A model generated the notes under the pieces. That model saw only the letters and a program-made list of their open reading frames with translations, searched no databases and was not told where the DNA came from. From contig JAJPHE010000010.1 of NCBI GenBank assembly GCA_021325435.1, forward strand, positions 8,647 through 72,646: a stretch of 64,000 bases of DNA. Reading direction: 5' to 3'. The translations under genes and the position numbers were made by a program. Numbering within the stretch: position 1 is the stretch's first letter; each line of letters opens with the position of its first letter. Origin of the DNA: Actinomycetota bacterium (GTDB lineage Bacteria > Actinomycetota > Acidimicrobiia > Acidimicrobiales > JAJPHE01). Of the stretch, positions 1 to 64,000 are shown in pieces.

Positions 1-399
1 GACCACGGCGACGTCGTCGACGCCATCGAGACCGCCCACCTGCTCACCCTCGGCCTGGCCTACGAGAAGTCGGGCCGGCTGGCCGGCAGCGCCTTCGAGC
101 CCATCCTCAAGAAGTGCGACGGCTTTCTCGACGCGCCCCTCCAGGACGCCTACCAGACCCGCCAGGCCCGGGCCCAGCGCCTCCTCGACGTGGCCAAGCA
201 GGTGAAGGCCGTCGAGGACGCCCTCAAGGCCCGGGGCTCCTGGCACTCCATGGCCCGCTACCAGATCATCAGCTACGCCAACCCCACCAAGCGGGCCCGC
301 AAGGCGGCGGACTTCGACAAGACGTTCGACAAGCTGTCCTCCGCTCTCGCAGACCTCGAGCGCAACCCCCAGAAGGTCCTCGGGGAGAGGGTCGAGTGA
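1..399 (+). CDS. 5'-truncated hypothetical protein (C-terminal part; possibly the tail of a ParB/Srx-domain protein)
   Basis: Frame +1 is open from base 1 (DHGDVVDAIETAHLLTLGLAYEKSGRLAGSAFEPILKKCDGFLD...) to TGA at 397-399 with high-GC3 codons. The family guess is from memory only. Confidence 0.6.
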   Translation, partial: DHGDVVDAIETAHLLTLGLAYEKSGRLAGSAFEPILKKCDGFLDAPLQDAYQTRQARAQRLLDVAKQVKAVEDALKARGSWHSMARYQIISYANPTKRARKAADFDKTFDKLSSALADLERNPQKVLGERVE

Positions 400-479
400 C
401 GGTCGTTGGTCACACCGCTTGACCGCAGGCCGGGGTTCTCGTTAGAGAGGTTTCGGACGATTGTGATGGGGAGGCGGCG

Positions 480-1709
480 ATGAGCACGGTCGAGGTGGCT
501 TTCAACCCGTTCGACCCGTCCTTCGGTCGCGACCCCTACCCTCAGTGGGCGGTCCTGCGCGACAACGACCCGGTCCATCAGACCCCCATCGGGTTCTGGC
601 TGCTCCTTCGCTACGACGACATCCACCGCTTCGTGCGCGACCCGGCTTTGAGCGTCGAGGAGCGCCACGCCAGCAACGCCCTCATCGACGCCATCATGGA
701 GCAGGCGCTGGGCGACCGTTACGCCGAGTTCCAGGACCGGGGCTCGAGGACGATGCTCAACCTCGACCCGCCCGATCACACCCGGCTGCGCCGGCTGGTC
801 AACAAGGCCTTCACCCCCCGGCGCATCGAGCAGCTCCGGCCCCGCATCCAACAGCTGGTCGACGAGGCCCTCGACCGGGTGGAGGCGGAAGGACGCCTGG
901 AGGTGATCGGCGACCTGGCCTTCCCCCTCCCGTTCGCCGTCATCAGCGAGATGCTCGGCATGCCCGACACCGACTCCGTGCAGCTGCGCGAGTGGTCAGG
1001 CACCCTGGTGCGGGGGCTGGAGCCCATCGTCGACCCCGAGCTGATCAACGCCATCGCCGACGCCGGCGACAACATGCGCAACCTGTGCTCGGAGGCCATC
1101 GCCTGGAAGCGGCAGAACCCGGCCGACGACCTGCTGACCGCCATGATCGCCGCCGAGGAGGCCGGCGACATGCTGACCGACGAGGAGCTCATCGAGCAGG
1201 TGATGCTGCTCTACATCGCCGGCCACGAGACCACCGTCAACCTGATCGGCAACGGCACCCTCGCCCTGCTGCGCAACCCGGACCAGCTGCGCCGGCTGGT
1301 GGAGGACCCCTCCCTCGACGTGAACGCCATCGAGGAGCTTCTCCGCTACGACCCGCCGGTGCAGATGACCCGGCGGATCACCCTCCAAGACGTCGAGGTG
1401 GGCGGCAAGACCATCGGGGCCGGCACCTTCGTGGCCTGCGTCATCGCCTCGGCCAACCGCGACCCGGCCCACTGGGGACCCGACGCCGACCGGCTCGACC
1501 TGTCGCGGCCGAACGCCAACCACCACCTGTCCTTCGGAGGGGGCGCCCACTACTGCCTGGGGGCGGCGCTGGCCCGGCTCGAGGCCCAGGTGGCCATCGG
1601 CACCCTGATCCGGCGCTTTCCCGGGCTCGAGCTGGCGGGGGAGCCGGAGTGGAACGGGCGGATGAACCTGCGGGGCAGAGCCAACGTGCCCGCGGTCTGG
1701 AGCAGCTGA
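480..1709 (+). CDS. Cytochrome P450
   Basis: AGHETT I-helix, EELLRYD (ExxR) and FGGGAHYCLG heme-ligand motif; SD GGGAGG upstream. Confidence 0.96.
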   Translation: MSTVEVAFNPFDPSFGRDPYPQWAVLRDNDPVHQTPIGFWLLLRYDDIHRFVRDPALSVEERHASNALIDAIMEQALGDRYAEFQDRGSRTMLNLDPPDHTRLRRLVNKAFTPRRIEQLRPRIQQLVDEALDRVEAEGRLEVIGDLAFPLPFAVISEMLGMPDTDSVQLREWSGTLVRGLEPIVDPELINAIADAGDNMRNLCSEAIAWKRQNPADDLLTAMIAAEEAGDMLTDEELIEQVMLLYIAGHETTVNLIGNGTLALLRNPDQLRRLVEDPSLDVNAIEELLRYDPPVQMTRRITLQDVEVGGKTIGAGTFVACVIASANRDPAHWGPDADRLDLSRPNANHHLSFGGGAHYCLGAALARLEAQVAIGTLIRRFPGLELAGEPEWNGRMNLRGRANVPAVWSS

Positions 1710-1745
1710 GCGGCTGAGCAGCGCCGGCGCCGGTCGGGCCGGCCC

Positions 1746-3158
1746 TCAGGCGAACCAGGAACGCAACCGGGCCTTCTCCACCTTGCCCATGGTGTTGCGG
1801 GGAAGCGACTCGGCCACCTGCACCCGCTTGGGCACCTTGAACCCGGCCAGGTGGCGCCTCGCCTCCGCCCGCAGGGCGTCGGGCTGAAGTTCGGCGCCCG
1901 GCTCCGCCACCACCACGGCCACGACCGCCTCGCCCAGATCGGGGTCGGGCACACCGATCACCGCCGACTCGGCCACGCCCGGCAGGGAGTCGAGCACCTC
2001 CTCCACCTCCTTGGGGTAGACGTTGAGCCCACCCGAGATGACCAGGTCCTTCGACCGGCCGACCAGGTGCAGGTAGCCATCGGCGTCGAGCCGGCCGAGG
2101 TCGCCGGTGCGGAAGAAGCCGTCGGAGGTGAACTCGGCCGCCGACGGGCGCTTCCAGTAGCCCCTGAACACGTTGGGCCCCCGCACCTCGACGTCGCCCA
2201 CCTCCCCCGGCCCGACGGCGGCGCCCTCTTGGGTGATGCGGACCTGCACTCCGGGCAGGGGACGCCCGACGCTGCCGGGACGACGTTCGCCGTCGAGCGG
2301 GTTGGAGCTGATCATGGTCGTCTCGGTCATCCCGTAGCGCTCGAGGATGACGTGGCCGGTCCGGCGGCGGAACTCCTCGTGGGTCGCCGGTGACAGTGGC
2401 GCCGAGCCGGAGACGAACAGCCGCATGCGGCGGCAGCGGTCGGCGTCGAGTCGATCGTCCGCCAGCAGCCGGGTGTAGAACGTGGGGACGCCCATGAACA
2501 CGGTCGCCTCGGGGAGGCGCTCGAGCACCATGTCGACGTCGAAGCGGGGGAGGAAGATCATCCCGGTGCCGTTGGCCAGCACACAGTTCACCGCCACGAA
2601 CAGGCCGTGGGCATGGAAGACGGGCAGGGCGTGGAGGAGCACGTCGTCGGGGCGGAACCCCCACGCCTGGTGCAGCGCCCTGGCGTTGGAGGCCAGGTTG
2701 TGATGGGTGAGCATGGCGCCCTTGGGCCGACCGGTCGTGCCGCTGGTGTAGAGGATGGCGGCCACGTCGTCCGGGCCCACCCCGACGTCGTCGAAGTGGT
2801 CGGCATGACCGGCCGCCTCGGCGAGGAGATCGTCGGTGGGTGGCCGCACGACGACCGCCGGTTCGGCGTCATCGATCAGGTAGGCCACCTCCTCGGCCGT
2901 GTAGGCGGTGTTCATCGGCAGGAACACCAGCCCGGCCCGCAGGCAGGCGAAATAGAGGAGCACAGCCAGCGGCGACTTCTCGATCTGCACGGCGACCCGG
3001 TCGCCGGGCCTAGCGCCCCGGGCGGCGAGCAGGTTGGCCAGCTGCGCCGACCGGCGCTCGGCGTCGCCATAGGTGACGACGGTGCCGTCGACCAGAGTCA
3101 GCAGGGCGGTGACGTCGGGCGGGCGTCGCTCGGCGAACAGCGCCAGCAACGTCTCCAC
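1746..3158 (-). CDS. matB: Malonyl-CoA synthetase-like acyl-CoA ligase
   Basis: YTSGTTGRPKG AMP-binding loop plus LPVFHAHGLF, FMGVPTFYTRLL, ERYGMTET, SNPLDGERRPGSVG and GKVEK, a pattern typical of MatB. Confidence 0.85.
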   Translation of the reverse strand: METLLALFAERRPPDVTALLTLVDGTVVTYGDAERRSAQLANLLAARGARPGDRVAVQIEKSPLAVLLYFACLRAGLVFLPMNTAYTAEEVAYLIDDAEPAVVVRPPTDDLLAEAAGHADHFDDVGVGPDDVAAILYTSGTTGRPKGAMLTHHNLASNARALHQAWGFRPDDVLLHALPVFHAHGLFVAVNCVLANGTGMIFLPRFDVDMVLERLPEATVFMGVPTFYTRLLADDRLDADRCRRMRLFVSGSAPLSPATHEEFRRRTGHVILERYGMTETTMISSNPLDGERRPGSVGRPLPGVQVRITQEGAAVGPGEVGDVEVRGPNVFRGYWKRPSAAEFTSDGFFRTGDLGRLDADGYLHLVGRSKDLVISGGLNVYPKEVEEVLDSLPGVAESAVIGVPDPDLGEAVVAVVVAEPGAELQPDALRAEARRHLAGFKVPKRVQVAESLPRNTMGKVEKARLRSWFA

Positions 3159-3169
3159 GGGGTCAGTGT

Positions 3170-4360
3170 ATGAGCGGGCCGGCCGGGCGCCCCCTGGAGG
3201 ACGTGAGAGTGATCGACCTCACCGTGGCCCGGGCCGGGCCGACCTGCGTACGGCAGCTGGCTGACTGGGGCGCCGACGTGGTGCGGATCGAGCCGCCCGG
3301 CCTACCGGCCGGCGCCGGCCTGGTCGATGACCGCCGCCACACCTCCGACTTTCAGAACCTTCACCGCAACAAGCGGTGTTTGACCCTCGACCTGAAGCAG
3401 GAGGAAGGCCGCCAGATCCTGTGGCGACTGGTGGACTCGGCCGACGTCGTCGTGGAGAACATGCGCCCGCCGGTGAAGAGCCGGCTCGGCTTCGACTACG
3501 AGACTCTGCGGGCCCGCAACCCGCGCATCGTCTACGGGTCGATCTCCGGGTTCGGCCAGGACGGCCCTTACCGCCAGCGGGGCGGGGTCGACCAGATCGC
3601 CCAGGGCATGGGCGGGCTGATGAGCGTCACCGGCCTGCCCGGCACCGAGCCGACCCGGGTGGGCATACCGGTGTCCGACCTGGCCGCCGGGCTGTACCTG
3701 GCCATCGGCATCCTCGCCGCCCTCCACGAACGGCAGCGGACGGGTGAGGGCCAGTGGGTGCGCACGTCGCTGCTGGAGGCGATGATCGCCATGATGGACT
3801 TCCAGGCCGCCCGCTGGACGGTCGACGGCGACGTGCCCGGCCAGGAGGGGAACCATCATCCGACGATCGTCCCCATGGGTTGCTTCGCCACCGCCGACGG
3901 CCACCTCAACGTGGGCGGGCCGGGCGGGCGGCTGCTGCGCAACTTCTGCAAGGTGATCGGGCTGCCCGACCTGCCGGCCGACCCTCGCTTCGACTCGACG
4001 GCCAAGCGGTCGGCCAACCGGGCGGAGCTGAACGCCTTGGTCGGCGAGCGGCTCCTCACCCGCACCACGGCGGAGTGGGTGGAGGAGCTGAACGCCGCCG
4101 GCGTGCCCGCCGGTCCCGTCTACCGGATGGACGAGGTGTTCACCGACCCCCAGGTGGAGCACCTCGACATGGTGAGCGAGGTGGTGCATCCGGTTCTCGG
4201 CCCTCTCCGCCTCATCCGCAACCCGGTCACCTCGACCGGCGCCGGGCCCAGCGTCAGGGGGCCGAGCCCCGAGCCGGGCCAGCAGACAGACGAGATCCTC
4301 CGCCAGGTGGGTCTGGGCGACGAAGACCTCGAACGGCTGCGCAGCCGGCGGGTCATCTGA
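3170..4360 (+). CDS. Family III (CaiB/BaiF) CoA-transferase
   Basis: VRVIDL...AGPTC...LADWGADVVRIE, HRNKR, ENMRP and PVSDLAAG with the catalytic Asp. Confidence 0.92.
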   Translation: MSGPAGRPLEDVRVIDLTVARAGPTCVRQLADWGADVVRIEPPGLPAGAGLVDDRRHTSDFQNLHRNKRCLTLDLKQEEGRQILWRLVDSADVVVENMRPPVKSRLGFDYETLRARNPRIVYGSISGFGQDGPYRQRGGVDQIAQGMGGLMSVTGLPGTEPTRVGIPVSDLAAGLYLAIGILAALHERQRTGEGQWVRTSLLEAMIAMMDFQAARWTVDGDVPGQEGNHHPTIVPMGCFATADGHLNVGGPGGRLLRNFCKVIGLPDLPADPRFDSTAKRSANRAELNALVGERLLTRTTAEWVEELNAAGVPAGPVYRMDEVFTDPQVEHLDMVSEVVHPVLGPLRLIRNPVTSTGAGPSVRGPSPEPGQQTDEILRQVGLGDEDLERLRSRRVI

Positions 4361-4368
4361 AAGGGGCG

Positions 4369-5178
4369 GTGGTGGACACAGTCTTGGACACCGGAACCGA
4401 CAAGCTTCTCGCCCACGTCGAGGACGGCATCGGCTGGATCACGTTCAACGACCCCGCCACCCGCAACTCCCTGTCGGCCGAGGTGCGGGCCGCCCTGCCC
4501 CGGGCGCTGCGGGCCCTGGCCGGCGACGACGCCGCCCGGGTGGTGGTAGTGACCGGGGCGGGGGGCAAGGCGTTCGTGTCGGGCGCCAACATCGCCGAGT
4601 TCGGCGAGCAGCGCACCACTCCCGAGGCCCGGGCCGCCTACGACCGGGCCTCGGCCGACACGGCCCGGGCCTGGTCGGAGCTGGAGAAGCCGGTCATCGC
4701 CATGATCCGGGGCTACTGCATCGGCGGCGGGCTGCTCATGGCCATGCAGGCCGACATCCGCATCGCCTCGGAGGACAGCCAGTTCGGCATACCGGCCGCC
4801 CGCCTCGGGCTGGGCTACGGCTTCGGTGGCGTGGCCGCCCTGTTGGAGCTCGTCGGCCCCGCCTTGGCCGCCGAGATGCTGTACTCCGCCCGCCGCCTAA
4901 GCGCGGCCGAGGCCCTCCACGCCGGGCTGGTCAACCGGGTGGTGCCCAGCGATCAGCTCGAGGATCAGGTGAGGGCGCTGGCCCGCCAGATCGCGGCCAA
5001 CGCCCCGCTGACCGTGCGGGCGTGCAAGGTCGCTCTCACCGAGGCCCGCCGCGAGCCCGAACGGCGCGATGTCGACCGGGTGCACGAGCTCGTCGAAGAG
5101 TGCTTCCGCTCGGAGGACTACCTCGAGGGCCAGCGTGCGTTCCTCGAGAAGCGCGATCCCCGCTTCACCGGCCGCTGA
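4369..5178 (+). CDS. Enoyl-CoA hydratase/isomerase (crotonase family)
   Basis: GTG start re-picked at 4369; AFVSGANIAEF, GYCIGGG, DIRIAS, PAARLGLGY and SEDYLEG...FLEKR. Confidence 0.9.
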   Translation: MVDTVLDTGTDKLLAHVEDGIGWITFNDPATRNSLSAEVRAALPRALRALAGDDAARVVVVTGAGGKAFVSGANIAEFGEQRTTPEARAAYDRASADTARAWSELEKPVIAMIRGYCIGGGLLMAMQADIRIASEDSQFGIPAARLGLGYGFGGVAALLELVGPALAAEMLYSARRLSAAEALHAGLVNRVVPSDQLEDQVRALARQIAANAPLTVRACKVALTEARREPERRDVDRVHELVEECFRSEDYLEGQRAFLEKRDPRFTGR

Positions 5179-5190
5179 GAGGAGGGTGGG

Positions 5191-6732
5191 GTGAACGGCG
5201 CCGAAAGCGCGCTACGCACGGCGGCCCACGCCGGAATCGACGTGTGCTTCGCCAACCCGGGCACGACCGAGCTCCCCTTCGTGGCCGCCCTCGAGGCGGT
5301 GGGCGCCATCCGCCCGGTGCTCGGACTGTTCGAAGGGGTGTGCACCGGAGCGGCCGACGGTTACGGGCGCATGACCGGGCGCCCGGCGCTCACCCTGCTG
5401 CACCTCGGCCCTGGCTTGGCCAACGGGTTGGCCAACCTGCACAACGCCCGCCGGGCCCGCACGCCGGTGGTCAACCTGGTGGGAGACCACGCCACCTGGC
5501 ACCTGGCGGCCGACCCGCCCCTGGCCTCTGACATCACCTCGTTGGCCCGAACGGTGTCGACGTTCGTCCGCACCACCCGTTCGGCGTCCGAGCTCAGCGG
5601 CGACGTGGCCGCCGCGGTCGCCGCCGCCTGCGAGCCGCCTGGTGGTGTCGCCACCCTGGTGGTGCCGGCCGACTGCCAGTGGGAGGAGGCGCCCGGTCCC
5701 CCCGCCACCCCGTCGCCGGCCACCGGCCCGGCCCCGGTATCAGAAGATGCGGTAGGAGTGGCGGCCAAGCTCCTCACCGGGGGGAGCGCCGTGCTCCTGC
5801 TGGGCGGGCCCGCCCTCCACCGCCCTGGCTTGATGGCCGCCGGGCGGGTGGCCCGGGCGACGGGCTGCCGCCTCATCAGCGAAGGGTTCCCGGCCCGCAT
5901 GGAGCGGGGCGCGGGGCTTCCGCCGGTGGAGCGGATGGGCTACTTCCCCGAGCAGGTCCTCGGCCAGCTGTCCGGGGTGACCGGCATCGTCCTGGCCGGC
6001 GCCGCCGCCCCCGTCGCCTTCTTCGGCTACCCCAGCCAGCCCAGCAGCCTGGTCCCGACCGGGGCCGACGTCTGTGTTCTCGCCTCGCCCGACCAGGAGG
6101 TGGTGGGCGGGCTGGAGGCGCTGGCCGACGCCCTCGACGCCCCGAATACCGGCCTCACCGCCGAGCTGGCGCGGCCGGAACGGCCCACCGGCGAGTTGTC
6201 CGTCGCCACCCTCGGCGCCACCGTGGCCCACCTGCTGCCGGAGGGAGCGGTGGTGGTGGACGAGGCCGCCACCTCCGGCGTCGGCTACCACCACCTGTCG
6301 GCCACCGCCGCCCCCCACACCTGCCTGGGGTTGACCGGCGGAGCCATCGGGCAGGGCCTACCCGTCGCCACCGGGGCGGCGCTGGCCTGTCCGGACCGAC
6401 CCGTCGTCGCCCTCCAGGCCGACGGCAGCGCCGCCTACACCCTGCAGGCGCTGTGGACCCAGGCCCGCCAGAGCCTCGATGTCACCACCGTGCTGTGCAA
6501 CAACCGCAGCTACCGCATCCTCCAGATCGAGATGGCCCGGTCCGGCCTGGCCCCCGACCGGGAGGCCCCGGCCGGCCTGACCGACCTGAGTCACCCCGAC
6601 ATCGGCTGGGCCCGGCTGGCCGAGGGCTTCGGCGTGCCGGCGGTCAGCGTCGACTCCGCCGACGGGCTGTGCCGCCACCTGGAGGCGGCGCTGGGCGAGG
6701 GCGGCCCCCATCTCATCGAGGCCCGCCTCTGA
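5191..6732 (+). CDS. Thiamine-diphosphate enzyme (acetolactate synthase large subunit-like/decarboxylase)
   Basis: FANPGTTE, EGVCTGAADGY, LHLGPGLANG and the TPP motif ADGSAAYT...CNN. Confidence 0.9.
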   Translation: MNGAESALRTAAHAGIDVCFANPGTTELPFVAALEAVGAIRPVLGLFEGVCTGAADGYGRMTGRPALTLLHLGPGLANGLANLHNARRARTPVVNLVGDHATWHLAADPPLASDITSLARTVSTFVRTTRSASELSGDVAAAVAAACEPPGGVATLVVPADCQWEEAPGPPATPSPATGPAPVSEDAVGVAAKLLTGGSAVLLLGGPALHRPGLMAAGRVARATGCRLISEGFPARMERGAGLPPVERMGYFPEQVLGQLSGVTGIVLAGAAAPVAFFGYPSQPSSLVPTGADVCVLASPDQEVVGGLEALADALDAPNTGLTAELARPERPTGELSVATLGATVAHLLPEGAVVVDEAATSGVGYHHLSATAAPHTCLGLTGGAIGQGLPVATGAALACPDRPVVALQADGSAAYTLQALWTQARQSLDVTTVLCNNRSYRILQIEMARSGLAPDREAPAGLTDLSHPDIGWARLAEGFGVPAVSVDSADGLCRHLEAALGEGGPHLIEARL

Positions 6733-6743
6733 TCGAGGCTCGG

Positions 6744-7037
6744 TCAGGCCGAGTCGACCTGCGAGCGGGTCATCGGCAACGCGACCAGCCCGGTCTCGCG
6801 GCTCATGTCCTCGTAGCGGGCCAGCCGGCCCGAGATCTGCCGGGCCGCCAACCGCTCGGACCGGACCGCCCGCTCCACGGCGTCGGCCACGTCGGCCGGG
6901 CCCTCCAGGAGCCGCACCCCGGTATGGGCCCGCGGGGCCGGCATGGGCCGCACCCGGCGTTTGGCCCGAAGGCGGAGCAAGGCCACCGCCATCACCAGCA
7001 GAACGAAGCCCGATCCCCCTCCGATAGCCCACCTCAT
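6744..7037 (-). CDS. Small hypothetical protein with N-terminal membrane anchor
   Basis: ATG at 7037 preceded by GGAGG; hydrophobic N-terminus (MRWAIGGGSGFVLLVMAVALL). Confidence 0.5.
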   Translation of the reverse strand: MRWAIGGGSGFVLLVMAVALLRLRAKRRVRPMPAPRAHTGVRLLEGPADVADAVERAVRSERLAARQISGRLARYEDMSRETGLVALPMTRSQVDSA

Positions 7038-7163
7038 GGGACCCCTCCCCTTCACCGACGCGTCGATCAGCGGCGGGATCCCTTTATGCCCTCACGGCCG
7101 GCCCGCCGCAAGGGTCAAGAGTCCCGCGGCTACCGGAAGCTTCGGTAAGGCGAAGAGCGCGCT

Positions 7164-7574
7164 TTACGTAATGAAGCCCAGCTCGCGCCGGATCTGGGCG
7201 TAGAGGTTGACCAGCCGGCCGGCCGAGGTGCCGGCGACGAGGGTGTGGGTGGCGACCGTCTGGGTGGCGGCGCCGATGCGCAGCATGAGCTCGACGAAGC
7301 TCTCCTGGCGGCGGAGCCGGTCGAGGTCCTCGCGGTGTCCCTCGACGAGGAAGTACCCGATCACGTCGTTCATGGGGCCGTCGGCAAAGAAGTAGGGGCG
7401 GAAGCCGGCGATGTCCTCGTCGGCCAGCAGGCGACCGAGATAGCGCGACAAGGCGGTGAACAGCTCCACCGCCAGCGCCTCGCGGCCGGGGATCACCGGG
7501 CCGAACGAGATCATCAGGGCCCCGTCGACATGGGTCGGCTCGGTGTCGAATTCGATGACGTCGTCGTCGGTCAT
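7164..7574 (-). CDS. Hypothetical protein (136 aa)
   Basis: SD GGAG, protein-like composition and high-GC3 codons. Confidence 0.7.
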   Translation of the reverse strand: MTDDDVIEFDTEPTHVDGALMISFGPVIPGREALAVELFTALSRYLGRLLADEDIAGFRPYFFADGPMNDVIGYFLVEGHREDLDRLRRQESFVELMLRIGAATQTVATHTLVAGTSAGRLVNLYAQIRRELGFIT

Positions 7575-7630
7575 GGCCGACAGTCTCCTCCGCCGGCGGC
7601 CGGCGTGCGGGGCGGCGCTACCGTGCGCCG

Positions 7631-8446
7631 ATGCAACCGCAAGGAAAGGTGGCCGTGGTCACCGGGGGCGCCAGCGGCATCGGGGCGGCGCTGTGCCGGG
7701 CCCTGGCGGAGCGGGGCGCGGCCGTGGTGGTGGTGGCCGACCGCGACGGAGCCGGCGCCGAGCGGGTGGCGGCCGACATATCAGCGGGCGGGGTGACGGT
7801 CGAGGCGGCGGCCCTCGACGTCTCGGTCGCCTCAGAGGTGCAGTCGCTGGTTGCCGACGTCGAGCGCCAGCACGGTCGCATCGACCTGTTCTGCGCCAAC
7901 GCCGGCATCATGGTCGCCGGCGGCGTCGAAACGCCCGATGCCGACTGGAACCGGATCTGGGCGGTGAACGTGATGAGTCACGTCTACGCCGCCCGCTACG
8001 CCCTGCCCGGCATGGTCGCCCGGGGCGAGGGCTACCTGGTGCACACCGCCTCGGCGGCCGGGCTGCTCACCCAGCTGGGGGCGGCGCCCTACAGCGTCAC
8101 CAAGCACGCCGCCGTGGCCCTGGCCGAATGGCTGCGCGTCACCTACGCCCACACCGGGGTCAAGGTGTCCTGCCTCTGCCCGCAGGCGGTGCGGACCAAC
8201 CTGGTGCCGGGATTGTCGGACCGCCCCGTCGCCCCCGCCGAGCCCGGGGGCGCGTCCCAGGCCGCCCGCGACGGCATCCTCGAGCCCGAGGTGGTCGCCG
8301 ACGCCGTCCTCGCCGCCATCGCCGAGGAGCGCTTCCTCATCCTCCCCCACCCCGAGGTGGCCACCTACGAGCAGCGACGGGCCGCCGACCGCGACCGCTG
8401 GCTGGCCGGCATGGCGCGACTCGTTCCTCCGCCCCCCGCCACCTGA
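7631..8446 (+). CDS. Short-chain dehydrogenase/reductase
   Basis: TGGASGIG, NAG and YSVTK (YxxxK). Confidence 0.93.
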   Translation: MQPQGKVAVVTGGASGIGAALCRALAERGAAVVVVADRDGAGAERVAADISAGGVTVEAAALDVSVASEVQSLVADVERQHGRIDLFCANAGIMVAGGVETPDADWNRIWAVNVMSHVYAARYALPGMVARGEGYLVHTASAAGLLTQLGAAPYSVTKHAAVALAEWLRVTYAHTGVKVSCLCPQAVRTNLVPGLSDRPVAPAEPGGASQAARDGILEPEVVADAVLAAIAEERFLILPHPEVATYEQRRAADRDRWLAGMARLVPPPPAT

Positions 8447-8459
8447 GCCGTCCCCGAAC

Positions 8460-8864
8460 CTACGGCCACGACCGCCAGCCGGCGACGTCGAGGGCGATGA
8501 CCGGCCCGGGCATGGGCACCCGGCGGTACTGCTCGTATTTGTCAGTGAGGGCCCGGCGGGCGGCTTCCTCCTCCCCCGGGTCGGTCACCACCCGGGCCCG
8601 GCAGTCGAGGCGGACCCACCACAAGGCCGACCAGTCCTCCTCGTAGTGGTCGACGAGGAGCGTCGCCTCGGGTCGGTCGGCGATGTTGCGCACCCGGCGC
8701 AGCTCGAAGGTCGACTTCGGCTTGGCGTCCACGGCGGTGTAGACGGCGTCGGCGACGAGAGCGAAGCAGCAGGGCACCAGGTGGGGCTGCCCGGTCGGCC
8801 CGGTCGTGCCGAGCCGGCCGACGCGGGCCTCGGCGACCAGCCGGCGGGCGAGGGCCAAGTCCAT
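8460..8864 (-). CDS. PPOX-class (pyridoxamine 5'-phosphate oxidase-like) putative F420-dependent oxidoreductase, Rv0121-like
   Basis: ATG at 8864; GRLGT...PHLVP, AVDAKPK, RRVRNI and DHYEEDWSALWWVR. Confidence 0.85.
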   Translation of the reverse strand: MDLALARRLVAEARVGRLGTTGPTGQPHLVPCCFALVADAVYTAVDAKPKSTFELRRVRNIADRPEATLLVDHYEEDWSALWWVRLDCRARVVTDPGEEEAARRALTDKYEQYRRVPMPGPVIALDVAGWRSWP

Positions 8865-8906
8865 CGGCCCATCCTCTCTCGCGGCGGGCGGGCTACGTTC
8901 GGCCCC

Positions 8907-9770
8907 ATGCGCTTCGGCATCCTCTACGCCAACACCGGCCACGCCGTCACCCCCGAGGGCGCCACCGCCCTCGCCACCATCGCCGAGGAGAACGGCTTCG
9001 AGTCGCTCTGGACCGTCGAGCACGTGGTCGTGCCGGCCGACTACCAGTCCGCCTACCCCTACTCCCCGACCGGCAAGATGCCCGGCGCCGAGGAGAGCCC
9101 CATCCCCGACCCGCTCATCTGGCTCACGTGGGTGGCCGCCGCCACCCGGACCCTGCGGGTGGCGACCGGCATCCTCATCCTTCCCCAGCGCAACCCGGTG
9201 GTGCTGGCCAAGGAGCTGGCCACCCTCGACATGCTGTCCGGCGGGCGGCTGACCCTCGGGGTCGGCGTGGGCTGGCTGCGGGAGGAGTTCGACGCCCTCG
9301 GCGTGCCCTTCGACGACCGGGGCCGGCGGACCGACGAGCACATCGAGGTGCTGCGGGCGCTGTGGCGCGAGCCGGAGACCACCTACCGGGGCGACTTCGT
9401 CCGCCTCGACCGGGTCAAGAGCTACCCGAAGCCGGCCCAGGCCGGCGGCATTCCGATCGCCGTCGGCGGGCACAGCCCGGCGGCCGCCCGACGGGCCGGC
9501 CGGCTGGGTGACGAGTTCTTCCCGGCGGTCGCCGGTCTCGACCAGCTCCGCCACCTCGTCGACGTGATGCGGGCGGCGGCCGAGGAGGCCGGGCGCGACC
9601 CCGCCAGCATCGGCATCACCGCCGGCGGGGCCCCGAGCGTCGAGGAGGTCAAACGGCTGGCGGACCTGGGCGTCACCCGCATGGTGATCCCCAACCTCGG
9701 GGGCGACCCCGACAAGTGGAAGGCCCGCCTCGGCTCCTTCTCCGAGACGGTCATCGCCGCCGTCGGCTGA
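8907..9770 (+). CDS. LLM-class F420-dependent oxidoreductase (Rv2161c-like)
   Basis: ATG at 8907; GFESLWTVEHVVVP, DPLIWL, RNPVVLAKELATLD and GVGWLREEF. Confidence 0.88.
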   Translation: MRFGILYANTGHAVTPEGATALATIAEENGFESLWTVEHVVVPADYQSAYPYSPTGKMPGAEESPIPDPLIWLTWVAAATRTLRVATGILILPQRNPVVLAKELATLDMLSGGRLTLGVGVGWLREEFDALGVPFDDRGRRTDEHIEVLRALWREPETTYRGDFVRLDRVKSYPKPAQAGGIPIAVGGHSPAAARRAGRLGDEFFPAVAGLDQLRHLVDVMRAAAEEAGRDPASIGITAGGAPSVEEVKRLADLGVTRMVIPNLGGDPDKWKARLGSFSETVIAAVG

Positions 9771-9829
9771 CCCGCCTCCCCGGCCCCGGCGACCCTCCGT
9801 CACACCCGGCCGCCTCGCCGGTTGAGGTC

Positions 9830-9864
9830 GGGTGGAGACCGGATCCACCCGGGGATCCACCCGG
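9830..9864. promoter_or_regulatory. Repeated TCCACCC boxes (one inverted, two direct); candidate response-regulator binding site
   Basis: GGGTGGA at 9830-9836, then GGATCCACCCGG twice in tandem (9841-9852, 9853-9864), upstream of a membrane protein/two-component operon. Confidence 0.55.
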
Positions 9865-9905
9865 GGGCCGATGCCAGCCCGGTGCCGTCGGCGGACACTC
9901 AGGGC

Positions 9906-10439
9906 ATGACCATCACCGAATACCTCATCAACTTCGCCCTCGTCGGATTGGTCGTCGTCCAGCTACGGGGCCGGCGCCTGTCGAGGGCCAACCTGCTTCT
10001 CCCCGTCGTCATCGTGGTGTGGGTGGCGTCCAACCTCCTGCGCAACGTGCCGACGGCCGGAAACGACCTGATCCTCGAGGTGGCCGGGGCCCTCGCCGGC
10101 GTCACCCTCGGAGCCCTGGCCGCCGCCGCCACCCGCATCAGCACTGACGAGCACGGCTCGGCCGTGGCCAAGGCCGGCGCCGCCGCCGCCGTCCTGTGGA
10201 TCCTCGGGATCGGAGCCCGCATCGCCTTCTCGCTTTACGCCCAGCACGGCGGGGCTCCCTCCATCGCCCACTTCAGCGCCGCCCACCACATCACCTCCGG
10301 CGGGGCCTGGGTAGCGGCATTCGTCCTCATGGCGCTGACCGAGGTCGTGGCCCGCACCGCCGTCGTCATCCTGAAGGCCCACCGGTCCGGCGCCCGGCTT
10401 CCCCGCCGGGCCCTGTCCGGATCCCCGGCCGTGGCCTGA
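9906..10439 (+). CDS. Membrane protein (DUF1453/CcdC-like)
   Basis: ATG at 9906; about five hydrophobic segments; first gene before a NarL-type two-component pair. Confidence 0.7.
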   Translation: MTITEYLINFALVGLVVVQLRGRRLSRANLLLPVVIVVWVASNLLRNVPTAGNDLILEVAGALAGVTLGALAAAATRISTDEHGSAVAKAGAAAAVLWILGIGARIAFSLYAQHGGAPSIAHFSAAHHITSGGAWVAAFVLMALTEVVARTAVVILKAHRSGARLPRRALSGSPAVA

Positions 10440-10489
10440 CCGGCCCGAACGGCACCGCCCAACCACGGCCCCCCGGTGGGATCATCTCC

Positions 10490-11638
10490 ATGATGCTGGT
10501 CTCCTACTTGAGCGGCAGAGCGAGGATCGGCGAGCGGCTCCTGACCGTCGCCCGGGCCGGGGGGCTCGGCTCCGTCCTGTGGGGCGTGTCCCAGCAGGAG
10601 CGCCCGGGGCTCGGCGGTGCCCACCTGGCCGTGCTGGCCCTGATGATCTGCTGTGCCCTCAGCTGGGCGGCGTGGATGTCGGCCCGGCGCCTCCGCCTCG
10701 GGTCGGGTGTCACGACGGGGGCGCTGGCCACCCTGGCGGCCACGGGAGGCGCCCTGGCCGCCATCGCCCCGATCGCCATGACGTTCCCGGCCGTGGCCGC
10801 CCTCGGGGCCGGACTGGCCCTGCCGTCCTCGCTCAGCACGGTGGTGGCGGCGGCGGGTGGAGCGTCGGTCCTGATCGCCGGCATCGCCTCCAACGCCCCG
10901 GCCGGTTTCGTGGTGTCGGGCGTGCTGGCCACCGCCGCCGGGCTGATGGCCGGGCGCAGCCGACGCCAGTACACCGAGCGGGCCGAGCAGGCCGAGGCGC
11001 TGTTGGCCGAGCGGACCCGTGCCGACGCCGAACGCGACCGGGCCGCCGCCCTGGCCGAACGCAACCGCATCGCCCGCGAGATCCACGACGTCCTCGCTCA
11101 CTCCCTCGGCGCCCTCGCCGTGCAGCTCGACGCGGCCGACGCCGTGCTCGAGGACAGCGGGGACCGCGACCGGGCCCGCCAGCTCGTCCGCCAGGCCCGC
11201 ACCCTGGCGGTGCAGGGCCTGACCGAGACCCGCCAGGCCGTGCACGCCCTGCGCGACGAGCCGGTCGCCCTCGTCGAGCAGCTCACCGCCCTGGCCGCCC
11301 AGGACGGCGCCGCCTTGGACGTCACCGGCGAACCCCACGCTCTCGACCCCGCCGCCGGGGTGGCCCTCTACCGGGCGGCCCAGGAGGCGATAACCAACGC
11401 CCGCAAGCACGCCCCGGGCGCCCCCGTGTCGATCCGTGTCGAGTTCGCCGTGGGGCGGACCTCCCTGACCGTCACCAACGGGCCGTCCTCCAAGGAGATC
11501 GGGTCGCCCACCCTCGCCGACACCGGCGGCGGCTACGGGCTGGCCGGCATGCGCGAGCGGGTCGAGCTGCTGGGCGGCTCCCTCTCAGCGGCGCCGGAGG
11601 GAGCGGGGTTCGCCGTGCGGGTGGCGATCCCCGGATGA
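10490..11638 (+). CDS. Sensor histidine kinase (HisKA_3, DesK/NarX type)
   Basis: N-terminal TM helices, ERNRIAREIHDVLAHSL H-box, QEAITNARKHA N-box and GYGLAGMRERV G-box. Confidence 0.93.
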   Translation: MMLVSYLSGRARIGERLLTVARAGGLGSVLWGVSQQERPGLGGAHLAVLALMICCALSWAAWMSARRLRLGSGVTTGALATLAATGGALAAIAPIAMTFPAVAALGAGLALPSSLSTVVAAAGGASVLIAGIASNAPAGFVVSGVLATAAGLMAGRSRRQYTERAEQAEALLAERTRADAERDRAAALAERNRIAREIHDVLAHSLGALAVQLDAADAVLEDSGDRDRARQLVRQARTLAVQGLTETRQAVHALRDEPVALVEQLTALAAQDGAALDVTGEPHALDPAAGVALYRAAQEAITNARKHAPGAPVSIRVEFAVGRTSLTVTNGPSSKEIGSPTLADTGGGYGLAGMRERVELLGGSLSAAPEGAGFAVRVAIPG

Positions 11639-12267
11639 GGATCGTCGTAGCCGACGACCAGACGGCGGTGCGGGAGGGCCTCGTCACCCTGCTCGGCACC
11701 ATGGCCGGCATCGAGGTGGTCGGCGCCGCCGCCAACGGCCAGGAGGCGGTCGACCTGGTCGCCCGGCACAACCCCGACGTGGTGCTGATGGACCTCAACA
11801 TGCCCGTCCTCGACGGCATCGGCGCCACCACCGCCATCCGCCAGCACCACCCCGCCACTCAGGTGGTCGTCCTCACCACCTACGACGACGACGAGTCGAT
11901 CGTGGGCGCCTTGCGGGCCGGGGCCATCGGCTACCTGACGAAAGACGCCGGGCGCGACCACATCCGCCGGGCGGTCGAGGCGGCCGCCGCCGGACAGGCG
12001 GTGCTCGACCCGGCGGTGCAGGCCCGACTGGTGCGAGCCGTCGGCGAACCACCCCGATCAGCCGCGACGCCCCCCGACGGGTTGACCGAGCGCGAGGCGG
12101 AGGTCCTCGGCCTCATGGCCCGGGGCCTGTCGAACCAGGAGATCGCCGGTCAGCTGTTCGTCAGCGAAGCCACGGTGAAGACCCACGTAAACCACATCTT
12201 CGCCAAGACCCACAGTCGCGACCGGGCCCAGGCCATCGCCTACGCCCACCGCCACTCCCTGGCCTGA
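11635..12267 (+). CDS. NarL/LuxR-family response regulator
   Basis: ATGA overlap with the kinase; ADD, DVVLMD, LTT and GYLTK receiver motifs; LTEREAEVL...SNQEIA...VKTHV HTH. Confidence 0.95.
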   Translation: MRIVVADDQTAVREGLVTLLGTMAGIEVVGAAANGQEAVDLVARHNPDVVLMDLNMPVLDGIGATTAIRQHHPATQVVVLTTYDDDESIVGALRAGAIGYLTKDAGRDHIRRAVEAAAAGQAVLDPAVQARLVRAVGEPPRSAATPPDGLTEREAEVLGLMARGLSNQEIAGQLFVSEATVKTHVNHIFAKTHSRDRAQAIAYAHRHSLA

Positions 12268-12277
12268 CCGCCGGGCG

Positions 12278-12919
12278 CTAGCGGATCCCCGTGTCGCAGG
12301 AGATGTCGACCCGACTCGGCGCGCCGGAGCCGACGGTCACCGGCGTGTTCGGGCACCGGGGGAAGCTCGAGCCCGTCACCACCACAAGCGTGTAGCTGCC
12401 GGGCGCCAACGCCAGGGCGTACCCGCCGCTCGAGTCCGTCGTCGTGCTGGCCACGGTGGCGCCCCCCGAGTCGTGCGCCTGAACCTGGCCCGACACCGGT
12501 TTGGGGGGACACGGGTTGCCCGCCTGCTCCACCGGACAGGTCGGCCCGGCGGTCACGTAGCCGTAGACCCCGGTCCCGTTGGGCGGCTGCGGCGGTCGGG
12601 TGGTGGTGGTGACCGCGGTGGTCGTGGTGGAACGCATGGTCGTCGTCGTTCGCCCAGCGGTCGTGGTGGCGGTCCCCACGCTGACCGGAGGCCCGGTGAC
12701 GCCGGCCGTTCCGCCGTTGACTGTTCCGCCGTTGGCCGTTCCAGAGCCGCTCGACGCCAGAGCGGTCGTGGAGGTGGAGGCCGGCGTCGTCGTTGAGGAA
12801 CCGGGGGCCGTCGTGACCGGGGAGCGGCCGCCGGCGCTGACCTTGGCTCCCCCGCCGCCGCAGGCGGACATGGCCAGCCCCAAAGCCAAGACCAGACCAC
12901 CGAAACGCAGCCTCGGCAC
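12278..12919 (-). CDS. Lipoprotein with Thr-rich linker and C-terminal carboxypeptidase-regulatory-like domain
   Basis: Lipobox-like AMSAC, long TTT-rich linker, then GPTCPVE...CPP...TDSSGGY...LAPGSY...CDTGIR. Confidence 0.75.
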   Translation of the reverse strand: MPRLRFGGLVLALGLAMSACGGGGAKVSAGGRSPVTTAPGSSTTTPASTSTTALASSGSGTANGGTVNGGTAGVTGPPVSVGTATTTAGRTTTTMRSTTTTAVTTTTRPPQPPNGTGVYGYVTAGPTCPVEQAGNPCPPKPVSGQVQAHDSGGATVASTTTDSSGGYALALAPGSYTLVVVTGSSFPRCPNTPVTVGSGAPSRVDISCDTGIR

Positions 12920-13038
12920 CGACCCCCCTGACCTTCTTCGCTCCTGCCCAGGCTACCGCGCTCCTTTTGGGATCCCTTGGGTGAAGGGCAGCCTTTGGCC
13001 ACGCAGGGGAGCCCGCCCGGAACGGCGAAAGACCCAGC

Positions 13039-14568
13039 GTGCGCTCCTCGAGGAAGCTGATCGTGGCCGTCGCGTCCCTGGCCACGTGGGTTACCGCCGC
13101 CCTGGCCGCCGGGGCCAACCCGGCGTCCACCGGCCCCGTCTCGGTGACGGGAACGGCCAAGTGGGGCGTGACCACCACCACCCTGACCACGCCGCTGTCG
13201 TCACCCGCCGGGCCGTCCACCGCCACTGGCGGGCTGTCTCCGGGCAGCTGCCCGTCATCGGCGGGCGGAACGCCGGCCGGCGAGGGCATCCTCCTGGTGA
13301 GGATGGCCGGGCCCGGCACCACCTGGGCCAGCCCGACGGACACCTCGGTCGTGGTCGACGCCCAGGTGGACCAAGGGCCGACCCAGGAGATCGTCCTGTT
13401 CGCCGGCTCGGACCCGTTCACCTACGAGGGCTTCGTCGGGTCGATCGCCAGCGGACGTCACTGCGTAACTCTCACCGTGCGACCCGACCTGTCCCACGTC
13501 ACCACCATCACGCCGGCGGTGCAGGTGTCGGGCATCACTTTGGGCGTCGTCCCGTTCGGCAGCACCGACTACCTGCTCGAGTCCCACGATCCTGTGCTGT
13601 ACGGGCGCAGCACCTCGGCCGTCGGCGACACGCCGCTCATCACCTACGGGCAACAGTCCGCCGATCCCGACGGAGTCGACACCGACCTCTCCTACGTTGT
13701 CACCTGGACCCACGAGGACACCGGCGACGGAACCGTGCCCGCCTACGAATGGGGTCTGTGGGGACGGATGACCGACATCGAGACGGTGCTCACCGAGAAG
13801 GTGGCCCCCGACGGCAAGATCCTCTCGGCGTCGTATCTCTCGTGCGGGTGCGAGGGCGCTCCCATCTACCCCGACTTCGTGCCGGAGAACCCGGCCAACG
13901 GCGGGGAGACCGACAAGCCCTACCCGTCGTCGGGCACGCCGGCTCCGCTCGAGAACCACCTGGCCATCCGGGATGCCACCGGCAACAACGACATCTCCCC
14001 GGACGGCACCTCCGCCTACCGCTTCCAGCAGACGCTGGTCGGCGCCCCCGGGCCCGGCCAGGCCCGCGAGACCGCCATGGACCAGAACCCGTGGAGCTAC
14101 CGGATCTCGGGCCAAGAAGTCGGTCGCGAGACGGTCAGCTCGACCGACTCCCACAACTTCCTCGCCGGCGTGTACCCGCAGTACCTCATCGTCGACATCA
14201 ACGCCCAGGCCCAGAACACCTCGTCGATCGCCGTCGAGGTGCAGCTGGCCGGCGATCCCACCTGGTACTCCAACGACTACGCCCAGATGACCTCACCCGG
14301 TCCGCCCACCACGTTCCCCTTCTACAACGGGGGCCACGCCCGCACCGTCATCAAGCTGCCCCTCGGGTGGAACGGGACACCCATCACCGCCCTGCGGCTG
14401 CGCCTCGACGCACCCCCGGGCGGCCCGCCTCCCGCCCTGGTCGGCACCCCCGCCATCGAGCTGATCGAGGTCACCCCCGATTACGCCATCGAGCACCCGT
14501 CCTTCCCGGCGCCGTCGGTGGTCACCGCCACCCAGGTGGTCCCCGCTACCGGCGTAATCGGGGCCTGA
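13039..14568 (+). CDS. Secreted hypothetical protein (509 aa)
   Basis: Signal peptide (RKLIVAVASLATWVTAALAA), strong codon bias and a conserved-looking WTHEDTG...WGRMTDIE segment. Confidence 0.8.
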   Translation: MRSSRKLIVAVASLATWVTAALAAGANPASTGPVSVTGTAKWGVTTTTLTTPLSSPAGPSTATGGLSPGSCPSSAGGTPAGEGILLVRMAGPGTTWASPTDTSVVVDAQVDQGPTQEIVLFAGSDPFTYEGFVGSIASGRHCVTLTVRPDLSHVTTITPAVQVSGITLGVVPFGSTDYLLESHDPVLYGRSTSAVGDTPLITYGQQSADPDGVDTDLSYVVTWTHEDTGDGTVPAYEWGLWGRMTDIETVLTEKVAPDGKILSASYLSCGCEGAPIYPDFVPENPANGGETDKPYPSSGTPAPLENHLAIRDATGNNDISPDGTSAYRFQQTLVGAPGPGQARETAMDQNPWSYRISGQEVGRETVSSTDSHNFLAGVYPQYLIVDINAQAQNTSSIAVEVQLAGDPTWYSNDYAQMTSPGPPTTFPFYNGGHARTVIKLPLGWNGTPITALRLRLDAPPGGPPPALVGTPAIELIEVTPDYAIEHPSFPAPSVVTATQVVPATGVIGA

Positions 14569-14809
14569 ACGCAGATCGGCTATCGGCGACGGGGCCGCAC
14601 CGCCCGCCATTTAGTGTCACCAGACGTTGCCGAAAGCGGAGGCGTGGTCGGCGCGTTTGCTCGCATCGGATGACTGAGATTTCCAAGGATACGCCGGGCC
14701 TCCCGTGAGCAGATGCGCTGGCGGCCGCCGCCTCAGGCTGCGGGCCTTCCTGCCGAACCTGTAGGTGACCTTGCGCCCCTGGACGGGCGGGGGGCGGCGA
14801 GGAGGAGCT

Positions 14810-15595
14810 ATGCGGTTCCACAAGATCGGGATGGTCGCCTTCACCGGCGTCGCCCTGTTGGCCATGTCCACGGCGGCCTCGGCCAAGCCAATCAGCGGCA
14901 GCACCTCCACCGCGGCGACCGGCTTCGACGTCTCCTATCCGCAGTGCAGCTCGAGCCTGCCGAGCGCCATCGCCTTCGGCATCGTCGGGGTCAACGATGG
15001 GATCGTGTACTCGCCCAACCCGTGCCTGGCGAAGCAGTACCAGTGGGCGGTCAAGGCCACCTCCGCCTCGACCAGCCCTGAGACCAGCGTCTCCTTTTAC
15101 GCCAACACCGCCGACCCTGGTCCGAGTAGCACCCACTGGCCGAAGGGTCAGCTCTCTCCGAAAGCCTGCTCCGCCGACGCCCCCAGCCAGGGGTGTGACT
15201 ACGACTACGGCTGGAACGCGGCCACCAACTCCTACAACGACGCCGTGGCCGCCGCCGGATCGTCCGCCAACATCCACGGCGATCCGTGGTGGCTCGACGT
15301 CGAGAACGCCAACTCGTGGGTCGACGGGGCCCTCAACATCGCCGATCTGCAGGGGGCGGCCGACGCCCTGGCCCAGCTGAGCGGCGTCACCCCCGGCTTC
15401 TACACCAACTCCTCGTCGTGGCAGTCGATCACCGGGTCCACCACCGCCTTCTCCGGTTACCCGGCCTGGCTGCCCGGCGCCCGCAACCTCACCGGCGCCA
15501 AGTCGAACTGCACAGCCACCGCCCCCACCCACGGGACGATCACGCTCACCCAGTACTCGTCCTCAGGTCTCGACGCCGACTACGACTGCCAGTAG
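14810..15595 (+). CDS. Secreted GH25/lysozyme-like (TIM-barrel) protein
   Basis: SD GGAGGAG, signal peptide, GFDVSYPQC, WWLDVE, GFYT..SW and WLPG. Confidence 0.7.
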   Translation: MRFHKIGMVAFTGVALLAMSTAASAKPISGSTSTAATGFDVSYPQCSSSLPSAIAFGIVGVNDGIVYSPNPCLAKQYQWAVKATSASTSPETSVSFYANTADPGPSSTHWPKGQLSPKACSADAPSQGCDYDYGWNAATNSYNDAVAAAGSSANIHGDPWWLDVENANSWVDGALNIADLQGAADALAQLSGVTPGFYTNSSSWQSITGSTTAFSGYPAWLPGARNLTGAKSNCTATAPTHGTITLTQYSSSGLDADYDCQ

Positions 15596-15651
15596 GAGAT
15601 GCGCCGGCTAATCCGGTCGCCGTCGCCCCGTGGCCCTGCCAGGGTGGGGCG

Positions 15652-16161
15652 GTGAGCGACCACATCCGCTCCTACGCGCCGGGTGACGAGCAGGCCGTCG
15701 TCGAGCAGGCCCTGGCGGCCTGGGCGCCGGTGTTCGCATCCATGGAAGCGGTCCTCGGCCGGAGCATGTCGGTCCTCCTCCACGGCGAAGACTGGCGGCC
15801 GTACCAGGAGGCGGCGGTGCGCCGGACTCTCGGCTCCCAAGGCATGCGCACGTGGGTGGCCGAGGCCGGGGGCGGGGTGGTGGGCTTCGTGTCGGCCAAC
15901 GTGGCCGACCCCGACCGGGGGCTGGGAGAGGTGGTGATGCTCGCCGTCGAGCCCGGCCACCAGGGCCGCGGCCGGGGCACCGCCCTGACCGAGACGGCCA
16001 CCGCCTGGCTCGCCGAACAGGGCATGAGGGTGGCCATGATCGAGACCGGCGGGGACCCGGGCCACGCCCCGGCCCGGCGGGTCTACGAGAAGGCCGAGTA
16101 CCGGCCCATGCCGGTCGCCCGCTACTTCAGGGCCCTCGAGGACGGGCCGCCGCACCTCTAG
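15652..16161 (+). CDS. GNAT-family N-acetyltransferase
   Basis: GTG at 15652; LAVEPGHQGRGRG acetyl-CoA loop and ARRVYEKAEY. Confidence 0.9.
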   Translation: MSDHIRSYAPGDEQAVVEQALAAWAPVFASMEAVLGRSMSVLLHGEDWRPYQEAAVRRTLGSQGMRTWVAEAGGGVVGFVSANVADPDRGLGEVVMLAVEPGHQGRGRGTALTETATAWLAEQGMRVAMIETGGDPGHAPARRVYEKAEYRPMPVARYFRALEDGPPHL

Positions 16162-16190
16162 GTCTTTATAGGGCATCCCCTATAAGGACC
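16161..16190. terminator. AT-rich inverted repeat (terminator or operator)
   Basis: GGTCTTTATAGGG-CATC-CCCTATAAGGACC: 13-bp stem with one G-U pair and a 4-nt loop, starting at the GNAT stop. Confidence 0.55.
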
Positions 16191-16214
16191 CATACCCGGC
16201 CATAGGCTGGCGGA

Positions 16215-17408
16215 GTGGACCCGGTGCGCAACCCCTACAGCCCGGGGGCGGGCACCCGACCGCCGGCGCTGGTGGGCCGCGACCCGGAGATCGAGGACAT
16301 GGACGTGGCCCTCCGCCGGCTGCGCTCGGGCCGCGACGGACGCAGCCAGATGCTCACCGGCCTGCGGGGGGTCGGCAAGACGGTGCTGCTCAACGAGTAC
16401 GAGAACCTGGCCGGGGGGCGGGGCTTCCACCACGAGCACATCGAGGTCTCCGAGGAAGGATCCCTCGCCCCCCGCCTGGCGTCGGCGTTCCGCAAGATCC
16501 TTTTGGCCATGGACGCCAAGCGACGGATCGGCGAGCGGGCCCGCCACGCCCTCGGGGTGGTGAAAGCGTTCAGCCTGCGCCTGCCGGACGGGCCCGAGCT
16601 CGCCATCGACGTCGACGCGGTGGCGGGGCCGGCGGACTCCGGGGTGCTGGCCGACGATCTGGCCGGGCTGTTCGTGGAGGTCGGTCGGGTGGCCGGCGAC
16701 CACGACACCGGCGTGCTGTTGACCATCGACGAGTTGCACTACGTCGCCCGTCCGACTCTGGCCGCGCTCGTCGTTGGGTTGCACCGGGCCGCCCAGCTGC
16801 GGCTGCCGATCACCGTGGCCGGCGCCGGGTTGCCGTCCCTCGCCGCCCTGACCGGCGACGCCAAGACCTACTCGGAGCGGATGTTCACCTACCCCCGCAT
16901 CGGCTCGCTGTTCCCCGACCACGCCGCCGAGGCGCTGTCGGCCCCGGCGCGCGACGAGGGAGTGGCGTGGGACGACGACGCCATCGAGCGGATCCTCGGG
17001 GTGACCCGGGGCTTCCCCTACTTCCTGCAGGAGTTCGCCAAGCAGGCGTGGGACGTGGCCGACGGGCCGGACCGGATCACCGCCGACGACGTCGAACGCT
17101 CCCTGCCGGTGTCGATCGCCGAGCTCGATGACGGCTTCTTCCGGGTGCGGGCCGAGCGCACCAACGACACCGAGCGGCTGTACCTGCGGGCCATGGCCGA
17201 GCTGGGCCAGGGTCCGGTGCGCAGCTCCGAGGTGGCGTCGGTGTTGGGTACGACCACCAGCGCCCTGTCCCCCACCCGCGACGCCCTGATCAAACGGGCC
17301 CTGTGCTACGCCCCCCGCTGGGGCGAGATCGACTTCACCGTGCCGATGTTCGACGAGTTCATGCGGCGCTGGATACCGCGACTCCCCCCGCGCCGGGCCC
17401 GCCGGTAG
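16215..17408 (+). CDS. P-loop ATP-binding protein (AAA_16/archaeal-ATPase-like) with probable C-terminal winged helix
   Basis: NPYSPGAG...LVGRD, Walker A GLRGVGKT, Walker B LTIDELH, FPYFLQ and C-terminal RDALIKRAL...GEIDF. Confidence 0.85.
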   Translation: MDPVRNPYSPGAGTRPPALVGRDPEIEDMDVALRRLRSGRDGRSQMLTGLRGVGKTVLLNEYENLAGGRGFHHEHIEVSEEGSLAPRLASAFRKILLAMDAKRRIGERARHALGVVKAFSLRLPDGPELAIDVDAVAGPADSGVLADDLAGLFVEVGRVAGDHDTGVLLTIDELHYVARPTLAALVVGLHRAAQLRLPITVAGAGLPSLAALTGDAKTYSERMFTYPRIGSLFPDHAAEALSAPARDEGVAWDDDAIERILGVTRGFPYFLQEFAKQAWDVADGPDRITADDVERSLPVSIAELDDGFFRVRAERTNDTERLYLRAMAELGQGPVRSSEVASVLGTTTSALSPTRDALIKRALCYAPRWGEIDFTVPMFDEFMRRWIPRLPPRRARR

Positions 17409-17412
17409 CGGC

Positions 17413-17742
17413 TCAGGCCTGCTCGAGCCCTTCGCCGAACTCGCGCAGCGTCTCGCTGTGGCGGTTGTCGGCCAGGGCCCGCCCCACCCCGAGCAGGAGG
17501 GCGACCGGCCACTCGATGACCTCGGCCACCGCCAAGGTGGCGACCGCCGCATACCAGGCGAGATGGACCGGGGGAGGCAGCGTCACGTCACCGACGAAGG
17601 GCACCGTCAGCGTCAGCTCACCACCGGTGACTGCCTTCTCGGCGGCCGCCCTCGGGCCAAAGACCCGGCGGGCCCGGCTGGCACCGGACCCGTTGGCGTT
17701 GGTCCTCTTGACGCTGGTCGAGCGTTTGCTGGTCTCAGCCAC
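17413..17742 (-). CDS. Conserved actinobacterial-type hypothetical protein (109 aa)
   Basis: GTG at 17742 after GAGGAGG; LPPPVHLAWYAAVATLAVAEVIEWPVALLLGVG hydrophobic core. Confidence 0.65.
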   Translation of the reverse strand: MAETSKRSTSVKRTNANGSGASRARRVFGPRAAAEKAVTGGELTLTVPFVGDVTLPPPVHLAWYAAVATLAVAEVIEWPVALLLGVGRALADNRHSETLREFGEGLEQA

Positions 17743-17910
17743 GACGCCTCCTCTGGCACGATCCCACGACCGCGCGTTCCCGGTCAACGGGCGACCCACA
17801 CCTCCCGCCGCCCGGCGGTGTCTAGGCAGCATTCGTCATTGTCCCCGACCCCGCCGACCTCTTACCGTGGTCACGTTGCGCCAACCGGCGACTACGCCTG
17901 GGAGGCCGAA

Positions 17911-19485
17911 ATGGGCGCTGCGGTGACGCCTCACAACCGCTGGGAGAGCCGGCGGGGAGCGGCCCTGCTGGTGCGGGCCGTGGTCCTCGCCGCCCCGCTG
18001 GGGGCGGGGCTGGGCGCCTCCATCCTCGTGGGCCGGGCCCTCGGGCATCCGGCGGGGGCGTGGGACGTGGCCGGCTGGTGGTGCACGGTGCTGGCGACGT
18101 CACTGGTGACGGTGGCGGTGATCGACCGAGCCGCCCGCCGCCTGCTCCCGCTGGCCGTCCTGTTCCGCCTGTCGCTGGTCTTCCCCGACCGGGCCCCGTC
18201 GCGCTACCGGGTGGCCCTGCGGGCCGGCTCCATCCGCCGGCTGGAGGAGCGGGCCCGCTCGGGTGAGGTGATGGGGAGCGACGCTCGCTCGGCGGCCGAG
18301 GAGGTGCTGGTTCTCTCCGCCGCCCTGGCCCGCCACGACACCACCACCCGGGGCCACTCCGAGCGGGTGCGGGCCCTCACCGAGCTGATCGCCGACGAGA
18401 TGGGCCTCTCCGGCGACGACCGCGACAAGCTGCGGTGGGCGGCCCTGCTGCACGACGTGGGCAAGCTCAGCGTCGATGCGCACGTGTTGAACAAGCCGGG
18501 GGCGCTGGACGAAGCCGACTGGGAGGCGGTCAAACGGCATCCGGCCGAGGGGCTGCGCATCACCGCCCACCTGCGCGACTGGCTGGGCCCGTGGACGCTG
18601 GCCATCGGGCAGCACCACGAGCGTTGGGACGGCAGCGGCTACCCGGACGGGCTGCGCGGCGACGACATCTCGCGGGCGGCCCGCATCGTGGCGGTGGCGG
18701 ACGCCTACGACGTGATGACGAGCGTGCGGTCCTACAAGCGCCCGGTGGGACCGGCCGCGGCCCGGGCCGAGCTGGCGGCCTGCGCCGGCCGCCACTTCGA
18801 CCCCGACGTCGTGCGGGCGTTCCTCGACGTGTCGCTGGGACGGCTGCGGCTGGCCCTCGGGCTGGGCGGCGCCTTGGCCTTCCCGCTCATCCCCCGGGCG
18901 TTCCTCGGCATCATCCAGCCGGTGAGCGCCGGGGCGGTGGCGACCATGGTGGCGGCCGCCGGCGGCCTCCTGCCCATCGCCACCCCGGCCGTGGCCCCCC
19001 TGGCACTCGGCGAGCCGCAGTCGCCGGTGGTGGTGGAGGCTCCCCCTCCGGTTCCGCTGGGCGCGGTGGTGCCCGACCCGGCCGTGGCCCCAGCCGTCGC
19101 CCCCGCCGCTACCCGGCCGCCGGCGGCGACGGCAGCCCACGCCGCCACCCCTGCCGTCAGCCCGCGCCTCGTCGCCGCCCCGACCCATCACCAGATGGCA
19201 ACGCGACCGGCGCCGACCGCCAGCGTCGCCACCGCCCCGGTGATCACCATCCCCCGCCCCACCCGCATCGCCATAACCGGCCTCGTCACCGACACCGCCG
19301 CCCTCGTTCGCAAGTCGGTGACGGTGACGGTGGCGCCGAGGCACGGCAGCTACGTCGTCGACTCCGACGGCGGGATCCACTACCAGCCGGCCCGGGGTTA
19401 CACCGGGCCCGACAGCTTCGGCTACTCGGTGTGCGACGTGCTGGGCCGCTGCTTCAGCGGGACCGTCGACCTGACGGTGGTCTGA
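17911..19485 (+). CDS. Membrane HD-GYP phosphodiesterase with C-terminal Ig/cadherin-like domain
   Basis: TM helices, TRGHSERV, LLHDVGK, HHERWDGSGYP, ADAYD, further TM segments, a Pro/Ala/Thr linker and P.HG...Y.P..GYTGPDSFGY..C. Confidence 0.88.
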   Translation: MGAAVTPHNRWESRRGAALLVRAVVLAAPLGAGLGASILVGRALGHPAGAWDVAGWWCTVLATSLVTVAVIDRAARRLLPLAVLFRLSLVFPDRAPSRYRVALRAGSIRRLEERARSGEVMGSDARSAAEEVLVLSAALARHDTTTRGHSERVRALTELIADEMGLSGDDRDKLRWAALLHDVGKLSVDAHVLNKPGALDEADWEAVKRHPAEGLRITAHLRDWLGPWTLAIGQHHERWDGSGYPDGLRGDDISRAARIVAVADAYDVMTSVRSYKRPVGPAAARAELAACAGRHFDPDVVRAFLDVSLGRLRLALGLGGALAFPLIPRAFLGIIQPVSAGAVATMVAAAGGLLPIATPAVAPLALGEPQSPVVVEAPPPVPLGAVVPDPAVAPAVAPAATRPPAATAAHAATPAVSPRLVAAPTHHQMATRPAPTASVATAPVITIPRPTRIAITGLVTDTAALVRKSVTVTVAPRHGSYVVDSDGGIHYQPARGYTGPDSFGYSVCDVLGRCFSGTVDLTVV

Positions 19486-20101
19486 GGGCGCCCTCCCACA
19501 GCTTCGACCAGGCGTCGAGGTAGGAAAGGACCGGCACACCGAACGGCTCCTGGCCCCAGGTGCCGATCTGGGCGGCGTAGTGGCTGAGTGACCCGATGGC
19601 GGCCACGGCGAGGGCCCCCGCCTCGGCCGGCGCCACCCCGTGGGCGGTGAGGATGTCGGCGGCCATCCCGTAGCCGTCGTCCCACGCCGCCGCCACCGCC
19701 GGGCGCACCCCGGCGGGTAGCGAGGTGACGTCGAGAGTCACCTGCAGCACCGGCTGCTCGGTGGCGAGGAACTGGGCCAGGGCGCCGACCAGGTCGCGCA
19801 TCTCGGCGGCCAGGGTCCGCGCCGTGCCGCGCTGCCGGCGGGACTCGGCGAGGGCGGCGCGAAGCTCGCGCACCCGGGCGTGGTACTGCTCGACGGCGGC
19901 AAGGAGAAGAGCCTCCTTGGAGGGGAAGTGGCGGTACAGGCCTCCGCTGCCGGGCCGCAGCCCCACAGCTCCTTCGATCTCGGCCACCGACGTGCCGGCG
20001 TAGCCCCTGGCCGCGAACAACCGCATGGCCGCCTGCACCAAACGCTGCCGGGTGTCGGTGCGCCGGCCGTCGACCGCCGGCTCAGTCGTGGTCGAAGGCA
20101 C
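19454..20101 (-). CDS. TetR-family regulator
   Basis: RQRLVQAAMRLFAARGYAGTSVAEIEGAVG...LYRHFPSKEALL. Confidence 0.92.
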   Translation of the reverse strand: MPSTTTEPAVDGRRTDTRQRLVQAAMRLFAARGYAGTSVAEIEGAVGLRPGSGGLYRHFPSKEALLLAAVEQYHARVRELRAALAESRRQRGTARTLAAEMRDLVGALAQFLATEQPVLQVTLDVTSLPAGVRPAVAAAWDDGYGMAADILTAHGVAPAEAGALAVAAIGSLSHYAAQIGTWGQEPFGVPVLSYLDAWSKLWEGALRPPSGRRSR

Positions 20102-21035
20102 CGGCCGCCTCCCAGCGACGCATGGCCTCGGGGCGGACGATGCGCAGCGACTCGAACTCGTCGAGCAGCTTCTTCAGCTGGCGCATGAGGGCCCGACGGG
20201 CCGGGGACACCCCCCGGGCCGCCTCGAACTCCTCCTCGGTCATGTAGGGGGCCAGCTGGTTGGTGTAGCGGATGGGCAGGAACGACTGGCGGTCGACCAG
20301 CTGCTGGGCGCCGAACTCGGCGATGTTCTGCACCTCGGTCACCTGGGCGTCGTCGAGCGCCGGCATCCCCTCGTGCAGCCAGCGCCGGGCGTAGGCGATG
20401 TGGCGGGCCTCCTCGCTGGTGTGGGCCTGGCCCATCGACACCAGGATGGGGTGCAGCGGGCGACCGTCGACCCCCTTGGCCAGATCGGGGTCCTTCTTCA
20501 TGGCCTCGTTGAAGTCGTCTCCGACGAACTCGAACAGCAGCACGTTCACCCAGAACGCCTCGGGCAGGCGCACGGCGATGTCCTCGGTGAAGTCGGCGAT
20601 CATCTTGCCCCACCCGTTCTCGCCGGCCGACACCGTCTCGATGTCGTCGTTGATCCTGACCCAGTGGTTGAACATGGCCATGTGCTGGCACTCCTCGGCC
20701 ACCTCGTGGAGCAGGTACCGGTAGCTCGGGTCGTAGGGGTCGATCGTCCACAGCATGGCCAGGATCCCCTGGTTCAGCAGATGCTCGCCGTGGGCCACGT
20801 TGCGCATCAGCTGGGTCATCTCCCAGCGCTCCACGAAGCTGCGTTGCGCCGGGGTCAACCGCTGGTAGAGCTCGCTGTCGGAGAAGACCGACTGGCCCGC
20901 CGGCATGTAGGCCCACTCGTCGGTGAGGGGCACCGACCAGTCGATGACGTCAGTGTCGAACGGGTACCAGCGCCGCTTGGCGCTGGCCGTGTTCAGCCTC
21001 TCGGCCACCTGGGCCGGCACGTCGACGACGACCAT
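20082..21035 (-). CDS. AurF-like (ferritin-like) diiron oxygenase
   Basis: E...HEVAEECQH and FEFVGD...HTSEEARH carboxylate/His ligand pattern; N-terminal DVIDWSVP. Confidence 0.85.
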   Translation of the reverse strand: MVVVDVPAQVAERLNTASAKRRWYPFDTDVIDWSVPLTDEWAYMPAGQSVFSDSELYQRLTPAQRSFVERWEMTQLMRNVAHGEHLLNQGILAMLWTIDPYDPSYRYLLHEVAEECQHMAMFNHWVRINDDIETVSAGENGWGKMIADFTEDIAVRLPEAFWVNVLLFEFVGDDFNEAMKKDPDLAKGVDGRPLHPILVSMGQAHTSEEARHIAYARRWLHEGMPALDDAQVTEVQNIAEFGAQQLVDRQSFLPIRYTNQLAPYMTEEEFEAARGVSPARRALMRQLKKLLDEFESLRIVRPEAMRRWEAAGAFDHD

Positions 21036-21059
21036 GGAGCGCCTCCCGCAGAAGATCAG

Positions 21060-21073
21060 TAAGTGCGTACTTA
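21060..21073. promoter_or_regulatory. Candidate TetR operator
   Basis: TAAGT-GCGT-ACTTA inverted repeat about 25 nt upstream of the aurF-like/tetR operon. Confidence 0.5.
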
Positions 21074-21125
21074 TCTAATCCCAGCAGGGGCCGTCCGGCA
21101 AGCATTCGGAGAGGGCGGCGGGGGT

Positions 21126-21404
21126 TCAGGCGGCCGAGGCCACCCCCGCCCGGCGGCCCACGGCGCGACGGCCCAGCCGGTGACGCCGGGGGCCGGTAGG
21201 CCGCGCCTCGGCCGGCGGGCGGTGCCACAGCCAGCGCCGCCCGGCCCGGTGGTTCAGGGCCGCCACCTGGATGGGCGGCTGCTCGGCGGCCGGGACCGGC
21301 CCGGCCCGCAACGCCGACAGCAGGGCCTCGGTGGCCACAGCCGAGCCCAGCCAGGAGGCCACGTCGGGCGGCAGCGGACGGCGGAGGGTGAGGTTCTCTG
21401 ACAC
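21126..21404 (-). CDS. Possible small hypothetical protein
   Basis: 92-codon ORF divergent from the TetR gene; no recognisable motif. Confidence 0.35.
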   Translation of the reverse strand: MSENLTLRRPLPPDVASWLGSAVATEALLSALRAGPVPAAEQPPIQVAALNHRAGRRWLWHRPPAEARPTGPRRHRLGRRAVGRRAGVASAA

Positions 21405-21417
21405 TGGTGTAGAGAAT

Positions 21418-21431
21418 ATACAGTGTTGTAT
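21418..21431. promoter_or_regulatory. Candidate TetR operator in an AT-rich divergent promoter
   Basis: ATACA-GTGT-TGTAT within an unusually AT-rich stretch (about 21400-21460). Confidence 0.45.
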
Positions 21432-21467
21432 CTTCTAGTCAAGAGTGTTAACTGTCACACTGGCCGG

Positions 21468-22079
21468 GTGGCCGTCGAGAAGCTGACCCCGGAGCGGCGC
21501 CGCCAGCGGACCCGCGACACGCTCCTCGACGCCGCCGAGGAGGTGTTCGTCCGCCGGGGCGTGCCCGGCGCCTCCATGGAGGAGATCGCGGCCGAGGCCG
21601 GGTTCAGCCGGGGGGCCATCTACGCCCACTTCGGGTCCAAGGACGACCTGCTCCTGGCGGTGATGGACCGGTTCATACGCCGCCAGCTGGAGCAGTACCT
21701 GCAGCTGGCCCGGCCCGACGACCCGGTGGGAACCGCCATCGACGCGGCGGAGCTGGTGCGCAAGACCGTGTCGCGGGACCTGGTGCCGCTGGAGCTGGAG
21801 CTGCGCATGAACGCCCTGCGTCATCCCGAGCTGCGCCAGCGCCTGGTCGAGGCGGACCGCCGGGTGAGCGACGAGCAGGCCCGGCTGATCGAGCGGATGC
21901 TCGGCGGCCCCGAGCGGCTGCGCATCCCGGCCCAGGACCTGGCCGATCTGGGGCGGGCGGCGGTCAACGGGCTGCTGCAGTGGGCCGCCGTCGACGAGGA
22001 GCGCCGCGACCGCTACGAGCGGCTCATCCAGACCATGTTCCTGCTGCTGACCGAGGCGGTGACCCGCCCGGTCGAGTGA
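21468..22079 (+). CDS. TetR-family regulator
   Basis: GTG at 21468; TRDTLLDAAEEVF..RG...SMEEIAAEAGFSRGAIYAHFGSKDDL. Confidence 0.93.
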   Translation: MAVEKLTPERRRQRTRDTLLDAAEEVFVRRGVPGASMEEIAAEAGFSRGAIYAHFGSKDDLLLAVMDRFIRRQLEQYLQLARPDDPVGTAIDAAELVRKTVSRDLVPLELELRMNALRHPELRQRLVEADRRVSDEQARLIERMLGGPERLRIPAQDLADLGRAAVNGLLQWAAVDEERRDRYERLIQTMFLLLTEAVTRPVE

Positions 22080-22094
22080 GCGCCGGGCCGACCC

Positions 22095-22613
22095 CTACCG
22101 GGCCCAGATGTCGTTGCAGCGCTCGCAGACTTCCTCGGGGATGACGCCCGCCCGCATGAGCAGGGCGAAGACCTTGCAGCCGAGGCAGTAGCCGAACACC
22201 GACTCGAGGGTGGCGGCCGCCACCAACAGGCCGAGGACGACGTAGGCGGCGCCCCGCAGCCCGAAGCCGAGGGCGAGGACAGCCGCGGTCAACGAGAAGG
22301 TCAGCCCGATGGCCTGGGCGAAGCGCTTGGGCGGCCCCGGCACCGGTCGAGCCTCGACGGGGAGCCGGGGGGTCACCACCCGGGTCACCAGCTGGCCCAA
22401 CGGGCTGAGGCTGGGGCCGGTCAGCACCCGGGCGAAGAACCCGTAGGCGAGGGGGATGGTCAACCACGGCTGGTCGAACACGATGGTGGCCAGGGCGATC
22501 AGCACCACCCCTCCGGCGACCAGCCGGGCCGACACCTCGTTGACCGGGTCGGGAAACGAGAACAGCGAGCCAGTGGCCGAGGGTCGGTCGAGCTGCTGGG
22601 CGGTGGCGCTCAT
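22095..22613 (-). CDS. DUF4395-like membrane protein
   Basis: ATG 9 nt after AAGGAG; FSFPDPVNEVSAR, SLSPL, GPPKRFAQAIG and FGYCLGC. Confidence 0.8.
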   Translation of the reverse strand: MSATAQQLDRPSATGSLFSFPDPVNEVSARLVAGGVVLIALATIVFDQPWLTIPLAYGFFARVLTGPSLSPLGQLVTRVVTPRLPVEARPVPGPPKRFAQAIGLTFSLTAAVLALGFGLRGAAYVVLGLLVAAATLESVFGYCLGCKVFALLMRAGVIPEEVCERCNDIWAR

Positions 22614-22632
22614 CACATCCATCTCCTTGAGC

Positions 22633-23337
22633 TCACGGCTGAGCTCGGTACGTGCCGGTGAGATGCCAGACACCGGTGAAGTTGTTGAACGGGCCGCCTA
22701 CGATCCGGCTGGACCAGTCGAGGACGAACCGATGATTCCTCTGGTCGAACGTGCCCACGGGTGCCGACGCCGGCCCGGGCCGAACCGGACCCGGCTTCGG
22801 AGCGCCCTGATTGAGCTCCTCGCCGTTCCAGCTGACCGAGAAGGCCTGCAGCTGGCCGGCGAGCGCCGTTCCTCTCACACTCAGCGCCGGCGGGGGCGTG
22901 CTGATTCCCGTGCGCGGATCTCGTGGGCTGGTGAAGGCGGCGAGGCCCACCCCGAACCACAGCACCGGCTGGATGATGGCGCCGCCCAGACCGTTGGCGG
23001 CCCCGTCGAAGGCCGGCAGCGGCGCCGGTTGGTAGCGGCCCAGCCGCAGCCCCTGGGTGCCGGGCGCCACCGGCGTCCACGTCTTGTTGGCACAGCTCGA
23101 GTCGGCGTTGACGACGTAGGGGCCGCTGGCCAGGGTGCCGCCCGGCTGGAGCATCCTGAACCAGGAGCCGGACACGTTCCCGTAGCGGTCGCAGGATCCG
23201 GCCTGGATCCGGAGCACTCCCCTCAGCGGCCCGGCGATCGGCGCCGGTGGCCGCGGTGGGGGTGGCCCCCCGCAGGCCGACCACCAGGTCCCGGCGACGA
23301 GGACGGCGATGCCGCCGACCAGCCGCCGTCGAGTCAC
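22633..23337 (-). CDS. Putative lipoprotein of unknown function
   Basis: Lipobox-like WSAC; Cys pair; FSVSWN...NQGAPKP...LDWSSRIVGGPFNNFTGVWHL. Confidence 0.72.
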   Translation of the reverse strand: MTRRRLVGGIAVLVAGTWWSACGGPPPPRPPAPIAGPLRGVLRIQAGSCDRYGNVSGSWFRMLQPGGTLASGPYVVNADSSCANKTWTPVAPGTQGLRLGRYQPAPLPAFDGAANGLGGAIIQPVLWFGVGLAAFTSPRDPRTGISTPPPALSVRGTALAGQLQAFSVSWNGEELNQGAPKPGPVRPGPASAPVGTFDQRNHRFVLDWSSRIVGGPFNNFTGVWHLTGTYRAQP

Positions 23338-23370
23338 CCTCCGACCTTGCCACGGGCCCCCACGATAGGA

Positions 23371-23393
23371 AACCCGACCTGTTTGGTCAACTT
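23371..23393. promoter_or_regulatory. Rrf2/IscR-like inverted repeat
   Basis: Minus strand AAGTTGACC-AAACA-GGTCGGGTT, overlapping a TTGACC -35-like hexamer upstream of the lipoprotein/DUF4395 genes. Confidence 0.4.
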
Positions 23394-23458
23394 TTACGCC
23401 GACCCTCCCCCCGGCGCCGGCACGGGCACCGGGTCAGCGTGGTGGGCGAGCGGCCGTT

Positions 23459-24076
23459 CTAGGTAGCCGGGGCCCCGCTCAACAACCGGACGGCGAAGTC
23501 GGCGTAGGTCTCGGCCACGTCCTCGATGTCGTAGGCCCGCTGGTCCCACCACTCGGCCACGCGGATGCCCATCGAGCCGATGGCGGCGTAGCCCAGCCAC
23601 GGGTCCGAGACGTGGAACACCCCCCGGCTCATGCCCCGGTTGATCACGTCGAGGATGAGCTGCTCCGAGTTGCTGCGGATGGTCAGCACCCGGTCGCGGT
23701 TGGCCTCGGACAGGGCCGGCAGCTCGCGGTTGCAGACCCGGGCCAGCAGCGGATAGGTGGCGTGCAGCCGGACGTGGGCGGCCACGACGTGGCGGATCTG
23801 GCTGAACGGATCGGCTCCGGCGTCGAGCAGGGCGTGGCGGAGCATCTCGTAGTGCTCCTCGTGCCCGATGTACATGAGCTGAAAGAGCAGCTCCTCCTTG
23901 GACTCCAGATGGGCGTAGATCGAGCTGGCCCGGATGCCGGCGGCCTCGGCGATCTCGCGCACGGACACCCCGTGGAAGCCCCGCTCGCCGAAGCGGAGGA
24001 GGGCCTCCTCCAGCAGCCGGCGGTGGGTGCCGTCCGCCGTGGACCGCGCCGGCAGCAAGGCGATGACTGTGGCCAA
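23459..24076 (-). CDS. TetR-family regulator (KstR2-like C-terminal domain)
   Basis: TTG start re-picked after GGGAG; LLEEALLRFGERGFHGVSVREIAEAAG...IYAHLESKEELL. Confidence 0.9.
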   Translation of the reverse strand: MATVIALLPARSTADGTHRRLLEEALLRFGERGFHGVSVREIAEAAGIRASSIYAHLESKEELLFQLMYIGHEEHYEMLRHALLDAGADPFSQIRHVVAAHVRLHATYPLLARVCNRELPALSEANRDRVLTIRSNSEQLILDVINRGMSRGVFHVSDPWLGYAAIGSMGIRVAEWWDQRAYDIEDVAETYADFAVRLLSGAPAT

Positions 24077-24232
24077 CCTGTCTCCCCAGTTGGTGACCGT
24101 ACGCCCGTTAGTCTGACCAAGCACCGAGAGGCGGGTCAACCGGGCGTCCCGGGGGCCGATAAGCGCCCGCCGGCTGAGGCTTTCGGAGCTCTTGACAGCA
24201 TCGGCGCCGGCAGTACATCCTCTGGCGTCGGA

Positions 24233-24250
24233 AACGAACGACCGTTAGGT
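24233..24250. promoter_or_regulatory. Candidate TetR operator
   Basis: AACGAACG-AC-CGTTAGGT imperfect palindrome; a second ACGNCCGTTAG copy lies within 24096-24112 next to the tetR start. Confidence 0.45.
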
Positions 24251-24273
24251 CGTCGGCGGCTGGGGAGCTGGGG

Positions 24274-25128
24274 TTGGACTTCTACGAGGTGCCCGTAGCG
24301 GGCGGCGTCCTGCGGGTCGCCCGGTGGGGCGACGGTCCCGTGGTGCTCGGCATCCACGGCATCACCGCGTCGTCGATGTCGTTGGCGCCGGTGGCCCGCC
24401 ACCTGCCGGAGCACCGGCTGTTGGCCCCCGATCTGCGAGGGCGGGGAGCGAGCAACGCCCTGCCCGGGCCGTTCGGCATGGCCGCCCACGCCGCGGACTG
24501 CGCGGCGGTGATCGAGCACGCCGGCGGAGGGCCGGCGGTGGTCATAGGTGAGTCGATGGGCGGGTTCGTGGCCGCGGTGCTGGCCGCTACCCGACCCGAG
24601 CTGGTGGAGCGGGTCATCCTCGTCGACGGCGGGCTCGTCCCCCACGTGGCCCCCCAGGTGGACGACGTCGACGCCACCATGGAGGCGGTCCTGGGACCGG
24701 CCATCGCCCGGCTCTCCCAAATCTTCCCCAGCCAGGAGCCCTACCTCGACTTCTGGCGGGCCCACCCGGCCGTGTCGGAGGAGTGGAACGACGACGTCGA
24801 GGCCTACCTCGCCTACGACCTCGAACCGGCCGACGGTGGCTTCCGGTCGCGGGTGTCAGCAGCCGCGGTGCGGGCCGACTCCGAGGACACCCTCGTTCGC
24901 ACCTCCTCCATCGCCGACGCCCTCGAGCGGCTGAGCTGCCCGGTCCACCTCCTGCGGGCGCCCCGCAACCTGCTCAACCAGCCGACCCCGCTGATCTCCG
25001 ACGACCTGGTCGAGGAGTGGAGGGCCGTCCTCACCAGCGAGGAGATGGTGGCCGACACCAACCACTACACGATCGTCCTGGGCGAGAGGGGCGCCAAGAC
25101 GATCGCCGAGCGGGTGGTGTCGGGATGA
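24274..25128 (+). CDS. Alpha/beta hydrolase (lipase/esterase)
   Basis: HGIT, APDLRGRG, GESMGG nucleophile elbow and NHY His. Confidence 0.9.
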   Translation: MDFYEVPVAGGVLRVARWGDGPVVLGIHGITASSMSLAPVARHLPEHRLLAPDLRGRGASNALPGPFGMAAHAADCAAVIEHAGGGPAVVIGESMGGFVAAVLAATRPELVERVILVDGGLVPHVAPQVDDVDATMEAVLGPAIARLSQIFPSQEPYLDFWRAHPAVSEEWNDDVEAYLAYDLEPADGGFRSRVSAAAVRADSEDTLVRTSSIADALERLSCPVHLLRAPRNLLNQPTPLISDDLVEEWRAVLTSEEMVADTNHYTIVLGERGAKTIAERVVSG

Positions 25129-26324
25129 GGCGGCTGGCCTCGGTCCTGGCCGGGCTGGCCGCCGTCGCCGGCGGGGTGGCGACCTCCCCGGCGCTGGCCG
25201 GTTCCCAGCCGACGGCGCCGTGCGCCGAGCCGGCGCCGGCCCAGACCGGCCCTGCTCCGGCCAGCGCCGCCACCCCGGACGACCCGGGCCAGCTGACCGA
25301 GTACTGCTACTCGGCGGCGGGCCTGCCCCCGCGCGACTACTTCGTGTACGTGCCCAACCTGCCCGAGCCGACCGACGGTTGGCCGATCCTCGTGTTCCTG
25401 CACGGCTGCGAGCAGAACAGCCGCGACGTCGCCCTCGGCACCCGCTTCGACAACCTGGCCGACCACCCCCGGGCCGGAATGTCGCCCTTCGTCGTCGTCT
25501 ACCCCCAGCAGACGGTCGCCCAGAACAGCTCGGCTCCGTTGGCCGACGGCAACGGGGCCGCCTGCTGGAACTGGTTCCTTCCCGAGGACCAGCACGCCGG
25601 CAGCGGCGAGCCGGCGACGATCGCCGGCATCACCAACCTGGTGCGCAAGCTCGAGGACGGCGACCGCCGACGGGTCTACGTCGACGGGATATCGGCCGGC
25701 GCCGACATGTCCGTCATCCTCGGCGCCACCTACCCGAACGTCTACGCCGCCATCGGCGCGGTGGCCGGTTGCGCCTACGCCACCTGCGCCGACGAGACCG
25801 GCCAGCTGGCCTACCAGGAGATGCAGCACGCACCAGGGGGAGCGCGGGTGGTGCCGGCGTTCGTCGAGCAGGGCACGGGCGACACCCTCAACGCCTTCCC
25901 GCTGGGCCAGGGCCTGGTGCAGGGATGGCTGGGCACCGACGACCTGGCCGACGACGGGCAGATGAACGGCTCGGTGAGCCACACGCCGACGTCCATCCAG
26001 AACTTCGACTTCAGCCAGACACCCCAGCCCGGCACCGGCAACATCTGCGAGCCGAAGAACTCGACGTTCCCCTGCCCCGGGGGCGCCGTCGGCTTCCAGG
26101 GCAGCTACCCGTACACGGTGGAGCACTTCGGGTCGACCACGGTGTGCCCGACCCAGGACGTCCTGCAGTTCTGGGTCGTGCACGGGCTCGAGCACGCCTA
26201 TCCCGACGGGGACTACCGCGCCACCTTCACCGATCCGCTGGGCCCGGACATCACCACCGCGGCCTGGACCTTCTTCAGCCAACACCCGATGGACACCTGC
26301 AAGACAGGCGGAGGTCACTCATGA
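25125..26324 (+). CDS. Secreted PHB-depolymerase-family esterase (PhaZ/LpqC-like)
   Basis: ATGA overlap, signal peptide, LHGCEQ, CWNWF, GISAG, GTGD and EHAYP. Confidence 0.88.
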   Translation: MRRLASVLAGLAAVAGGVATSPALAGSQPTAPCAEPAPAQTGPAPASAATPDDPGQLTEYCYSAAGLPPRDYFVYVPNLPEPTDGWPILVFLHGCEQNSRDVALGTRFDNLADHPRAGMSPFVVVYPQQTVAQNSSAPLADGNGAACWNWFLPEDQHAGSGEPATIAGITNLVRKLEDGDRRRVYVDGISAGADMSVILGATYPNVYAAIGAVAGCAYATCADETGQLAYQEMQHAPGGARVVPAFVEQGTGDTLNAFPLGQGLVQGWLGTDDLADDGQMNGSVSHTPTSIQNFDFSQTPQPGTGNICEPKNSTFPCPGGAVGFQGSYPYTVEHFGSTTVCPTQDVLQFWVVHGLEHAYPDGDYRATFTDPLGPDITTAAWTFFSQHPMDTCKTGGGHS

Positions 26325-27793
26325 GCAAGCACAAGCTGCTGGCGGCGCTGACGGCGCTGGCCCTCGGGCTGGCCGCCTGCGGCAGCAACGGGGCCAAGAC
26401 CAGCGTGAAGCAGGGCTATCCGGGGCAGGGCTCGCCCGGCCAGGCCGGCGCCACGACCAGCACGACCGGGGCCGCCCCGGGGGTCCAGTCAGCGTCGGGC
26501 AACGGCAACACGCTGAGCGCCACCAGCAATGGCAGCGGCTCGTCGGGTGGCGGCGTGTACGCCGGCAACGGCAACACCTCCGGAGGACCGCCGGCGTCGA
26601 TCGGCACCCCGTCGGGCTTCCGCTACACGCCGGCGAGCCTGTTCTCCGGCCCGGCCAACACCCAGGGCATCACCAGCTCGACGATCACGTTGTGCATGCA
26701 CGCCGCCACCGTCTTCGGCAACGTGTTCAACGAGCGCCCCCAGGACATCGGGGTCTACTGGAACTGGTTGAACGCCAACGGCGGGGTCATCGGCCGCAAG
26801 GTCAACCTCACCATCGAGGACGACGCCTACACGCCCCAGGGCGCCCAGCAGGCGGCCCAGCAGTGCGAGGCCCTCAACCCGTTCTTCGTGATCGGCGGCA
26901 TCGGCTTCGACCAGGACCCGGTGGTCCGCCAGATCGCCGAGCAGGACCACTTCATCTACATCTACACCATGGCCGACCAGGGGACCGGCAAGTACAACTA
27001 CAGCTTCACCGGCTCCCCCACCATCCAGCAGGACGGGACCTGGAACGCCCAGGCGCTGATCGACAACCACTACCCCGGCCCCTACGGCGCCGTGTACGTG
27101 AACGACGCCGCCTGGCTGGGCGGGTGGACCACGTTCAAGTCGTACATGGACGCCCACGGCGGGTCGTCGGTCGACAAGAACGCCTACACCACCAACAGCG
27201 GCGGTGACACCAGTGGCTTCCAGGCCTACATCACCCAGCTGAAGCTGGCCGGGGTCAAGACCGTCTACCTCTGGATGAACGCCCTGGCCGCCGACGCCTT
27301 CGTGGAGCAGGCCGCCAACCAGGGCTACTACCCCGCCTACGTCACCCCCGACGGGTTCAACCTGGTGACCCAGACCGTCGGCCAGAACATCGACGACAAG
27401 AGCCCGGCCATCAAGCCGGCCATGGGCGTGTGGATCACCCCCGCCTTCGATCCCAACAACCACAACGTCGCCTGGTGGCCGCAGGAGAAGGCCATGCTCG
27501 ACGCCTACGCCCAGTACGACTCGGGTCACACCCCCGACGACATCGACTGGATGGCGTGGCTGGCCTTCCAGCAGATCACCGACCTGCTCAACACGTGCGG
27601 CACCACCTGCAACAAGAACGACATCGCCGGCATCTTCCACTCCGGATGGCAGGACACCCGCTACCCGCTGTGCCCGGTGGACTTCCGCAACAACCCGAAC
27701 TTCGGTGGCGTGTCGGCCAACCTGTTCGTCGCCACCCGCGAGGGGAACCAGACGGTTTGGCGCCAGCCGGTGAGCTGCGCGTCGAAGTTCTAA
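26321..27793 (+). CDS. ABC transporter substrate-binding lipoprotein (LivK/HAAT-like)
   Basis: Lipobox LAAC, NANGGVIGRKVNL.IEDDAY and a long Gly/Ser N-terminal linker. Confidence 0.88.
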   Translation: MSKHKLLAALTALALGLAACGSNGAKTSVKQGYPGQGSPGQAGATTSTTGAAPGVQSASGNGNTLSATSNGSGSSGGGVYAGNGNTSGGPPASIGTPSGFRYTPASLFSGPANTQGITSSTITLCMHAATVFGNVFNERPQDIGVYWNWLNANGGVIGRKVNLTIEDDAYTPQGAQQAAQQCEALNPFFVIGGIGFDQDPVVRQIAEQDHFIYIYTMADQGTGKYNYSFTGSPTIQQDGTWNAQALIDNHYPGPYGAVYVNDAAWLGGWTTFKSYMDAHGGSSVDKNAYTTNSGGDTSGFQAYITQLKLAGVKTVYLWMNALAADAFVEQAANQGYYPAYVTPDGFNLVTQTVGQNIDDKSPAIKPAMGVWITPAFDPNNHNVAWWPQEKAMLDAYAQYDSGHTPDDIDWMAWLAFQQITDLLNTCGTTCNKNDIAGIFHSGWQDTRYPLCPVDFRNNPNFGGVSANLFVATREGNQTVWRQPVSCASKF

Positions 27794-27797
27794 GCGC

Positions 27798-28691
27798 ATG
27801 CACTTCCCCATTCTCGAGGTGACCGTCCTGGGGCTGGCCAACGGCGCCATCTACGCCCTGACCGCCCTGGGGCTGTCCCTCGTCTACAAGGCCACCCGGG
27901 TGGTCAACTTCGCCCAGGGCGAGATCGGCACCCTGGCCGCCTTCGTGGCCTGGGAGGTCGTGGTCAAGGCCCACCAGAGCTGGGCCGAGGGCGCCCTGGC
28001 CGCGGTGGCGGTGGCGGCGGCGGTGGGATGGCTGATGCACCGGTTCGTGGCCACCCCCATGCGCAACGCCTCGCGGGTGTCGGTGATGATCGCCACCCTG
28101 GGGGTCGCCTTCCTGCTCTTCGGCGTCGAAGCCAAGCTGTTCGGGCCCAGCCCGGAGATCCTGCCCCCGCCTCTCGCCCGCTCCAGCTTCACCGGCGTCA
28201 CCGTCGGCGGATACCTGCTGACTCCCGTCTACCTGTTCGCCCTGGCCGCGGCGGCGGTGGCCGCCGCCGTGTTCGCCACCGTGCTGCGCCGCACCCGGTT
28301 CGGCCTGGGCGTGCTGGCCAGCGCCCAGGACCCCGAGACGGCCCGGCTGCTCGGCGTCCCCGCCGCCCGGGTGTCGGCCTTCACGTGGATCGCCGCCGCC
28401 GTGCTGGGGGCGGTGGCCGGCCTGCTCACCGCCCCGACCCAGGGCGTCTTCTATCCGTTCTTCATGTCCGGCACCCTGTTCTTCCGGGGCCTGGTGGCCG
28501 CCCTCATCGGCGGGCTCGGCAGCCTGTCGGGGGCGGTCGTCGGCGGCCTCGTCGTCGGGGTGGTGGAGGCCTACTCCATCGAGCAGTTCATCCATTCCCC
28601 CGGGCTGCCGGAGGTGGTGCTCCTCGTCCTCGTGCTCGCCGTGTTGCTGCTGCGGCCCCAGGGGCTGGTGGCGCGAAGGGCGCTGGCATGA
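27798..28691 (+). CDS. HAAT ABC permease (LivH-like)
   Basis: GLANGAIYAL.ALGLSLVY..TRVVNFAQG, TRFG and ALIGGLGS. Confidence 0.92.
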   Translation: MHFPILEVTVLGLANGAIYALTALGLSLVYKATRVVNFAQGEIGTLAAFVAWEVVVKAHQSWAEGALAAVAVAAAVGWLMHRFVATPMRNASRVSVMIATLGVAFLLFGVEAKLFGPSPEILPPPLARSSFTGVTVGGYLLTPVYLFALAAAAVAAAVFATVLRRTRFGLGVLASAQDPETARLLGVPAARVSAFTWIAAAVLGAVAGLLTAPTQGVFYPFFMSGTLFFRGLVAALIGGLGSLSGAVVGGLVVGVVEAYSIEQFIHSPGLPEVVLLVLVLAVLLLRPQGLVARRALA

Positions 28692-30604
28692 CCGCCGTCA
28701 CCGAGCGCCGGTCGGGCCCGGCCACCGCCGCCGCCGAGGCGGCCGTCCCCGAGGGACCGCCCGAGATTCCGAGTTCGAGCCCGCTCGACCGACTGGCCCG
28801 GCTGCGGTCGCACCCGCTGGCCGTGCCGGCCGCCTGCGTGGTCCTGGCCGTGCTCCTGCCCCTGGCCGGCGGGCATGCGATCTCCGAGCCCACGATCAAC
28901 ACCTTCAGCTACGGGATCCTCGCCGGGCTGCTGGCCCTGTCGCTCAACATGATCACCGGCTACGCCGGTCCGGTGTCACTGGGCCAGGCCGCCTTCCTCG
29001 GGGTGGGGGCCTTCGCCACCGGGCTGGTCGTCACCAAGTCGGGGCTCCCGTCGGCGGCCGCCTTCCCGGTAGCCGTGGTGGCCAGCGCCCTGGTCGGCGC
29101 CCTCGGCGCCCTGCTGGTGGGTTTGCCGGCGCTGCGGCTGCGGGGCATCTACCTGGCCCTTTCCACCTTCGCCTTCGCCGACGCCGTCGACCACTACTTC
29201 TTCAACCTGCAGAAGCTGACCGGCCTGGGCTCGGGCATCACCGTCCCCCGCCCCCACCTCGGGCCGTTGTCGCTGCACACCAGCAGCAACTACATCGTCG
29301 TGCCGCTGCTCGCCCTCGCCGTCATCTGGGTGTTCGACCAGCGGCTGCGGGGCACCCGGCTCGGCCGCTCGCTGATCGCCATCCGCGAGAGCGAAGAGGT
29401 GGCGGCCAGCTTCGGGGTGCGGGTGCCGTGGGCCAAGCTCGCCGCCTTCCTGGCCAGCGGGGCGGTGGCCGGGCTCACCGGGGCGCTGTTCGCCTACCAG
29501 GTGACGGTGGTGAACAAGAACAGCTTCACCCTCGACCAGTCGCTCTTCTACCTGATCATCGTGGTGGTCGGCGGGCTGGGCTCGCGGGGCGGGGTGCTGG
29601 CCGCCGGCGTGCTGTTCATCGCCCTGCCCAAGTGGCTGGCGGCCCTGCAGGGCTGGGACTTCATCGTCGCCGCCCTCCTGCTGGTGTTCACCCTGGCCCG
29701 CCACCCCGGCGGCTTCCCGGGCATGCTGGCCGAGGCCCGCGACAAGCGCATGCTGCGCCGGGGCCACGACGACCTCGACAGCGAGCTGCCCGCCGCGGCC
29801 GCCGCCACCGAGCCTCCGGGCCCGGACCAGCGCCCGGCGACCGGGGGGCGCCTCGAGGTCACCGGCGTCACCGTCCGCTTCGGTGGCCTGACCGCCGTCA
29901 ACGGCGCCGGCCTGGTGGTGGAGCCGGGCGAGGCCGTCGGCCTCATCGGTCCCAACGGCGCCGGCAAGTCCACCCTGTTCAACGCCATCAGCGGCTTCGT
30001 CACCCCCAACTCCGGGCGGGTCCTCCTCGACGGCGAGGACGTGACCGATCTGCCCGCCCACGAGCGGGCCGGCCGGGGTCTGGGACGGACCTTCCAGCAG
30101 GTGGGCCTGGTCAAGGGGGCCACCCTGGTCGAGAACCTCATGCTCGCCCAGCACGTGCGGATCGGCTCGGACATGGGGCCGCTGGTCGGCACCCGGGCCG
30201 GGCGGGCGGCCGAGGAGAGCTCCCGGGCCCGGGCCCACGAACTCCTGGAGGAGATCGGCCTGACCCGCTACGCCGAGGTGAGGGCGGCCGCTCTGTCCAC
30301 CGGCCAACAGCGTCTGGTCGAGCTGGCCTGCGCGGTGGCGGCCCGACCCCGGCTCCTGCTCCTCGACGAGCCGTCGGCCGGGCTGTCCCCGGCGGCGGCC
30401 GAGCACCTCGCCGGCCAGCTCGCCGCCCTCCGGGCCCGCCACGCCACCAGCCTGCTGCTGATCGAGCACCACCTGCCCCTGGTGCTGGCGGTGTGCGAGC
30501 GGTGCTACGTCCTCGACGCCGGCAGCATCCTCGCCGAGGGCCCGAGCAAGAAGGTGGTGAAGCGGCCCGAGGTAGTGGCCGCCTACCTGGGGGAGGCCCC
30601 ATGA
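28688..30604 (+). CDS. Fused HAAT permease-ATPase (LivM-LivG-like)
   Basis: ATGA overlap; GYAGPVSLGQAAF, GRSLIAIRESE, then GPNGAGKST and LLLLDEP. Confidence 0.92.
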   Translation: MTAVTERRSGPATAAAEAAVPEGPPEIPSSSPLDRLARLRSHPLAVPAACVVLAVLLPLAGGHAISEPTINTFSYGILAGLLALSLNMITGYAGPVSLGQAAFLGVGAFATGLVVTKSGLPSAAAFPVAVVASALVGALGALLVGLPALRLRGIYLALSTFAFADAVDHYFFNLQKLTGLGSGITVPRPHLGPLSLHTSSNYIVVPLLALAVIWVFDQRLRGTRLGRSLIAIRESEEVAASFGVRVPWAKLAAFLASGAVAGLTGALFAYQVTVVNKNSFTLDQSLFYLIIVVVGGLGSRGGVLAAGVLFIALPKWLAALQGWDFIVAALLLVFTLARHPGGFPGMLAEARDKRMLRRGHDDLDSELPAAAAATEPPGPDQRPATGGRLEVTGVTVRFGGLTAVNGAGLVVEPGEAVGLIGPNGAGKSTLFNAISGFVTPNSGRVLLDGEDVTDLPAHERAGRGLGRTFQQVGLVKGATLVENLMLAQHVRIGSDMGPLVGTRAGRAAEESSRARAHELLEEIGLTRYAEVRAAALSTGQQRLVELACAVAARPRLLLLDEPSAGLSPAAAEHLAGQLAALRARHATSLLLIEHHLPLVLAVCERCYVLDAGSILAEGPSKKVVKRPEVVAAYLGEAP

Positions 30605-31389
30605 GCCTGCTGGTCGTCGAAGAGCTGGTGGCCGGCTACGGCAGCCACACCGTGCTGCACGGGGTCGCCTTCGAGGTGAGCGAAGGCGAGGCCGTGGCCA
30701 TGCTCGGGCTCAACGGGGCCGGCAAGTCGGTCACCCTGCGCTGCGTCACCGGCATCCTGCCGGCCTGGTCGGGGCGGATAACCCTCGACGGCAAGGACAT
30801 CACGGGCGCGTCGGCGGAGGCCCGCACCCGGCTCGGCATCGCCACCGTCCCCCAGGGGCGGGGCATCTTCCCCGACCTGTCCGTCGAGCAGAACCTCCGC
30901 CTCGGCGGCTACCGGCTGCCCGCCCGCACCTACCGCGAGCGGCGCGAGGAGCTGCTGGCCCGCTTCCCCGTCCTGGCCGAGCGGGCCGAGCAGCGGGCCG
31001 GCACCCTGTCCGGAGGCGAGCAGGCCGTCCTGGCCGTCAACCGGGCCCTGCTCTCCAAGCCCCGGCTGCTGATCCTCGACGAGCCCACCGCCGGCCTGTC
31101 GCCGGCCGCCACCGCCACCCTGCTCAGCCTGCTGACCGGGCTGCGCGACGCCGGCACGACCCTGCTGGTCGTCGAGCAGAACGTGGGGTTCGCCCTGACC
31201 ATCGCCCACCGGGCCCTGCTCATGCAGAAGGGGCGGGTGATCCAGGAGGCCTCGCCCGACAAGCTCGGCGACCGCCGGGCCCTGCTCGCCGCCCTCGGCG
31301 CCGGGGAGCTGAGCAAGCCCGCCCGCCGGCGGGCGCCGGCCAAGACGGCCAAGGGCGCCGCCGGCGCCGCCAAGGCCGCGGCCGGCTGA
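30601..31389 (+). CDS. HAAT ABC ATPase (LivF-like)
   Basis: [20 protein letters not shown] and VEQN. Confidence 0.92.
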
Positions 31390-31432
31390 GCGGGCCGGAG
31401 GGAACCCGGCCGGCGCCGTCGAATCTGGAGGC

Positions 31433-32419
31433 GTGCTCGCCCGGGCCGTACGCGTCGCGCTCGTCCTCGCCGTGCTGACCTCGGGGCTGGCGGCCACCGC
31501 CGCCCACGCCGCCGGCGGGCCCTGTCCCGTCCTGGTCCTGAGCGCCATGCCCCTCGAGGCGGCGCCGATCCTCGCCCACGCCCGCGTCGACCCGAACCCG
31601 GCCTACACCTACAACGGGCGCGGCTTCTGGGCCGGCAACGTGGAGGGGAACCGGGCGGTGATCGCCCTCACCGGCATCGGCATCCAGAACGCCACCCATA
31701 CCACCACCGCCGCCTTCGCCCACTTCGGCTGCTTCTCGGCCGTGGTGTTCTCGGGCACGTCGGGAGGCGACTACATCGGGGACGTCATGGTGCCCTCGCG
31801 CTGGACGCTCGACGGCAGGCACTTCCTCGCCACCAGCCCGTCGACGCTGGCCGCCCTGCGCACCGCGCTGGCCCGCCCGGTGCCCCTCGAGCAGTCGACT
31901 CCGGTCGGCGACCCCGCCTGCCTGTGCGGCGTCACCCCCCGGGCTCCGGTCAACCTGCCGGTGACCGTCGAGCACAAGCCCCGGGTCGAGGTCGGGGGCA
32001 ACGGGTACTCGGGCGACGGCTTCGGCGGCCGGGCCCTCCCCTGCGTCCCCGCGGCCAACGACGTGTTCGGGTGCTGGCCCTGCCCCTTCGTCGACGCCCA
32101 GGCCGCCCGGCAGGGGCAGAACCTCGCCACCACCGTGCCGCCCTTCCTCGAGCCGTCGTTCTTCACCGGCTACGGGGCCGCCTCGGCCACCCCGCCGGGC
32201 ACCTACGTGAGCGAGGACATGGAGACGGCCGCGGTGTTCTCGGTGGCCGCCGCCCACCACGTGCCGTTCATCGGCTTCCGCGCCGCGTCCGACGGGGGCG
32301 GCGACCCGCTGCACCTGCCCGGCTTCCCCGCCGAGTTCTTCGTCTACCGTCAACTGGCCGCCGACAACGCCGCCTCGGCCGCCCTCGCCTTCCTGCACCA
32401 ATGGAGGATGTCCGCATGA
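31433..32419 (+). CDS. Secreted MTA/SAH-nucleosidase-like (PNP_UDP family) protein
   Basis: Signal peptide; [33 protein letters not shown] and FRAASD. Confidence 0.8.
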
Positions 32420-33270
32420 CCCGTGCCCTGGTTCTGAGCGGTGGCGGACCGGTGGGGATCGCCTGGGAGACCGGCATCGTCACCGGGCTGGCCGATGCCG
32501 GCGTCGACCTGGCCGACGCCGACCTCATCGTGGGGACCTCGGCCGGCGCCGCCGTGGGCGCCCAGATGGCGATCGGCCTCGACCTCACCGAGCAGCTGAG
32601 CCGCTTCCACCGCCCGGCCTCAGGATCCGCCGGCCCGGCGGCCGGCGCCGGGCTGGCCAAGCTCATCGAGCTGATGACCGAGCCGGGTGACCCCGAGGAG
32701 CGCCGGCGGCGGATCGGCCGCTACGCCCTGGAGGCCGACACCGCCCCCGAGGCGGCCTTCGTGGCCTCGTTCGAGCACCTGAGGGCCAAGCGGTGGCCGG
32801 CCCGGTTCCGCTGCACGGCTGCCGACGCCGAGAGCGGCGAGTTCGCCGTCTGGGAGGGGCAGCCCGGGGTGGACCTCGACCGGGCGGTGGCATCGAGCTG
32901 CGCCGTGCCCGGCATCTTTCCGCCCATCACCATCAACGGCCGGCGCTACATCGACGGCGGCATGCGCTCGCTCACCAACGCCGACCTGGCCGCCGGCCAT
33001 GACCGCGTCCTGGTCGTCACCCTGACCGGCGGGGCCCGGTCCGCCGGCGCCGGACCGTGGGCCGAGCACCTGCGTCGCACCAGCGCGGCGGAAAGGGAGG
33101 CGATCGCCGCCGCGGGGGGCGTCGTCGAGGTGGTAGGGCCCGACGCCGAGGCCTCGTCCGTCATGGGCCTCAACCTGATGGCCTCCGACCGCCTCCTGGA
33201 GGTCGCCGAGGTGGCCCGGAGCCAGGCCAAGCGGGAGGCCGACCGGCTGGGGGATTTCTGGGCGGCGTAG
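32416..33270 (+). CDS. Patatin-like phospholipase/esterase
   Basis: SGGGPVG, GTSAG and DGG. Confidence 0.92.
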
Positions 33271-33283
33271 CCTCCCCGGGCCG

Positions 33284-34084
33284 GTGAACCTCGACATCGA
33301 CATCCTCTACCGCCAGCACCTCGCCGACAGCGACCGGCGCGTCCTGCGCTCGCTCGGCGCCGACGAGGGACGGGACCTCGACGCCGTCCTGTCGGATCCC
33401 GCCCTCGAGGAGGCCCTCCTGTCGCCGGAGGGGCACACCGAGCTGGCCCACACCTCGCCGTTCCTCACCTTCGCCGTGGCCGTGCACCGCACCGCCGCCC
33501 GCCTGGGCACCGCCACCTACGTCGAGGAGCGGTGGGCCCCCCGCCGGCGGGTGCCGGTGTTCGACGTCGGCCCCATGCGCGACCTGCTGGCCGCCGCCGA
33601 ACGGCGGTTCTTCCTCGTGGAGCTGCTGGCCTCCTACACCCACGTGGCCAGCGGGGCCACCTGGCAGCGCACCCGGCGGGGGTGGCGACGGCGCCGGTTC
33701 AGCGAGCTCGACCCGGTCCGCCTGGCCGAGCTGCTCGAGGTGGTGCCGGCGCCGGAGCAGGCCGGCATCTACCGCCGGCTCGGCGACCTCGCCCTGTTCC
33801 TGACCGGCGTCTTCCCCGATCACATCGGCCTCGCTCCGTCGGCCACCGACCGGCTGCTGCGCCTGTCGGGCTGGCGGCTGGCGCCCGAGGACCGCCCCGG
33901 CACCCCGGAGCTGCTGGAGAGCCTGGGCCGGCGCTGGTACCGGTTGGCGGCCAGCCGGGCGCTGGCCCCGCTGCCGGTGGTGGCCGAGATCTCCGAGCGG
34001 TTCGTCGACGCCCGCCGCGTCCTCAACGTGGTGACGGACTGGTATCTCTTCCCGCTGCGCGACCAGTGGTTCGGGCGGGTCTGA
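33284..34084 (+). CDS. Conserved hypothetical protein (266 aa)
   Basis: Strong codon bias; RRLGDLALFLTGVFPD motif; in operon context. Confidence 0.75.
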   Translation: MNLDIDILYRQHLADSDRRVLRSLGADEGRDLDAVLSDPALEEALLSPEGHTELAHTSPFLTFAVAVHRTAARLGTATYVEERWAPRRRVPVFDVGPMRDLLAAAERRFFLVELLASYTHVASGATWQRTRRGWRRRRFSELDPVRLAELLEVVPAPEQAGIYRRLGDLALFLTGVFPDHIGLAPSATDRLLRLSGWRLAPEDRPGTPELLESLGRRWYRLAASRALAPLPVVAEISERFVDARRVLNVVTDWYLFPLRDQWFGRV

Positions 34085-34085
34085 C

Positions 34086-36431
34086 GTGGGACCGCTGGCC
34101 GGGCTGCGCGTCGTCGACCTGACCGACGACACCGGGCGCTTCGCCACCAAGCTGCTGGCCGAGTGCGGCGCGTCGGTCGTCCGCCTCGGCACCGGATGGG
34201 CGGGCCCGACCATGAGCGCGCCCGACGCCGCCGCCGGCGGCGGGCTGCTCGACTGGTGGTACGACGGGGGCAAGGCCCGGATCGACTCGGACCTCGACAC
34301 CGAGGAGGGCCGCCACGCCTACCGACGGCTGGCGGACCGGGCCGACCTGGTGGTCGAGACGGAACCGCCCGGGCGGCTGGCCGCCCTCGGCCTCGACCAC
34401 CCCGATCTGGTGGCCAGCAACCCGGCCCTGGTGCAGGTGTCGGTCACGCCGTTCGGTCGCACCGGGCCCCGCGCCGGCTGGCAGACGACCGACCTGGTCA
34501 CCTCGGCGCTGGGCGGCGCCCTCTCCCTGTCGGGATTGCCGGACGAGCCGGTCAACCCCTGGGGGCGGCAGCTGCTGAACTTCGGCGGGTTCCTCGCCGC
34601 CATCAGCGGGCTGGCCGCCGTCCGCCAGGCCCGGGTCACCGGGTCCGGCCAGCACGTCGACCTCTCGCTGCACGAGGTCGCCTGCTCGAGCATCGAGCAG
34701 CTGCTGTTCCAGTACTGGTTCGACGACGTGCTGCCCTACCCGAAGGTGGCGCCCCGCCAGGGGTCGCTGCACTGGATCCGGGCCTACAAGGTGGTCCCCG
34801 CCCGCCACGGGTGGGAGATGATCACTCCCACCCCCAACCTCAACGGGCTCATCGACTGGATGGTCGAGGAAGGGTTCCCCGCCGCCGCCAAGCTCGCCGG
34901 CCTGCCCCTGGCCGACGTCCTGGCCGACCTGCGGGGGCTGATGGACACCGTCGCCGATTTCGCCGCCACCCAGGACTCGGGCCCGCTGTTCGAGGAGGCC
35001 CAGCGCCGCCACATCGCCTTCGGCGAGGTGCAGACCGTCGCCCAAGTCGCCACCAACCCGCAGCACCGCTTCCGGGGGTTCTTCCGCCCGGCCGAGGGGA
35101 GCGGCGCAGACGTGGTGGTGCCGGGGCCGGTCGCCCGGTTCGCGTCGACGCCGGCGCCACCACCTCGCCCGCCCGGCCATGCCGCCGGCGTGGAGGAACT
35201 GCTCGAGGCGTGGGCGGACGACGGCCGGGCGACGAACGCCGGTACGGCGGCCGACCTCGACAAGCCGCTGAGCGGGCTGCGGGTCCTCGACCTGAGCCAC
35301 GTCCTCGCCGGCCCCATGTGCACCCGCATCCTCGGGGACCTCGGCGCCGACGTGGTGAAGGTGCAGACCACCGAGCGGGCCACCACGGTCAACGACCCGG
35401 CCCATCCCTACTTCTACGTGTGGAACCGCTCCAAGCGCGTGGTGACCCTCAACTTCAAGCACGACCGGGCCGCCGAGGTCCTGCAGGGCCTCGTCGAGCA
35501 CAGCGACGTCCTAGTGGAGAACTTCTCCGCCGGCGTGCTCGACCGCGTCGGCCTCTCCTACCAGCAGGTGAGCAGCTGGAACCCGCGCATCGTCTACGTG
35601 ACCATGTCGGGCTGCGGGCACCAGGGGCCGTGGTCCAACCTGGTCACCTACGCCCCGACCATCCACGCCCTGTGCGGGCTCACCTGGCTGTCGAACCCGT
35701 CCGGGCGGGCCGACATCGGCCCCGGGTTCTCCCTCAACGACCACGCCGCCGGCATGTCCGCGGCCGTGGCGGTGCTCGCCGCCCTGCTGAGCCGCGACGT
35801 CACCGGCGCCGGCCAGCACGTCGACATCTCCCAGCTGGAGACCGGCGGCTACCTGATCGGCCCGGCCCTCATGGACCTCATCAACAACGGGCGCGAGGCC
35901 GAGCCCGCCGGCAACCGCGATCCCTTCGGCCAGCTGGTGCCCAACGAGTGCTACCGCAGCGCCGACGGTGAATGGCTGGCGGTGTCGTGCCGCCACGACG
36001 AGGACTGGGCCCGCCTGGTGTCGGCTACCGGCATCCCCGCCGGGCCCGAGCTGTCCGAGCGGGCCGGGCGTCTTGCCCGCATCGACGAGGTGGACTCCCT
36101 CCTCGGCGGTTGGGCGGCGACGGTGACGGCCGAGGCCGGCCAGGCGCGGCTGCAGGCGGCGGGGGTGCCGGCCGGGAGGGTCCAGCACGCCGGCGACCTG
36201 ATGGCCGACCCGCAGCTGGTGGCCCGGGGCATGTGGCGCACCTTCGACCACTCCGCCTTCGGCCCTCGGCCCCACGACCGCTTCCCCGCCCTCTGGGGCG
36301 CATCGACCCTGGAGCCGTACCTCGGGCCCGCCTCCTATCCGGGCGAGCACAACTTCGAGGTCTACGGCGAGCTGCTCGGCCTCGACGAAGGGGCGGTGGC
36401 CGAAGGCATGGGCGAGGGTCTGTTCAACTGA
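34086..36431 (+). CDS. Two-domain (tandem) CaiB/BaiF CoA-transferase
   Basis: Two LxGLRVxDL starts; the second domain has WNRSKR, ENFS and SLNDHAAG. Confidence 0.9.
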   Translation: MGPLAGLRVVDLTDDTGRFATKLLAECGASVVRLGTGWAGPTMSAPDAAAGGGLLDWWYDGGKARIDSDLDTEEGRHAYRRLADRADLVVETEPPGRLAALGLDHPDLVASNPALVQVSVTPFGRTGPRAGWQTTDLVTSALGGALSLSGLPDEPVNPWGRQLLNFGGFLAAISGLAAVRQARVTGSGQHVDLSLHEVACSSIEQLLFQYWFDDVLPYPKVAPRQGSLHWIRAYKVVPARHGWEMITPTPNLNGLIDWMVEEGFPAAAKLAGLPLADVLADLRGLMDTVADFAATQDSGPLFEEAQRRHIAFGEVQTVAQVATNPQHRFRGFFRPAEGSGADVVVPGPVARFASTPAPPPRPPGHAAGVEELLEAWADDGRATNAGTAADLDKPLSGLRVLDLSHVLAGPMCTRILGDLGADVVKVQTTERATTVNDPAHPYFYVWNRSKRVVTLNFKHDRAAEVLQGLVEHSDVLVENFSAGVLDRVGLSYQQVSSWNPRIVYVTMSGCGHQGPWSNLVTYAPTIHALCGLTWLSNPSGRADIGPGFSLNDHAAGMSAAVAVLAALLSRDVTGAGQHVDISQLETGGYLIGPALMDLINNGREAEPAGNRDPFGQLVPNECYRSADGEWLAVSCRHDEDWARLVSATGIPAGPELSERAGRLARIDEVDSLLGGWAATVTAEAGQARLQAAGVPAGRVQHAGDLMADPQLVARGMWRTFDHSAFGPRPHDRFPALWGASTLEPYLGPASYPGEHNFEVYGELLGLDEGAVAEGMGEGLFN

Positions 36432-36554
36432 CTCGACAGGCCGCGCCGCCTGTGCCCGAACCCTGATTGCCGCAACAGTCTTCCCCGAAGCTTCCCTTGC
36501 GTCGGATGGCCCTCGGGGGGATCATGGCCCCTCACCTGATCGAGGAGCGGCGGA

Positions 36555-38468
36555 ATGATCGCGACAGCGAAGTCTTCGATAGTCCGGTCAGCGCGGTGGC
36601 CGCGCCGGCTGGTGAGCGTGATGATGACTGCGACGGCGCTAGGCGCCTTCATCGGCGTCGGGGCACCAGCCGCTCATGCGGCCACCGCCACCAGCCAGCT
36701 GGTATCGGGCGTCCCCAACCTGTACGCAGTGGCCTGTCCGTCAGCGGGCAACTGCGTGGCCATCGGGAGCAGCGGCGGGGGCTTCTCCGGAGCTTCCCCC
36801 GTCGGCTATGTCGTGCCGATCACCAACGGGTCGCCCGGTCCGGTGCAGCAGGTGCAGGGTTACTTCCTGTACGGCATCGCCTGTGAGACGAGCCAGTTGT
36901 GCCTGGCGGTGGGGGGCAACCCCTCCGGCCCCGTGGTGGTGCCGGTGGTCAACGGGGCGGCGGGCTCGCCGCAGCCAGTCAGCGGAGCCACCCAACTCAA
37001 CGCTATTGCCTGCCCGACGTCGAACAGCTGCCTGGCCGTGGGCACGAACGGGCAGTACCAACAGACGTCCGGGCAGGGTGTGATCGTCCCGATAACCGGG
37101 CAGAGCCCGGGTCAACCGATAATCGTGGCCGCCGCCACCGACCTAGAGTCCATCTCCTGCCGATCGGCAAACGATTGCGTGAGCGTCGGCACCGGCGGCA
37201 ACCAAGGCGCCAACGGTGTCGTCTACTTCGCCGATGGCGGCGGAGCCCAGGCGGCGCCGACGTTCACCAATCCGAACGGCGGCCTCGGCTCCATCAGCTG
37301 CTCGTCGTCGACGTGGTGCCTGATGTCGGGTCAGGCGCAAACCACCTCGGGACTCATCCCGATCAGCGGGAGTCAGGTCCAGATGTCGGCGGTCAAACCG
37401 GTACCGTCGGGCGAGGGGCTCTATCCGGGGGCGTGCGGGGTCGGCGGGGGCTGCGTGGGCGTGGGCTCGTCGAACTCCCAGCCGATGGCCATCGGCCTGG
37501 CGGAAGACGGAACTCAGTCGAGTTCTCCGCTCATCTTCAACTACGCCGGAGGAGTGTTGGATTCCGTGGCCTGCCCCGGGTCGGTATGCACAGCCGTCGG
37601 CACCGCCCAGACCAGCTCCGGGGGCGCCTACCAGGGCCTGGTGGCCCAGTTCAGTCCGCCTCCCATCCCCGGACCTTCGGGCGTGCCCCAGCAGGTGGCC
37701 TGCTCACCGTCGAACCCGGGGTCGGGCTACCGCTTCGTGGCTCGCGACGGCGGGATCTTCACCTACGGCAACCAGAGCTTCTGTGGCTCCACCGGCAACA
37801 TCGCCTTGGCCGCCCCCATCGTCGGGATGGCGACCACCCCAGACCGCGCCGGCTACTGGCTGGTGGCGTCGGACGGGGGGATCTTCGCCTTCGGCGACGC
37901 CGCCTTCCACGGGTCGACCGGTGCCATGCACCTGGCCCAGCCGATCGTCGGGATGGCGTCGACGCCCGACGGCGGCGGCTACTGGCTGGTGGCGTCGGAC
38001 GGCGGCATCTTCACCTTCGGCGACGCCCACTTCTTCGGGTCGACCGGTGCCCTACACCTGGCCCAGCCGATCGTGGGGATGGCTTCGACGCCCGACGGCG
38101 GCGGCTACTGGCTCGTCGCCCGCGACGGCGGCATCTTCACCTTCGGGGACGCCCACTTCTTCGGCTCGACCGGAGCGATCAAGCTCAACCGGCCCATCGT
38201 CGGCATGGCGGCCACCCCGGACGCGGGCGGATACACGATGGTCGCCTCCGACGGGGGCATCTTCACCTTCGGGGACGCCCACTTCTTCGGATCAGCGGGC
38301 AGTCTCCACCTCAACGCGCCGATCGTGAGCATGGCCCGGACCCCCGACGGCGGGGGCTACTGGCTGGTCGCCTCCGACGGCGGCATCTTCACCTACGGGG
38401 ACGCCGGCTTCTTCGGCTCGGCCGGGGCGATCCGCCTCGCCCAGCCCATCGTGGGGATGTCGTCCTGA
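36555..38468 (+). CDS. Secreted repeat protein: seven Cys-pair repeats plus six GYWLVASDGGIF repeats
   Basis: Signal peptide; LxxxxCxxxxxCxxxG seven times; then a 42-aa tandem repeat six times. Confidence 0.88.
   Translation: MIATAKSSIVRSARWPRRLVSVMMTATALGAFIGVGAPAAHAATATSQLVSGVPNLYAVACPSAGNCVAIGSSGGGFSGASPVGYVVPITNGSPGPVQQVQGYFLYGIACETSQLCLAVGGNPSGPVVVPVVNGAAGSPQPVSGATQLNAIACPTSNSCLAVGTNGQYQQTSGQGVIVPITGQSPGQPIIVAAATDLESISCRSANDCVSVGTGGNQGANGVVYFADGGGAQAAPTFTNPNGGLGSISCSSSTWCLMSGQAQTTSGLIPISGSQVQMSAVKPVPSGEGLYPGACGVGGGCVGVGSSNSQPMAIGLAEDGTQSSSPLIFNYAGGVLDSVACPGSVCTAVGTAQTSSGGAYQGLVAQFSPPPIPGPSGVPQQVACSPSNPGSGYRFVARDGGIFTYGNQSFCGSTGNIALAAPIVGMATTPDRAGYWLVASDGGIFAFGDAAFHGSTGAMHLAQPIVGMASTPDGGGYWLVASDGGIFTFGDAHFFGSTGALHLAQPIVGMASTPDGGGYWLVARDGGIFTFGDAHFFGSTGAIKLNRPIVGMAATPDAGGYTMVASDGGIFTFGDAHFFGSAGSLHLNAPIVSMARTPDGGGYWLVASDGGIFTYGDAGFFGSAGAIRLAQPIVGMSS
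37725..38465 (+). repeat. Six 126-bp coding tandem repeats
   Basis: Units begin at 37725, 37851, 37977, 38103, 38229 and 38355; the last is slightly truncated by the stop. Confidence 0.9.
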
Positions 38469-38498
38469 GCGCCGCCCTGAACTGATCGGAAGCGCGTC

Positions 38499-40022
38499 AT
38501 GGCCGAACCTGTCGTAGAGATCTCGACCGGCAAGGTGCGGGGCACGTCCGCCGACGGGGTGCTCTCCTTCAAGGGCATCCCCTACGGGGCGCCCCCGGTC
38601 GGCCCCGCCCGCTGGCTGCCGCCCCGACCGGCGCAGCCGTGGACGGGAGTGCGCGACGCCGTCGAGTACGGGCCGTCGTGCCCGCAACCGGCCGAGCGCC
38701 CTCGGGGCTGGTCGCCCGAGGACCGCGAGGACGAGGACTGCCTCGTCCTGAACGTGTGGACCCCCGCCGTCGGGGACGGTGGGCGCCGGCCGGTAATGGT
38801 CTGGTACCACGGCGGGCTGTACACGATCGGCTCGGGGTCGTGGCCCCTCTACGACGGGGCGGCCCTGGCCCGCCGGGGCGACGTGGTGGTGGTGACCGTC
38901 AACCACCGACTCGGCGTGCTCGGCTACCTCCACCTGGCCGGCGTCGGCGGCGACGAGTACGCCACCTCGGGCAACGCCGGCATGCTCGATCTCGTCGCCT
39001 CCCTCGAATGGGTGCGCGACAACATCGCCGCCTTCGGCGGTGACCCGGACAACGTCACCATCTTCGGCGAGTCCGGCGGCGGGGCCAAGGTCAGCACCTT
39101 GCACGTCATGCCCGCCGCCCGGGGACTGTTCCACCGGGCCGCCATCCAGAGCGGGCCCGGGCTGCGGGTGCAGAGCACCGAGGACTCCGAGCGCTACACC
39201 GGTCGGCTGCTGGCCGAGCTCGGCGTCGAGGCCGGCGCCGGCGCCATCGCCGCCCTGCAGCGGGTGCCGGCGGCCACGCTGGTCGAGGCGGCGAGGGCGG
39301 TGACCCCCCGGCCCGGATCGCTGACCCCTCCGGGCGCCTCCGCCGGTCGGCCGCCCGGGGGCGTCGGGGGCTTCGTTCCCGTTCTCGACGGACGGTCGGT
39401 TCCGGCCCACCCGGCCGACGCCCTGGCCGACGGCACCGCCGCCGACGTGCCGGTGCTGATCGGGCGCAACAACGACGAGGGCACCTTGATGATGGCCGCC
39501 GACCCGGTGCTGACCGACCCCGGCTCCCTCGACGACGCCGGGCTGCGCCAGCGGCTCGAGTCGTTCGGCGATCGGGCCGAGTCGCTCCTCGCCGGCTACC
39601 GCCGGGCCTACCCCGGCGCCGGACTGCTCGACCTCCTCATCGCCATCGGCAGCGACGCCTTCATGGGGGCGGGCACCGCCCGCTGGGCCGAGCAGCGCCT
39701 GCGGGGAGGGACACACCCGGTGTTCATGTACCGCTTCTGCTGGGCGGCGGGGCCGCTGCGGTCCGGGCACGGCTTCGAGATCGCCTTCGTGTTCGACAAC
39801 GCCCGCCCGCCGGTGATGACCCCGTCCGACAGCCGCACCCGCCTGGCCGAGGCCATGAGCGAGGCGTGGCTGGCCTTCGCCCGCCACGGTGATCCCAACC
39901 ATGCCGGCCTGCCGAAGTGGGCCAGCTACTCGCTGGATGAGCGGGCCACCATGATCTTCGACCGCGACTCCACCCGGGTCGAGCCCGACCCCTTCGACGC
40001 CGTCAGGGAGCTGTGGAACTAA
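38499..40022 (+). CDS. Type B carboxylesterase
   Basis: FKGIPYG, EDCLVLNVW, HGG, NHRLG, FGGDPDNVTIFGESGGG and SGH. Confidence 0.94.
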   Translation: MAEPVVEISTGKVRGTSADGVLSFKGIPYGAPPVGPARWLPPRPAQPWTGVRDAVEYGPSCPQPAERPRGWSPEDREDEDCLVLNVWTPAVGDGGRRPVMVWYHGGLYTIGSGSWPLYDGAALARRGDVVVVTVNHRLGVLGYLHLAGVGGDEYATSGNAGMLDLVASLEWVRDNIAAFGGDPDNVTIFGESGGGAKVSTLHVMPAARGLFHRAAIQSGPGLRVQSTEDSERYTGRLLAELGVEAGAGAIAALQRVPAATLVEAARAVTPRPGSLTPPGASAGRPPGGVGGFVPVLDGRSVPAHPADALADGTAADVPVLIGRNNDEGTLMMAADPVLTDPGSLDDAGLRQRLESFGDRAESLLAGYRRAYPGAGLLDLLIAIGSDAFMGAGTARWAEQRLRGGTHPVFMYRFCWAAGPLRSGHGFEIAFVFDNARPPVMTPSDSRTRLAEAMSEAWLAFARHGDPNHAGLPKWASYSLDERATMIFDRDSTRVEPDPFDAVRELWN

Positions 40023-40504
40023 CTCCCGTGGTCGAGTCCGGGGTGCACCCCGGGATGTAGGCCCTGGGCGGCGGCCAGCCGCTGCAACATGGCGATGAGG
40101 GCCTGGCGCTCGCCCGGCTGGAGCGGCTCGCACAACCGGGTCTCGTGCTCCATGGCCAGCCTCCCCGCGGCGGCGAGCGTCTTGCGGCCGGCGGCGGTGA
40201 CGTGAAGGGCCCGCACCCGGCGGTCGGACGGATTGGCCCGCCGCTCCACCAGGCCCCGCTGCTCCAGCTCGTCTACGAGGGACACCATCTGGCTCGGGGC
40301 GATGTGCAGCGAGTCACCGAGGGCCTGCTGGGACTGGCCCTCGGACTGCGCCACCAGCCGCAGGACGGCGAACTGGCGGGGCTCGATCCCGAGCGGCGTC
40401 AGGACCTCGCGGAAGCGACGGGCCGTGACCGTGCCCAGCTGGGCCAGGAGGAACCCCACCGCGTCGTGGGGGCCACCAGCGACTTCCGTCACATCCAAAA
40501 CCAT
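40019..40504 (-). CDS. MarR-family regulator
   Basis: LVDELEQRGLVERRANPSDRRVRALHVTAAG. Confidence 0.93.
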   Translation of the reverse strand: MVLDVTEVAGGPHDAVGFLLAQLGTVTARRFREVLTPLGIEPRQFAVLRLVAQSEGQSQQALGDSLHIAPSQMVSLVDELEQRGLVERRANPSDRRVRALHVTAAGRKTLAAAGRLAMEHETRLCEPLQPGERQALIAMLQRLAAAQGLHPGVHPGLDHGS

Positions 40505-40511
40505 AGCGCTA

Positions 40512-40524
40512 ATGAATCATTCAT
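40512..40524. promoter_or_regulatory. Candidate MarR operator
   Basis: Perfect ATGAAT-C-ATTCAT palindrome in the marR/MMPL divergent gap. Confidence 0.6.
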
Positions 40525-40573
40525 GCTACAAACTATCTCGCTCGATACCGTTCTCACCCGAGGGGGCCCGAAG

Positions 40574-42745
40574 TTGACCGTCACCGCATCCGCCCCGAAG
40601 GCGCCGCCCGCCGGGGCTGTCCCGCCCCGCCGGGGCCTCGGCCGCCTGGCCGCCGCCGTCCTCCGCCACCGCCGGCTCATCATGGTCGCCTGGCTGGTGC
40701 TGTTCCTCGCCGGGGGCATGGCCGCCGGCAAGGTGTCCAACCGGCTGAAGTTCGACTTCGCCCTGCCGGGCCAGCCCGGCTACGAGACGGCGCACCGGAT
40801 CACCCAGCTCTACGGCAACGGGGGTGAGACGTCGCCCGACATCGCGGTGGTGACGGTGCCGGCGGGCCAGACGGTCGCCGCCGACCGGGCGGCCATCGCC
40901 GCCGGCTTCGACCGGGTGCGGGCGGCGGTGCCCGAAGCCCGGGTGGTCGACCTGGCCAACACCAACGACCCGGCCCTCGTCACCCGCGACGGCCGCAGCA
41001 CCTGGGCCCTGATCCTCACCCCCACCCCCCACGGGTTCAGCAACAACACGCTGCCGAAGCGGGTTCAGGCCGCCCTCGGCTCGTCGCTGCCCGGCTACGG
41101 GGTGGGCGTCACCGGCATGGACCAGCTGGCCTCCGGGGGCCACGACAAGGGGCCCGGGGTGCTGCTGGAGACGGTCGTCGGCGGCCTGGGCGCCCTGGCC
41201 GTGCTGGCCTTCGTCTTCGCCTCGCTCCTTGCTCTGCTGCCGCTTCTGATCGCCGCCGTCTCGATCGTGACCACGCTGCTGGTGATCCTCGGGCTCACCT
41301 ACCTGACCGACGTGTCGTTCATCGTCCAGTTCCTGGTGTCCCTCATCGGTCTCGGCGTGGCCATCGACTACTCGCTGCTGCTCGTCACCCGCTGGCGTGA
41401 GGAGCGCGACAAGGGCGCCACCAACGAAGAGGCCATCGTGGTGGCCACCACCACCGCGGGGCGGACCGTCGCCCTGTCCGGCCTCACCGTGGCCATCGGC
41501 CTGCTCTCCCTCGTGGTGCTGCCCATGCCGTCCATGCGCAGCGTCGGGTTCGGGGGCATGCTCATACCGCTGGTGTCGGTGAGCGTGGTGCTGACGCTGC
41601 TGCCCGCCATCCTCGGCGGCATCGGCCAGCGCATGGACTGGCCCCACGTGCGTCACGAACGGACGGCCAGCCGGGCGTGGAGCGGCTGGGCCCAGCGCAT
41701 CGTCAACCACCGCTGGATCGGAGTGGGGGCGGCCGCCGTGGTCCTCGGGCTCCTGATCGTGCCCATCTTCGGCATCCGCTTCGGCCAGGACAGCCTGTCG
41801 TCGCTGTCCCAGTCCGGGCCGGCCCACCAGACGCTGGAGACGCTGACCGCCGGTGGCGTCCCCACCGGCGTTCTCACCCCGCTCGAGGTGCTGGTCCGCT
41901 CGGGTGACGCCCCGGCCGTCCAGGCCCGCCTGTCGCGGGTTCCGGGCATCACCACCGTCGCCCTGCCCGCCGGCCCCACGGGCACCCGGGCCGGGATCAC
42001 CGACCTGGTCGCCGTGCCCGACGTGGCGTCGCTCAACAACACCACCCTCGGACCGGTCAACGCGGCCCGCTCCGCTCTGGCCGGACAGCCCGGGGTCATC
42101 GGCATGGCCGGCCAGGGCCCGATCCTGCAGGACTTCAGCAAGGCCATCTACGGCCACTTCCCGCTCATGTTCGGGCTCATCGCCCTCCTCACCGCCGTGC
42201 TGCTCACCTTCGCCTTCCGCTCGGCGGTGCTGGCGGTCAAGGCCGTCGTGCTCAACCTGATCTCGCTCACCGCCACCTTCGGGTTCATGGCGTGGTTCTG
42301 GCAGGAGGGGCACGGCTCCGACGCCCTGTTCAGCATCCCGGCCACGGGGGCGATCACCTTCTGGATCCCGTTGATGGTGTTCGCCTTCCTGTTCGGGCTG
42401 TCGATGGACTACGAGGTGTTCATCCTCACCCGGGTGCGCGAGGAGTACGACCGCACCGGGTCCACCACCACCGCCGTCGTCGAAGGGCTGGGTAGGACGG
42501 GGCGGCTGGTGACCAGCGCCGCCCTCATCCTCTTCCTCGCCTTCGCCTCATTGGCCTCGGCGCCCGTCACCGACATCAAGGTGCTGGCCACCGGCCTCGG
42601 CGTCGGCATCCTGCTCGACGCCACCGTCGTCCGGGCCCTGCTGGTGCCGGCCCTGGTGGCCCTGCTCGGGCGGTGGAACTGGTGGTTGCCCGGCCCCCTG
42701 GCCCGCTGGTCGGGGCGGCGGCTGGCGCCTGCTCCGGCGGCGTGA
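40574..42745 (+). CDS. MMPL/RND-family membrane transporter
   Basis: TTG start; two TM halves with GLGVAIDYSLL..R.REE and FGLSMDYEVFI..R.REE; GRLVTSAA. Confidence 0.93.
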   Translation: MTVTASAPKAPPAGAVPPRRGLGRLAAAVLRHRRLIMVAWLVLFLAGGMAAGKVSNRLKFDFALPGQPGYETAHRITQLYGNGGETSPDIAVVTVPAGQTVAADRAAIAAGFDRVRAAVPEARVVDLANTNDPALVTRDGRSTWALILTPTPHGFSNNTLPKRVQAALGSSLPGYGVGVTGMDQLASGGHDKGPGVLLETVVGGLGALAVLAFVFASLLALLPLLIAAVSIVTTLLVILGLTYLTDVSFIVQFLVSLIGLGVAIDYSLLLVTRWREERDKGATNEEAIVVATTTAGRTVALSGLTVAIGLLSLVVLPMPSMRSVGFGGMLIPLVSVSVVLTLLPAILGGIGQRMDWPHVRHERTASRAWSGWAQRIVNHRWIGVGAAAVVLGLLIVPIFGIRFGQDSLSSLSQSGPAHQTLETLTAGGVPTGVLTPLEVLVRSGDAPAVQARLSRVPGITTVALPAGPTGTRAGITDLVAVPDVASLNNTTLGPVNAARSALAGQPGVIGMAGQGPILQDFSKAIYGHFPLMFGLIALLTAVLLTFAFRSAVLAVKAVVLNLISLTATFGFMAWFWQEGHGSDALFSIPATGAITFWIPLMVFAFLFGLSMDYEVFILTRVREEYDRTGSTTTAVVEGLGRTGRLVTSAALILFLAFASLASAPVTDIKVLATGLGVGILLDATVVRALLVPALVALLGRWNWWLPGPLARWSGRRLAPAPAA

Positions 42746-43782
42746 GCGGCGTGCAGGTCGACACCACCGCGCCCCCCGGGGCCGGCGTCACCGGCGAGGA
42801 ACCGGCGGCGGCCGTCTACGACCTGGTGAAGCGGTACGGGCGGGCCCCGGTGAACGCGGTGGACGGCGTCACCTTCACCGTCCGCCCCGGCGAGGTGTTC
42901 GGCCTGCTCGGCCCCAACGGGGCGGGCAAGACCACCACCATCGGGGTCCTCACCACCCGGGTGCGCCCGACGGCCGGGCGGGCCACCGTGGGCGGGGTGG
43001 ACGTGGTGGCCGACCCGGTGGGGGCCCGGGGCCAGATCGCCGTGGTCCCCCAGCGCAGCAACCTCGACCGGTCGCTGTCGATCCGCGACAACCTGATCTT
43101 CCACGCCGCCTACCACGGGGTGTCGCCCCGCGACCGGGCCCGCCGGGCCGACGAGCTGCTCGACCAGTTCGGCCTCCTCCCCCGGGCCAACTCGAAGCCC
43201 GACTTCTTCTCGGGGGGCGAGTCGCAACGGGTCATGATCGCCCGGGCCCTCATGCACGCCCCCCGGGTGCTGTTCCTCGACGAGCCCTCGACCGGTCTCG
43301 ACCCGGCCGCCCGGCTGTTCGTGTGGGACCGGCTGCGCGACCTCAAGGCCGCCGGCGTCACCCAGGTGCTGACCACCCACGACATGTACGAGGCGGCCGC
43401 CCTCGCCGACCGCATCGGCATCATGGACCACGGCAAGCTGCTGGCCCTCGACCGTCCCGCCGCCCTCGTCCAGTCCCTGCCCGGCAGCACCACCCTGGAC
43501 CTGGTGCTGGCCCCCGCCGGCCCCGCCGTCTCCGACCTGCTGGTCGAGCTGAGCCAGCTGCCCGCGGTGGAGCGGCTGGAGGAGCTGCCCGCCGACCCTG
43601 ACGACCAGGGGTCCGAGCCGGCGGTGCGGGTGCGGCTCTACGTCGCCGGCGAGGCGCCCGGCCTGGTGGCCCCGGCGGCGGCCGCCGCCGCCGGAAGGGG
43701 CATGCGCCTGGTCGACATCCGCCTCGGCACCCCGACCCTCGAGGATGTCTTCATCCACCTCACCGGGAGGACGCTGCGCTGA
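42742..43782 (+). CDS. ABC exporter ATPase (DrrA-like)
   Basis: GTGA overlap; GPNGAGKT, FSGGE, LFLDEP, TTH and TLEDVFIHLTG. Confidence 0.93.
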   Translation: MSGVQVDTTAPPGAGVTGEEPAAAVYDLVKRYGRAPVNAVDGVTFTVRPGEVFGLLGPNGAGKTTTIGVLTTRVRPTAGRATVGGVDVVADPVGARGQIAVVPQRSNLDRSLSIRDNLIFHAAYHGVSPRDRARRADELLDQFGLLPRANSKPDFFSGGESQRVMIARALMHAPRVLFLDEPSTGLDPAARLFVWDRLRDLKAAGVTQVLTTHDMYEAAALADRIGIMDHGKLLALDRPAALVQSLPGSTTLDLVLAPAGPAVSDLLVELSQLPAVERLEELPADPDDQGSEPAVRVRLYVAGEAPGLVAPAAAAAAGRGMRLVDIRLGTPTLEDVFIHLTGRTLR

Positions 43783-44576
43783 CCGCCACCGCTCTCTCCA
43801 GTCCGACCGCGCCGGGCCGGGCGTTCCTCGCCGTGCTGCGCCGCGACGTGCACGTCACCGCCCACGACCTTCCCACCTTCCTCGCCCAGGTCATCCTGCA
43901 GCCCCTGTTCCTGCTGTTCGTGTTCGGCAAGGTGCTCGGCAGCCTCGGCTACACCCGGGGCGGCTACGCCAACCTGCTCTTCCCCGGGCTGGTCGCCCTC
44001 ACCGCCGTCATCACCGGCATGCAGTCGCTGGCCTTTCCGTTGGTGGCCGAGTTCGGCTGGACGATGGAGATCGAGGACCGCCTGCTGGCCCCGATGAGCA
44101 CGGCCCTGGTGGCGGCCGAGAAGGTGCTGTTCGCCACCCTCCGGGCCATCACCGCCTCGGTGGTCATGATCCCCGTCGGCATCCTGGTGCTCGGCTCCAT
44201 CCCGTGGCGCTGGTCGGCCCTCGGCTTGTTCGCGGTGATCGTCATCCTCGGCTCGCTGCTGGGCGCGGCCATGGGCCTGGTGATCGGCACGTCCGTGCAG
44301 CCCCCGCAGATCAACATCGTGTTCACCTTGGTGTTCACCCCGCTGCTCTTCACCGGCTCCAGCCAGTACCCGTGGCCGTCGCTGTCCCGCCTGCCGTGGT
44401 TCAAGGTCGTAACCGCCATGAACCCGATGACCTACGTGAGCGAGGGGCTGCGGGCCGCCATGGTCCCCCGAGTGCCCCACATCGAGCCGTGGATCTGCGT
44501 CAGCGTGCTCGTCGGCTCGTTGCTGGTGCTGATGACGGTCGGCGTGCGCGCCTTCTACCGCCGGGCCATCACCTGA
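43779..44576 (+). CDS. ABC-2 permease (DrrB-like); probable CTG start
   Basis: CTG at 43779 overlaps the upstream TGA and lies 8 nt after GGGAGG; the alternative GTG start at 43833 would truncate the N-terminus. Confidence 0.88.
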   Translation: MTATALSSPTAPGRAFLAVLRRDVHVTAHDLPTFLAQVILQPLFLLFVFGKVLGSLGYTRGGYANLLFPGLVALTAVITGMQSLAFPLVAEFGWTMEIEDRLLAPMSTALVAAEKVLFATLRAITASVVMIPVGILVLGSIPWRWSALGLFAVIVILGSLLGAAMGLVIGTSVQPPQINIVFTLVFTPLLFTGSSQYPWPSLSRLPWFKVVTAMNPMTYVSEGLRAAMVPRVPHIEPWICVSVLVGSLLVLMTVGVRAFYRRAIT

Positions 44577-45835
44577 GCCGTCCCCTCGTCGACCACCACG
44601 GTCGCCTCGACCGCCGGCTGGTGGCGGTCATGGCCGTGGCCACCGGCCTGGCCGTGGCCAACAACTACTACGCCCAGCCCCTGCTGCCCGCCATCGGCCG
44701 CGACCTCCACCTGCGCCCGGGAGTCGCCGGCCTCATCGTCACCGCCGCCCAGGTCGGCTACGCCCTTGGCCTCATGTTCCTGCTCCCGCTCGGCGATCTG
44801 GTCGAGCGCCGCCGGCTCATGGTGCTGCTCGCCCTGGGCACCGGCGCCGCCCTGGTGTGGATGGGCGTGGCGCCCAACGGTGCCGTTCTCCTGCCCGCCG
44901 CTCTCGCCGTCGGGGCCATGTCCGTGCTGGCCCAGGTGCTGGTGCCGTTCTCGGCGTCGCTGGCGCCCGAGCACGAGCGGGGGCGGGTGGTCGGCATGGT
45001 CATGAGCGGGCTGTTGATCGGCATCCTCCTGGCCCGCACGGTGGCCGGATACCTGGCCGAGACGGGAAGCTGGCGGGTGGTGTACTTCGCCGCCGGGGCG
45101 GCGATGCTCGCCCAGGCCGTCGTGCTGCAACGACAGCTGCCCACCTGGCGGGAGGAGCCCGGCCTCACCTACCCCCGACTCGTCGCGTCCGTCGTCGCCC
45201 TTCTGCGCCGCGAGCCCGTCCTACGCCTGCGCGGCGTCTACGGGCTGCTGTCGTTCGGGACCTTCAGCGTGCTGTGGACCTCGGTCGCCTTCCTCCTCGC
45301 CCACCACTACCGGTACTCGACGGGGACCATCGGCCTGTTCGGGCTGGCCGGGGCGGCCGGCGCTGTCACCGCCACCGCCGCCGGCCGGCTGTCGGACCGG
45401 GGCGGCGCCCCCCGCTCCACGCTGGTGACCAACGTGGCCCTGGTCGTCTCGTGGGCGGCGCTGTGGGCCGGCGGGCGCAGCGTGGCCGCTTTGGTGGTCG
45501 GCATCGTGGTGCTCGACGTCGGCAGCCAGGGGTTGCACATCACCAATCAGGGCGAGATCTACCGACTGCACGCCGAGGCCCGCAGCCGGCTCACCGCCGC
45601 CTACATGGTGATGTTCTTCATCGGCGGGGCCACCGGGTCCGTCCTGTCCGCCACCCTCTACGAAGTCTGGGGTTGGAACGGGGTGTGCCTGGTGGGGGCG
45701 GCCTACGCGGTGGCGTCGCTGACCGTGGCTCTCGTCGTGGGCGTGGGCCAGCACCAACCTGGCCGCCCCGCGCCCGCGACTGCAGATGCGCTCAGGAGCC
45801 CGGCCCGCTCTCCTGAATTTTCTGACGGCGGATAG
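44573..45835 (+). CDS. MFS transporter; start uncertain (CTG 44573, GTG 44621 or ATG 44630)
   Basis: MAVATGLAVANNYYAQPLL, PLGDLVERRR, GRVVG and SRLTAAYM; about 12 TM segments. Confidence 0.9.
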   Translation: MSRPLVDHHGRLDRRLVAVMAVATGLAVANNYYAQPLLPAIGRDLHLRPGVAGLIVTAAQVGYALGLMFLLPLGDLVERRRLMVLLALGTGAALVWMGVAPNGAVLLPAALAVGAMSVLAQVLVPFSASLAPEHERGRVVGMVMSGLLIGILLARTVAGYLAETGSWRVVYFAAGAAMLAQAVVLQRQLPTWREEPGLTYPRLVASVVALLRREPVLRLRGVYGLLSFGTFSVLWTSVAFLLAHHYRYSTGTIGLFGLAGAAGAVTATAAGRLSDRGGAPRSTLVTNVALVVSWAALWAGGRSVAALVVGIVVLDVGSQGLHITNQGEIYRLHAEARSRLTAAYMVMFFIGGATGSVLSATLYEVWGWNGVCLVGAAYAVASLTVALVVGVGQHQPGRPAPATADALRSPARSPEFSDGG

Positions 45836-45864
45836 GCCGTCGTCGGGTTGAGGGCCTATCCGCC
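45827..45864. terminator. Bidirectional-type hairpin between convergent operons
   Basis: GGCGGATAGGCC-N14-GGCCTATCCGCC perfect 12-bp stem. Confidence 0.7.
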
Positions 45865-45946
45865 TCGCGTTCGTCAGGTCGTTGATCAACCTTGGTGGAC
45901 GCGCTTTTCGACCACTCCCCCGCCCCCTCCGATGGCGGATCCGCAT

Positions 45947-46243
45947 TCACGGCCGGTTGGCGAGCTCCAGGTCGGTCACCTCACCGTCGTCGGTGAACAC
46001 GGCCGTGAACCGGTGCTCGTCGCCGCCCGCCGACGGCCACGCCACCCCGGTCACCTCGTTTCCGTCCACGTCGTCCGACCGGACGACGACGCCTGCGCCC
46101 AGGCGGGCCTCCACGGCCGCCACCAGGTTGGCGAAGGCGTCAGCTCAGAGGTCTCATCAGAAGTGGTACCAGTGCCCGCCGATCTCCTCGTCGACGTCAC
46201 CCCACGTGGAGCCGCACAAGGCGCACGGTTGGCCCTTCGTCAC
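45947..46243 (-). CDS. Putative tri-selenocysteine protein with a TRASH/YHS-like (Ta0938-like) motif CxxC-x18-UUxxU, 98 aa
   Basis: GTG 46243 overlaps the upstream TGA with SD GGAGG; MTKGQPCALCGSTWGDVDEEIGGHWYHF-TGA-TGA-D-L-TGA-ADAFANLVAAVEARLG...ELANRP-TGA. In-frame TGAs are at 46159-57, 46156-54 and 46147-45. selAB are in the window. Confidence 0.82.
46102..46138 (-). promoter_or_regulatory. Candidate in-frame bacterial SECIS element(s)
   Basis: Two alternative hairpins just 3' of the TGAs: GCCUUC-GCCA-[ACCUGG]-UGGC-GGCCGU-GGAGGC and GGC-GGCC-[GUGGA]-GGCC-C-GCC. Confidence 0.5.
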
Positions 46244-46986
46244 CGGCGCTCACCTCCTTCGGCCTGCTCGGCGTCGATCCGGTTGGCCAGGCGCCAGACG
46301 GCGTCCATCATGCGGCGCAGGCGGGCCATCGACTCGGCCAGCACGGCGAGGATCTCGTCTTGGCGCTCCGGCGGGGTGTGGCGGGCGATGATCTCCACCG
46401 TCTCGTGGCCGTGGCCGGCGTCGGCCTGGTCGCTCACCTCGAAGAACTCGAGGCTGTCGTCGTCGATGCCGAGGGCCCGGGCGTAGGGCTCGGGGTCGAG
46501 CCCGGTGCCGGCGGACAGCCCGTAGGCGGCGGGCAGGTTGCGGTCGCCCAGGATCTCCAGGCCGTTGACGGCGGTAAACCCGACCAGCCAGTCCGGGTGG
46601 CGGGCCTGCTCCCACAGCCAATCGAAGGCGTCGGCCGCCTCGGGTAGGGGCGGGTGGGACTCGATCTCGGCCCGGGTGAGCCCGACGCTCTCACCGAGGC
46701 GCACCAGCAGCTGGTAGTGGTTGTCGTCGCCGGCGGGGTCGCGCACCACCTCGGACATGAGGTTCTCGACCTCGTAGGCGATGACGGAGAACTCGGGGCA
46801 GTTCGAGATGATCGACCCGACCCAACGCGGGAACAGCCGGGAGAACTTCGTCCACTGCAGCACGAAGGCGCGGATCACCCCGACGGTCGGCGCCGAGGCC
46901 ATGGCGGCGATGAGGGCGGGCGGGTGGCGGAACCAGCTGTCGACCACCAGCTGCTCGACCCGGGGGCCCATGGGGTTGTCGCTCAC
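46240..46986 (-). CDS. PqqC/CADD/TenA-like heme-oxygenase-like dimetal (HDO) protein
   Basis: GTG 46986 overlaps the upstream TGA; FPRWVGSIISNCP, ENLMSE...NHYQLL, NGLE and FFEVSDQADAGHG. Confidence 0.8.
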   Translation of the reverse strand: MSDNPMGPRVEQLVVDSWFRHPPALIAAMASAPTVGVIRAFVLQWTKFSRLFPRWVGSIISNCPEFSVIAYEVENLMSEVVRDPAGDDNHYQLLVRLGESVGLTRAEIESHPPLPEAADAFDWLWEQARHPDWLVGFTAVNGLEILGDRNLPAAYGLSAGTGLDPEPYARALGIDDDSLEFFEVSDQADAGHGHETVEIIARHTPPERQDEILAVLAESMARLRRMMDAVWRLANRIDAEQAEGGERR

Positions 46987-47195
46987 CGTCTCACCCGCTG
47001 GCTGCCCACAGTACGACCCGACAGCGCTCCGGCCAGCAGCGGCGCCAACTCCTCGGCGCTGACCCGGTGCTTGGTGACCCGCCGGTTGAGCCACATCACG
47101 TGGCGCCCGTCGCTGGCCTCGGCCCGCTCCACGAGATGGGCGGCCAGCGCCTCGAGGTCGGGCGCCGGCGCCGCGCACACCGGGCAGGCGTCCAT
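46983..47195 (-). other. C2H2-like zinc-finger module (70 aa), possibly also translated separately from ATG 47195
   Basis: CxxC-x12-H-x11-H; GGAG 9 nt upstream of the internal ATG. Confidence 0.65.
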
Positions 47196-48140
47196 CTTCT
47201 CCGGCTCCGTCGCATCGGCGGCGGCACCCGCCGATGAGGAGGCCGGCGCCCGCCGGCTGGCCAGCAGGCCGATGCCCACCCAGGCCAGGTCGACGAGGAG
47301 ATCCCACAGCCGCAGGGCCACCGACAGGGCGGCGGCGTTGCCGAACCCGTAGCGCGAGGAGAGGGTGAGGGCCAGCACGCCTTCGCGCACGCCGAGGCCT
47401 CCGGGGGCGATGCTGACCAGCCCGGCCACGGCGGCGGCGTTGAACGCCCCGACCAGCGGGCCCACGTCGCCCAGGTGGACGGGCAGGAGGGCGGCGGCCA
47501 GGGCGACGAACGCGCCCGACCGCACGACCGAGTTGAGCCCGTACCAGGCGGCGGCCCGGTAGGTGGGCACGGTCCCCTCGGGGCCCCGCAGGGGCGCCGG
47601 CAGCCGGGGGACGAGGGCGGCGGCGATCCGCAGCCCGGCGGGCAGCGCCACCAGGATGAGGACCCCCCCGGCGGCGACGAGGGCCCGGGCCCAGGCGGCC
47701 AGCACCGAGGAGGGCAGCAGGGCGCCGGTCAGGACCGAGCCCCACGCCACGATGACGCCCACCTCGACGGGCAGCGACCAGCCGGCGAGGAAGCGGGGCA
47801 CGCCCTCCCGCCCGGCCAGCACCACCCGGGTGGCCAGAGCGGCCGCCCCCGTCGGCACGTACCGGCTGATCTGGGCCAGCCACCACACCCGCAGGGCCCG
47901 GCCGAGGGGCAGGGCCGACCCGTAGGCGGCCAGCAGCGAGCGCCACCCGACCGGCAGGAGGAGGCCCCCGGCCACGCTGGCCGGGGCGGCCAGGGCGAAC
48001 CAAACCGGGCGGACCCGCAGGTGGATGTGGCGCAGGGAGCTCACGTTGTCGGCGCCGACCCGCACCACCACCACCGCCACCCCGGCCACCAGGGCGAGGC
48101 GGAGCCCCCACGCCCCCCACCGGCGCAGCCCGGGGCTCAC
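46983..48140 (-). CDS. Lysylphosphatidylglycerol-synthase-TM/flippase-like membrane protein fused in frame to a C2H2-like zinc-finger module
   Basis: GTGA overlap at 48140; SRYVP and APGGLGVREG motifs; no stop before MDACPVC...AAHL...DGRHVMWLNR. Confidence 0.8.
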   Translation of the reverse strand: MSPGLRRWGAWGLRLALVAGVAVVVVRVGADNVSSLRHIHLRVRPVWFALAAPASVAGGLLLPVGWRSLLAAYGSALPLGRALRVWWLAQISRYVPTGAAALATRVVLAGREGVPRFLAGWSLPVEVGVIVAWGSVLTGALLPSSVLAAWARALVAAGGVLILVALPAGLRIAAALVPRLPAPLRGPEGTVPTYRAAAWYGLNSVVRSGAFVALAAALLPVHLGDVGPLVGAFNAAAVAGLVSIAPGGLGVREGVLALTLSSRYGFGNAAALSVALRLWDLLVDLAWVGIGLLASRRAPASSSAGAAADATEPEKMDACPVCAAPAPDLEALAAHLVERAEASDGRHVMWLNRRVTKHRVSAEELAPLLAGALSGRTVGSQRVRR

Positions 48141-49258
48141 CGGCCCAGCACCCGCCGGTAGGCGGCGGCGTGGGCCTCGGCCACCGCCGCGGGGTCGTGG
48201 GCGGCCACCGCGGCGGCGGCGGTGACGGCGGGCAGGGGCAGCCGGCGCAGGGCGGCGGCCAGGGCGTCGGGGTCGTCGGGGGGAACGAGGACGCCGTCGT
48301 CGCCGACCGTCTCGACCAACCCCCCCACCGCGCTGGCCACCACCGGCCGGCCCCGGGCCAGGGCGTCGACGGCGATGAGGCCGAGGCCCTCCCGCCGGCT
48401 GGGGACCACCAGGGCGTGCGCCTCGTCGATGCGGCGCACCAGGTCCGGGCGGCCGCCCGCCCCCACCAGCTCGACGGCGCCGGACGCCGAGGCCAGGGCC
48501 CGCAGGGGCGCCTCGAGGGGACCGTCGCCCATCAGCACCAGGCGCACCGCGAACCCGTCGGCTGCCAGCCGGTTGACGGCGGAGATGGCGACGTCGAACC
48601 CCTTCTCGGGCATGAGCCGGCCGCAGGCGAACAGCCGCAGCGGGGGGTGGGGCGGCAGGGCCGCCGGCGGCGCCGGGTCGGGCACCACCGGCATGCGCAG
48701 CACCTCCACGGCCCCCCCGGTCACCCCCGCCACCTCGGAGGCCAGGGCGTCGGACACGGCGGCGACCAGGGCGGCCCGGCGCAGCACGGCCCGGGCTACG
48801 GGCCGCAGGCGGGGGCGGCCGGCCAGGTGGACGTCGGAGCCGTGGCAGGTGACGACGAGGGGCACGCCGGCGGCCCGGGCCGCCACCACGCCGGCGGCCC
48901 CGGCGGGCAGCCACCAGTGGGCGTGGACCAGGTCGACCCGCTGGCGGCGGGCGGCCCGGCCGGCGGCGGCGGCGAAGGCGGCGAGGAAGCCGGGGAGGGC
49001 GGCGGCCCCGACCGGGGTGGTGGCGGTGCGCATCAGGCCGCCCTGGTAGGCGAGGACCTGGAGCCCTTCGGGGGCGTAGCGGAAGCGGTGCACCGGCGCC
49101 CCGATGACGTCGTCCTCGGGCAACCCCGGCGCGTGGGGGGCCAGCACCGACGGGGAGATCCCGGCGCGGGTCTGGGCGGCCACCAGCTCGGCCAGGTAGG
49201 GAGCCTGGTGGTCCCCCTCCCACCGGGGGAACGAGGACGTGAGGTGGAGGACCTTCAC
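48137..49258 (-). CDS. GT4-family glycosyltransferase
   Basis: TSSFPRW, HAHWW, VTCHGSD, GRLMPEKG and EGLGLIAVDALARG (atypical EX7D). Confidence 0.92.
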   Translation of the reverse strand: MKVLHLTSSFPRWEGDHQAPYLAELVAAQTRAGISPSVLAPHAPGLPEDDVIGAPVHRFRYAPEGLQVLAYQGGLMRTATTPVGAAALPGFLAAFAAAAGRAARRQRVDLVHAHWWLPAGAAGVVAARAAGVPLVVTCHGSDVHLAGRPRLRPVARAVLRRAALVAAVSDALASEVAGVTGGAVEVLRMPVVPDPAPPAALPPHPPLRLFACGRLMPEKGFDVAISAVNRLAADGFAVRLVLMGDGPLEAPLRALASASGAVELVGAGGRPDLVRRIDEAHALVVPSRREGLGLIAVDALARGRPVVASAVGGLVETVGDDGVLVPPDDPDALAAALRRLPLPAVTAAAAVAAHDPAAVAEAHAAAYRRVLGR

Positions 49259-49270
49259 CGCGTCAACCGG

Positions 49271-51496
49271 TCACCGGGTCACCCGCACGTGCAGCCACAG
49301 CGGCGGGGTGGAGGCGTCGAAGGTGGTGACGCTCTCCTGGATGAGCGACATCCGCACGTCGTAGTCGCCGGGCGGCAGGGGGCGCCCGCCCGGCCCTTCC
49401 GGGTCGAGCACGGCTGCGACCGAGGCGGAGCGGCCCGGCAGGAGGGTGGTGGGCAGGTCGGCCCGCCCGGTCGCCACCGCCTCGGAGTCGGAGCGGTGGG
49501 AGGAGCCGGCGGGGAACCACCACACGCCGACCCGCACCGCGTAGCGGGGGACGGTCCCGACGCTGGACGCGTCGGGCCAGGGGGAGCCGGCCCCGAGGTG
49601 CACGAGGCGCACCTCGACGGTCACCTGCCCGCCGGCGGCCACGTTGAGGGTCGAGCCGGGCGTCCCCGCCGGCGACTCCAGGGTGATCGATCCCCGCTCC
49701 GCCGAGGTCGGCAGGGGGGCGGGGAATCCGGCGGGCAGCAGCCACCCGGCGGCGTCGAGGCGAGACTGGAGCGGCCCGGGCAGGACCCACACCGCCTCGG
49801 GTGAGTGCCCGTAGCTGACCAGGCGGGCCCCGGAGTAGACGGCGTGGCGGGCCGACAGGTCGCGGGCGGCGGCGACCAGGGGCGAGCAGGGGGCCTGGGC
49901 CTTGGTCGAGTCGAAGACCACGAACGGGACGGTGGGGTCGAACAGGCGGGAGTCGAAGAAGTTCCAGTCGTCGCCGGTCGACACGTCCCAGCCCACGCAG
50001 CCCGGGTCGCCGAACTGGCTCTGGACGGCGACCAGCTTGGCCGGCAGGGCCCGCTCGGTGTGGGCCGCCACCGACTGGCCGACCACCACGGACTGGCCGT
50101 AGGCGGTGGCCGGCACGAACACGGCGACCACGGCGGCGGCGCCGGCCACCGCCCGCCACCGGTAGAGCAGGACCACGGCGAGGGTCGCCCCCAGCCCGGC
50201 GGCGGCGAACAGCCACACCTCGAGGGCGCCGCCGGTCAGGCGGAACAGATGGTCGACGGCGAAGGTGTTCGTCTGCTGCACGACGCCGGTGACCCGCGCC
50301 CCCCGGTAGACGGTCACCGCCGCGCTCGTCACCAACAGGCCAGCGACGGCCAGGCCGATGGCGGCCCGCCGGGGCCGGGGTCCCCACCGGCCCGCCGCTG
50401 CCACCGCCCCGACCAGCATCACCGGCACCGCCACCACCTCGACGTAGCGGCCGTAGATGGCGATGTCGACCCGCTGGGCTCCCCCCAGCACCACGGCGGA
50501 CAGGCCGGCCACGCCCAGCAGGCAGAAGCCGAGGAAGCCGGCGAGCACGGTGCGGGCCCGGGGCAGGGCCGCCACGCCGAGGGCGACGAGCCCGGCGCTG
50601 CCGACCAGCAGGTAGAGCAGCTCGCCGGCGCCCACCCCGAGGGCCCGACCGATCCCGCCGGCGGACAGGGTCCGGCTGGCGACGGCGCCGGCGCCCGCCC
50701 CGGCGTGGGGGAGGTGCTGGCTCGGCACCACCTTGGTCACCCACAGGGTGAAGGCCTCGGACAGGCCGACCACCACCGCGGCCACGCCGCCCGTCTGGGC
50801 GAGGAGGCGGGCGTTGGGCCCCCACGGGCGCAGGGCCCAGGCCGCGGCGAGCACCACCCCGACGGTCACCACCGCGGCCCGAGGGTGCACCGCCACCAGG
50901 GCGGCCGACGCCCCGGCGGCGGCCGGCCACCACCGCCGGTCGGCGCCGGCCCGCGCCACCAGCAGGCACACGGCGAGGATGCCCGGCACCAGCAGGTTCT
51001 CCGACTCGACGATGTTCGAGTAGAGGACGATCGGCGGGAAGGCGGCCACGGCCAGGGTGGCGCCGACCCACAGCCCGGTGGACCCCCGGGGGGCCAGCCG
51101 GCGGGCCAGGGCGTAGAGCAGGACGGTGGTGACCCCGGCCAGCACGGCGTTGAGGTCGAGGGCGAGGCGGTAGACGGTGGCCGGGGTGCTGGAGATCCAC
51201 CACAGCGGCACCAGCAGCACCGGGTAGCCGGGGGCGTACGGCATTCCCGGGCGGGGGCCGCCGTGGGCGAGCCAGTGGGCGTCCATCAGATAGCCGAACT
51301 CGTCGGCCTGCACGATCGGGGTGCGCATCGAGCGCGACAGGGCGAGGTGGACCCCGACGGTGAGGAAGAACAGCACCGGTGGCACCAGCCCGGCGGCCAG
51401 GATGGCGGGCTTGGGGACCGGGCGGGTCGTGCCGGCAGGGGGGTCCCACCCGGCCACGATCTCCGGCGACTTGGCGCGGGGCGGGGACGTGGGCAC
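49271..51496 (-). CDS. Large polytopic membrane protein (GT-C-like) with C-terminal extracellular domain
   Basis: ADEFGYL early loop, YAPGYPVLL, more than 10 TM segments, GRY and a soluble C-terminal beta-rich region. Confidence 0.7.
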   Translation of the reverse strand: MPTSPPRAKSPEIVAGWDPPAGTTRPVPKPAILAAGLVPPVLFFLTVGVHLALSRSMRTPIVQADEFGYLMDAHWLAHGGPRPGMPYAPGYPVLLVPLWWISSTPATVYRLALDLNAVLAGVTTVLLYALARRLAPRGSTGLWVGATLAVAAFPPIVLYSNIVESENLLVPGILAVCLLVARAGADRRWWPAAAGASAALVAVHPRAAVVTVGVVLAAAWALRPWGPNARLLAQTGGVAAVVVGLSEAFTLWVTKVVPSQHLPHAGAGAGAVASRTLSAGGIGRALGVGAGELLYLLVGSAGLVALGVAALPRARTVLAGFLGFCLLGVAGLSAVVLGGAQRVDIAIYGRYVEVVAVPVMLVGAVAAAGRWGPRPRRAAIGLAVAGLLVTSAAVTVYRGARVTGVVQQTNTFAVDHLFRLTGGALEVWLFAAAGLGATLAVVLLYRWRAVAGAAAVVAVFVPATAYGQSVVVGQSVAAHTERALPAKLVAVQSQFGDPGCVGWDVSTGDDWNFFDSRLFDPTVPFVVFDSTKAQAPCSPLVAAARDLSARHAVYSGARLVSYGHSPEAVWVLPGPLQSRLDAAGWLLPAGFPAPLPTSAERGSITLESPAGTPGSTLNVAAGGQVTVEVRLVHLGAGSPWPDASSVGTVPRYAVRVGVWWFPAGSSHRSDSEAVATGRADLPTTLLPGRSASVAAVLDPEGPGGRPLPPGDYDVRMSLIQESVTTFDASTPPLWLHVRVTR

Positions 51497-51511
51497 GGCT
51501 GCGCCGGCAGC

Positions 51512-53740
51512 CTACGGGGGGAAGATGGTGGTGGTCGTGCCGAACGGCGGCGCCGTGGTGGTCGTCGTCGACGACGACGTCGTGGTGGTGGTCGGCGCGT
51601 AGGCCCGCGGTCCGGGGGTGCCCTGGTAGTAGCTGCCGCCGGCGCCGATGTCGGACGGGTAGCGGCGGTAGCCGGCGGTCATGACCGGCTTCTGGCCCGG
51701 ATGGCTGAACTGGCCGAGCACGTCAGGCGGCGGCGGCGGGGGGGGCGGGGGGCTGGCGAAGTTGAGGGCGGGCTGGCCCTGCAGGGCGGCCGACATGTAG
51801 TCGGCCCACGTCTTGGCCGGCACCGTGCCCCCGTACATGCAGGGGACCCCCTCCACCCCGCGCATGGGCTCGGTGGTGCTGTCGATGTGGCCCATCCACA
51901 CCGACGTCGACAGCTGCGGGGTGTAGCCGTTGTACCAGGCGTTGCTGCAGTTCTCGGCCGTGCCGGTCTTGCCCGCCTCCGGGCGGCCGATCTCGGCGTT
52001 GGGGTAGCCGGTGCCGTGGGCGGGCACGCCCTCGAGCACGTTGGTGAGGGTGGAGGCCAGCTCGGCGGAGATCACCCGCTCCCCCGCCGGCTGGGTGTTG
52101 TCGATCAGCGTCTTGCCGGTGGCGTCCACCACTTTGATGATCGGCGTCGGGGCCATGCGCACGCCGAGGTTCGGCAGCACCCCGTAGGCGGAGGCCATGT
52201 CGAGGGGCGACACGCCGATGACGCCGAGGGTGTAGGACAGGCCGTGGACCTGGGGGCTGTACCAGGCCGAGGTGATCCCCATCTTCTTGGCCATCTCGGC
52301 CACCGGCTTGACGCCGACGTCGTTGATCAGCTGCACGAAGACGGTGTTGATCGAAAGCCAGGTGGCCGAGCGCAGGTTGTAGTAGCCGCCGCCCTCGCTC
52401 TCGGCGTTGTGGGCGGTGTAGCCGGCGATGGTGATCGACGGCGGCCCGGGGTAGGTGCGGTTGAGCGAGAAGCCCTTGTCGAGGGCGGCGGCCAGGGTGA
52501 ACAGCTTGAACCCGGAGCCGGGCGGCATGCCCCCACCGCCACCGCCGACGGTGCTGGCCGGGTCGTCCCAGCACGAGGCCGTCACCTCGATGTGGATGAT
52601 GGGATTGGTCGGCTCGGCGGGGCACCCGCCGAGGGCGATGTTCACCTGGGACTGGTCGTAGCCCCGGCCTCCGACGAGCGCCTTCACGTATCCGGTGGCG
52701 GGCTCGACCGACGCCAGGGACATGTCGAGCGGGTAGCGGGTCCCGTCCAGACCCCGGCCCACGGCGGCCTCGGCGAAGCGCTGCAGGTTGGGGTCGAGGG
52801 TGGTCTGGATGCGCAGGCCGCCGCCGTACAGGGCGTCGGGGCCGAGACGTTGCAGCAGGTAGCGCTTCACGTAGTCGACGAAGTACGGGTACTGCGGCGT
52901 CTTTTCCTGCTCGGGGCCGAAGATGGCGGTGACCGGCACGCCCGGCTTCACCTGGGGGGCGAGCACCAGCCGCTCCTGCAACGCCTGGCTGTAGTCGGCC
53001 GCGCTCAGGTAGTGCTGCTGGTACATGAGGCCGAGCACCGTCACCCGCCGGGCCTCGGCTCCAGCCATGTTCGTCAACGGGTCGTAGTAGCTGGGGGCGG
53101 GCAGCACGCCGACGAGGGTCGCCGCCTGCGACGCGTCCAGCTGGTGCACCTGGGTGCGGAAGAACGTCTGGGCCGCGGCCGCCGCCCCGTAGGAGCCCTC
53201 ACCGAAGTACACGTTGGCCAGGTAGTTGAAGAGGATGGCGTCCTTGCTCTCGCGCCGGCTTATCTCGCTGGCCAGGATGGCCTCGTGCACCTTGCGGACC
53301 AGGTCACGTTTGCCGCTGGTGTAGGAGATCTTCACGTACTGCTGGGTGATGGTGGAGCCGCCCTGCACCACCCCGCCGTGCATCACGTCGTCGTAGAGGG
53401 CTCGCAGCGTGCCCCGCACCGACACTCCGCCCTCGTGGTAGAAGTTGCGGTCCTCCGAGGAAATCAGGGCGTTCTTCAGCACCACCGGTATGTCGCTCGG
53501 TTGCATGGGCAGGTCTCGCCCCGCCTGGCGGAACTCGGCGATCTGGTTCCCCTGGCTGTCGTACACGACGCTCGGGTCGGCCAGCAGGTGGGCCTTGGGT
53601 TGGGGCAGGGAGGCCGGCAGCGGCAGGAACACGAAGCTGCCGAGGATGGTGACCCCGCACAGCACCGGCACGCCCACGGCCAACAGGACCGCGGCTATCA
53701 GCACCCGGCCCATCTGCCGGGCGGCGCGCCACACGAGCAT
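51512..53740 (-). CDS. Class A penicillin-binding protein (transglycosylase-transpeptidase)
   Basis: EDRNFY, GGSTITQQYVK, RKVHE, YLANVYFG; SGFK, SIN and KTG. Confidence 0.95.
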   Translation of the reverse strand: MLVWRAARQMGRVLIAAVLLAVGVPVLCGVTILGSFVFLPLPASLPQPKAHLLADPSVVYDSQGNQIAEFRQAGRDLPMQPSDIPVVLKNALISSEDRNFYHEGGVSVRGTLRALYDDVMHGGVVQGGSTITQQYVKISYTSGKRDLVRKVHEAILASEISRRESKDAILFNYLANVYFGEGSYGAAAAAQTFFRTQVHQLDASQAATLVGVLPAPSYYDPLTNMAGAEARRVTVLGLMYQQHYLSAADYSQALQERLVLAPQVKPGVPVTAIFGPEQEKTPQYPYFVDYVKRYLLQRLGPDALYGGGLRIQTTLDPNLQRFAEAAVGRGLDGTRYPLDMSLASVEPATGYVKALVGGRGYDQSQVNIALGGCPAEPTNPIIHIEVTASCWDDPASTVGGGGGGMPPGSGFKLFTLAAALDKGFSLNRTYPGPPSITIAGYTAHNAESEGGGYYNLRSATWLSINTVFVQLINDVGVKPVAEMAKKMGITSAWYSPQVHGLSYTLGVIGVSPLDMASAYGVLPNLGVRMAPTPIIKVVDATGKTLIDNTQPAGERVISAELASTLTNVLEGVPAHGTGYPNAEIGRPEAGKTGTAENCSNAWYNGYTPQLSTSVWMGHIDSTTEPMRGVEGVPCMYGGTVPAKTWADYMSAALQGQPALNFASPPPPPPPPPDVLGQFSHPGQKPVMTAGYRRYPSDIGAGGSYYQGTPGPRAYAPTTTTTSSSTTTTTAPPFGTTTTIFPP

Positions 53741-53800
53741 CGCCGCATGTTGTCAGACGCGGCCCGCCCCGCCTGCTCACCCCTGCCCGACGGTGGCAGC

Positions 53801-54397
53801 ATGGCGGGCGTGAGGGTCGCCGTTGTCGTCGCCGCCCTCGGGGCTGCCGCCACCCTGGCCGCCTGCGGGGTGCCGACCGACTCCCACCCGGTGGATCTGG
53901 CCAGCGGCGACGTCCCCTTCGGGTTGGTGGGGGGCCGGGCGTTCACCGACACGACTCTGCCCGGGCCCAACACCCCGGTGTCCCTGGTGCAGGTGTACTT
54001 CGTCTCCGGTGACCGCCTGGTCGCCGCCGGGCGGGCGGTTCCCAGCCCGGCCACCCTCGAACGCTCGCTGACCTCGTTGCTCGCCGGGCCCACGCCGAAG
54101 GAGGCCGACGCCGGCATCCGCTCGGCGATCGGCGAGGACACCACCGTGCTCGACGCCCGGGTGGCGGCGGGCCGGGCCGCCATCGACCTGTCGGCCTCCT
54201 TCGCCGACAGCGAGGGGGCCGACCAGATCCTCGCCGTGGGCCAGCTCGTCTACACGGCCACCGCCCTGCCCGGGGTGGGGGAGGTCAGCTTCGAGCTGGC
54301 CGGCGTTCCGGTGGCGGTGCCGGCGGCGGACGGCACCCTGCAGAGCGAGCCGGTGACCCGCCAGCAGTACGCCCCGCTGCTGGTTCCCGGCGGCTGA
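53801..54397 (+). CDS. GerMN-domain lipoprotein
   Basis: Lipobox LAAC, VYFV, LLAGPT..E...GIRSAI and QLVYTAT. Confidence 0.85.
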   Translation: MAGVRVAVVVAALGAAATLAACGVPTDSHPVDLASGDVPFGLVGGRAFTDTTLPGPNTPVSLVQVYFVSGDRLVAAGRAVPSPATLERSLTSLLAGPTPKEADAGIRSAIGEDTTVLDARVAAGRAAIDLSASFADSEGADQILAVGQLVYTATALPGVGEVSFELAGVPVAVPAADGTLQSEPVTRQQYAPLLVPGG

Positions 54398-54407
54398 GCG
54401 GGCCGGG

Positions 54408-54671
54408 CTACTCGGTGCTGTCCGCCCCGCAGGTGGGGCAGGGGCCTCCGGCGTGGATCTCCGAGCGGAGCAGGTTGGTGCCGGCCCCGTCGAGGGACAC
54501 CTCGAGCCGCCCGGTGTCGCGGTCGACGGTCACCTCGGCGTACGGGCGCCACTCGATGCTGCCCGTGGCCAGGGGCACCCCGCGGGGCACCCGGGCGAAC
54601 CGGCGCCGGCCGGTGTCGAACGCCCACGTGGTGGTGCAGGATTCGGCGAGAAGGAGGTCGGTGGTCGTCAT
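54408..54671 (-). CDS. Small hypothetical protein with C-terminal H-x4-CxxC
   Basis: 87-aa ORF with typical codon use. Confidence 0.6.
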   Translation of the reverse strand: MTTTDLLLAESCTTTWAFDTGRRRFARVPRGVPLATGSIEWRPYAEVTVDRDTGRLEVSLDGAGTNLLRSEIHAGGPCPTCGADSTE

Positions 54672-54738
54672 AGCGGTTTCTCTGAGCTACCCGGATCCTG
54701 GCAGACCTAACAGGGCAGAGTCGAGGAGAATTGACGCC

Positions 54739-55416
54739 GTGCCGGCACGGATCCTGATCGTGGAGGACGACGAGCGGATCCGGGCTTCCACCCGCCTGGC
54801 CCTCGAGGACGAGGGCTACGACGTCGACGAGGCGGGGACGGCCGAGGAGGCCCTCACCGCCTTCGGCCCCCACGACGTGGTGCTGGTCGACCTCATGCTG
54901 CCCGGGGCCGACGGCTTCGAGCTGTGCCGCCTCCTGCGGCGCGAGAGCGGCGTGCCCATCGTCATGGTGACGGCCCGTTCCGACACCCACGACGTGGTCG
55001 CCGGCCTCGAGGCCGGCGCCGACGACTACGTGACCAAGCCGTTCGTGGTGAAGGAGCTGTCGGCCCGCATCCGGGCCTTGCTGCGTCGGGCCCGGGCCGG
55101 CGGAGCAGGGCCGGCCACCGCCCTGACCTTCGGCAACCTCGAGATCCGCCCCGACGCCGGCGAGGTCCGCCTCGACGGGCGGACGGTGCACCTGACCCGC
55201 ACCGAGTTCCACCTGCTGTGCGAGCTGGCCGAGAACGCCGGCAAGGTCCTGTCCCGCGAGCAGCTGCTCGAGCGGGTGTGGGGCTACGGGTACTTCGGCG
55301 ACGCCCGGCTGGTGGACGTGCACGTCCGGCGGCTGCGGACCAAGGTGGAGCGCGACCCGGCGGCTCCCACCCACGTCGTGACCGTCCGGGGCCTCGGCTA
55401 CAAGCTGGCCCCGTGA
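54739..55416 (+). CDS. OmpR-family response regulator (CseB/MtrA-like)
   Basis: GTG at 54739; VEDD, DLMLPG, GADDYVTKPF and VDVHVRRLRTK. Confidence 0.95.
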   Translation: MPARILIVEDDERIRASTRLALEDEGYDVDEAGTAEEALTAFGPHDVVLVDLMLPGADGFELCRLLRRESGVPIVMVTARSDTHDVVAGLEAGADDYVTKPFVVKELSARIRALLRRARAGGAGPATALTFGNLEIRPDAGEVRLDGRTVHLTRTEFHLLCELAENAGKVLSREQLLERVWGYGYFGDARLVDVHVRRLRTKVERDPAAPTHVVTVRGLGYKLAP

Positions 55417-56804
55417 GGCGGCGTCTGGGCCTGCGGGCCCGGATCACCCTCAGCTTCGCCCTCGGCGCCTTCGGCCTGTCGGTCGTGCTGTCGCTCCTCA
55501 CCTACGGGCTGACCCGCCGGTCGGTGGTCCACAGCCGCCAGAACTCGGCCCTCCACCAGACGCTGGCCAACGCCTTGGTGATGAGGGACGCCCTCCGCTC
55601 GGCCAGCCCGAACGTGCCGACCGTGCTGTCGTCGCTGGAGACCCCGTCGGGCTCGGACTCGGTGCTGCACCACCGGGGGGCGTGGTTCGCCACCAGCCTG
55701 GCCGTGGGCCGCCAGGCCATACCGGCCGCCCTCATCCGCCGGGTGGTCGACCAGGGCCAGGCCGCCACCCAGCAGTTCGTGCTCGGCGGCCACCCGGAGT
55801 TCGCCGTCGGCGTGCCGCTGCCGGCCGTGGACGCCCAGTACTTCGAGCTGTTCGACCTGGAGGACGTGGCCCGCACCCTCAACGCCCTCGGCATCTCGCT
55901 GGCCGCCGCCGCCGCCGCCACCACCCTGGCCGGGCTGGCGGTGGGCCGCTGGGCCAGCCGCCGGGTGCTCTACCCCCTGACCGAGACGGCCCGGGTGGCC
56001 GCCCTCATCGCCGGCGGGGAGCTGGAGACCAGGCTGCAGGCCGGCGACGACACCGACCTGGCCGCCCTGGCCTCGTCGTTCAACTCGATGGTCACCGCCC
56101 TGCAGCGGCGCATCCAGCGCGACGCCCGCTTCGCCTCCGACGTGAGCCACGAGCTGCGCTCCCCGCTCACCACCCTCACCGCCGCCGTCGAGGTTCTCGA
56201 GCGCCGCCGCCACGAGCTGCCGGAGCGCTCGGCCCGGGCCCTCGACCTGCTGGCCGCCGAGGTCCACCGCTTCGAGCGGCTGGTCGGGGATCTGCTGGAG
56301 GTGTCGCGCTTCGACGCCGGGGTGGCCGACCTCGCCCTCGAGGACGTCCGCCCCGTCGAGCTGGTCCGCAACACCCTCAGCCTCGAAGGGGTGTCCGGGG
56401 TGGCGGTCGAGGTCGAGCCGGGCGCCGACCGGGTCATCCGGGCCGACAAGCGCCGGCTCGAGCGGGTGCTGGCCAACCTGTTGGCCAACGCCGAGATCCA
56501 CGGGGGCGGGGCGGTCCGGGTGGCGGTGTGCCGCACCGAGTCGGGGGTCCGCCTGGCGGTGGACGACGCCGGCCCCGGGGTGCCCCCCGAGCAGTCCGAG
56601 TCGGTCTTCGAGCGCTTCGCCCGGGGGGCCGCCGCCGGGAACCGCTCGCGGGGCGACGGGGTGGGGCTCGGGCTGTCGATCGCGGCCGAGCACGTGCGGC
56701 TGCACGGCGGCCTGATCGGGGTGGGGTCGAGCCCGGAGGGCGGGGCCCGCTTCTGGGTGGACCTTCCCGCCCAGGCCCGGGAGACGGCCGGCGGGCGGGT
56801 GTGA
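55413..56804 (+). CDS. Sensor histidine kinase with HAMP domain (CseC/MtrB-like)
   Basis: GTGA overlap; two TM segments, DVSHELRSPL, NLLANA, DDAGPG and GLGL. Confidence 0.95.
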   Translation: MRRRLGLRARITLSFALGAFGLSVVLSLLTYGLTRRSVVHSRQNSALHQTLANALVMRDALRSASPNVPTVLSSLETPSGSDSVLHHRGAWFATSLAVGRQAIPAALIRRVVDQGQAATQQFVLGGHPEFAVGVPLPAVDAQYFELFDLEDVARTLNALGISLAAAAAATTLAGLAVGRWASRRVLYPLTETARVAALIAGGELETRLQAGDDTDLAALASSFNSMVTALQRRIQRDARFASDVSHELRSPLTTLTAAVEVLERRRHELPERSARALDLLAAEVHRFERLVGDLLEVSRFDAGVADLALEDVRPVELVRNTLSLEGVSGVAVEVEPGADRVIRADKRRLERVLANLLANAEIHGGGAVRVAVCRTESGVRLAVDDAGPGVPPEQSESVFERFARGAAAGNRSRGDGVGLGLSIAAEHVRLHGGLIGVGSSPEGGARFWVDLPAQARETAGGRV

Positions 56805-57035
56805 CGGGCGGGCGGACCGGGGTGCCGAGGCCTGCCCCGGGGACTCGGCGATGGCCCCCGAGGCAGTCGCCCCCCGGGTGGCGAGCGGCGGCACGCCTAC
56901 CCGGGCCTCGGCCCGTGCCGCATCGCGCCCGGCGAGAAGCGCAGTGACGGCTCCCACCATGCTGGCCTTCGGATACGACGATGCGACCGCAAACGTGTAT
57001 CGATTTCGTGACAATGTTCGGGCGGTGAGCGAACG

Positions 57036-58325
57036 GTGAGGCCCCCCTCCGTCGACGCCGTGGCCCGGTCCCTGTCCGACCTGGGGCTCCCCCACCCCCT
57101 GCTGGTCGACGCCGCCCGCGAGGCGATCGCCGCCGGCGACCCGGACTCGGCCCGCCAGCGGGCGACGATGGTGGCCCGGGCCCTGCTCCGACCGGTGATC
57201 AACGCCACCGGCGTGCTGCTCCACACCAACCTGGGGAGGGCCCCGCTCGAGGTCCACCATCCCGCCCGCTACACCAACCTCGAGCTGGACCTGGCCACCG
57301 GCCGGCGGGGATCGCGCAGCGCCCATGCCGCCGCCCTCCTGGCCCGGGCGGCGGGGGCGGAGGCGGCCCTGGTCGTCAACAACGGCGCCGGCGCCGTGCT
57401 CCTGGCCCTGGCCGCCCTGGCCGCCGGGCGCTCGGTCGTGGTCAGCCGGGGCGAGCTGGTCGAGATCGGCGGCGGGTTCCGCATCCCGGAGGTGATGGCC
57501 GGATCCGGCGCCCGCCTGGTGGAGGTGGGCACCACCAACCGGACCCGCCTCGGGGACTACCGGGCCGCCCTCGACGACGACGTGGCCGTGGTGCTCAAGG
57601 TGCACCAGTCCAACTACCGCATCGTCGGGTTCACCGAGGACGTGGGGCTGGCCGCCCTGGCCGGGCTGGGCCCGCCCGTCGTCTACGACATCGGATCCGG
57701 GCTGCTCGACGAGGCCACCCCCTGGCTGACCGGCGGACCGCCCCGCTGGCTGGCCGGGGAGCCGGCCGCCCGCCAGTCGCTCGAGCGGGGGGCGGCGCTG
57801 GTCACCTTCTCCGGGGACAAGCTGCTGGGCGGCCCCCAGGCCGGCGTCATCGCCGGCCGCTCCGACCTGGTCGCCGCCTGCGCCCGCCACCCGCTGGCCC
57901 GGGCCCTGCGCCCCGGCCCCCTGGTGCTGGCCGCCCTGCAGGAGACCGCCCTCGCCTACCTCGACCGCCGGGGCGAGGACATCCCGTTCTGGCGGATGGC
58001 CACCACCCCGCCGGCCGAGCTGCGCCGCCGGGCCGAGCGTCTGGCCGCCGCCGTGCCCGGCGGCGAGGTGGTGGACTGCGCGTCGACCCCCGGGGGCGGA
58101 TCGCTTCCGGGCCTCGAGATCCCGTCGGTGGGGGTGGCCCTGGCCGGCGACCACGCCGCCGCCCTGCGCCAGGCCCCGGTGCCGGTCATCGCCCGGGTGT
58201 CCGACGGGCGCACCGTCGCCGACCTGCGGGCCGTGGACCCGGCCGACGACGCTGCCCTGGGCCAGGCCCTGGCCGCCGCGGCAGCCCACGGCAGGGGCAG
58301 CGGCGACAGCGGCAGCGCCGGCTAG
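57036..58325 (+). CDS. selA: L-seryl-tRNA(Sec) selenium transferase
   Basis: VINATGVLLHTNLGRAP, VVNNGAGA, SRGELVEIGGGFRIP, EVGTTN and FSGDKLLGGPQAG (PLP Lys). Confidence 0.96.
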   Translation: MRPPSVDAVARSLSDLGLPHPLLVDAAREAIAAGDPDSARQRATMVARALLRPVINATGVLLHTNLGRAPLEVHHPARYTNLELDLATGRRGSRSAHAAALLARAAGAEAALVVNNGAGAVLLALAALAAGRSVVVSRGELVEIGGGFRIPEVMAGSGARLVEVGTTNRTRLGDYRAALDDDVAVVLKVHQSNYRIVGFTEDVGLAALAGLGPPVVYDIGSGLLDEATPWLTGGPPRWLAGEPAARQSLERGAALVTFSGDKLLGGPQAGVIAGRSDLVAACARHPLARALRPGPLVLAALQETALAYLDRRGEDIPFWRMATTPPAELRRRAERLAAAVPGGEVVDCASTPGGGSLPGLEIPSVGVALAGDHAAALRQAPVPVIARVSDGRTVADLRAVDPADDAALGQALAAAAAHGRGSGDSGSAG

Positions 58326-58330
58326 GCCCA

Positions 58331-60067
58331 GTGCACGTCGTCGCCACCGCCGGCCACGTCGACCACGGCAAGTCGACGCTGGTGCTGGCCCTCACCGGCA
58401 CCGACCCCGACCGCTTCGCCGAGGAGAAGGCCCGGGGCCTCACCATCGACCTCGGCTTCGCCTGGATGGCCCTGCCCTCGGGGGCCGAGCTGGCCTTTGT
58501 GGACGTCCCCGGCCACGTCCGGTTCATCAAGAACATGCTGGCCGGGGTGGGGGCGGTCGACGCCTGCGTCTTCGTCGTGGCCGCCACCGAGGGCTGGAAG
58601 CCTCAGTCCGAGGAGCACCTCCGCATCCTCGAGCTGCTCGGGGTCACCCACGGGCTGGTCGCCCTCACCAAGGTGGGGCTGGTCGACGAGGAATGGGAGG
58701 CGTTGGCCCGCATGGAGGTGGCCGACCACCTGGCCGGCACCTTCCTCGAGGACGCCGACGTCGTCGGGGTCGACGCCGTGGCCGGGCGGGGGGTCGGGGA
58801 GCTGGTCGCCGCCCTCGACCGGCTGGTCGGCTCCACCCCCACGTCGGCCGACCGGGGCCGGCCCCGGCTGTGGGTCGACCGGGCCTTCGCCGCCCGGGGG
58901 GCGGGGACGGTGGTGACCGGCACCCTGGCCGGCGGCCAGCTCGCCGTCGACGACGAGGTCGAGCTGGTCCCCGCCCCGGGGCGGTCGCCGCTGCGGGTCC
59001 GGGCCCTCCAGTCCCACGGCCGGCCCCGCGACCGGGTCGGCCCCGGCCACCGGGTGGCGGTGAACGTGGCCGGGGTGTCCCACGACCGGGTGGGGCGGGG
59101 CCAGGCCCTCGTCCGCCCGGGCCAGTGGGCGCCCACCAGCGTGTTCGACGCCTCCCTCGCCGTCCTGGCCGGGCTGGACCACGACGTCAGCCGGCGGGGC
59201 GCCTACCACGCCTACCTCGGCTCGGGCGAGCACCCCGCCCGTATCCGCCTGCTGGGGCCGGAGTCCATCCCCCCCGGCGGCGCCGGCCTGGTGCGGGTCC
59301 ACCTGCCCACGGCCCTGCCCCTGCTGCCCGGCGACCGCTACGTGCTGCGCGAGTCCGGCCGGGCCGAGACCGTCGGAGGCGGGGAGATCCTCGACGTGGC
59401 CCCGGTGCTGCCGGCGGCCCGGGCCCGTCCCGACCGCTCGGTCGACCGGGTGGTGGCCGAGCGGGGCTGGGTGGACGCCGGACTATTGGAGCGGCTGACC
59501 GGCGAGGCCCGGGCCCCCGACGTCGGGCGGTGGGTGGTGGCCCCGGCCGCCCTGGCCGAGACGGTCGGGACGGTGCGCCGGGCGGTGGCCGAAGCCGGGC
59601 CGCTGGGGCTGGACGTGGCCTCGCTCACCGACCGGCAGCGGGCCGTCCTCGACCGCCTGGACGACGTGGTCGTCGACGCCGGGCGGGCCCGGCCGTCAGC
59701 GGCGGCGGACGCCTCGGCCCAGCTGGGGTCCCACCCCTACGTGGCCGCCCTCGAGGCGGCGCCGTTCACCCCACCCCCGCCCGACGGGGTGGACCGGGCC
59801 GAGCTCTCCCAGCTGGTGCGGCGGGGCCTGGTCGTGGAGCGCGACGGCTGCTACTTCGCCCCGGCGGCGGTGGACGCCGCCGGCCGGCGCATCGCCGCCC
59901 TCCTCGTGGACCGGCCCGACGGGGTGACGGTGGCCGAGGTGCGCGACGCCCTGGGCACGACCCGCAAGTACCTGCTGCCGCTGCTGGCCCACCTCGACGC
60001 CACCGGCGTCACCCGACGGCGCGGCGACCTGCGGGTCGGGGGGCCACGGCTGCCGCAACCCGCCTGA
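58331..60067 (+). CDS. selB: Selenocysteine-specific elongation factor
   Basis: AGHVDHGKST, EEKARGLTIDLGF, DVPGHVRFIKNML and C-terminal winged helix RDALGTTRKY..PLL..LD. Confidence 0.96.
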   Translation: MHVVATAGHVDHGKSTLVLALTGTDPDRFAEEKARGLTIDLGFAWMALPSGAELAFVDVPGHVRFIKNMLAGVGAVDACVFVVAATEGWKPQSEEHLRILELLGVTHGLVALTKVGLVDEEWEALARMEVADHLAGTFLEDADVVGVDAVAGRGVGELVAALDRLVGSTPTSADRGRPRLWVDRAFAARGAGTVVTGTLAGGQLAVDDEVELVPAPGRSPLRVRALQSHGRPRDRVGPGHRVAVNVAGVSHDRVGRGQALVRPGQWAPTSVFDASLAVLAGLDHDVSRRGAYHAYLGSGEHPARIRLLGPESIPPGGAGLVRVHLPTALPLLPGDRYVLRESGRAETVGGGEILDVAPVLPAARARPDRSVDRVVAERGWVDAGLLERLTGEARAPDVGRWVVAPAALAETVGTVRRAVAEAGPLGLDVASLTDRQRAVLDRLDDVVVDAGRARPSAAADASAQLGSHPYVAALEAAPFTPPPPDGVDRAELSQLVRRGLVVERDGCYFAPAAVDAAGRRIAALLVDRPDGVTVAEVRDALGTTRKYLLPLLAHLDATGVTRRRGDLRVGGPRLPQPA

Positions 60068-60914
60068 GCCGGCGGGCCCGGCGACCGCGCAGCCGGTTGG
60101 CCTCGAGGGCGGTGGTGACGGCCCGCCGGAACCGGTGGGGGTGGGCGATCAGCCAGCTGTGGGCCCCGTCCACGACCACGCCGTCGACCCGGAGGATGGC
60201 GCACATGGCGTCGAAGCTGGCCCGGGGGACGATGCGGTCGCGCTGGGACCACACCACCTGGGCCGGCACCCGCCGGCGGGCGAGGTCGGCCAGCTCGGCG
60301 GTCAGGTCGGCCGTGCGGGCCAGGTTGGCCACGCTCCAGACCGCCCGGGGGTTGCGCATCAGGTTCGGCAGGGCCTCCCCCAGCACCCGGGGCAGGACCC
60401 GGATGCCGGTCGGCACCGGCAGCACGTCCCCCGGGAAGTGGATGCCCCAATCCCACAGGGGCCGCTCGGCGATGGCCCGGCCCCGGCCGCCGTCGGCCGC
60501 CGCCGTCCAGGCGCCGCCCCCGACCGAGTTCACCAGGACCAGGTCGGACACGGCCGCGCCGGCGTGGGCGGCGGTGATCGCCACTCCACCCCCGAAGGAG
60601 TGGCCCACGACCGACACCGGCTCGTCCACCCCCACGGCGGCGAGGAACCGGTCGAGCCAGGCGCCGTAGCCGGCGAGGGACATCTGGTCCGCCGGCAGCC
60701 CCGCCGAGGACCCGAAGCCCGGAAGGGTCGGGGCGATGACGTGCCACCCGGCCCGGACCAGCTGGTGCAGGCCCGACGAGTAGGCCTGGGGCGTCAGACC
60801 CCAGCCGTGGACGAAGACGACGGTGGGGCCCCGCCCGCCCTCGGCCAGCTGGGCCCGGCGGCCGTCCACCCGCTCCTGCCGCCAGACGAGGCGGTCCTCC
60901 CCCCCGACAACCAT
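60009..60914 (-). CDS. Alpha/beta hydrolase
   Basis: HGWG, GHSFGG, D and AHSW; the 3' end overlaps the selB 3' end. Confidence 0.88.
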   Translation of the reverse strand: MVVGGEDRLVWRQERVDGRRAQLAEGGRGPTVVFVHGWGLTPQAYSSGLHQLVRAGWHVIAPTLPGFGSSAGLPADQMSLAGYGAWLDRFLAAVGVDEPVSVVGHSFGGGVAITAAHAGAAVSDLVLVNSVGGGAWTAAADGGRGRAIAERPLWDWGIHFPGDVLPVPTGIRVLPRVLGEALPNLMRNPRAVWSVANLARTADLTAELADLARRRVPAQVVWSQRDRIVPRASFDAMCAILRVDGVVVDGAHSWLIAHPHRFRRAVTTALEANRLRGRRARRLRRVAAAVAPRPAGRRAVG

Positions 60915-60992
60915 CGGGAGCCGAACATACCCGCTACCCCGGGGCGTGCATGGCACGCCGGTGCCACCACGGCCCGGCGGGTGGCGGCGCGC

Positions 60993-61256
60993 TCAGCCGG
61001 CCTGGGCCGACAGCAGGCTCTTGCGTTCCAGCTCGTTGAGGCCGCCCCAGATGCCGTGGGGCTCGCGGATCCGCAGGGCGTACTCCAGACACGGCTTGCG
61101 AACCGGGCAAGTGGCGCAGATCGACTTGGCCCGGGCCTCCCGTTCGGTGCGCTCGTCCTTGCGCTCGAAGTACGAGGGCGGGAAGAACACCTCGGCCTGG
61201 GGTCCCCGGCACGCCCCCCGCAGCTGCCACATTTCTTCTGCTCGTTGCGCGATCAC
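60993..61256 (-). CDS. WhiB-family Fe-S transcriptional regulator
   Basis: W...ACRG...FFP, CATCPVRKPC and GIWGG. Confidence 0.95.
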   Translation of the reverse strand: MIAQRAEEMWQLRGACRGPQAEVFFPPSYFERKDERTEREARAKSICATCPVRKPCLEYALRIREPHGIWGGLNELERKSLLSAQAG

Positions 61257-61316
61257 CGACTCCCCCTTACCGGAATGAAGCTACAGGGCGCTCGGGCCGT
61301 GAACAAGGGCCAATTC

Positions 61317-61326
61317 GAACTAGTTC
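61317..61326. promoter_or_regulatory. Palindrome in the whiB/ATPase divergent promoter
   Basis: GAACTAGTTC perfect 10-mer. Confidence 0.35.
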
Positions 61327-61385
61327 ACCCCCTCTGACCAGGCTGTTCTCGCCGCCGCCGGATCCGCCGGGGGTGCCGCTGGGTA

Positions 61386-62351
61386 GTGTCCGGCCCCGAG
61401 ATGGAGCCGGCCGAGTTCTGCCAGCAAGCCCGGGTGCTGATCGTGGCGGGCAAGGGCGGGGTGGGCAAGACGACGGTGTCGGCCGCCCTGGCCCGCATGG
61501 CCGGCCGGGCCGGGCTGCGCACCCTGATCGTGGAGATCGAGGGAAAGAGCGGGCTGGCCGCCTCGTTCGGGCGGCGCCAGCCCCTCACCTACGAGGACGT
61601 GACCCTGGTGCCGGCGGGGCCGGACACGGCCGAGGTCCGGGCCCGGACCCTCACCCCCGACGACGCCCTGCTCGACTACCTGCAGGACCACGGCCTCAAG
61701 CGGGTCTCGAAGCGGCTGGTGTCGTCCGGGGCGCTCGACGTGGTGGCCACGGCCGTGCCGGGGCTGCGCGACATCCTGGTGCTCGGCAAGGTGAAGTCGC
61801 TGGAGAAGCGGGAGTCCGCCGACCTGATCGTGCTCGACGCCCCCGCCGCCGGCCACGCCGTCACCTTCCTCACCAGCGCCAAGGGGCTGCTCGACGCCTT
61901 CCGGGTGGGCCCCATCCGGACCCAGGCCGCCGAGGTCGTCGAGCTGCTGTCCGACCCCGACCGCTGCCAGGTGCTCCTCGTCACCCTGCCGGAGGAGACG
62001 CCGGTCAACGAGGTGGTGGAGACCGCCTACAAGCTGGAGGACCTGGTCGGCATCAGCCTCACCCCGCTGGTGGTCAACGGCGTCTACCCTGACATCGAAG
62101 GCCTCGAGGCGGCCGCCGGCCCCGCCACCGGGGACGGCGCGGCCGACGCCGCCCGGCGGGCCGCCGAGTTCCGCCTGGCCCGCCAGCGGCTGCAGGCCGA
62201 GCAGACGGCCCGGCTGTCGGAGGCCCTGCCCCTCGCCCAGCTGCGCCTCCCGTACCTGTTCACCACCGACATCGGGCCGGCCGAGATCGACCGGCTGGCC
62301 GCCGCCCTGGCCGCCGCCGTCGGCGAGCTGCCGGCCCCCGCCCGGCGGTGA
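61386..62351 (+). CDS. ArsA/Get3-like ATPase (Rv3679-like)
   Basis: GKGGVGKTT, DAPAAGH and VTLPEETPVNE. Confidence 0.9.
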   Translation: MSGPEMEPAEFCQQARVLIVAGKGGVGKTTVSAALARMAGRAGLRTLIVEIEGKSGLAASFGRRQPLTYEDVTLVPAGPDTAEVRARTLTPDDALLDYLQDHGLKRVSKRLVSSGALDVVATAVPGLRDILVLGKVKSLEKRESADLIVLDAPAAGHAVTFLTSAKGLLDAFRVGPIRTQAAEVVELLSDPDRCQVLLVTLPEETPVNEVVETAYKLEDLVGISLTPLVVNGVYPDIEGLEAAAGPATGDGAADAARRAAEFRLARQRLQAEQTARLSEALPLAQLRLPYLFTTDIGPAEIDRLAAALAAAVGELPAPARR

Positions 62352-63406
62352 CCCTCGCCGAGCTAGTCGCCGACCGGCGCACGATCATCTGCTGTGGCAC
62401 CGGTGGGGTGGGCAAGACCACCACGGCGGCGGCCATCGCCCTCGAGGGCGCCCGTAGCGGCCGGCGGGCCTGCGTGGTGACCATCGACCCGGCCCGGCGG
62501 CTGGCCGACGCCCTCGGCCTCGAGTCGCTGACCAACTCCCCCAGCCGGGTGGAGGGGGACTGGCCGGGCGAGCTGTGGGCGATGATGCTCGACACCAAGA
62601 GCACCTTCGACGCCCTGGTGCGTCGCTACGCCGGCTCGGCCGAGCAGGCCGACGGGATCCTCCAGAACCGCCTCTACCGCAACCTGTCCCAGGCCCTGTC
62701 GGGCACCCAGGAGTACATGGCGATGGAGAAGCTGTTCGAGCTGCACGAGGAGGGCACCTTCGACCTGGTGGTGGTGGACACCCCGCCCACCCGCAACGCC
62801 CTCGACTTCCTGGACGCGCCCCGCCGCCTCGTCCGCTTCCTCGACAACCGCATCTTCCGCCTGCTGGTGATGCCGACCCGCGCTTACCTGCGGGCGGTCA
62901 GCGTCGCCACCCAGACGTTCCTCCGCACCGTGTCGCGGGTCGTCGGCAACGAGGTGGTGCAGGACGCCGTCGCCTTCTTCCAGGCGTTCGAGGGGATGGA
63001 GCAGGGGTTCCGCAACCGGGCGGCCCGGGTCGAGCAGCTGCTGACCGAGCCGGGCACCGCCTTCGTCATCGTCACCTCCCCACGGCGCGACGCGGTCGAG
63101 GAGGCGCTGTTCTTCGCCGACAAGCTCGACGAGGCCGGCATGTCGACCGACGCCCTGGTCGTCAACCGCCTCCACCCCCGGTTCGGCCCGCCGGGGACCG
63201 CCGGCTCCCTCGACGGTCAGGCCCCCCCGGCCCTGGTGGCGAACCTGTCCCAGCTCGAAGCGGTGGCCGAGCGGGAGGAGTCGCACTTCGCCGACCTGGC
63301 CGGGCGGGTCGCCCCCGCCCCCGTCAGCCGGGTGCCGTTCCTGCCCGCCGACGTCCACGACCTCGAGGGCCTGGCCGAAGTGGGCCGCCACCTCTTCCCC
63401 GGCTGA
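62348..63406 (+). CDS. ArsA/Get3-like ATPase (Rv3680-like)
   Basis: CCGTGGVGKTT, TIDPARRLA, GTQEYMAMEKL and DTPPTRNALDFL. Confidence 0.92.
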   Translation: MTLAELVADRRTIICCGTGGVGKTTTAAAIALEGARSGRRACVVTIDPARRLADALGLESLTNSPSRVEGDWPGELWAMMLDTKSTFDALVRRYAGSAEQADGILQNRLYRNLSQALSGTQEYMAMEKLFELHEEGTFDLVVVDTPPTRNALDFLDAPRRLVRFLDNRIFRLLVMPTRAYLRAVSVATQTFLRTVSRVVGNEVVQDAVAFFQAFEGMEQGFRNRAARVEQLLTEPGTAFVIVTSPRRDAVEEALFFADKLDEAGMSTDALVVNRLHPRFGPPGTAGSLDGQAPPALVANLSQLEAVAEREESHFADLAGRVAPAPVSRVPFLPADVHDLEGLAEVGRHLFPG

Positions 63407-63454
63407 CCCGACACCCGAGCGGCCGTCGCCGCCCGGCGCCGGCGGAGCGCGGAC

Positions 63455-63805
63455 CTACTGGTTGGCCTTGGCCGCGCTGAGAGCGTTGGCCGCCTCGTCC
63501 ACGTTGTCGGCCACCGTCACGATCCGGTCGAAGCCGGTGGTGCGCAGCAGCCGGATCAGGGTCGCCCGGTTGCACGCCACCGCCACGTCACCGCCCTGCT
63601 CACGGGTCCGGCGGATGCCCCCGATCAGCGCGCCGAGGCCGGCCGAGTCGATGAACGGCACCTCGGACAGGTCGATGACCAGCCGGGAGCGCGTCGACAG
63701 CTCGGCCAGCGATTCGCGGAACTGGCTGACCGTGAAGGCGTCCAGCTCGCCATGAGGGCGGCAGACCGTGTAGTCGCCGGCCTCGTCGATCCGGATGTCG
63801 AGCAA
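63455..63805 (-). CDS. STAS-domain anti-sigma factor antagonist
   Basis: TTG after GGGAG; GELD and DLSEVPFIDSAGLGAL. Confidence 0.92.
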   Translation of the reverse strand: MLDIRIDEAGDYTVCRPHGELDAFTVSQFRESLAELSTRSRLVIDLSEVPFIDSAGLGALIGGIRRTREQGGDVAVACNRATLIRLLRTTGFDRIVTVADNVDEAANALSAAKANQ

Positions 63806-63871
63806 CGGGGCTCCCTTCGGAGTCGGGCACCGGAATGTACCCGCCGCCGGCACCCGGCTACCTTCGGGTCG

Positions 63872-64000
63872 ATGCCGTGCATCGTCATCGCCGCCGACGC
63901 CCGCTGGGTGGTCGACGAGGTACAGGCGGCGCTGTCCGGGCCCGACACCGACGTCATCGAGATCGGCCACGGCGCCGCCGTCCTGCCCTGGGCCAAGGAG
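63872..64000 (+). CDS. 3'-truncated probable receiver-domain protein
   Basis: MPCIVIAADARWVVDEVQAALSGPDTDVIEIGHG... runs off the window. Confidence 0.55.
   Translation, partial: MPCIVIAADARWVVDEVQAALSGPDTDVIEIGHGAAVLPWAKE

Follow-up and report, generated by a model that had tools for sequence, protein, structure and literature searches.

A predicted Ta0938-family selenoprotein of Acidimicrobiia with three clustered in-frame UGA codons and a distal conserved hairpin

We describe herein a gene from an Acidimicrobiia genome whose product is predicted to be one 98-residue protein of the Ta0938 family, with three in-frame UGA codons read as selenocysteine (Sec) by the SelA, SelB, SelD and tRNA-Sec of the same genome. 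From the sequence evidence, we set the probability of this reading at about 0.8. As to its parts, translation through the UGAs into a full-length product is highly probable, and insertion of Sec at all three of them is likely. All computational checks suggested in the initial annotation turned out to favor this reading. The gene appears to represent a predicted multi-Sec selenoprotein family that is real and undescribed. Judged from the aligned sequences, two elements are new: a UGA-UGA pair followed by a third UGA, an arrangement that about 15 lineages conserve, and an invariant hairpin located far downstream. The initial annotation had been aware of no described selenoprotein version of this family, and we came to the same view: a literature search for Ta0938 together with selenoprotein found no paper, and neither NCBIfam release 20 nor a 2026 inventory (PMC13188914), which covers 119 families of prokaryotic selenoproteins, includes the family.

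The gene, its protein family and its relatives

The window, that is, the whole stretch of DNA analysed, comprises 64,000 nucleotides (nt). All carriers of the gene, including the source of the window, are uncultured and represented by metagenome-assembled genomes (MAGs). The gene and its main elements are as follows.

45947..46243, minus strand: predicted selenoprotein gene of the Ta0938 family, 98 codons and a TGA stop (translation, PF11494 match and AlphaFold2 model)
46253..46257, minus strand: Shine-Dalgarno (SD) sequence GGAGG, 9 nt before the GTG start (read in the sequence)
46214..46225, minus strand: first ligand pair, C7-x-x-C10, with ordinary TGC codons, invariant in 32/32 aligned homologues
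46145..46159, minus strand: U29-U30-D-L-U33 cluster, UGA-UGA-GAC-CUC-UGA, aligned with the CC-x-x-C of 2FQH

The initial annotation gave the correct coordinates but named no strand. The gene runs on the minus strand from 46243 to 45947; a plus-strand translation of 45947-46243 was meaningless and was rejected. The minus strand reads VTKGQPCALCGSTWGDVDEEIGGHWYHF-U-U-DL-U-ADAFANLV...ANRP-stop or, written from the GTG start, V/M-TKGQPCALCGSTWGDVDEEIGGHWYHF-U-U-DL-U-ADAFANLVAAVEARLGAGVVVRSDDVDGN...ANRP. The in-frame TGA codons occupy positions 29, 30 and 33 (46159-46157, 46156-46154 and 46147-46145), and the terminal stop is a TGA as well (45949-45947). As the initial annotation had it, the gene begins at a GTG (46243-46241) that overlaps the preceding gene's TGA stop (46242-46240, giving GTGA) and follows a GGAGG; it also escapes the open reading frame listing, which breaks it into pieces. 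The coding signal claimed for the 65 codons past the third UGA was likewise recovered. Codons 34-98 have a GC of 0.80/0.48/0.94 at positions 1/2/3, compared with 0.73/0.45/0.96 for the upstream gene, and the third-position value (GC3) is 0.93 before the UGAs, 0.94 after them and 0.69 past the final stop. Among ordinary stops, TGA predominates in the genome, ending 816 of the 1162 long open reading frames of high GC3 (70%); therefore, the genetic code has not been reassigned.

When UGA was translated as Cys and the product searched, as had been suggested, it proved to be a full-length member of the Ta0938 family, whose small proteins place a Cys-rich metal site ahead of an alpha/beta domain. 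PF11494 (Ta0938; Pfam gathering cut-off, 27 bits) matches at 62.6 bits over profile positions 3-89 of 92, and at 44.3 bits with the stops left in. The only real match among PDB sequences (phmmer) is 2FQH, Ta0938 itself, at 8e-10. Its CALCGaTWGD...FCCDiCA corresponds to CALCGsTWGD...F-UU-DL-U-A in the window protein, and U29, U30 and U33 fall exactly on CC-x-x-C, where Cys residues had been expected. The layout C-x2-C ... C-C-x2-C is retained, and its five columns are invariantly Cys or Sec in 32 sequences. 2FQH presumably binds Zn. The TRASH/YHS-type identity proposed at the outset stood only in its Ta0938-type part, as given by PF11494; the TRASH and YHS models themselves stayed below their cut-offs (TRASH_HVO_1752_C, 26.2 vs 27; Pfam YHS, 20.2 vs 30.3). 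NCBIfam (release 20) contained no match even at E<=1, and the protein does not belong to the YHS selenoprotein family NF041384. An AlphaFold2 model built on the 32-sequence alignment (pLDDT 92.5, pTM 0.85) consists of an N-terminal loop/hairpin region, a long helix (31-48) that begins at the Sec cluster, and a four-stranded sheet. A Foldseek search of this model against the PDB returned no match at E<0.001 and is uninformative, because even 2FQH was not recovered.

The motif [C/U]-U-x-x-U is found at the same columns in 21 other distinct sequences from Acidimicrobiia and Actinomycetes (MAGs and metagenomes), and such repeated hits at the same three columns are, on this alignment, more than chance. 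Columns 30 and 33 are TGA in 22/22 bacterial sequences, while column 29 is TGA in 15/22 and TGC or TGT in 7/22. Archaeal relatives all read C-C-x-x-C, and thus the homologues do have Cys at the three columns, as the initial annotation had required. The anticipated alternation of UGA with TGC/TGT was seen at column 29; at columns 30 and 33, the difference is one between bacteria (UGA) and archaea (Cys).

The family is small. A PF11494 search of 401 genomes of the same class matched only the window's genome and one other. The latter genome is assigned to a different taxonomic family, and its gene likewise contains three TGAs (WYHF-UU-GL-U-ADAFAG). When 185,579 species genomes and JGI metagenomes were scanned by pattern, a further 9 (MAG) and 10 (metagenome) bacterial loci came to light, all from Acidimicrobiia or "Actinomycetes" MAGs; archaeal loci were obtained from Sulfolobaceae, Thermoplasmata, Nitrososphaerota and Heimdallarchaeota. 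Among 1.84 billion representatives, searched exhaustively with an HMM, there were 30 clusters at E<=1e-10, in which all full-length members read FFCCxxC; eight more clusters are N-terminal fragments of 26-31 residues that end exactly at ...HF or ...HFC. A database of 5.8 billion proteins held only C-terminal fragments with called starts after the UGAs, and the contigs behind these fragments contain the full UU-xx-U gene. Every public copy found in the searched protein databases is annotated as two fragments.

In a maximum-likelihood tree, the bacterial Sec forms make up one clade (100/100) against the archaeal Cys forms. Column 29 has switched between C and U at least twice, most parsimoniously three times, and L046 (C-U) is nested within a well-supported U-U clade. 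Two contigs depart from the common pattern: L027 (500 nt) contains a version without the N-terminal motif, and L062 diverges directly past the third UGA.

Selenocysteine machinery and the reading of the UGAs

Both Sec genes that had been reported for the window are present.

57036..58325, plus strand: selA, selenocysteine synthase (TIGR00474, 417 bits, above cut-off)
58331..60067, plus strand: selB, Sec-specific elongation factor (TIGR00475, 263 bits, above cut-off)

The selB product also matches the C-terminal part of its model (positions 536-575 of TIGR00475). The question raised earlier, whether selC and selD accompany selA and selB, can be answered in the affirmative. The selD gene lies on another contig and is itself of the Sec type (GAG-U-ACK), and the genome has two tRNA-Sec genes (68.5 and 66.5 bits on the tRNA-Sec model), each with a UCA anticodon, a discriminator G73 and a long variable arm. 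In the window itself, an Rfam scan at gathering cut-offs and a tRNA scan found nothing. The formate dehydrogenase FdhA of this genome has a UGA at the canonical site (...ARI-U-HSS), and a 7-bp hairpin with a GUU loop begins 12 nt downstream of that UGA. As for co-occurrence with sel genes, which had been proposed as a check, selA and selD were each found in 10/10 other carrier genomes and tRNA-Sec in 9/10. This association (p ~0.014) gives weak to modest support, because selA occurs in 273 of the 401 genomes of the class (68%). The notion that two tRNA-Sec genes are an adaptation to multiple UGAs was not supported: the nine other carriers in which tRNA-Sec was found have exactly one copy each, and the second copy in this genome lies on a lower-GC contig.

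The UGAs could be accounted for in other ways. Reading of some or all of them as Cys or another residue, by tRNA-ReC or near-cognate tRNAs, would yield an ordinary Cys protein, an outcome that we regard as quite improbable. In its favor, genomes with UxxU hydrogenases are enriched in tRNA-ReC, and the study reporting this cautions that such UGAs may be Cys (PMC13582414); the second tRNA-Sec-like gene of the present genome points the same way. Yet the nine other carriers with tRNA-Sec have a single gene each, and retention of UGA over the far more efficient TGC needs a selective reason, which Sec gives. Moreover, ReC tRNAs carry the CysRS determinant U73, whereas both genes here combine G73 with UCA, a long variable arm and scores of 66-68 bits. 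Even less credible is a pair of products, namely a 28-residue CxxC peptide and a C-terminal domain begun at an internal GTG. Exactly these fragments are called in public databases, and L027 has the C-terminal domain without the N-terminal motif, but two products would leave unexplained the location of TGAs on three Cys columns, the alternation of TGC and TGA at column 29, and the fixed x-x spacing. In addition, residues 31-43, which precede the called start, retain in frame the A34, F37 and N39 that are common to the archaeal proteins, and no conserved SD lies ahead of the internal GTG.

A pseudogene, or TGAs produced by sequencing or assembly error, is effectively refuted at the level of sequence, although the divergence of L062 directly past its third UGA is what such an explanation would lead one to see. 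The same TGAs recur in 22 distinct sequences from many studies. An independent Logan contig, assembled from a 2017 soil metagenome run at ~30x depth, has all three intact and differs from the window at three sites (D31E and two synonymous changes), which disposes of the suspicion that the true codons are TGC or TGT. The companion suspicion, that of a decaying gene, fared no better: 0/22 bacterial sequences contain frameshifts or further stops, dN/dS stays <1 (0.23 before the UGAs and 0.45-0.49 after), and GC3 is still 0.94 downstream. Four soil or rhizosphere metatranscriptome runs, each belonging to a different study, yielded contigs that cover 46047-46237 with the TGA positions unchanged; these contigs derive from relatives (~84% identical), not from this strain, and such libraries can contain DNA.

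Downstream hairpins and a proposed decoding mechanism

The DNA alignment of the 22 bacterial sequences is ungapped from the HF codons to 100 nt downstream, and two consecutive hairpins are predicted past the third UGA.

46088..46141, minus strand: hairpin 1 (spacer), with a 12-bp lower stem (46141-46130 paired with 46099-46088), and a variable upper stem and apex
46070..46087, minus strand: hairpin 2, candidate SelB-binding SECIS, GUCGUCC-GGUC-GGACGAC, 98.7% paired and near-invariant in 22 sequences

Hairpin 1 begins 3 nt past the third UGA and folds in 22/22 sequences, at -21 to -40 kcal/mol. Its lower stem, in which GACGCCUUCGCC pairs with GGYGARGGCGUC, is 90.5% paired in the 22 sequences, and its upper stem shows compensatory double changes at five pairs. 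When all three helices are taken together, 86.7% of cells pair, compared with 29-57% in slid controls, and the covariation score of this whole structure, 0.136 (0.03-0.06 in slid controls), was reached by 0/500 shuffles. The thermodynamic stability of the whole element (z = -1.44) is not significant against the 71% GC background. A hairpin folded from the window only (hairpin A, 46138-46107) was rejected as a family feature: it is 55% paired in the 22 sequences, the same as shuffles, and has no covariation.

Hairpin 2 begins 57, 66 and 69 nt after UGA3, UGA2 and UGA1, respectively. The codons of V53, V54, R55 and S56 are GTC GTC CGG TCG throughout, with minority codons at 0/86, whereas the equally invariant peptide CALCGSTWG has minority codons at 50/132 degenerate positions. 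Only one amino-acid change falls in hairpin 2, D57G of L042, and its effect is to replace a U-A pair by U.G. The VVRSDD segment that hairpin 2 encodes is absent from archaeal proteins. Hairpin 2 is still found in L027, the variant without the UGA motif.

The bSECIS model asks for a loop of 3-9 nt, a stem of 4-16 bp, a G in the first two loop positions and a minimum free energy (MFE) of <= -7.5 kcal/mol, with a spacing of 16-37 nt in the bacterial consensus (PMC13188914). With its 4-nt GGUC loop, 7-bp stem and -10.8 kcal/mol, hairpin 2 agrees with the loop, stem, G and MFE values. Its spacing falls outside the range, the loop lying 64, 73 and 76 nt from UGA3, UGA2 and UGA1, and there is no SECIS at the canonical distance in the gene. 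The apex of hairpin 1 was considered as a canonical SECIS and rejected, since its loops are unrelated and the required G is present in only 3/22. A genome-wide scan for GGUC-loop hairpins after an in-frame TGA returned credible cases only in the Ta0938-family gene and in selD, and no further selenoproteins. A GGUCA hairpin preceded by a spacer hairpin also occurs in the genome's selD; of the two, only the spacer hairpin is conserved in the selD genes of two relatives. For this reason, the two-hairpin layout of selD is left out as support, and GGUC is a candidate SelB signal of this lineage.

On balance, we slightly favor hairpin 2 as the single SECIS, that is, the candidate SelB-binding element of the gene. 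How one such element could serve three UGAs within 15 nt is suggested by the position of hairpin 1, and the chances appear evenly divided for a model in which hairpin 1 is an "accordion" spacer that is unwound stepwise. The archaeal C-x2-C...C-C-x2-C would have become C-x2-C...U-U-x2-U in bacteria, and hairpin 1 would be a folded spacer keeping hairpin 2 beside the mRNA entrance of the ribosome. No nucleotide separates the last pair of hairpin 1 from the start of hairpin 2, so that folding of hairpin 1 would bring hairpin 2 to within a few nucleotides of the UGAs through space. The mRNA channel of the ribosome accommodates roughly 9-12 nt downstream of the A site. Accordingly, decoding of UGA1 or UGA2 would leave hairpin 1 whole, and decoding of UGA3 would open no more than the lowest 5-7 of its pairs. 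SelB could then reload each time, because hairpin 2 would never be unwound over the three decoding events, whereas a canonical hairpin 11 nt past UGA1 would already be entering the ribosome when UGA3 is read. Three successive SelB-dependent insertions should be inefficient.

The UGAs may also be decoded through SelB with a different signal, such as the whole of hairpin 1, a lineage-specific element or a tertiary structure of both hairpins, and hairpin 2 may be kept instead for mRNA stability, ribosome pausing or a constraint on the peptide. We hold both parts of this proposal to be possible though unlikely. In the window, the apex of hairpin 1 is ~30 nt from UGA3, inside the 16-37 nt rule; the selD and fdhA hairpins of the genome have no need for a GGUC loop; and L027 has kept hairpin 2 without any UGA. 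Against these points, the apical loops of hairpin 1 are unrelated in sequence, with a G among the first two nucleotides in 3/22, while hairpin 2 deviates from the bSECIS model in spacing only, has zero synonymous variation and preserves its pairing through the D-to-G change.

Gene neighborhood, significance and comparison with known systems

Two genes precede the Ta0938-family gene on the same strand.

46240..46986, minus strand: haem-oxygenase-like (HO-like)/TENA/PqqC/CADD-like iron enzyme, upstream operon partner (PF14518, PF03070; TIGR04305 weak match; PDB 4LQX, 3e-18)
46983..47195, minus strand: zf-C2H2_9 (DUF5810) small zinc-finger gene, first of the conserved trio (PF16293)

All bacterial loci have a zf-C2H2_9 gene and an HO-like gene before the Ta0938-family gene, and in archaea the two domains are fused in one protein encoded directly upstream of Ta0938. 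This fusion has a PDB structure, 4LQX, that of a protein of unknown function. Because the same domains adjoin Ta0938 in bacteria and archaea, the trio appears to be an ancient module, and since the Sec forms make up one clade, the bacterial copy probably came from archaea once, as far as the tree tells. The Ta0938-type protein may work with its constant neighbors, the zinc finger and the HO-like iron enzyme; most likely, its role is to supply or hold metal, or to pass electrons, for the latter. The Sec residues would take the place of metal-site Cys, at a metal or metal/redox site, where Sec would alter ligand softness, pKa and redox behavior.

If the prediction is true, this cluster packs selenocysteine more densely than any other proposed for a bacterial protein, with an insertion signal unusually far downstream. 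It would also be the first natural case of consecutive Sec-Sec insertion in bacteria, combining a novel arrangement of the SECIS with a tri-selenolate metal site, and would add a selenolate-rich metal site tied to a haem-oxygenase-like iron enzyme of unknown function. The U-U-x-x-U gene offers a direct test system for the reloading of SelB on consecutive codons and for the strictness of the spacing rule, and a source of parts for engineered multi-Sec proteins. Pipelines that demand a SECIS at the canonical distance, as in bSECISearch validation, overlook real families.

The nearest known system is Ta0938 of Thermoplasma acidophilum (PF11494; PDB 2FQH), which shares the full-length family, the CALCG(S/A)TWG...FCCxxC layout, and the zf-C2H2_9 plus TENA/HO-like neighbor. 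Ta0938 proteins of archaea are, however, all-Cys, whereas the bacterial (Acidimicrobiia) clade has UGA/Sec at two or three ligand positions and possesses the VVRSDD segment.

As to the insertion signal, bacterial Sec insertion is taught as a matter of one UGA and one hairpin 11 nt downstream. The SECIS-SelB systems of E. coli fdhF and Moorella thermoacetica fdhA, both with the loop sequence GGUC, resemble hairpin 2 in that the hairpin is short and its apical loop contains G-G-U; their canonical minimal hairpin lies 11 nt past a single UGA, whereas hairpin 2 lies 57-69 nt away and is without the bulged U. In the E. coli SECIS, G23 and U24 are essential (PMC8659212). Eukaryotic selenoprotein P is alike in that multiple Sec residues are decoded processively from one mRNA, but it uses a 3'-UTR SECIS/SBP2 mechanism, has no homology to the present protein and belongs to a different biology.

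The YHS selenoprotein NF041384 (motif GxU; PMC13188914) is comparable in that a small TRASH/YHS-like metal-binding domain has Sec for a ligand Cys; it is another family, with one Sec instead of three. In known bacterial multi-Sec proteins, Sec occurs as UxxU, as UxxxxU or spread over separate domains, and no protein has more than three; likewise, none of the 119 families in the 2026 inventory exceeds three Sec per protein or contains adjacent Sec (PMC13188914). Double-Sec motifs include the UxxU of group-4 [NiFeSe] hydrogenases (PMC13582414) and those of the UxxU metal-binding protein NF041115, the FmdB family and MbdU (PMC13188914). Whether a single SECIS serves UxxU was posed as a question in the 2026 hydrogenase paper, which looked for SECIS candidates up to ~40-60 nt from the UGA and recovered them in that range (PMC13582414). 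The candidate loop of the present gene is set off by a spacer hairpin and lies at 64-76 nt. The bacterial double-Sec motifs and the present cluster are alike in that closely spaced Sec residues replace metal-binding Cys and that a single downstream SECIS is proposed for more than one UGA. The former, however, contain two Sec residues that are never adjacent, whereas the latter is predicted to place three within five residues, including a UGA-UGA pair.

Homologous loci with divergent copies

Two homologues of the Ta0938-Sec gene differ from it over part of their length:

L027:139-378, homologue on a 500-nt contig (GCA_040960765.1)
L062:960-1162, copy on the metagenome contig OFHJ01008013.1

The L027 homologue is without the entire N-terminal CxxC...UUxxU region and starts MTTEPLRPAGAPLADDDPRAAFANLV..., and the sequence of hairpin 2, the candidate SECIS, is kept exactly despite the absence of this N-terminal part. 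Hairpin 1, the putative spacer, is partly decayed in the same homologue, with 8 of its 12 pairs left. The L062 copy carries HF-C-U-HL-U, and its similarity ends entirely right after the third UGA; either the gene is broken at this point or the contig may be chimeric.

The codons for F-U-U-D at 46152-46161 (-) of the window read CUGAUGAG, which is identical to a core box of the hammerhead ribozyme. The identity is taken to be a chance product of UUC-UGA-UGA-G. An Rfam scan of the window gave no match.

Selenocysteine genes outside the window

Genes connected with selenocysteine lie on other contigs of the same genome:

C65:37510-38430 (-), selD, Sec-type (GAG-U-ACK)
C74, UGA at 7360, formate dehydrogenase alpha subunit, canonical Sec site ...QARI-U-HSSTVPS
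C66:13136-13231 and C125:2207-2307, a pair of tRNA-Sec genes scoring 66.5 and 68.5 bits

The selD gene itself encodes a selenoprotein, with Sec within GAG-U-ACK, a type found in only two of the 10 other carrier genomes. Its hairpin, AGCUCGC(C)...G(G)CGAGCU, is conserved and begins 7 nt 3' of the UGA, and that of the formate dehydrogenase gene, GUUCCCA-GUU-UGGGGAC, begins 12 nt 3' of the UGA. Both tRNA-Sec genes carry the anticodon UCA and have G at position 73. In each of nine other carrier genomes there is a single copy. Contig C125 (10,969 nt) has a GC content of 67.3%, versus ~73% for C60 and C66. The second copy may reflect contamination, an island or a genuine duplicate.

Neighbouring genes and possible partners

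The upstream zinc-finger domain lies within a longer frame:

46983-49223 (-), 746-codon open frame with an LPG_synthase_TM-like membrane domain and zf-C2H2_9

Here zf-C2H2_9 shares the frame with the membrane domain upstream of it. Relatives encode the zinc finger on its own, as a gene product 74-101 residues long. At window position 47195, an ATG accompanied by an SD-like GGAG suggests that zf-C2H2_9 has its own start in the window as well.

In one relative, a DnaB helicase gene (L025:3872-6376 (-)), split by an intein that contains a LAGLIDADG endonuclease, adjoins the Ta0938-Sec gene.

P0013, a 490-residue protein from the representative library, has an all-Cys Ta0938 domain fused to a C-terminal alpha/beta-hydrolase-like region, a fusion hinting that Ta0938 may have an enzymatic partner different from the HO-like protein.

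Follow-up and report, generated by a model that had tools for sequence, protein, structure and literature searches.

Known relatives of the cassette

Ta0938 of Thermoplasma acidophilum (PDB 2FQH) is a hypothetical protein of solved structure, after which its Pfam family (PF11494) is named; the family also occurs in Sulfolobus acidocaldarius. Its motif, C-x2-C-G-(S/A)-T-W-G ... F-C-C-x2-C, precedes a helix and a beta domain. SSO2700 of Sulfolobus solfataricus (PDB 4LQX), a TENA/THI-4 domain protein, joins an N-terminal zf-C2H2_9 module and a heme-oxygenase-like (HDO) domain in a single chain; it is a structural-genomics entry without assigned function, and a literature search for 4LQX or SSO2700 returned no paper. 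Among the HDO dimetal enzymes are CADD, a 4-aminobenzoate synthase (1RCW, 8VA9), UndA, BesC, FlcD and PolF, which share a seven-helix fold. We know of no HDO for which a dedicated partner of the Ta0938 or zinc-finger type has been described, and searches of the literature on Ta0938, SSO2700, HVO_1752, TRASH-domain selenoproteins and the Acidimicrobiia selenoproteome found nothing on function.

Substitution by selenocysteine (Sec) falls almost always at a chemically active residue, and the textbook bacterial rule for its insertion is one UGA, one adjacent SECIS and fixed spacing. The bacterial SECIS consensus that a review (PMC13188914) gives after Zhang and Gladyshev places the hairpin 16-37 nt past the UGA. 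Selenoproteins that carry Sec for Cys in short metal or redox motifs include a YHS-domain protein (NF041384), MbdU (NF045648) and a UxxU 'metal-binding protein' (NF041115), among which both CU and UxxU arrangements are found.

A coupled three-gene cassette

The locus described here lies in a window of 64,000 nucleotides from a soil actinobacterium (the whole stretch of DNA that was analysed) and consists of three genes on the minus strand. A zf-C2H2_9 gene (47195-46983; ATG 47195 to TGA 46983, 70 aa) is followed by an HDO enzyme gene (46986-46240; GTG 46986 to TGA 46240, 248 aa) and a Ta0938-family gene (46243-45947; GTG 46243 to the terminal TGA at 45949-45947), which yields 98 aa when three internal TGA codons are read through. 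A sequence-only reading of this DNA had described three minus-strand units chained by GTGA overlaps, and both overlaps were found at the same coordinates, 46986-46983 between the zinc-finger and HDO genes and 46243-46240 between the HDO and Ta0938-family genes. Its naming of a C2H2-like zinc finger, a PqqC/CADD-like HDO enzyme and a TRASH-like Sec protein was likewise correct.

The gene-neighbourhood comparison that had been proposed as a check finds the three genes conserved together at every Sec locus with enough flank. The 4-nt overlap (-4 nt) between the zinc-finger and HDO genes is kept among relatives; the HDO and Sec genes overlap by up to 14 nt or lie up to 3 nt apart, with one exception (L024) that has a 21-nt gap. 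A further 27 independent assemblies carry this trio with TGAs at identical codons, which places the arrangement far beyond chance.

Upstream on the same strand, Pfam identifies a class A PBP, a GT4 glycosyltransferase and an LPG_synthase_TM-like (flippase-like) membrane protein (47196-48140). The cassette had been placed at the end of an envelope operon, which holds for this window and fails as a general linkage: the flanks differ in all relatives, so the link is peculiar to this genome. From locus to locus the flanking genes are unrelated, and the cassette is therefore autonomous.

The zinc-finger module and the HDO enzyme

The zinc-finger protein (zf-C2H2_9/DUF5810; MDACPVC...HL...HVMWLNR) belongs to PF16293 at 59.7 bits (cut-off 29), with the C-x2-C ... 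H ... H pattern present. Its CPVC, HL and HVMW segments are kept in at least 20 relatives, and it aligns with residues 20-75 of 4LQX. Where 4LQX has a single chain, this locus has separate, overlapping genes for zinc finger and HDO, and the ORF of the LPG_synthase_TM-like membrane protein runs on in frame into the zinc finger with no intervening stop; in ORF 46983-48161, Pfam places LPG_synthase_TM at residues 25-283 and zf-C2H2_9 at 323-374. An in-frame stop lies 5-92 codons upstream of the zinc finger in 13 of 14 relatives, and the module is therefore a stand-alone gene there.

The HDO enzyme is an SSO2700 homologue (PF14518 and PF03070) that matches Haem_oxygenas_2 at 63.2 bits against a cut-off of 28.9. 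A profile search reaches 4LQX at E 7e-27 and PqqC chains only at E 1e-4, and an alignment to CADD (1RCW) was also obtained. The AlphaFold model (pLDDT 93) has the heme-oxygenase-like fold, with a TM score of 0.84 to 4LQX and 0.73 to CADD; the fold search returned 4LQX, then CADD, PqqC, BesC, UndA and FlcD, and PolF was matched as well. The enzyme shares the seven-helix fold and five aligned ligands with the dimetal enzymes, from which it differs in a structural-level identity of only 16% and in the residue that replaces CADD His174. Five of the six ligands of the E, H, E, H-x3-D/E-x2-H set are present and invariant (E79, H90, E144, D189 and H192, corresponding to CADD E81, H88, E142, D178 and H181). 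The sixth position is an invariant Ser185 where CADD has H174, and 4LQX has Gly there, so that the first His of its H-x3-D-x2-H motif is likewise replaced. The score against the curated CADD-family model (TIGR04305) is 48 bits, compared with a cut-off of 200. PqqC and TenA are HDO-fold proteins that work without metal, and the cassette HDO may therefore not be a dimetal oxidase.

Internal TGA codons of the Ta0938-family gene

With TGA translated as Sec (U), the third gene (45947-46243) encodes a Ta0938-family protein of the pattern C7-x2-C10 ... F-U29-U30-D-L-U33. The three codons lie within 46145-46159 (UGA29 46159-46157, UGA30 46156-46154 and UGA33 46147-46145), and the Pfam match that spans them assigns the protein to PF11494 (62.6 bits against a cut-off of 27, E 4.7e-17; residues 6-92, profile positions 3-89 of 92). 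Family, length and motif are held in common with Ta0938. In the alignment to 2FQH (residues 3-83), FFCCDICAAEF of 2FQH stands opposite HFUUDLUADAF, and U29, U30 and U33 occupy the columns that are C-C-x-x-C in 2FQH and in 18 full-length Cys homologues. Every full-length family member in the databases, Ta0938 included, is all-Cys; here Sec takes the place of one to three Cys at the helix N terminus.

Codon 30 is TGA in all 28 intact copies (the other 27 being from Acidimicrobiia genomes and metagenome contigs), and codon 33 is TGA in 26 of the 27 others. The cluster reads UU..U in 17 copies, CU..U in 10 and CU..C in one, with at least seven switches between Cys and Sec at codon 29 on the HDO tree. 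The frame stays open for about 65 codons past TGA30 and stops at TAA, TAG or TGA after about 95-118 codons, mostly 95-103. Downstream of the TGAs, amino-acid conservation and synonymous change both continue, with no conserved start codon past the cluster. The C-x-L-C-G-S-T-W-G motif adjacent to the cluster is invariant. In one metagenome copy (L041) the frame is lost just past codon 33, and public protein databases hold the Sec form only as 29-aa N-terminal and 45-60-aa C-terminal fragments produced by truncated gene calls.

The genome also encodes the machinery for Sec insertion. Two of its genes lie on the plus strand of the window: selA (57036-58325), about 11 kb from the cassette, for L-seryl-tRNA(Sec) selenium transferase (TIGR00474, 417 bits, above cut-off; Pfam SelA, E 8.7e-105), and selB (58331-60067), for the Sec-specific elongation factor (TIGR00475, 263 bits, above cut-off; GTP_EFTU, Beta-barrel_SelB and SelB-wing_3), whose product ends in a C-terminal winged-helix SECIS-binding domain. 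The selD gene is on contig C65, and all three sel proteins exceed curated cut-offs. ARAGORN found no tRNA in the window; tRNA-Sec was found on two other contigs (C66 and C125).

Comparison of the copies shows, at the level of genes, that the internal TGAs are genuine Sec codons of a real selenoprotein gene, because they align with Cys, codon 30 is kept as TGA throughout, the frame remains open, codon 29 toggles between Cys and Sec, and the Sec machinery is present. The Sec-rich protein that had been proposed is thus strongly supported. An alternative genetic code and a pseudogene were both considered, and were rejected in view of this conservation together with the Sec machinery.

A putative bipartite SECIS element

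A 72-nt RNA of two hairpins begins 3 nt past the last UGA, on the 3' side of all three. The first hairpin, H1 (46088-46141, minus strand; RNAalifold), is a putative 54-nt spacer with the base helix GACGCCU.CGCC / GGYG.AGGCGUC. The second, H2 (46070-46087, minus strand), is a putative SECIS hairpin, GUCGUCC-GGUC-GGACGAC, with its loop at 46080-46077. H2 is 98.5% paired across the copies, with one compensatory change of G-C to A-U, and its GTCCGGTCGGA stretch is invariant in 28 of 28. The interior of H1 varies yet is always paired; pairing in its base helix, which is recovered in single-sequence minimum-energy folds of nearly all copies, amounts to 91.6% across the 28 sequences. For H1 and H2 together, the mean z-score is -4.06 (below -2 in 26 of 28 sequences), and the two-helix consensus is 94% paired over the 28 sequences compared with 23-61% in slid controls. 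True compensatory changes number 3 pairs, few because the element is both highly conserved and protein-coding.

The same constraint is seen at the level of codons. H2 codes for V-V-R-S-D-D, a stretch that is confined to the Sec clade, unlike in Ta0938, and its codons GTC, CGG and TCG are used in 15 of 15, 16 of 16 and 16 of 16 sequences. V54, R55 and S56 show no synonymous variation, whereas the other Val, Arg and Ser codons vary by 1.5-2.0 bits, and within H1 synonymous entropy is also zero at A38 (GCC) and G51 (GGC).

In its own features, H2 follows the rules for a SECIS hairpin: a stem of 7 bp, a small G-first loop and a folding energy of -10.8 kcal/mol. It resembles canonical bacterial elements of the Escherichia coli fdhF type in having a 7-bp stem and a 4-nt apical loop with GG then U, and its GGUC loop is also that of E. 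coli fdhF. The distance differs: the loop is found beyond a conserved 54-nt hairpin, at 64, 73 and 76 nt past the three UGAs rather than 16-37 nt, and the spacing falls to 10-22 nt net only if H1 is counted as closed. A further departure from the canonical arrangement is that a single element here appears to serve three UGAs, of which two are adjacent. H2 is probably the SelB-binding hairpin.

We consider the two hairpins together as a candidate bipartite element of 72 nt, in which H1 would act as a spacer directly followed by H2 and SelB would decode the UGAs through both. With H1 folded, the net distance from H2 to UGA30, the codon present in every copy, would be about 19 nt, and the spacing supplied by H1 would leave H2 intact while the ribosome passes over all three UGAs. 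Other selenoprotein genes of the same genome offer a comparison. In fdhA and in a gene for a DsbA-like selenoprotein, the loops lie 18 and 19 nt past the UGA, which the proposed net spacing would match, and selD has the layout of the cassette, with a UGA, a spacer hairpin and a hairpin with a GGUCA loop. Hairpins nearer to the UGAs (46138-46107) had been put forward in the sequence-only reading; they are only 57% paired in relatives, no better than shuffles, and we rejected them as the conserved element. Nothing in the window matched Rfam at its gathering thresholds.

Distribution and all-Cys versions

The Sec protein is absent from the 60 nearest genomes searched and occurs in only 2 of 401 genomes of the class that were scanned; the cassette is therefore rare and patchy. 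All-Cys versions of the three modules co-occur on archaeal and other contigs, with the order changed or the modules fused. Their layouts are either a zinc finger-HDO fusion followed by Ta0938, or HDO-Ta0938-zinc finger (archaeal contigs L033-L035), and in most the zinc finger is fused to HDO. An archaeal all-Cys version had been mentioned in the sequence-only reading, and it is borne out by Ta0938 itself, the S. acidocaldarius PF11494 member, the zinc finger-HDO fusion of 4LQX and these three contigs. One all-Cys locus, in one of five contexts, adjoins ArsB and an arsenate-reductase-type LMW phosphatase on the opposite strand.

Possible function of the cassette

Taken as a whole, the explanation that we favour, with a probability of roughly 60%, is that of an autonomous, translationally coupled trio in which a Sec-recoded cluster, decoded through the bipartite SECIS, would partner the HDO enzyme. 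The cassette is all-Cys in archaea and some other lineages, and its Cys-Cys-x-x-Cys is recoded in a rare Acidimicrobiia clade by one to three Sec at the N terminus of the Ta0938 helix (position 30 always, 33 almost always and 29 variable). Because Sec nearly always marks active residues, the Ta0938 Cys-Cys-x-x-Cys would point to a working site rather than to a purely structural zinc. The small protein's treble-clef centre of five Cys/Sec may form a reactive metal or redox site, and the protein may be dedicated to giving electrons or delivering metal to an HDO that lacks one canonical ligand. Given that the zinc finger is fused to HDO in most all-Cys versions, it would act in cis with the enzyme. 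Our best inference is that the Sec/Cys cluster is a putative redox or metal partner of HDO.

More tentatively, at somewhat under even odds, the locus may combine a new selenoprotein family, the densest known bacterial Sec cluster (up to three Sec in five codons, tandem UGA-UGA included) and a new SECIS architecture, and may mark the catalytic redox or metal centre of an archaeal-bacterial three-component HDO oxidase system. The architecture would be new in that a collapsible 54-nt spacer hairpin keeps a canonical SelB hairpin at working distance across three UGAs. Decoding of tandem or near-tandem UGAs would challenge the rule of one UGA and one adjacent SECIS, and the bipartite element would offer a concrete, mutable model for how SelB could act at a distance and repeatedly. 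The cassette would also give a way into the function of 2FQH and 4LQX, two orphan structures from structural genomics, and of a conserved partner system of HDO. By term search, neither Ta0938/PF11494 nor the [C/U]-U-x-x-U motif appears in the text and table of the 2026 prokaryotic selenoprotein review (PMC13188914), and no NCBIfam model matches the Cys-substituted protein at E <= 1. The Ta0938 type would thus be an added family, and its gene is therefore split into fragments in public annotation. MbdU (NF045648), an unrelated model of 468 positions, was rejected as an identity and has no match in the genome.

A different role for the small protein would be the trafficking or sensing of metals or metalloids (Cu, Hg or As) by a TRASH/YHS-type module, with Sec aiding soft-metal exchange and with an HDO that is metal-independent or regulatory. 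The cassette protein has a spacing (C-x2-C-x18-[C/U]-x3-U) close to that of TRASH/YHS domains (C-x2-C-x19-22-C-x3-C) and matches them weakly; the scores fall below the Pfam cut-offs (26.2 versus 27 for TRASH_HVO_1752_C, 20.2 versus 30.3 for YHS), so that it is TRASH-like and not a member by score. Many of the bacterial selenoproteins recently listed in the review belong to metal-handling families, including a YHS-domain protein, a P-type ATPase HMA domain, a CobW-related protein and mercuric transport proteins (PMC13188914). The ArsB neighbourhood would also fit, but it is on the opposite strand in a single context, and no metal transporter or regulator is conserved next to the cassette among the loci compared. 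An HDO that lacks one canonical ligand is compatible with metal trafficking, whereas the invariance of the other five is evidence that the enzyme has a metal site of its own. We consider this role unlikely.

Less probable again is that the small protein is a substrate or scaffold of HDO, which would oxidise the Cys/Sec cluster or the GSTWG region to a protein-derived cofactor or product. The closest characterised relatives offer parallels, because the self-sacrificing CADD consumes protein residues and PqqC finishes the cofactor PQQ formed from the peptide PqqA, and the tight one-to-one coupling with conserved overlaps and the invariant motif beside the cluster would be expected of such a pair. 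However, the predicted model (pLDDT 85) and the solved homologue present a folded, two-domain protein of about 100 aa rather than a leader-core peptide; the loci compared share no neighbouring protease, transporter or other gene for maturation, and three Sec insertions would be very costly for a stoichiometric, consumed substrate. A fold search with the model was uninformative, returning nothing at E <= 0.001 and only a weak NTF2/cystatin-like resemblance.

That the TGAs are ordinary stops, in a pseudogene or two small ORFs with a terminator or chance hairpin, would accommodate the fragmented gene calls, the lost frame of L041 and a hairpin beyond the consensus distance, but it is close to refuted by the exact match of the three stops to Cys columns, with none elsewhere, by the persistence of TGA30 and of protein-level constraint downstream, by the toggling of codon 29 with no conserved restart, and by the complete Sec machinery.

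Further observations

A fusion of Ta0938 with an alpha/beta hydrolase (P0147) was considered as a Rosetta stone and was uninformative. Among public sequencing runs, one DNA run contains the locus and no RNA run was found. A genome-wide scan for GGUC-loop hairpins behind open-frame TGAs gave 241 candidates, nearly all of them noise in this GC-rich genome; the scan surfaced the DsbA-like selenoprotein, which was then inspected by hand.

A cassette of three overlapping genes

The three minus-strand genes of the cassette encode a zf-C2H2_9 protein of 70 amino acids (MDACPVC...; ATG 47195 to TGA 46983; Pfam, 59.7 bits), a heme-oxygenase-like (HDO) enzyme of 248 amino acids (GTG 46986 to TGA 46240; Pfam Haem_oxygenas_2/TENA_THI-4, 63.2 bits) and, provided that its three internal TGAs are translated, a Ta0938-family protein of 98 amino acids (GTG 46243 to TGA 45947; Pfam Ta0938, 62.6 bits). 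The GTGA overlaps described in the sequence-only reading are confirmed from the coordinates at both junctions. The Ta0938 match covers residues 6–92, so the TGAs (codons 29, 30 and 33; 46159–46157, 46156–46154 and 46147–46145, minus strand) lie inside it; TRASH and YHS also match this protein in Pfam, below threshold.

Evidence for selenocysteine

Judged by comparative sequence evidence, the third gene encodes a genuine selenoprotein. Position by position, the stretch HF-U-U-D-L-U-ADAF matches FF-C-C-D-I-C-AAEF in Thermoplasma Ta0938 (PDB 2FQH), and it lines up likewise with FFCC..C in all full-length homologues found among 1.84 billion representative proteins. The source genome has the selenocysteine (Sec) machinery, with selA and selB in the window about 11 kb away, selD and tRNA-Sec. 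Two candidate tRNA-SeC genes (anticodon TCA) were called by ARAGORN in this 4.0-Mb draft, at C66:13136–13231 and C125:2207–2307, both on other contigs.

Related loci were collected with the HDO as bait, so that the result for the Sec gene would stay unbiased; Acidimicrobiia genomes contributed 15 of them and metagenomes 20. In this gene-neighbourhood check, which had been proposed from the sequence, a small gene with TGA at the same codons directly follows the HDO gene wherever enough downstream sequence is available. Among 28 intact copies, including that in the window, 17 read U-U-x-x-U, 10 C-U-x-x-U and one C-U-x-x-C at codons 29, 30 and 33; position 30 is therefore always Sec, and position 29 has switched between Cys and Sec at least seven times on the HDO tree. 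The single-Sec copy (metagenome contig Ga0075017_100200022, L048:999–1134) retains the invariant GGUC hairpin and identifies position 30 as the core Sec site. Sec is limited to three helix-end positions, with none at C7 or C10.

Database entries for these genes consist of just 29-amino-acid N-terminal and 45–60-amino-acid C-terminal fragments, as would be expected of ordinary stops or a pseudogene; we attribute them to truncation by gene callers. The frame 3′ of the TGAs stays open for about 65 codons with clear amino acid conservation and ends at about the same place in most copies, with TAA, TAG or TGA, and the stop or pseudogene explanation is nearly excluded. One metagenome copy (OFHJ01008013.1, L041:1038–1173) reads C-U-x-x-U; just past codon 33 its frame and all similarity are lost, probably because the gene has decayed or the contig is chimeric.

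A putative bipartite recoding element

In a codon alignment of 16 sequences, V54 (GTC, 15/15), R55 (CGG, 16/16) and S56 (TCG, 16/16) are constrained at the nucleotide level, against a synonymous entropy of 1.5–2.0 bits for Ser, Arg, Val and Gly codons elsewhere in the Sec gene, and GTCCGGTCGGA is unchanged across all 28 sequences. The peptide stretch VVRSDD is confined to the Sec clade, as expected if RNA dictates the codons. RNAalifold returns two adjacent helices, a long hairpin H1 (46141–46088, minus strand) and H2, GUCGUCC-GGUC-GGACGAC (46087–46070, minus strand), and single-sequence minimum-energy folds give the same layout in nearly all copies. Pairing in H1 and H2 reaches 94% over 28 sequences, compared with 23–61% when the partners are slid. 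The interior of H1 varies in sequence and always keeps its pairing; H2 has one compensatory change, from G-C to A-U. Compared with dinucleotide shuffles, the z-score of the 72-nt element averages −4.06 and is below −2 in 26 of the 28 sequences. A nearer hairpin, proposed in another first-stage note, was 57% paired in relatives and was dropped as a conserved element.

In its stem, its energy and its loop, which begins with G followed by G/U, H2 agrees with the bacterial SECIS rules, and it lies 64, 73 and 76 nt from UGA33, UGA30 and UGA29, outside the consensus of 16–37 nt 3′ of the UGA (PMC13188914). With H1 taken as a closed spacer, the universal UGA30 would be 12 + 7 = 19 nt from the GGUC loop. 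Three other selenoprotein genes of the genome served as a spacing scale: the loop lies 18 nt 3′ of the UGA in fdhA and begins 19 nt 3′ of it in a DsbA-like gene (U-P-W-C), and in selD a 19-nt hairpin (8 bp) comes after the UGA and precedes the GGUCA-loop hairpin GGCGCA-GGUCA-UGCGCC at 32 nt, a miniature of the layout seen here. H1 may thus act as a collapsible spacer that brings H2, the candidate SelB hairpin, to working distance, and could also hold it far enough 3′ to escape melting while the ribosome decodes three UGAs.

Both comparison genes with coordinates lie outside the window. The DsbA-like gene (VWSDYL-U-PWCYVG; contig C148, TGA at about 79674, plus strand) has a canonical hairpin with a UGGAUC loop; selD (C65:37510–38430, minus strand) has one in-frame TGA (GAG-U-ACK).

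Conservation and distribution of the cassette

The trio is conserved and translationally coupled. The zinc-finger and HDO genes overlap by 4 nt at about 20 of 21 loci, and at the HDO/Sec-gene junction nearly all loci fall between a 14-nt overlap and a 3-nt gap (one, L024, has a 21-nt gap). In 13 of 14 relatives a stop in the same frame, 5–92 codons upstream, makes the zinc finger a separate gene. In the window, an LPG_synthase_TM-like (flippase-like) ORF (46983–48140, minus strand) reads into the zinc-finger module without a stop, so a membrane-protein/zinc-finger fusion is encoded; a free 70-amino-acid protein could also start at the internal ATG 47195, which has GGAG upstream.

The placement of the cassette at the end of an envelope operon holds for the window, where genes for a class A PBP, a GT4 glycosyltransferase and the LPG_synthase_TM-like protein lie upstream on the same strand, but not for the relatives. 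Their flanks differ at every locus (mycothiol transferase, methylmalonyl-CoA mutase, MFS transporters, permeases, GNAT, enoyl-CoA hydratase and GlnRS), and the envelope context is therefore incidental. Two long minus-strand ORFs of the envelope run (49263–51449, 728 amino acids; 54250–55374, 374 amino acids) have no Pfam match at E ≤ 1e-5. An MFS transporter gene adjoins the cassette in the window (44561–45835, plus strand, convergent) and in two relatives (L016:1091–3337 and L023:1613–2983), possibly by chance because MFS genes are abundant.

The cassette was absent from the 60 nearest genomes and is rare in the class Acidimicrobiia (2 of 401 sampled genomes). All-Cys versions occur as a zinc finger–HDO fusion followed by Ta0938 (L032, L036/37 and L039) or in the order HDO–Ta0938–zinc finger (L033–35), the latter on an archaeal contig with TFIIB and archease. 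This archaeal arrangement, the fusion in PDB 4LQX and detection of PF11494 in Sulfolobus acidocaldarius bear out the archaeal all-Cys neighbourhood that the sequence-only reading had put forward.

The HDO enzyme and a possible function

The predicted HDO model (pLDDT 93) superposes on 4LQX, CADD, PqqC, BesC, UndA and FlcD; its best match by sequence and fold is 4LQX (SSO2700, Sulfolobus solfataricus), itself a zinc finger–HDO fusion. Profile alignment to CADD (1RCW) places E79, H90, E144, D189 and H192, unchanged across 25 homologues, at CADD E81, H88, E142, D178 and H181, which together with His174 we take to be the metal ligands of CADD (residue numbers checked in the alignment). Unlike CADD, the HDO of the window has an invariant Ser185 at the His174 position (Gly in 4LQX), so one metal site would have an open position.

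In its structural model, the Ta0938-like protein shows a five-Cys/Sec centre in a knuckle, β-hairpin and helix-N-terminus arrangement. Sec is costly and is normally placed at chemically active positions, and we infer from this a reactive metal or redox centre. The Cys/Sec protein may be dedicated to the HDO, supplying it with electrons or delivering its metal, and the zinc finger would work in cis with this enzyme; we rank this role first, with a probability of about 0.45–0.5 for the functional part. Soft-metal trafficking or sensing by the cluster ranks second, and a role as substrate or scaffold third.

We found no paper on the function of Ta0938, 4LQX or SSO2700, and no NCBIfam model matches the Sec protein. 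MbdU, considered as its identity, is unrelated. Neither a PF11494 entry nor a [C/U]-U-x-x-U-like motif came up in a term search of the text and table of a review on prokaryotic selenoprotein families, dated 2026. Sec in metal motifs is already known as a kind; the new variants are the tri-Sec cluster with tandem UGA, the putative displaced bipartite SECIS and the proposed HDO partnership. The representative-protein search yielded just 54 representatives for the Ta0938 family as a whole; one protein from that search (P0147, 490 amino acids) joins a Ta0938 domain to an Abhydrolase_3 esterase/lipase domain, either as a true fusion or through the merging of gene calls.

Follow-up and report, generated by a model that had tools for sequence, protein, structure and literature searches.

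A candidate distant SECIS hairpin behind a cluster of three in-frame UGA codons in a Ta0938/TRASH-type gene of Acidimicrobiia

Results

A Ta0938/TRASH-type gene with three in-frame UGA codons

The locus was analysed within a window of 64,000 nucleotides (64 kb), which is the whole stretch of DNA studied and to which all coordinates refer. The features bearing on the reading frame and on the selenocysteine (Sec) machinery were located as follows.

45947-46243, minus strand: Ta0938/TRASH-type zinc-ribbon gene of 98 residues with three in-frame UGAs (C-x2-C ... U-U-D-L-U)
46145-46159, minus strand: UGA cluster, comprising UGA1 (46159-46157), UGA2 (46156-46154) and UGA3 (46147-46145)
57036-58325, plus strand: selA, L-seryl-tRNA(Sec) selenium transferase (TIGR00474, 417.9 bits, cut-off 267.9)
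58331-60067, plus strand: selB, Sec-specific elongation factor (TIGR00475, 288.9 bits, cut-off 242.25)

The zinc-ribbon gene starts at a GTG codon (46243) that is preceded by GGAGG and overlaps the stop codon of an upstream haem-oxygenase-like gene, and it ends at a terminal TGA (45949-45947). The upstream genes encode a zf-C2H2_9/DUF5810 finger protein and the haem-oxygenase-like (Haem_oxygenas_2) enzyme, and the same gene order was seen in metagenomic relatives. With the internal TGAs read through, the product matched Pfam family PF11494 (Ta0938) with an E-value of 4.7e-17 and a score of 62.6 bits (cut-off 27), the match spanning residues 6-92 and model positions 3-89 of 92. Weaker matches to TRASH and YHS were obtained for the same 98-residue product, PDB entry 2FQH (the Ta0938 structure) was matched with an E-value of 8e-10, and no model of NCBIfam release 20 matched it. 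In the protein motif, C-A-L-C ... H-W-Y-H-F-U-U-D-L-U-A-D-A-F, every position of the Pfam ligand pattern C-x2-C ... C-C-x2-C is retained as either Cys or UGA. Judged by sequence, the product is thus a full-length member of the Ta0938 (2FQH, PF11494) and TRASH/YHS group with the same C-x2-C ... C-C-x2-C arrangement, from which the family differs in its second Cys cluster, where two or three of the codons are UGAs. Public protein sets and gene calls hold only the C-terminal 54-60 residues of this Ta0938-type UGA family.

Scans of genome and metagenome collections yielded an orthologue set of 23 distinct bacterial sequences, which came from Acidimicrobiia or Actinomycetes MAGs or from soil and freshwater contigs and shared 55-78% protein identity. 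The layout was common to all 23. Their internal stops were TGA in 62 of 62 cases and never TAA or TAG; the terminal stops of the same 23 genes were TGA in 16, TAG in four and TAA in three. In alignments, the UGA cluster coincides with the Cys-Cys-x-x-Cys of archaeal homologues (F-F-C-C-x-x-C-A), the C-C-x-x-C being written here as UGA-UGA-x-x-UGA. Archaeal homologues carry Cys at all three of these positions; among the bacterial orthologues, positions 2 and 3 were TGA throughout (23/23) and position 1 was TGA in 16 and TGC or TGT in the remaining seven. Coding conservation was evident on both sides of the cluster and over the full length of the gene. On this comparative evidence, the three UGAs are predicted to be selenocysteine codons (residues 29, 30 and 33) in a small metal-binding protein, and the data support a putative new tri-Sec metal-binding protein family in Acidimicrobiia.

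Both selA and selB are intact and lie 11 kb from the UGA gene. The encoded SelB carries a C-terminal SECIS-binding winged helix (PF09107, SelB-wing_3, residues 531-569, E-value 1.5e-15) and, since this wing has been kept, the protein would be expected to need some hairpin ligand. Neither selC (tRNA-Sec) nor selD was found within the 64-kb window, the neighbours of selA being a two-component system and a hydrolase with no selD or selC adjoining. Searches with Rfam gave no SECIS or tRNA-Sec match at gathering score in the whole window, none at E-values up to 1 in the 52-64 kb interval, and no SECIS family at E-values up to 10 in positions 45940-46260; the only Rfam hits, an L31 leader and sR41, were set aside as chance matches. 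When all TGAs of the window were scanned for coding potential that would mark a second selenoprotein gene, they proved to be ordinary gene ends only. An in-frame TGA followed by a GGUC hairpin at 14-32 nt occurred nowhere in the window or in the loci scanned, and no GGUC-loop SECIS-like hairpin was found before selA.

Two overlapping hairpins behind the UGA cluster

The general bacterial SECIS model (bSECISearch), with which the hairpins of the locus were compared, is reportedly that of Zhang and Gladyshev from 2005. It specifies a loop of 3-9 nt, a stem of 4-16 bp and an energy of -7.5 kcal/mol or below, together with a G as first or second loop base (usually G and then G or U) and a UGA-to-loop distance of 16-37 nt (PMC13188914). 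In a first-pass annotation, two SECIS-like hairpins had been drawn behind the UGAs and proposed as mutually exclusive elements.

46107-46138, minus strand: hairpin A, GCCUUC-GCCA-[ACCUGG]-UGGC-GGCCGU-GGAGGC
46102-46121, minus strand: hairpin B, GGC-GGCC-[GUGGA]-GGCC-C-GCC

Both hairpins were present in the sequence as written, all of their pairs being standard, and the distances given from UGA1, UGA2 and UGA3 to the loops were correct (28, 25 and 16 nt for A; 42, 39 and 30 nt for B). Their coordinates overlap, and A and B therefore exclude each other, as had been said. It was likewise true that the loop of A (ACCUGG) lacks a G at its first two positions and that the loop of B (GUGGA) starts with one in this genome. 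The loop-size and stem-length rules were obeyed by A and B in this genome only. When folded alone and compared with dinucleotide shuffles, neither was stable beyond chance (z = -0.57 for A and -1.60 for B), and the 86-nt stretch around them gave z = -0.81. A partition function computed over the region from UGA1 to +100 nt assigned A an ensemble pair probability of 0.00 in every one of the 23 sequences, this genome included; B, which forms part of the minimum-energy fold of this genome, reached 0.59 here (0.96 for its top three base pairs) and about 0 in the other 22. Across the 23-sequence alignment, which is ungapped over 135 columns, the paired fraction of cells was 60.4% for A and 42.2% for B, the corresponding shuffle means being 60.2% and 42.2%. 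The A pair at columns 42/51 was broken in 17 of the 23 sequences, because a Val codon changes there from GTG to GTC or GTT, a synonymous substitution left uncompensated. With pairing at shuffle level, A and B are not conserved across the 23 orthologues, nor was there any sign of the suggested refolding switch, given a probability of 0.00 for A and of about 0 for B outside this genome. According to the predicted folds, B is this genome's form of the variable top of a longer stem-loop, SL1.

SL1 and SL2 form a conserved RNA structure

The consensus structure obtained with RNAalifold from the 23-sequence alignment consists of two adjoining elements.

46088-46141, minus strand: SL1, a 54-nt stem-loop that begins 3 nt after UGA3
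46069-46088, minus strand: SL2, a candidate SelB-binding SECIS hairpin, CGUCGUCC-[GGUC]-GGACGACG, with its loop at 46080-46077

At the base of SL1, GACGCCU-U-CGCC (46141-46130) pairs with GGGC-G-CAGGCGUC (46099-46088), giving a basal helix of 6 + 4 bp, to which individual folds add one pair at the foot and which encloses 30 nt encoding a variable stretch of the protein. These basal helices were paired in 93.5% of alignment cells. SL1 was part of the minimum-energy fold of nearly all orthologues, its upper stem differing in sequence, and slightly in register, in each. Base changes in the basal helix comprised one compensatory C-G to G-C exchange and one pair found in G-U, G-C and A-U forms, and synonymous diversity was reduced in the base arms (GCC in 20/23 and 18/18, GGC in 18/19). 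SL2 directly abuts SL1 with no linker and is a hairpin with a stem of 7-8 bp, a loop of 4 nt and an energy of -13.2 kcal/mol (z = -2.19). A stem of at least 5 bp and the loop GGUC were found in 23 of 23 orthologues; the five core pairs likewise held in all 23, the sole change being that of a U-A pair to a U-G wobble.

Selection on this structure was assessed by synonymous recoding of each orthologue with the family's own codon usage. All 23 natural SL1+SL2 sequences were more stable than their recodings (mean z = -2.85), and SL1 alone gave a mean z of -2.06 over the 23 orthologues and -2.43 in this genome. Against dinucleotide shuffles, SL1+SL2 of this genome gave z = -3.22. The mean pair probabilities of SL1 and SL2 were 0.81 and 0.89, and the two elements together were paired in 92.3% of cells, compared with 25-60% when the partners were slid by 1-3 columns. 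Archaeal Cys homologues showed no consistent excess of stability over recodings (mean z = -0.25), a weak control because their G+C content of 33-65% makes a pooled codon table unsuited to them.

The synonymous sites of SL2 were frozen. Its core, GTC CGG TCG GAC GAC, showed zero synonymous variation among the 23 orthologues, and the codons for V-V-R-S-D-D were GTC in 20/20, GTC in 23/23, CGG in 23/23, TCG in 23/23, GAC in 22/22 and GAC in 23/23. Outside the element, the corresponding figures in the same genes were 52% for GTC, 30% for CGG and 45% for TCG, and other Val, Arg, Ser, Gly and Ala columns had codon entropies of 0.6-1.9 bits. True covariation was scarce, SL2 being invariant bar wobbles and the covariation score being reached by 16 of 500 shuffles, so that the argument is built on conservation, frozen synonymous sites and stability and not on compensatory change. 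As the residues encoded by the SL1 base arms (DAFA and G-x-G-V) and by all of SL2 (VVRSDD) are themselves conserved, part of this conservation may act on the protein. SL2 was also considered as an inverted-repeat protein-binding site in DNA, but selection for RNA stability in its neighbour SL1, and stem changes that are G-U wobbles, led to this being set aside as the principal explanation.

SL2 is the only GGUC-loop hairpin of more than 5 bp in the 64-kb window. A count over 527 kb (window plus loci, including both strands) gave 26 GGUC hairpins of 7 bp or more, of which 24 were copies of SL2, these 24 being made up of the orthologues, duplicate loci and one UGA-less relative. The only other long GGUC hairpin, at about positions 1665-1684 on the minus strand of locus L003, is intergenic, follows a TAA stop and was considered unrelated. 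The UGA-less relative (L005, a 500-nt contig) lacks the zinc ribbon as well as the UGAs; it has kept the SL2 nucleotides exactly and has not kept the left arm of the SL1 base. Its retention of SL2 without UGAs speaks against reading SL2 as a SECIS, as does the absence of an Rfam SECIS match.

Comparison of SL2 with the SECIS model and with known elements

SL2 agrees with the general bacterial model in loop size, stem, G[G/U] loop start and energy, and departs from it in spacing. These rules of shape were satisfied by SL2 in 22 of 23 orthologues, and SL2 was the only hairpin that passed them at a conserved position. The element with conserved SECIS-like features is thus SL2, which lies outside the coordinates covered by the first-pass annotation and had not been seen in it. 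At the canonical distance of 16-37 nt, compliant hairpins were present in 0, 1 and 3 of the 23 orthologues for UGA1, UGA2 and UGA3, respectively. The loop of SL2 begins 76, 73 and 64 nt after UGA1, UGA2 and UGA3, with identical spacing in 23 of 23, and the foot of its stem lies 59-71 nt from the UGAs.

A close known counterpart is the fdhF SECIS of Escherichia coli, which reads UGA-N18-[GGUC] within GGUUGCA-GGUC-UGCACC in the K-12 sequence NC_000913.3. Both are in-frame hairpins 3' of a Sec UGA with the same GGUC tetraloop and a comparable upper stem. They differ in that the fdhF loop sits 18 nt after its UGA, whereas that of SL2 lies 64-76 nt away behind a 54-nt stem-loop; the bulged U in the 5' arm of the fdhF type is absent from SL2, and fdhF serves one UGA where SL2 would serve three. 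The SECIS of Moorella thermoacetica fdhA, known from co-crystals with SelB winged helices, is reported to have a C-G-closed stem and a loop that starts GGUC, close to the CC-GGUC-GG of SL2, from which it differs in its canonical spacing and single UGA. A literature search for the M. thermoacetica fdhA SECIS sequence produced no match. In the fdhF loop, G23 and U24 are required for SelB binding (PMC8659212).

A single distant SECIS serving several UGAs has parallels in eukaryotic selenoprotein P and in archaeal 3'-UTR elements. Those elements, however, lie in untranslated regions, are built on a kink-turn or GAA_A core and act through SBP2/eEFSec or aSelB, whereas SL2 lies within a coding sequence, and its bacterial host has a SelB of the classical kind.

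Distance to the UGA codons and predicted ribosome occupancy

E. coli requires a spacing of 11 nt between the UGA and the binding hairpin (PMC8659212), and in a model of SelB on the ribosome roughly 13 nt span the distance from the A site to the hairpin loop (PMC4605307). A linear distance of 64-76 nt violates both the 16-37 nt rule and the 11-nt requirement of E. coli, and this counts against SL2. With SL1 folded, the foot of SL2 comes to lie one base pair from a point 15, 12 and 3 nt past UGA1, UGA2 and UGA3, respectively. The values for UGA1 and UGA2 (15 and 12 nt) are close to the 11-nt spacing of E. coli and to the approximately 13 nt of the SelB-ribosome model.

The effect of a decoding ribosome was modelled by holding 13 nt from the A-site codon single-stranded. 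SL2 was predicted to be folded with the ribosome at UGA1, UGA2 and UGA3 in 23, 23 and 22 of the 23 orthologues, respectively. With the ribosome at UGA1 and UGA2, the base of SL1 persisted in 22 of 23 orthologues, and at UGA3 only the foot of SL1 opened.

Discussion

On the basis of the conservation, geometry and occupancy results, SL2 is proposed as the SelB site and SL1 as its spacer. SL2, with its 7-8 bp stem and GGUC tetraloop, would be the ligand of the winged helix at the C terminus of SelB, and SL1 would act as a folded spacer that ends at the foot of SL2. When folded, SL1 would put SL2 next to the point at which mRNA enters a ribosome positioned on UGA1 or UGA2; a ribosome at UGA3 would open the foot of SL1 only, leaving SL2 intact and tethered nearby. 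As the spacer would hold SL2 at the mRNA entrance across the whole cluster, the signal would not be melted before UGA3 is read, and a single SelB-binding hairpin could thus serve three UGAs spread over 15 nt. That SL2 binds SelB, that folded SL1 brings it to the UGA cluster and that the one element serves all three codons is judged to be probable, if only narrowly. The more specific claim, of an in-frame bacterial SECIS acting from 64-76 nt by way of a folded spacer on three Sec codons within five, is put forward tentatively, as a serious possibility that falls slightly short of probable. The first-pass annotation had already supposed that one element may serve several UGAs by a non-standard decoding geometry; this general idea has been retained, while the choice of A or B as that element has been given up.

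An alternative is that SL1 is itself the SECIS and that SelB recognises the hairpin at its apex (B in this genome), located 30-42 nt past the UGAs, changes of sequence being tolerated and SL2 being conserved for some other reason. SL1 does begin right behind the UGAs in the manner of a classical bacterial SECIS, it is under selection for stability (the mean z of -2.06 given above), and its apex in this genome, GUGGA, is G-first. Among the orthologues, however, the apical loops vary in sequence, size and register, and most have no early G (for example AUCGAG, CCUG, ACCUGA, ACCUCCG and CCACCUGA); model-compliant hairpins at 16-37 nt occur in at most three of the 23, and the freezing of SL2 at every synonymous site would be left unexplained. 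SelB recognition of SL1 is consequently regarded as improbable, with a small chance of being correct. The related notion that A and B are alternative SECIS folds, a switch between them serving UGA1 and UGA2 and then UGA3, is scarcely credible: the sequence of this genome allows the two to be drawn with the distances given for them, but A has a probability of 0.00 in every sequence, the pairing of both equals that of shuffled columns, and the 42/51 pair of A is lost in 17 of 23 orthologues by uncompensated synonymous changes.

It is also conceivable that SL1+SL2 has been kept for a reason unconnected with SelB, which would in that case be recruited by some unseen route. The structure might cause pausing or stimulate read-through in the manner of the eukaryotic Sec redefinition element, it might affect mRNA stability, or the codons might simply have been inherited under a protein constraint on VVRSDD. 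Elements that stimulate read-through or frameshifting typically take the form of a stable helix 3 nt past a recoded stop, and the SL1 helix stands at exactly this distance from UGA3; furthermore, L005 keeps the SL2 nucleotides although it has no UGAs, and the residues encoded by SL2 are themselves invariant. Protein constraint alone, however, does not freeze six consecutive synonymous sites when the same residues vary in codon elsewhere, the GGUC loop is identical to one that SelB is known to bind, and among conserved hairpins none but SL2 presents itself as the ligand of SelB. A role independent of SelB is accordingly thought unlikely, though not so unlikely as to be disregarded. That the UGAs are not Sec codons at all, the gene being decayed or split or the codons being read by near-cognate tRNAs, would fit with the failure to find selC and selD in the window and with public gene calls that list the C-terminal 54-60 residues only. 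This explanation is considered very unlikely in view of the TGA-only stops at Cys positions in 23 diverged orthologues, one of which positions alternates with Cys codons, the coding conservation on both sides of the cluster, and the intact selA and selB 11 kb away.

No paper joining selenocysteine with a TRASH domain was found in the literature. If the three codons are indeed read as Sec, they would to our knowledge form the densest natural Sec cluster known in bacteria, two of the three Sec residues being adjacent. A 2026 inventory of 119 prokaryotic selenoprotein families includes no Ta0938, TRASH or PF11494 family and lists a few two-Sec entries, the only three-Sec entry being a fusion protein (PMC13188914). 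The same source reports that a subset of selenoprotein genes does not conform to the SECIS model and may hold other SECIS classes (PMC13188914).

If true, the candidate distant SECIS described here would add a new class to the known geometries of bacterial SECIS elements. On the prevailing view, bacteria decode Sec only where a SelB-binding hairpin follows each UGA at a set, short interval. Prediction tools accordingly search only the stretch 16-37 nt past the UGA, and for the same reason both the sequence of engineered selenoproteins and the number of Sec residues in them are restricted. A hairpin held in place by a folded spacer would explain how a ribosome can read through a cluster of UGAs and leave the signal unmelted. 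It would represent a SECIS class that escapes the predictors now in use and would explain some of the genes reported without a canonical SECIS, and it would offer a design for recombinant selenoproteins in which the residues next to Sec are freed from RNA constraints.

Codon usage and sequence relatives

Among the 14 orthologues in which the codon directly 3' of UGA3 (46144-46142 in the tri-UGA gene of the window, and its equivalents) encodes alanine, 10 use GCT there, whereas only 4 of the 125 alanine codons located outside the element (SL1 plus SL2) in the orthologue genes were GCT. As GCT is common at this site and rare elsewhere, codon usage suggests that the nucleotides 3' of the third UGA are under constraint.

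One relative (L005) was found to lack the UGAs:
139-378 of a 500-nt contig (NCBI GCA_040960765.1), L005 relative

It comprises the C-terminal domain only, without CxxC or the UGA cluster, and the left arm of the SL1 base is absent. Despite this, its SL2 nucleotides, GGCGTCGTCGTCCGGTCGGACGACGTCGAC, are identical. This locus may have been truncated recently or may represent an assembly fragment; alternatively, it may be a sign of a role for SL2 beyond Sec decoding. In one orthologue (L041, approximately 960-1100 of OFHJ01008013.1), the product reads ...YHFC*HL*, after which similarity ends (PGSVSKPS...); this copy looks frameshifted or decayed, or affected by sequencing error.

Gene neighbourhood

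Within 45947-47195 (-), GTGA start/stop overlaps link three genes in a chain, in the order:
47195-46983 (-), zf-C2H2_9/DUF5810 finger gene
within 45947-47195 (-), haem-oxygenase-like Haem_oxygenas_2/TenA-fold enzyme gene
within 45947-47195 (-), tri-UGA Ta0938-like gene

The same order is kept in two metagenomic loci (L001 and L003), where a divergent methyltransferase gene lies upstream of the chain. L003 also carries a GGUC-loop hairpin of 8 bp, GGCCCGGC-GGUC-GUCGGGCC (approximately 1665-1684, -), in the intergenic region flanked by a methyltransferase gene (ending in TAA) and a HEM4 gene; no in-frame UGA lies ahead of it.

The selA/selB locus and SelB domain composition

In many actinobacteria, selC or selD lies ahead of selA/selB. 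At 54415-60067 of the window, neither gene occupies that place, and the genes found there encode a response regulator paired with a histidine kinase. tRNA prediction across the 64-kb window returned no tRNAs of any kind. The selB equivalog model matched SelB (58331-60067) over residues 3-356 only (2-338 of the 581 model positions). Except for its final winged helix, which matches PF09107 at residues 531-569, the C-terminal half has diverged. Given this divergence, SelB may depart from its well-studied counterparts in the linker and in winged helices 1-3; such differences, if real, could matter for reach and geometry.
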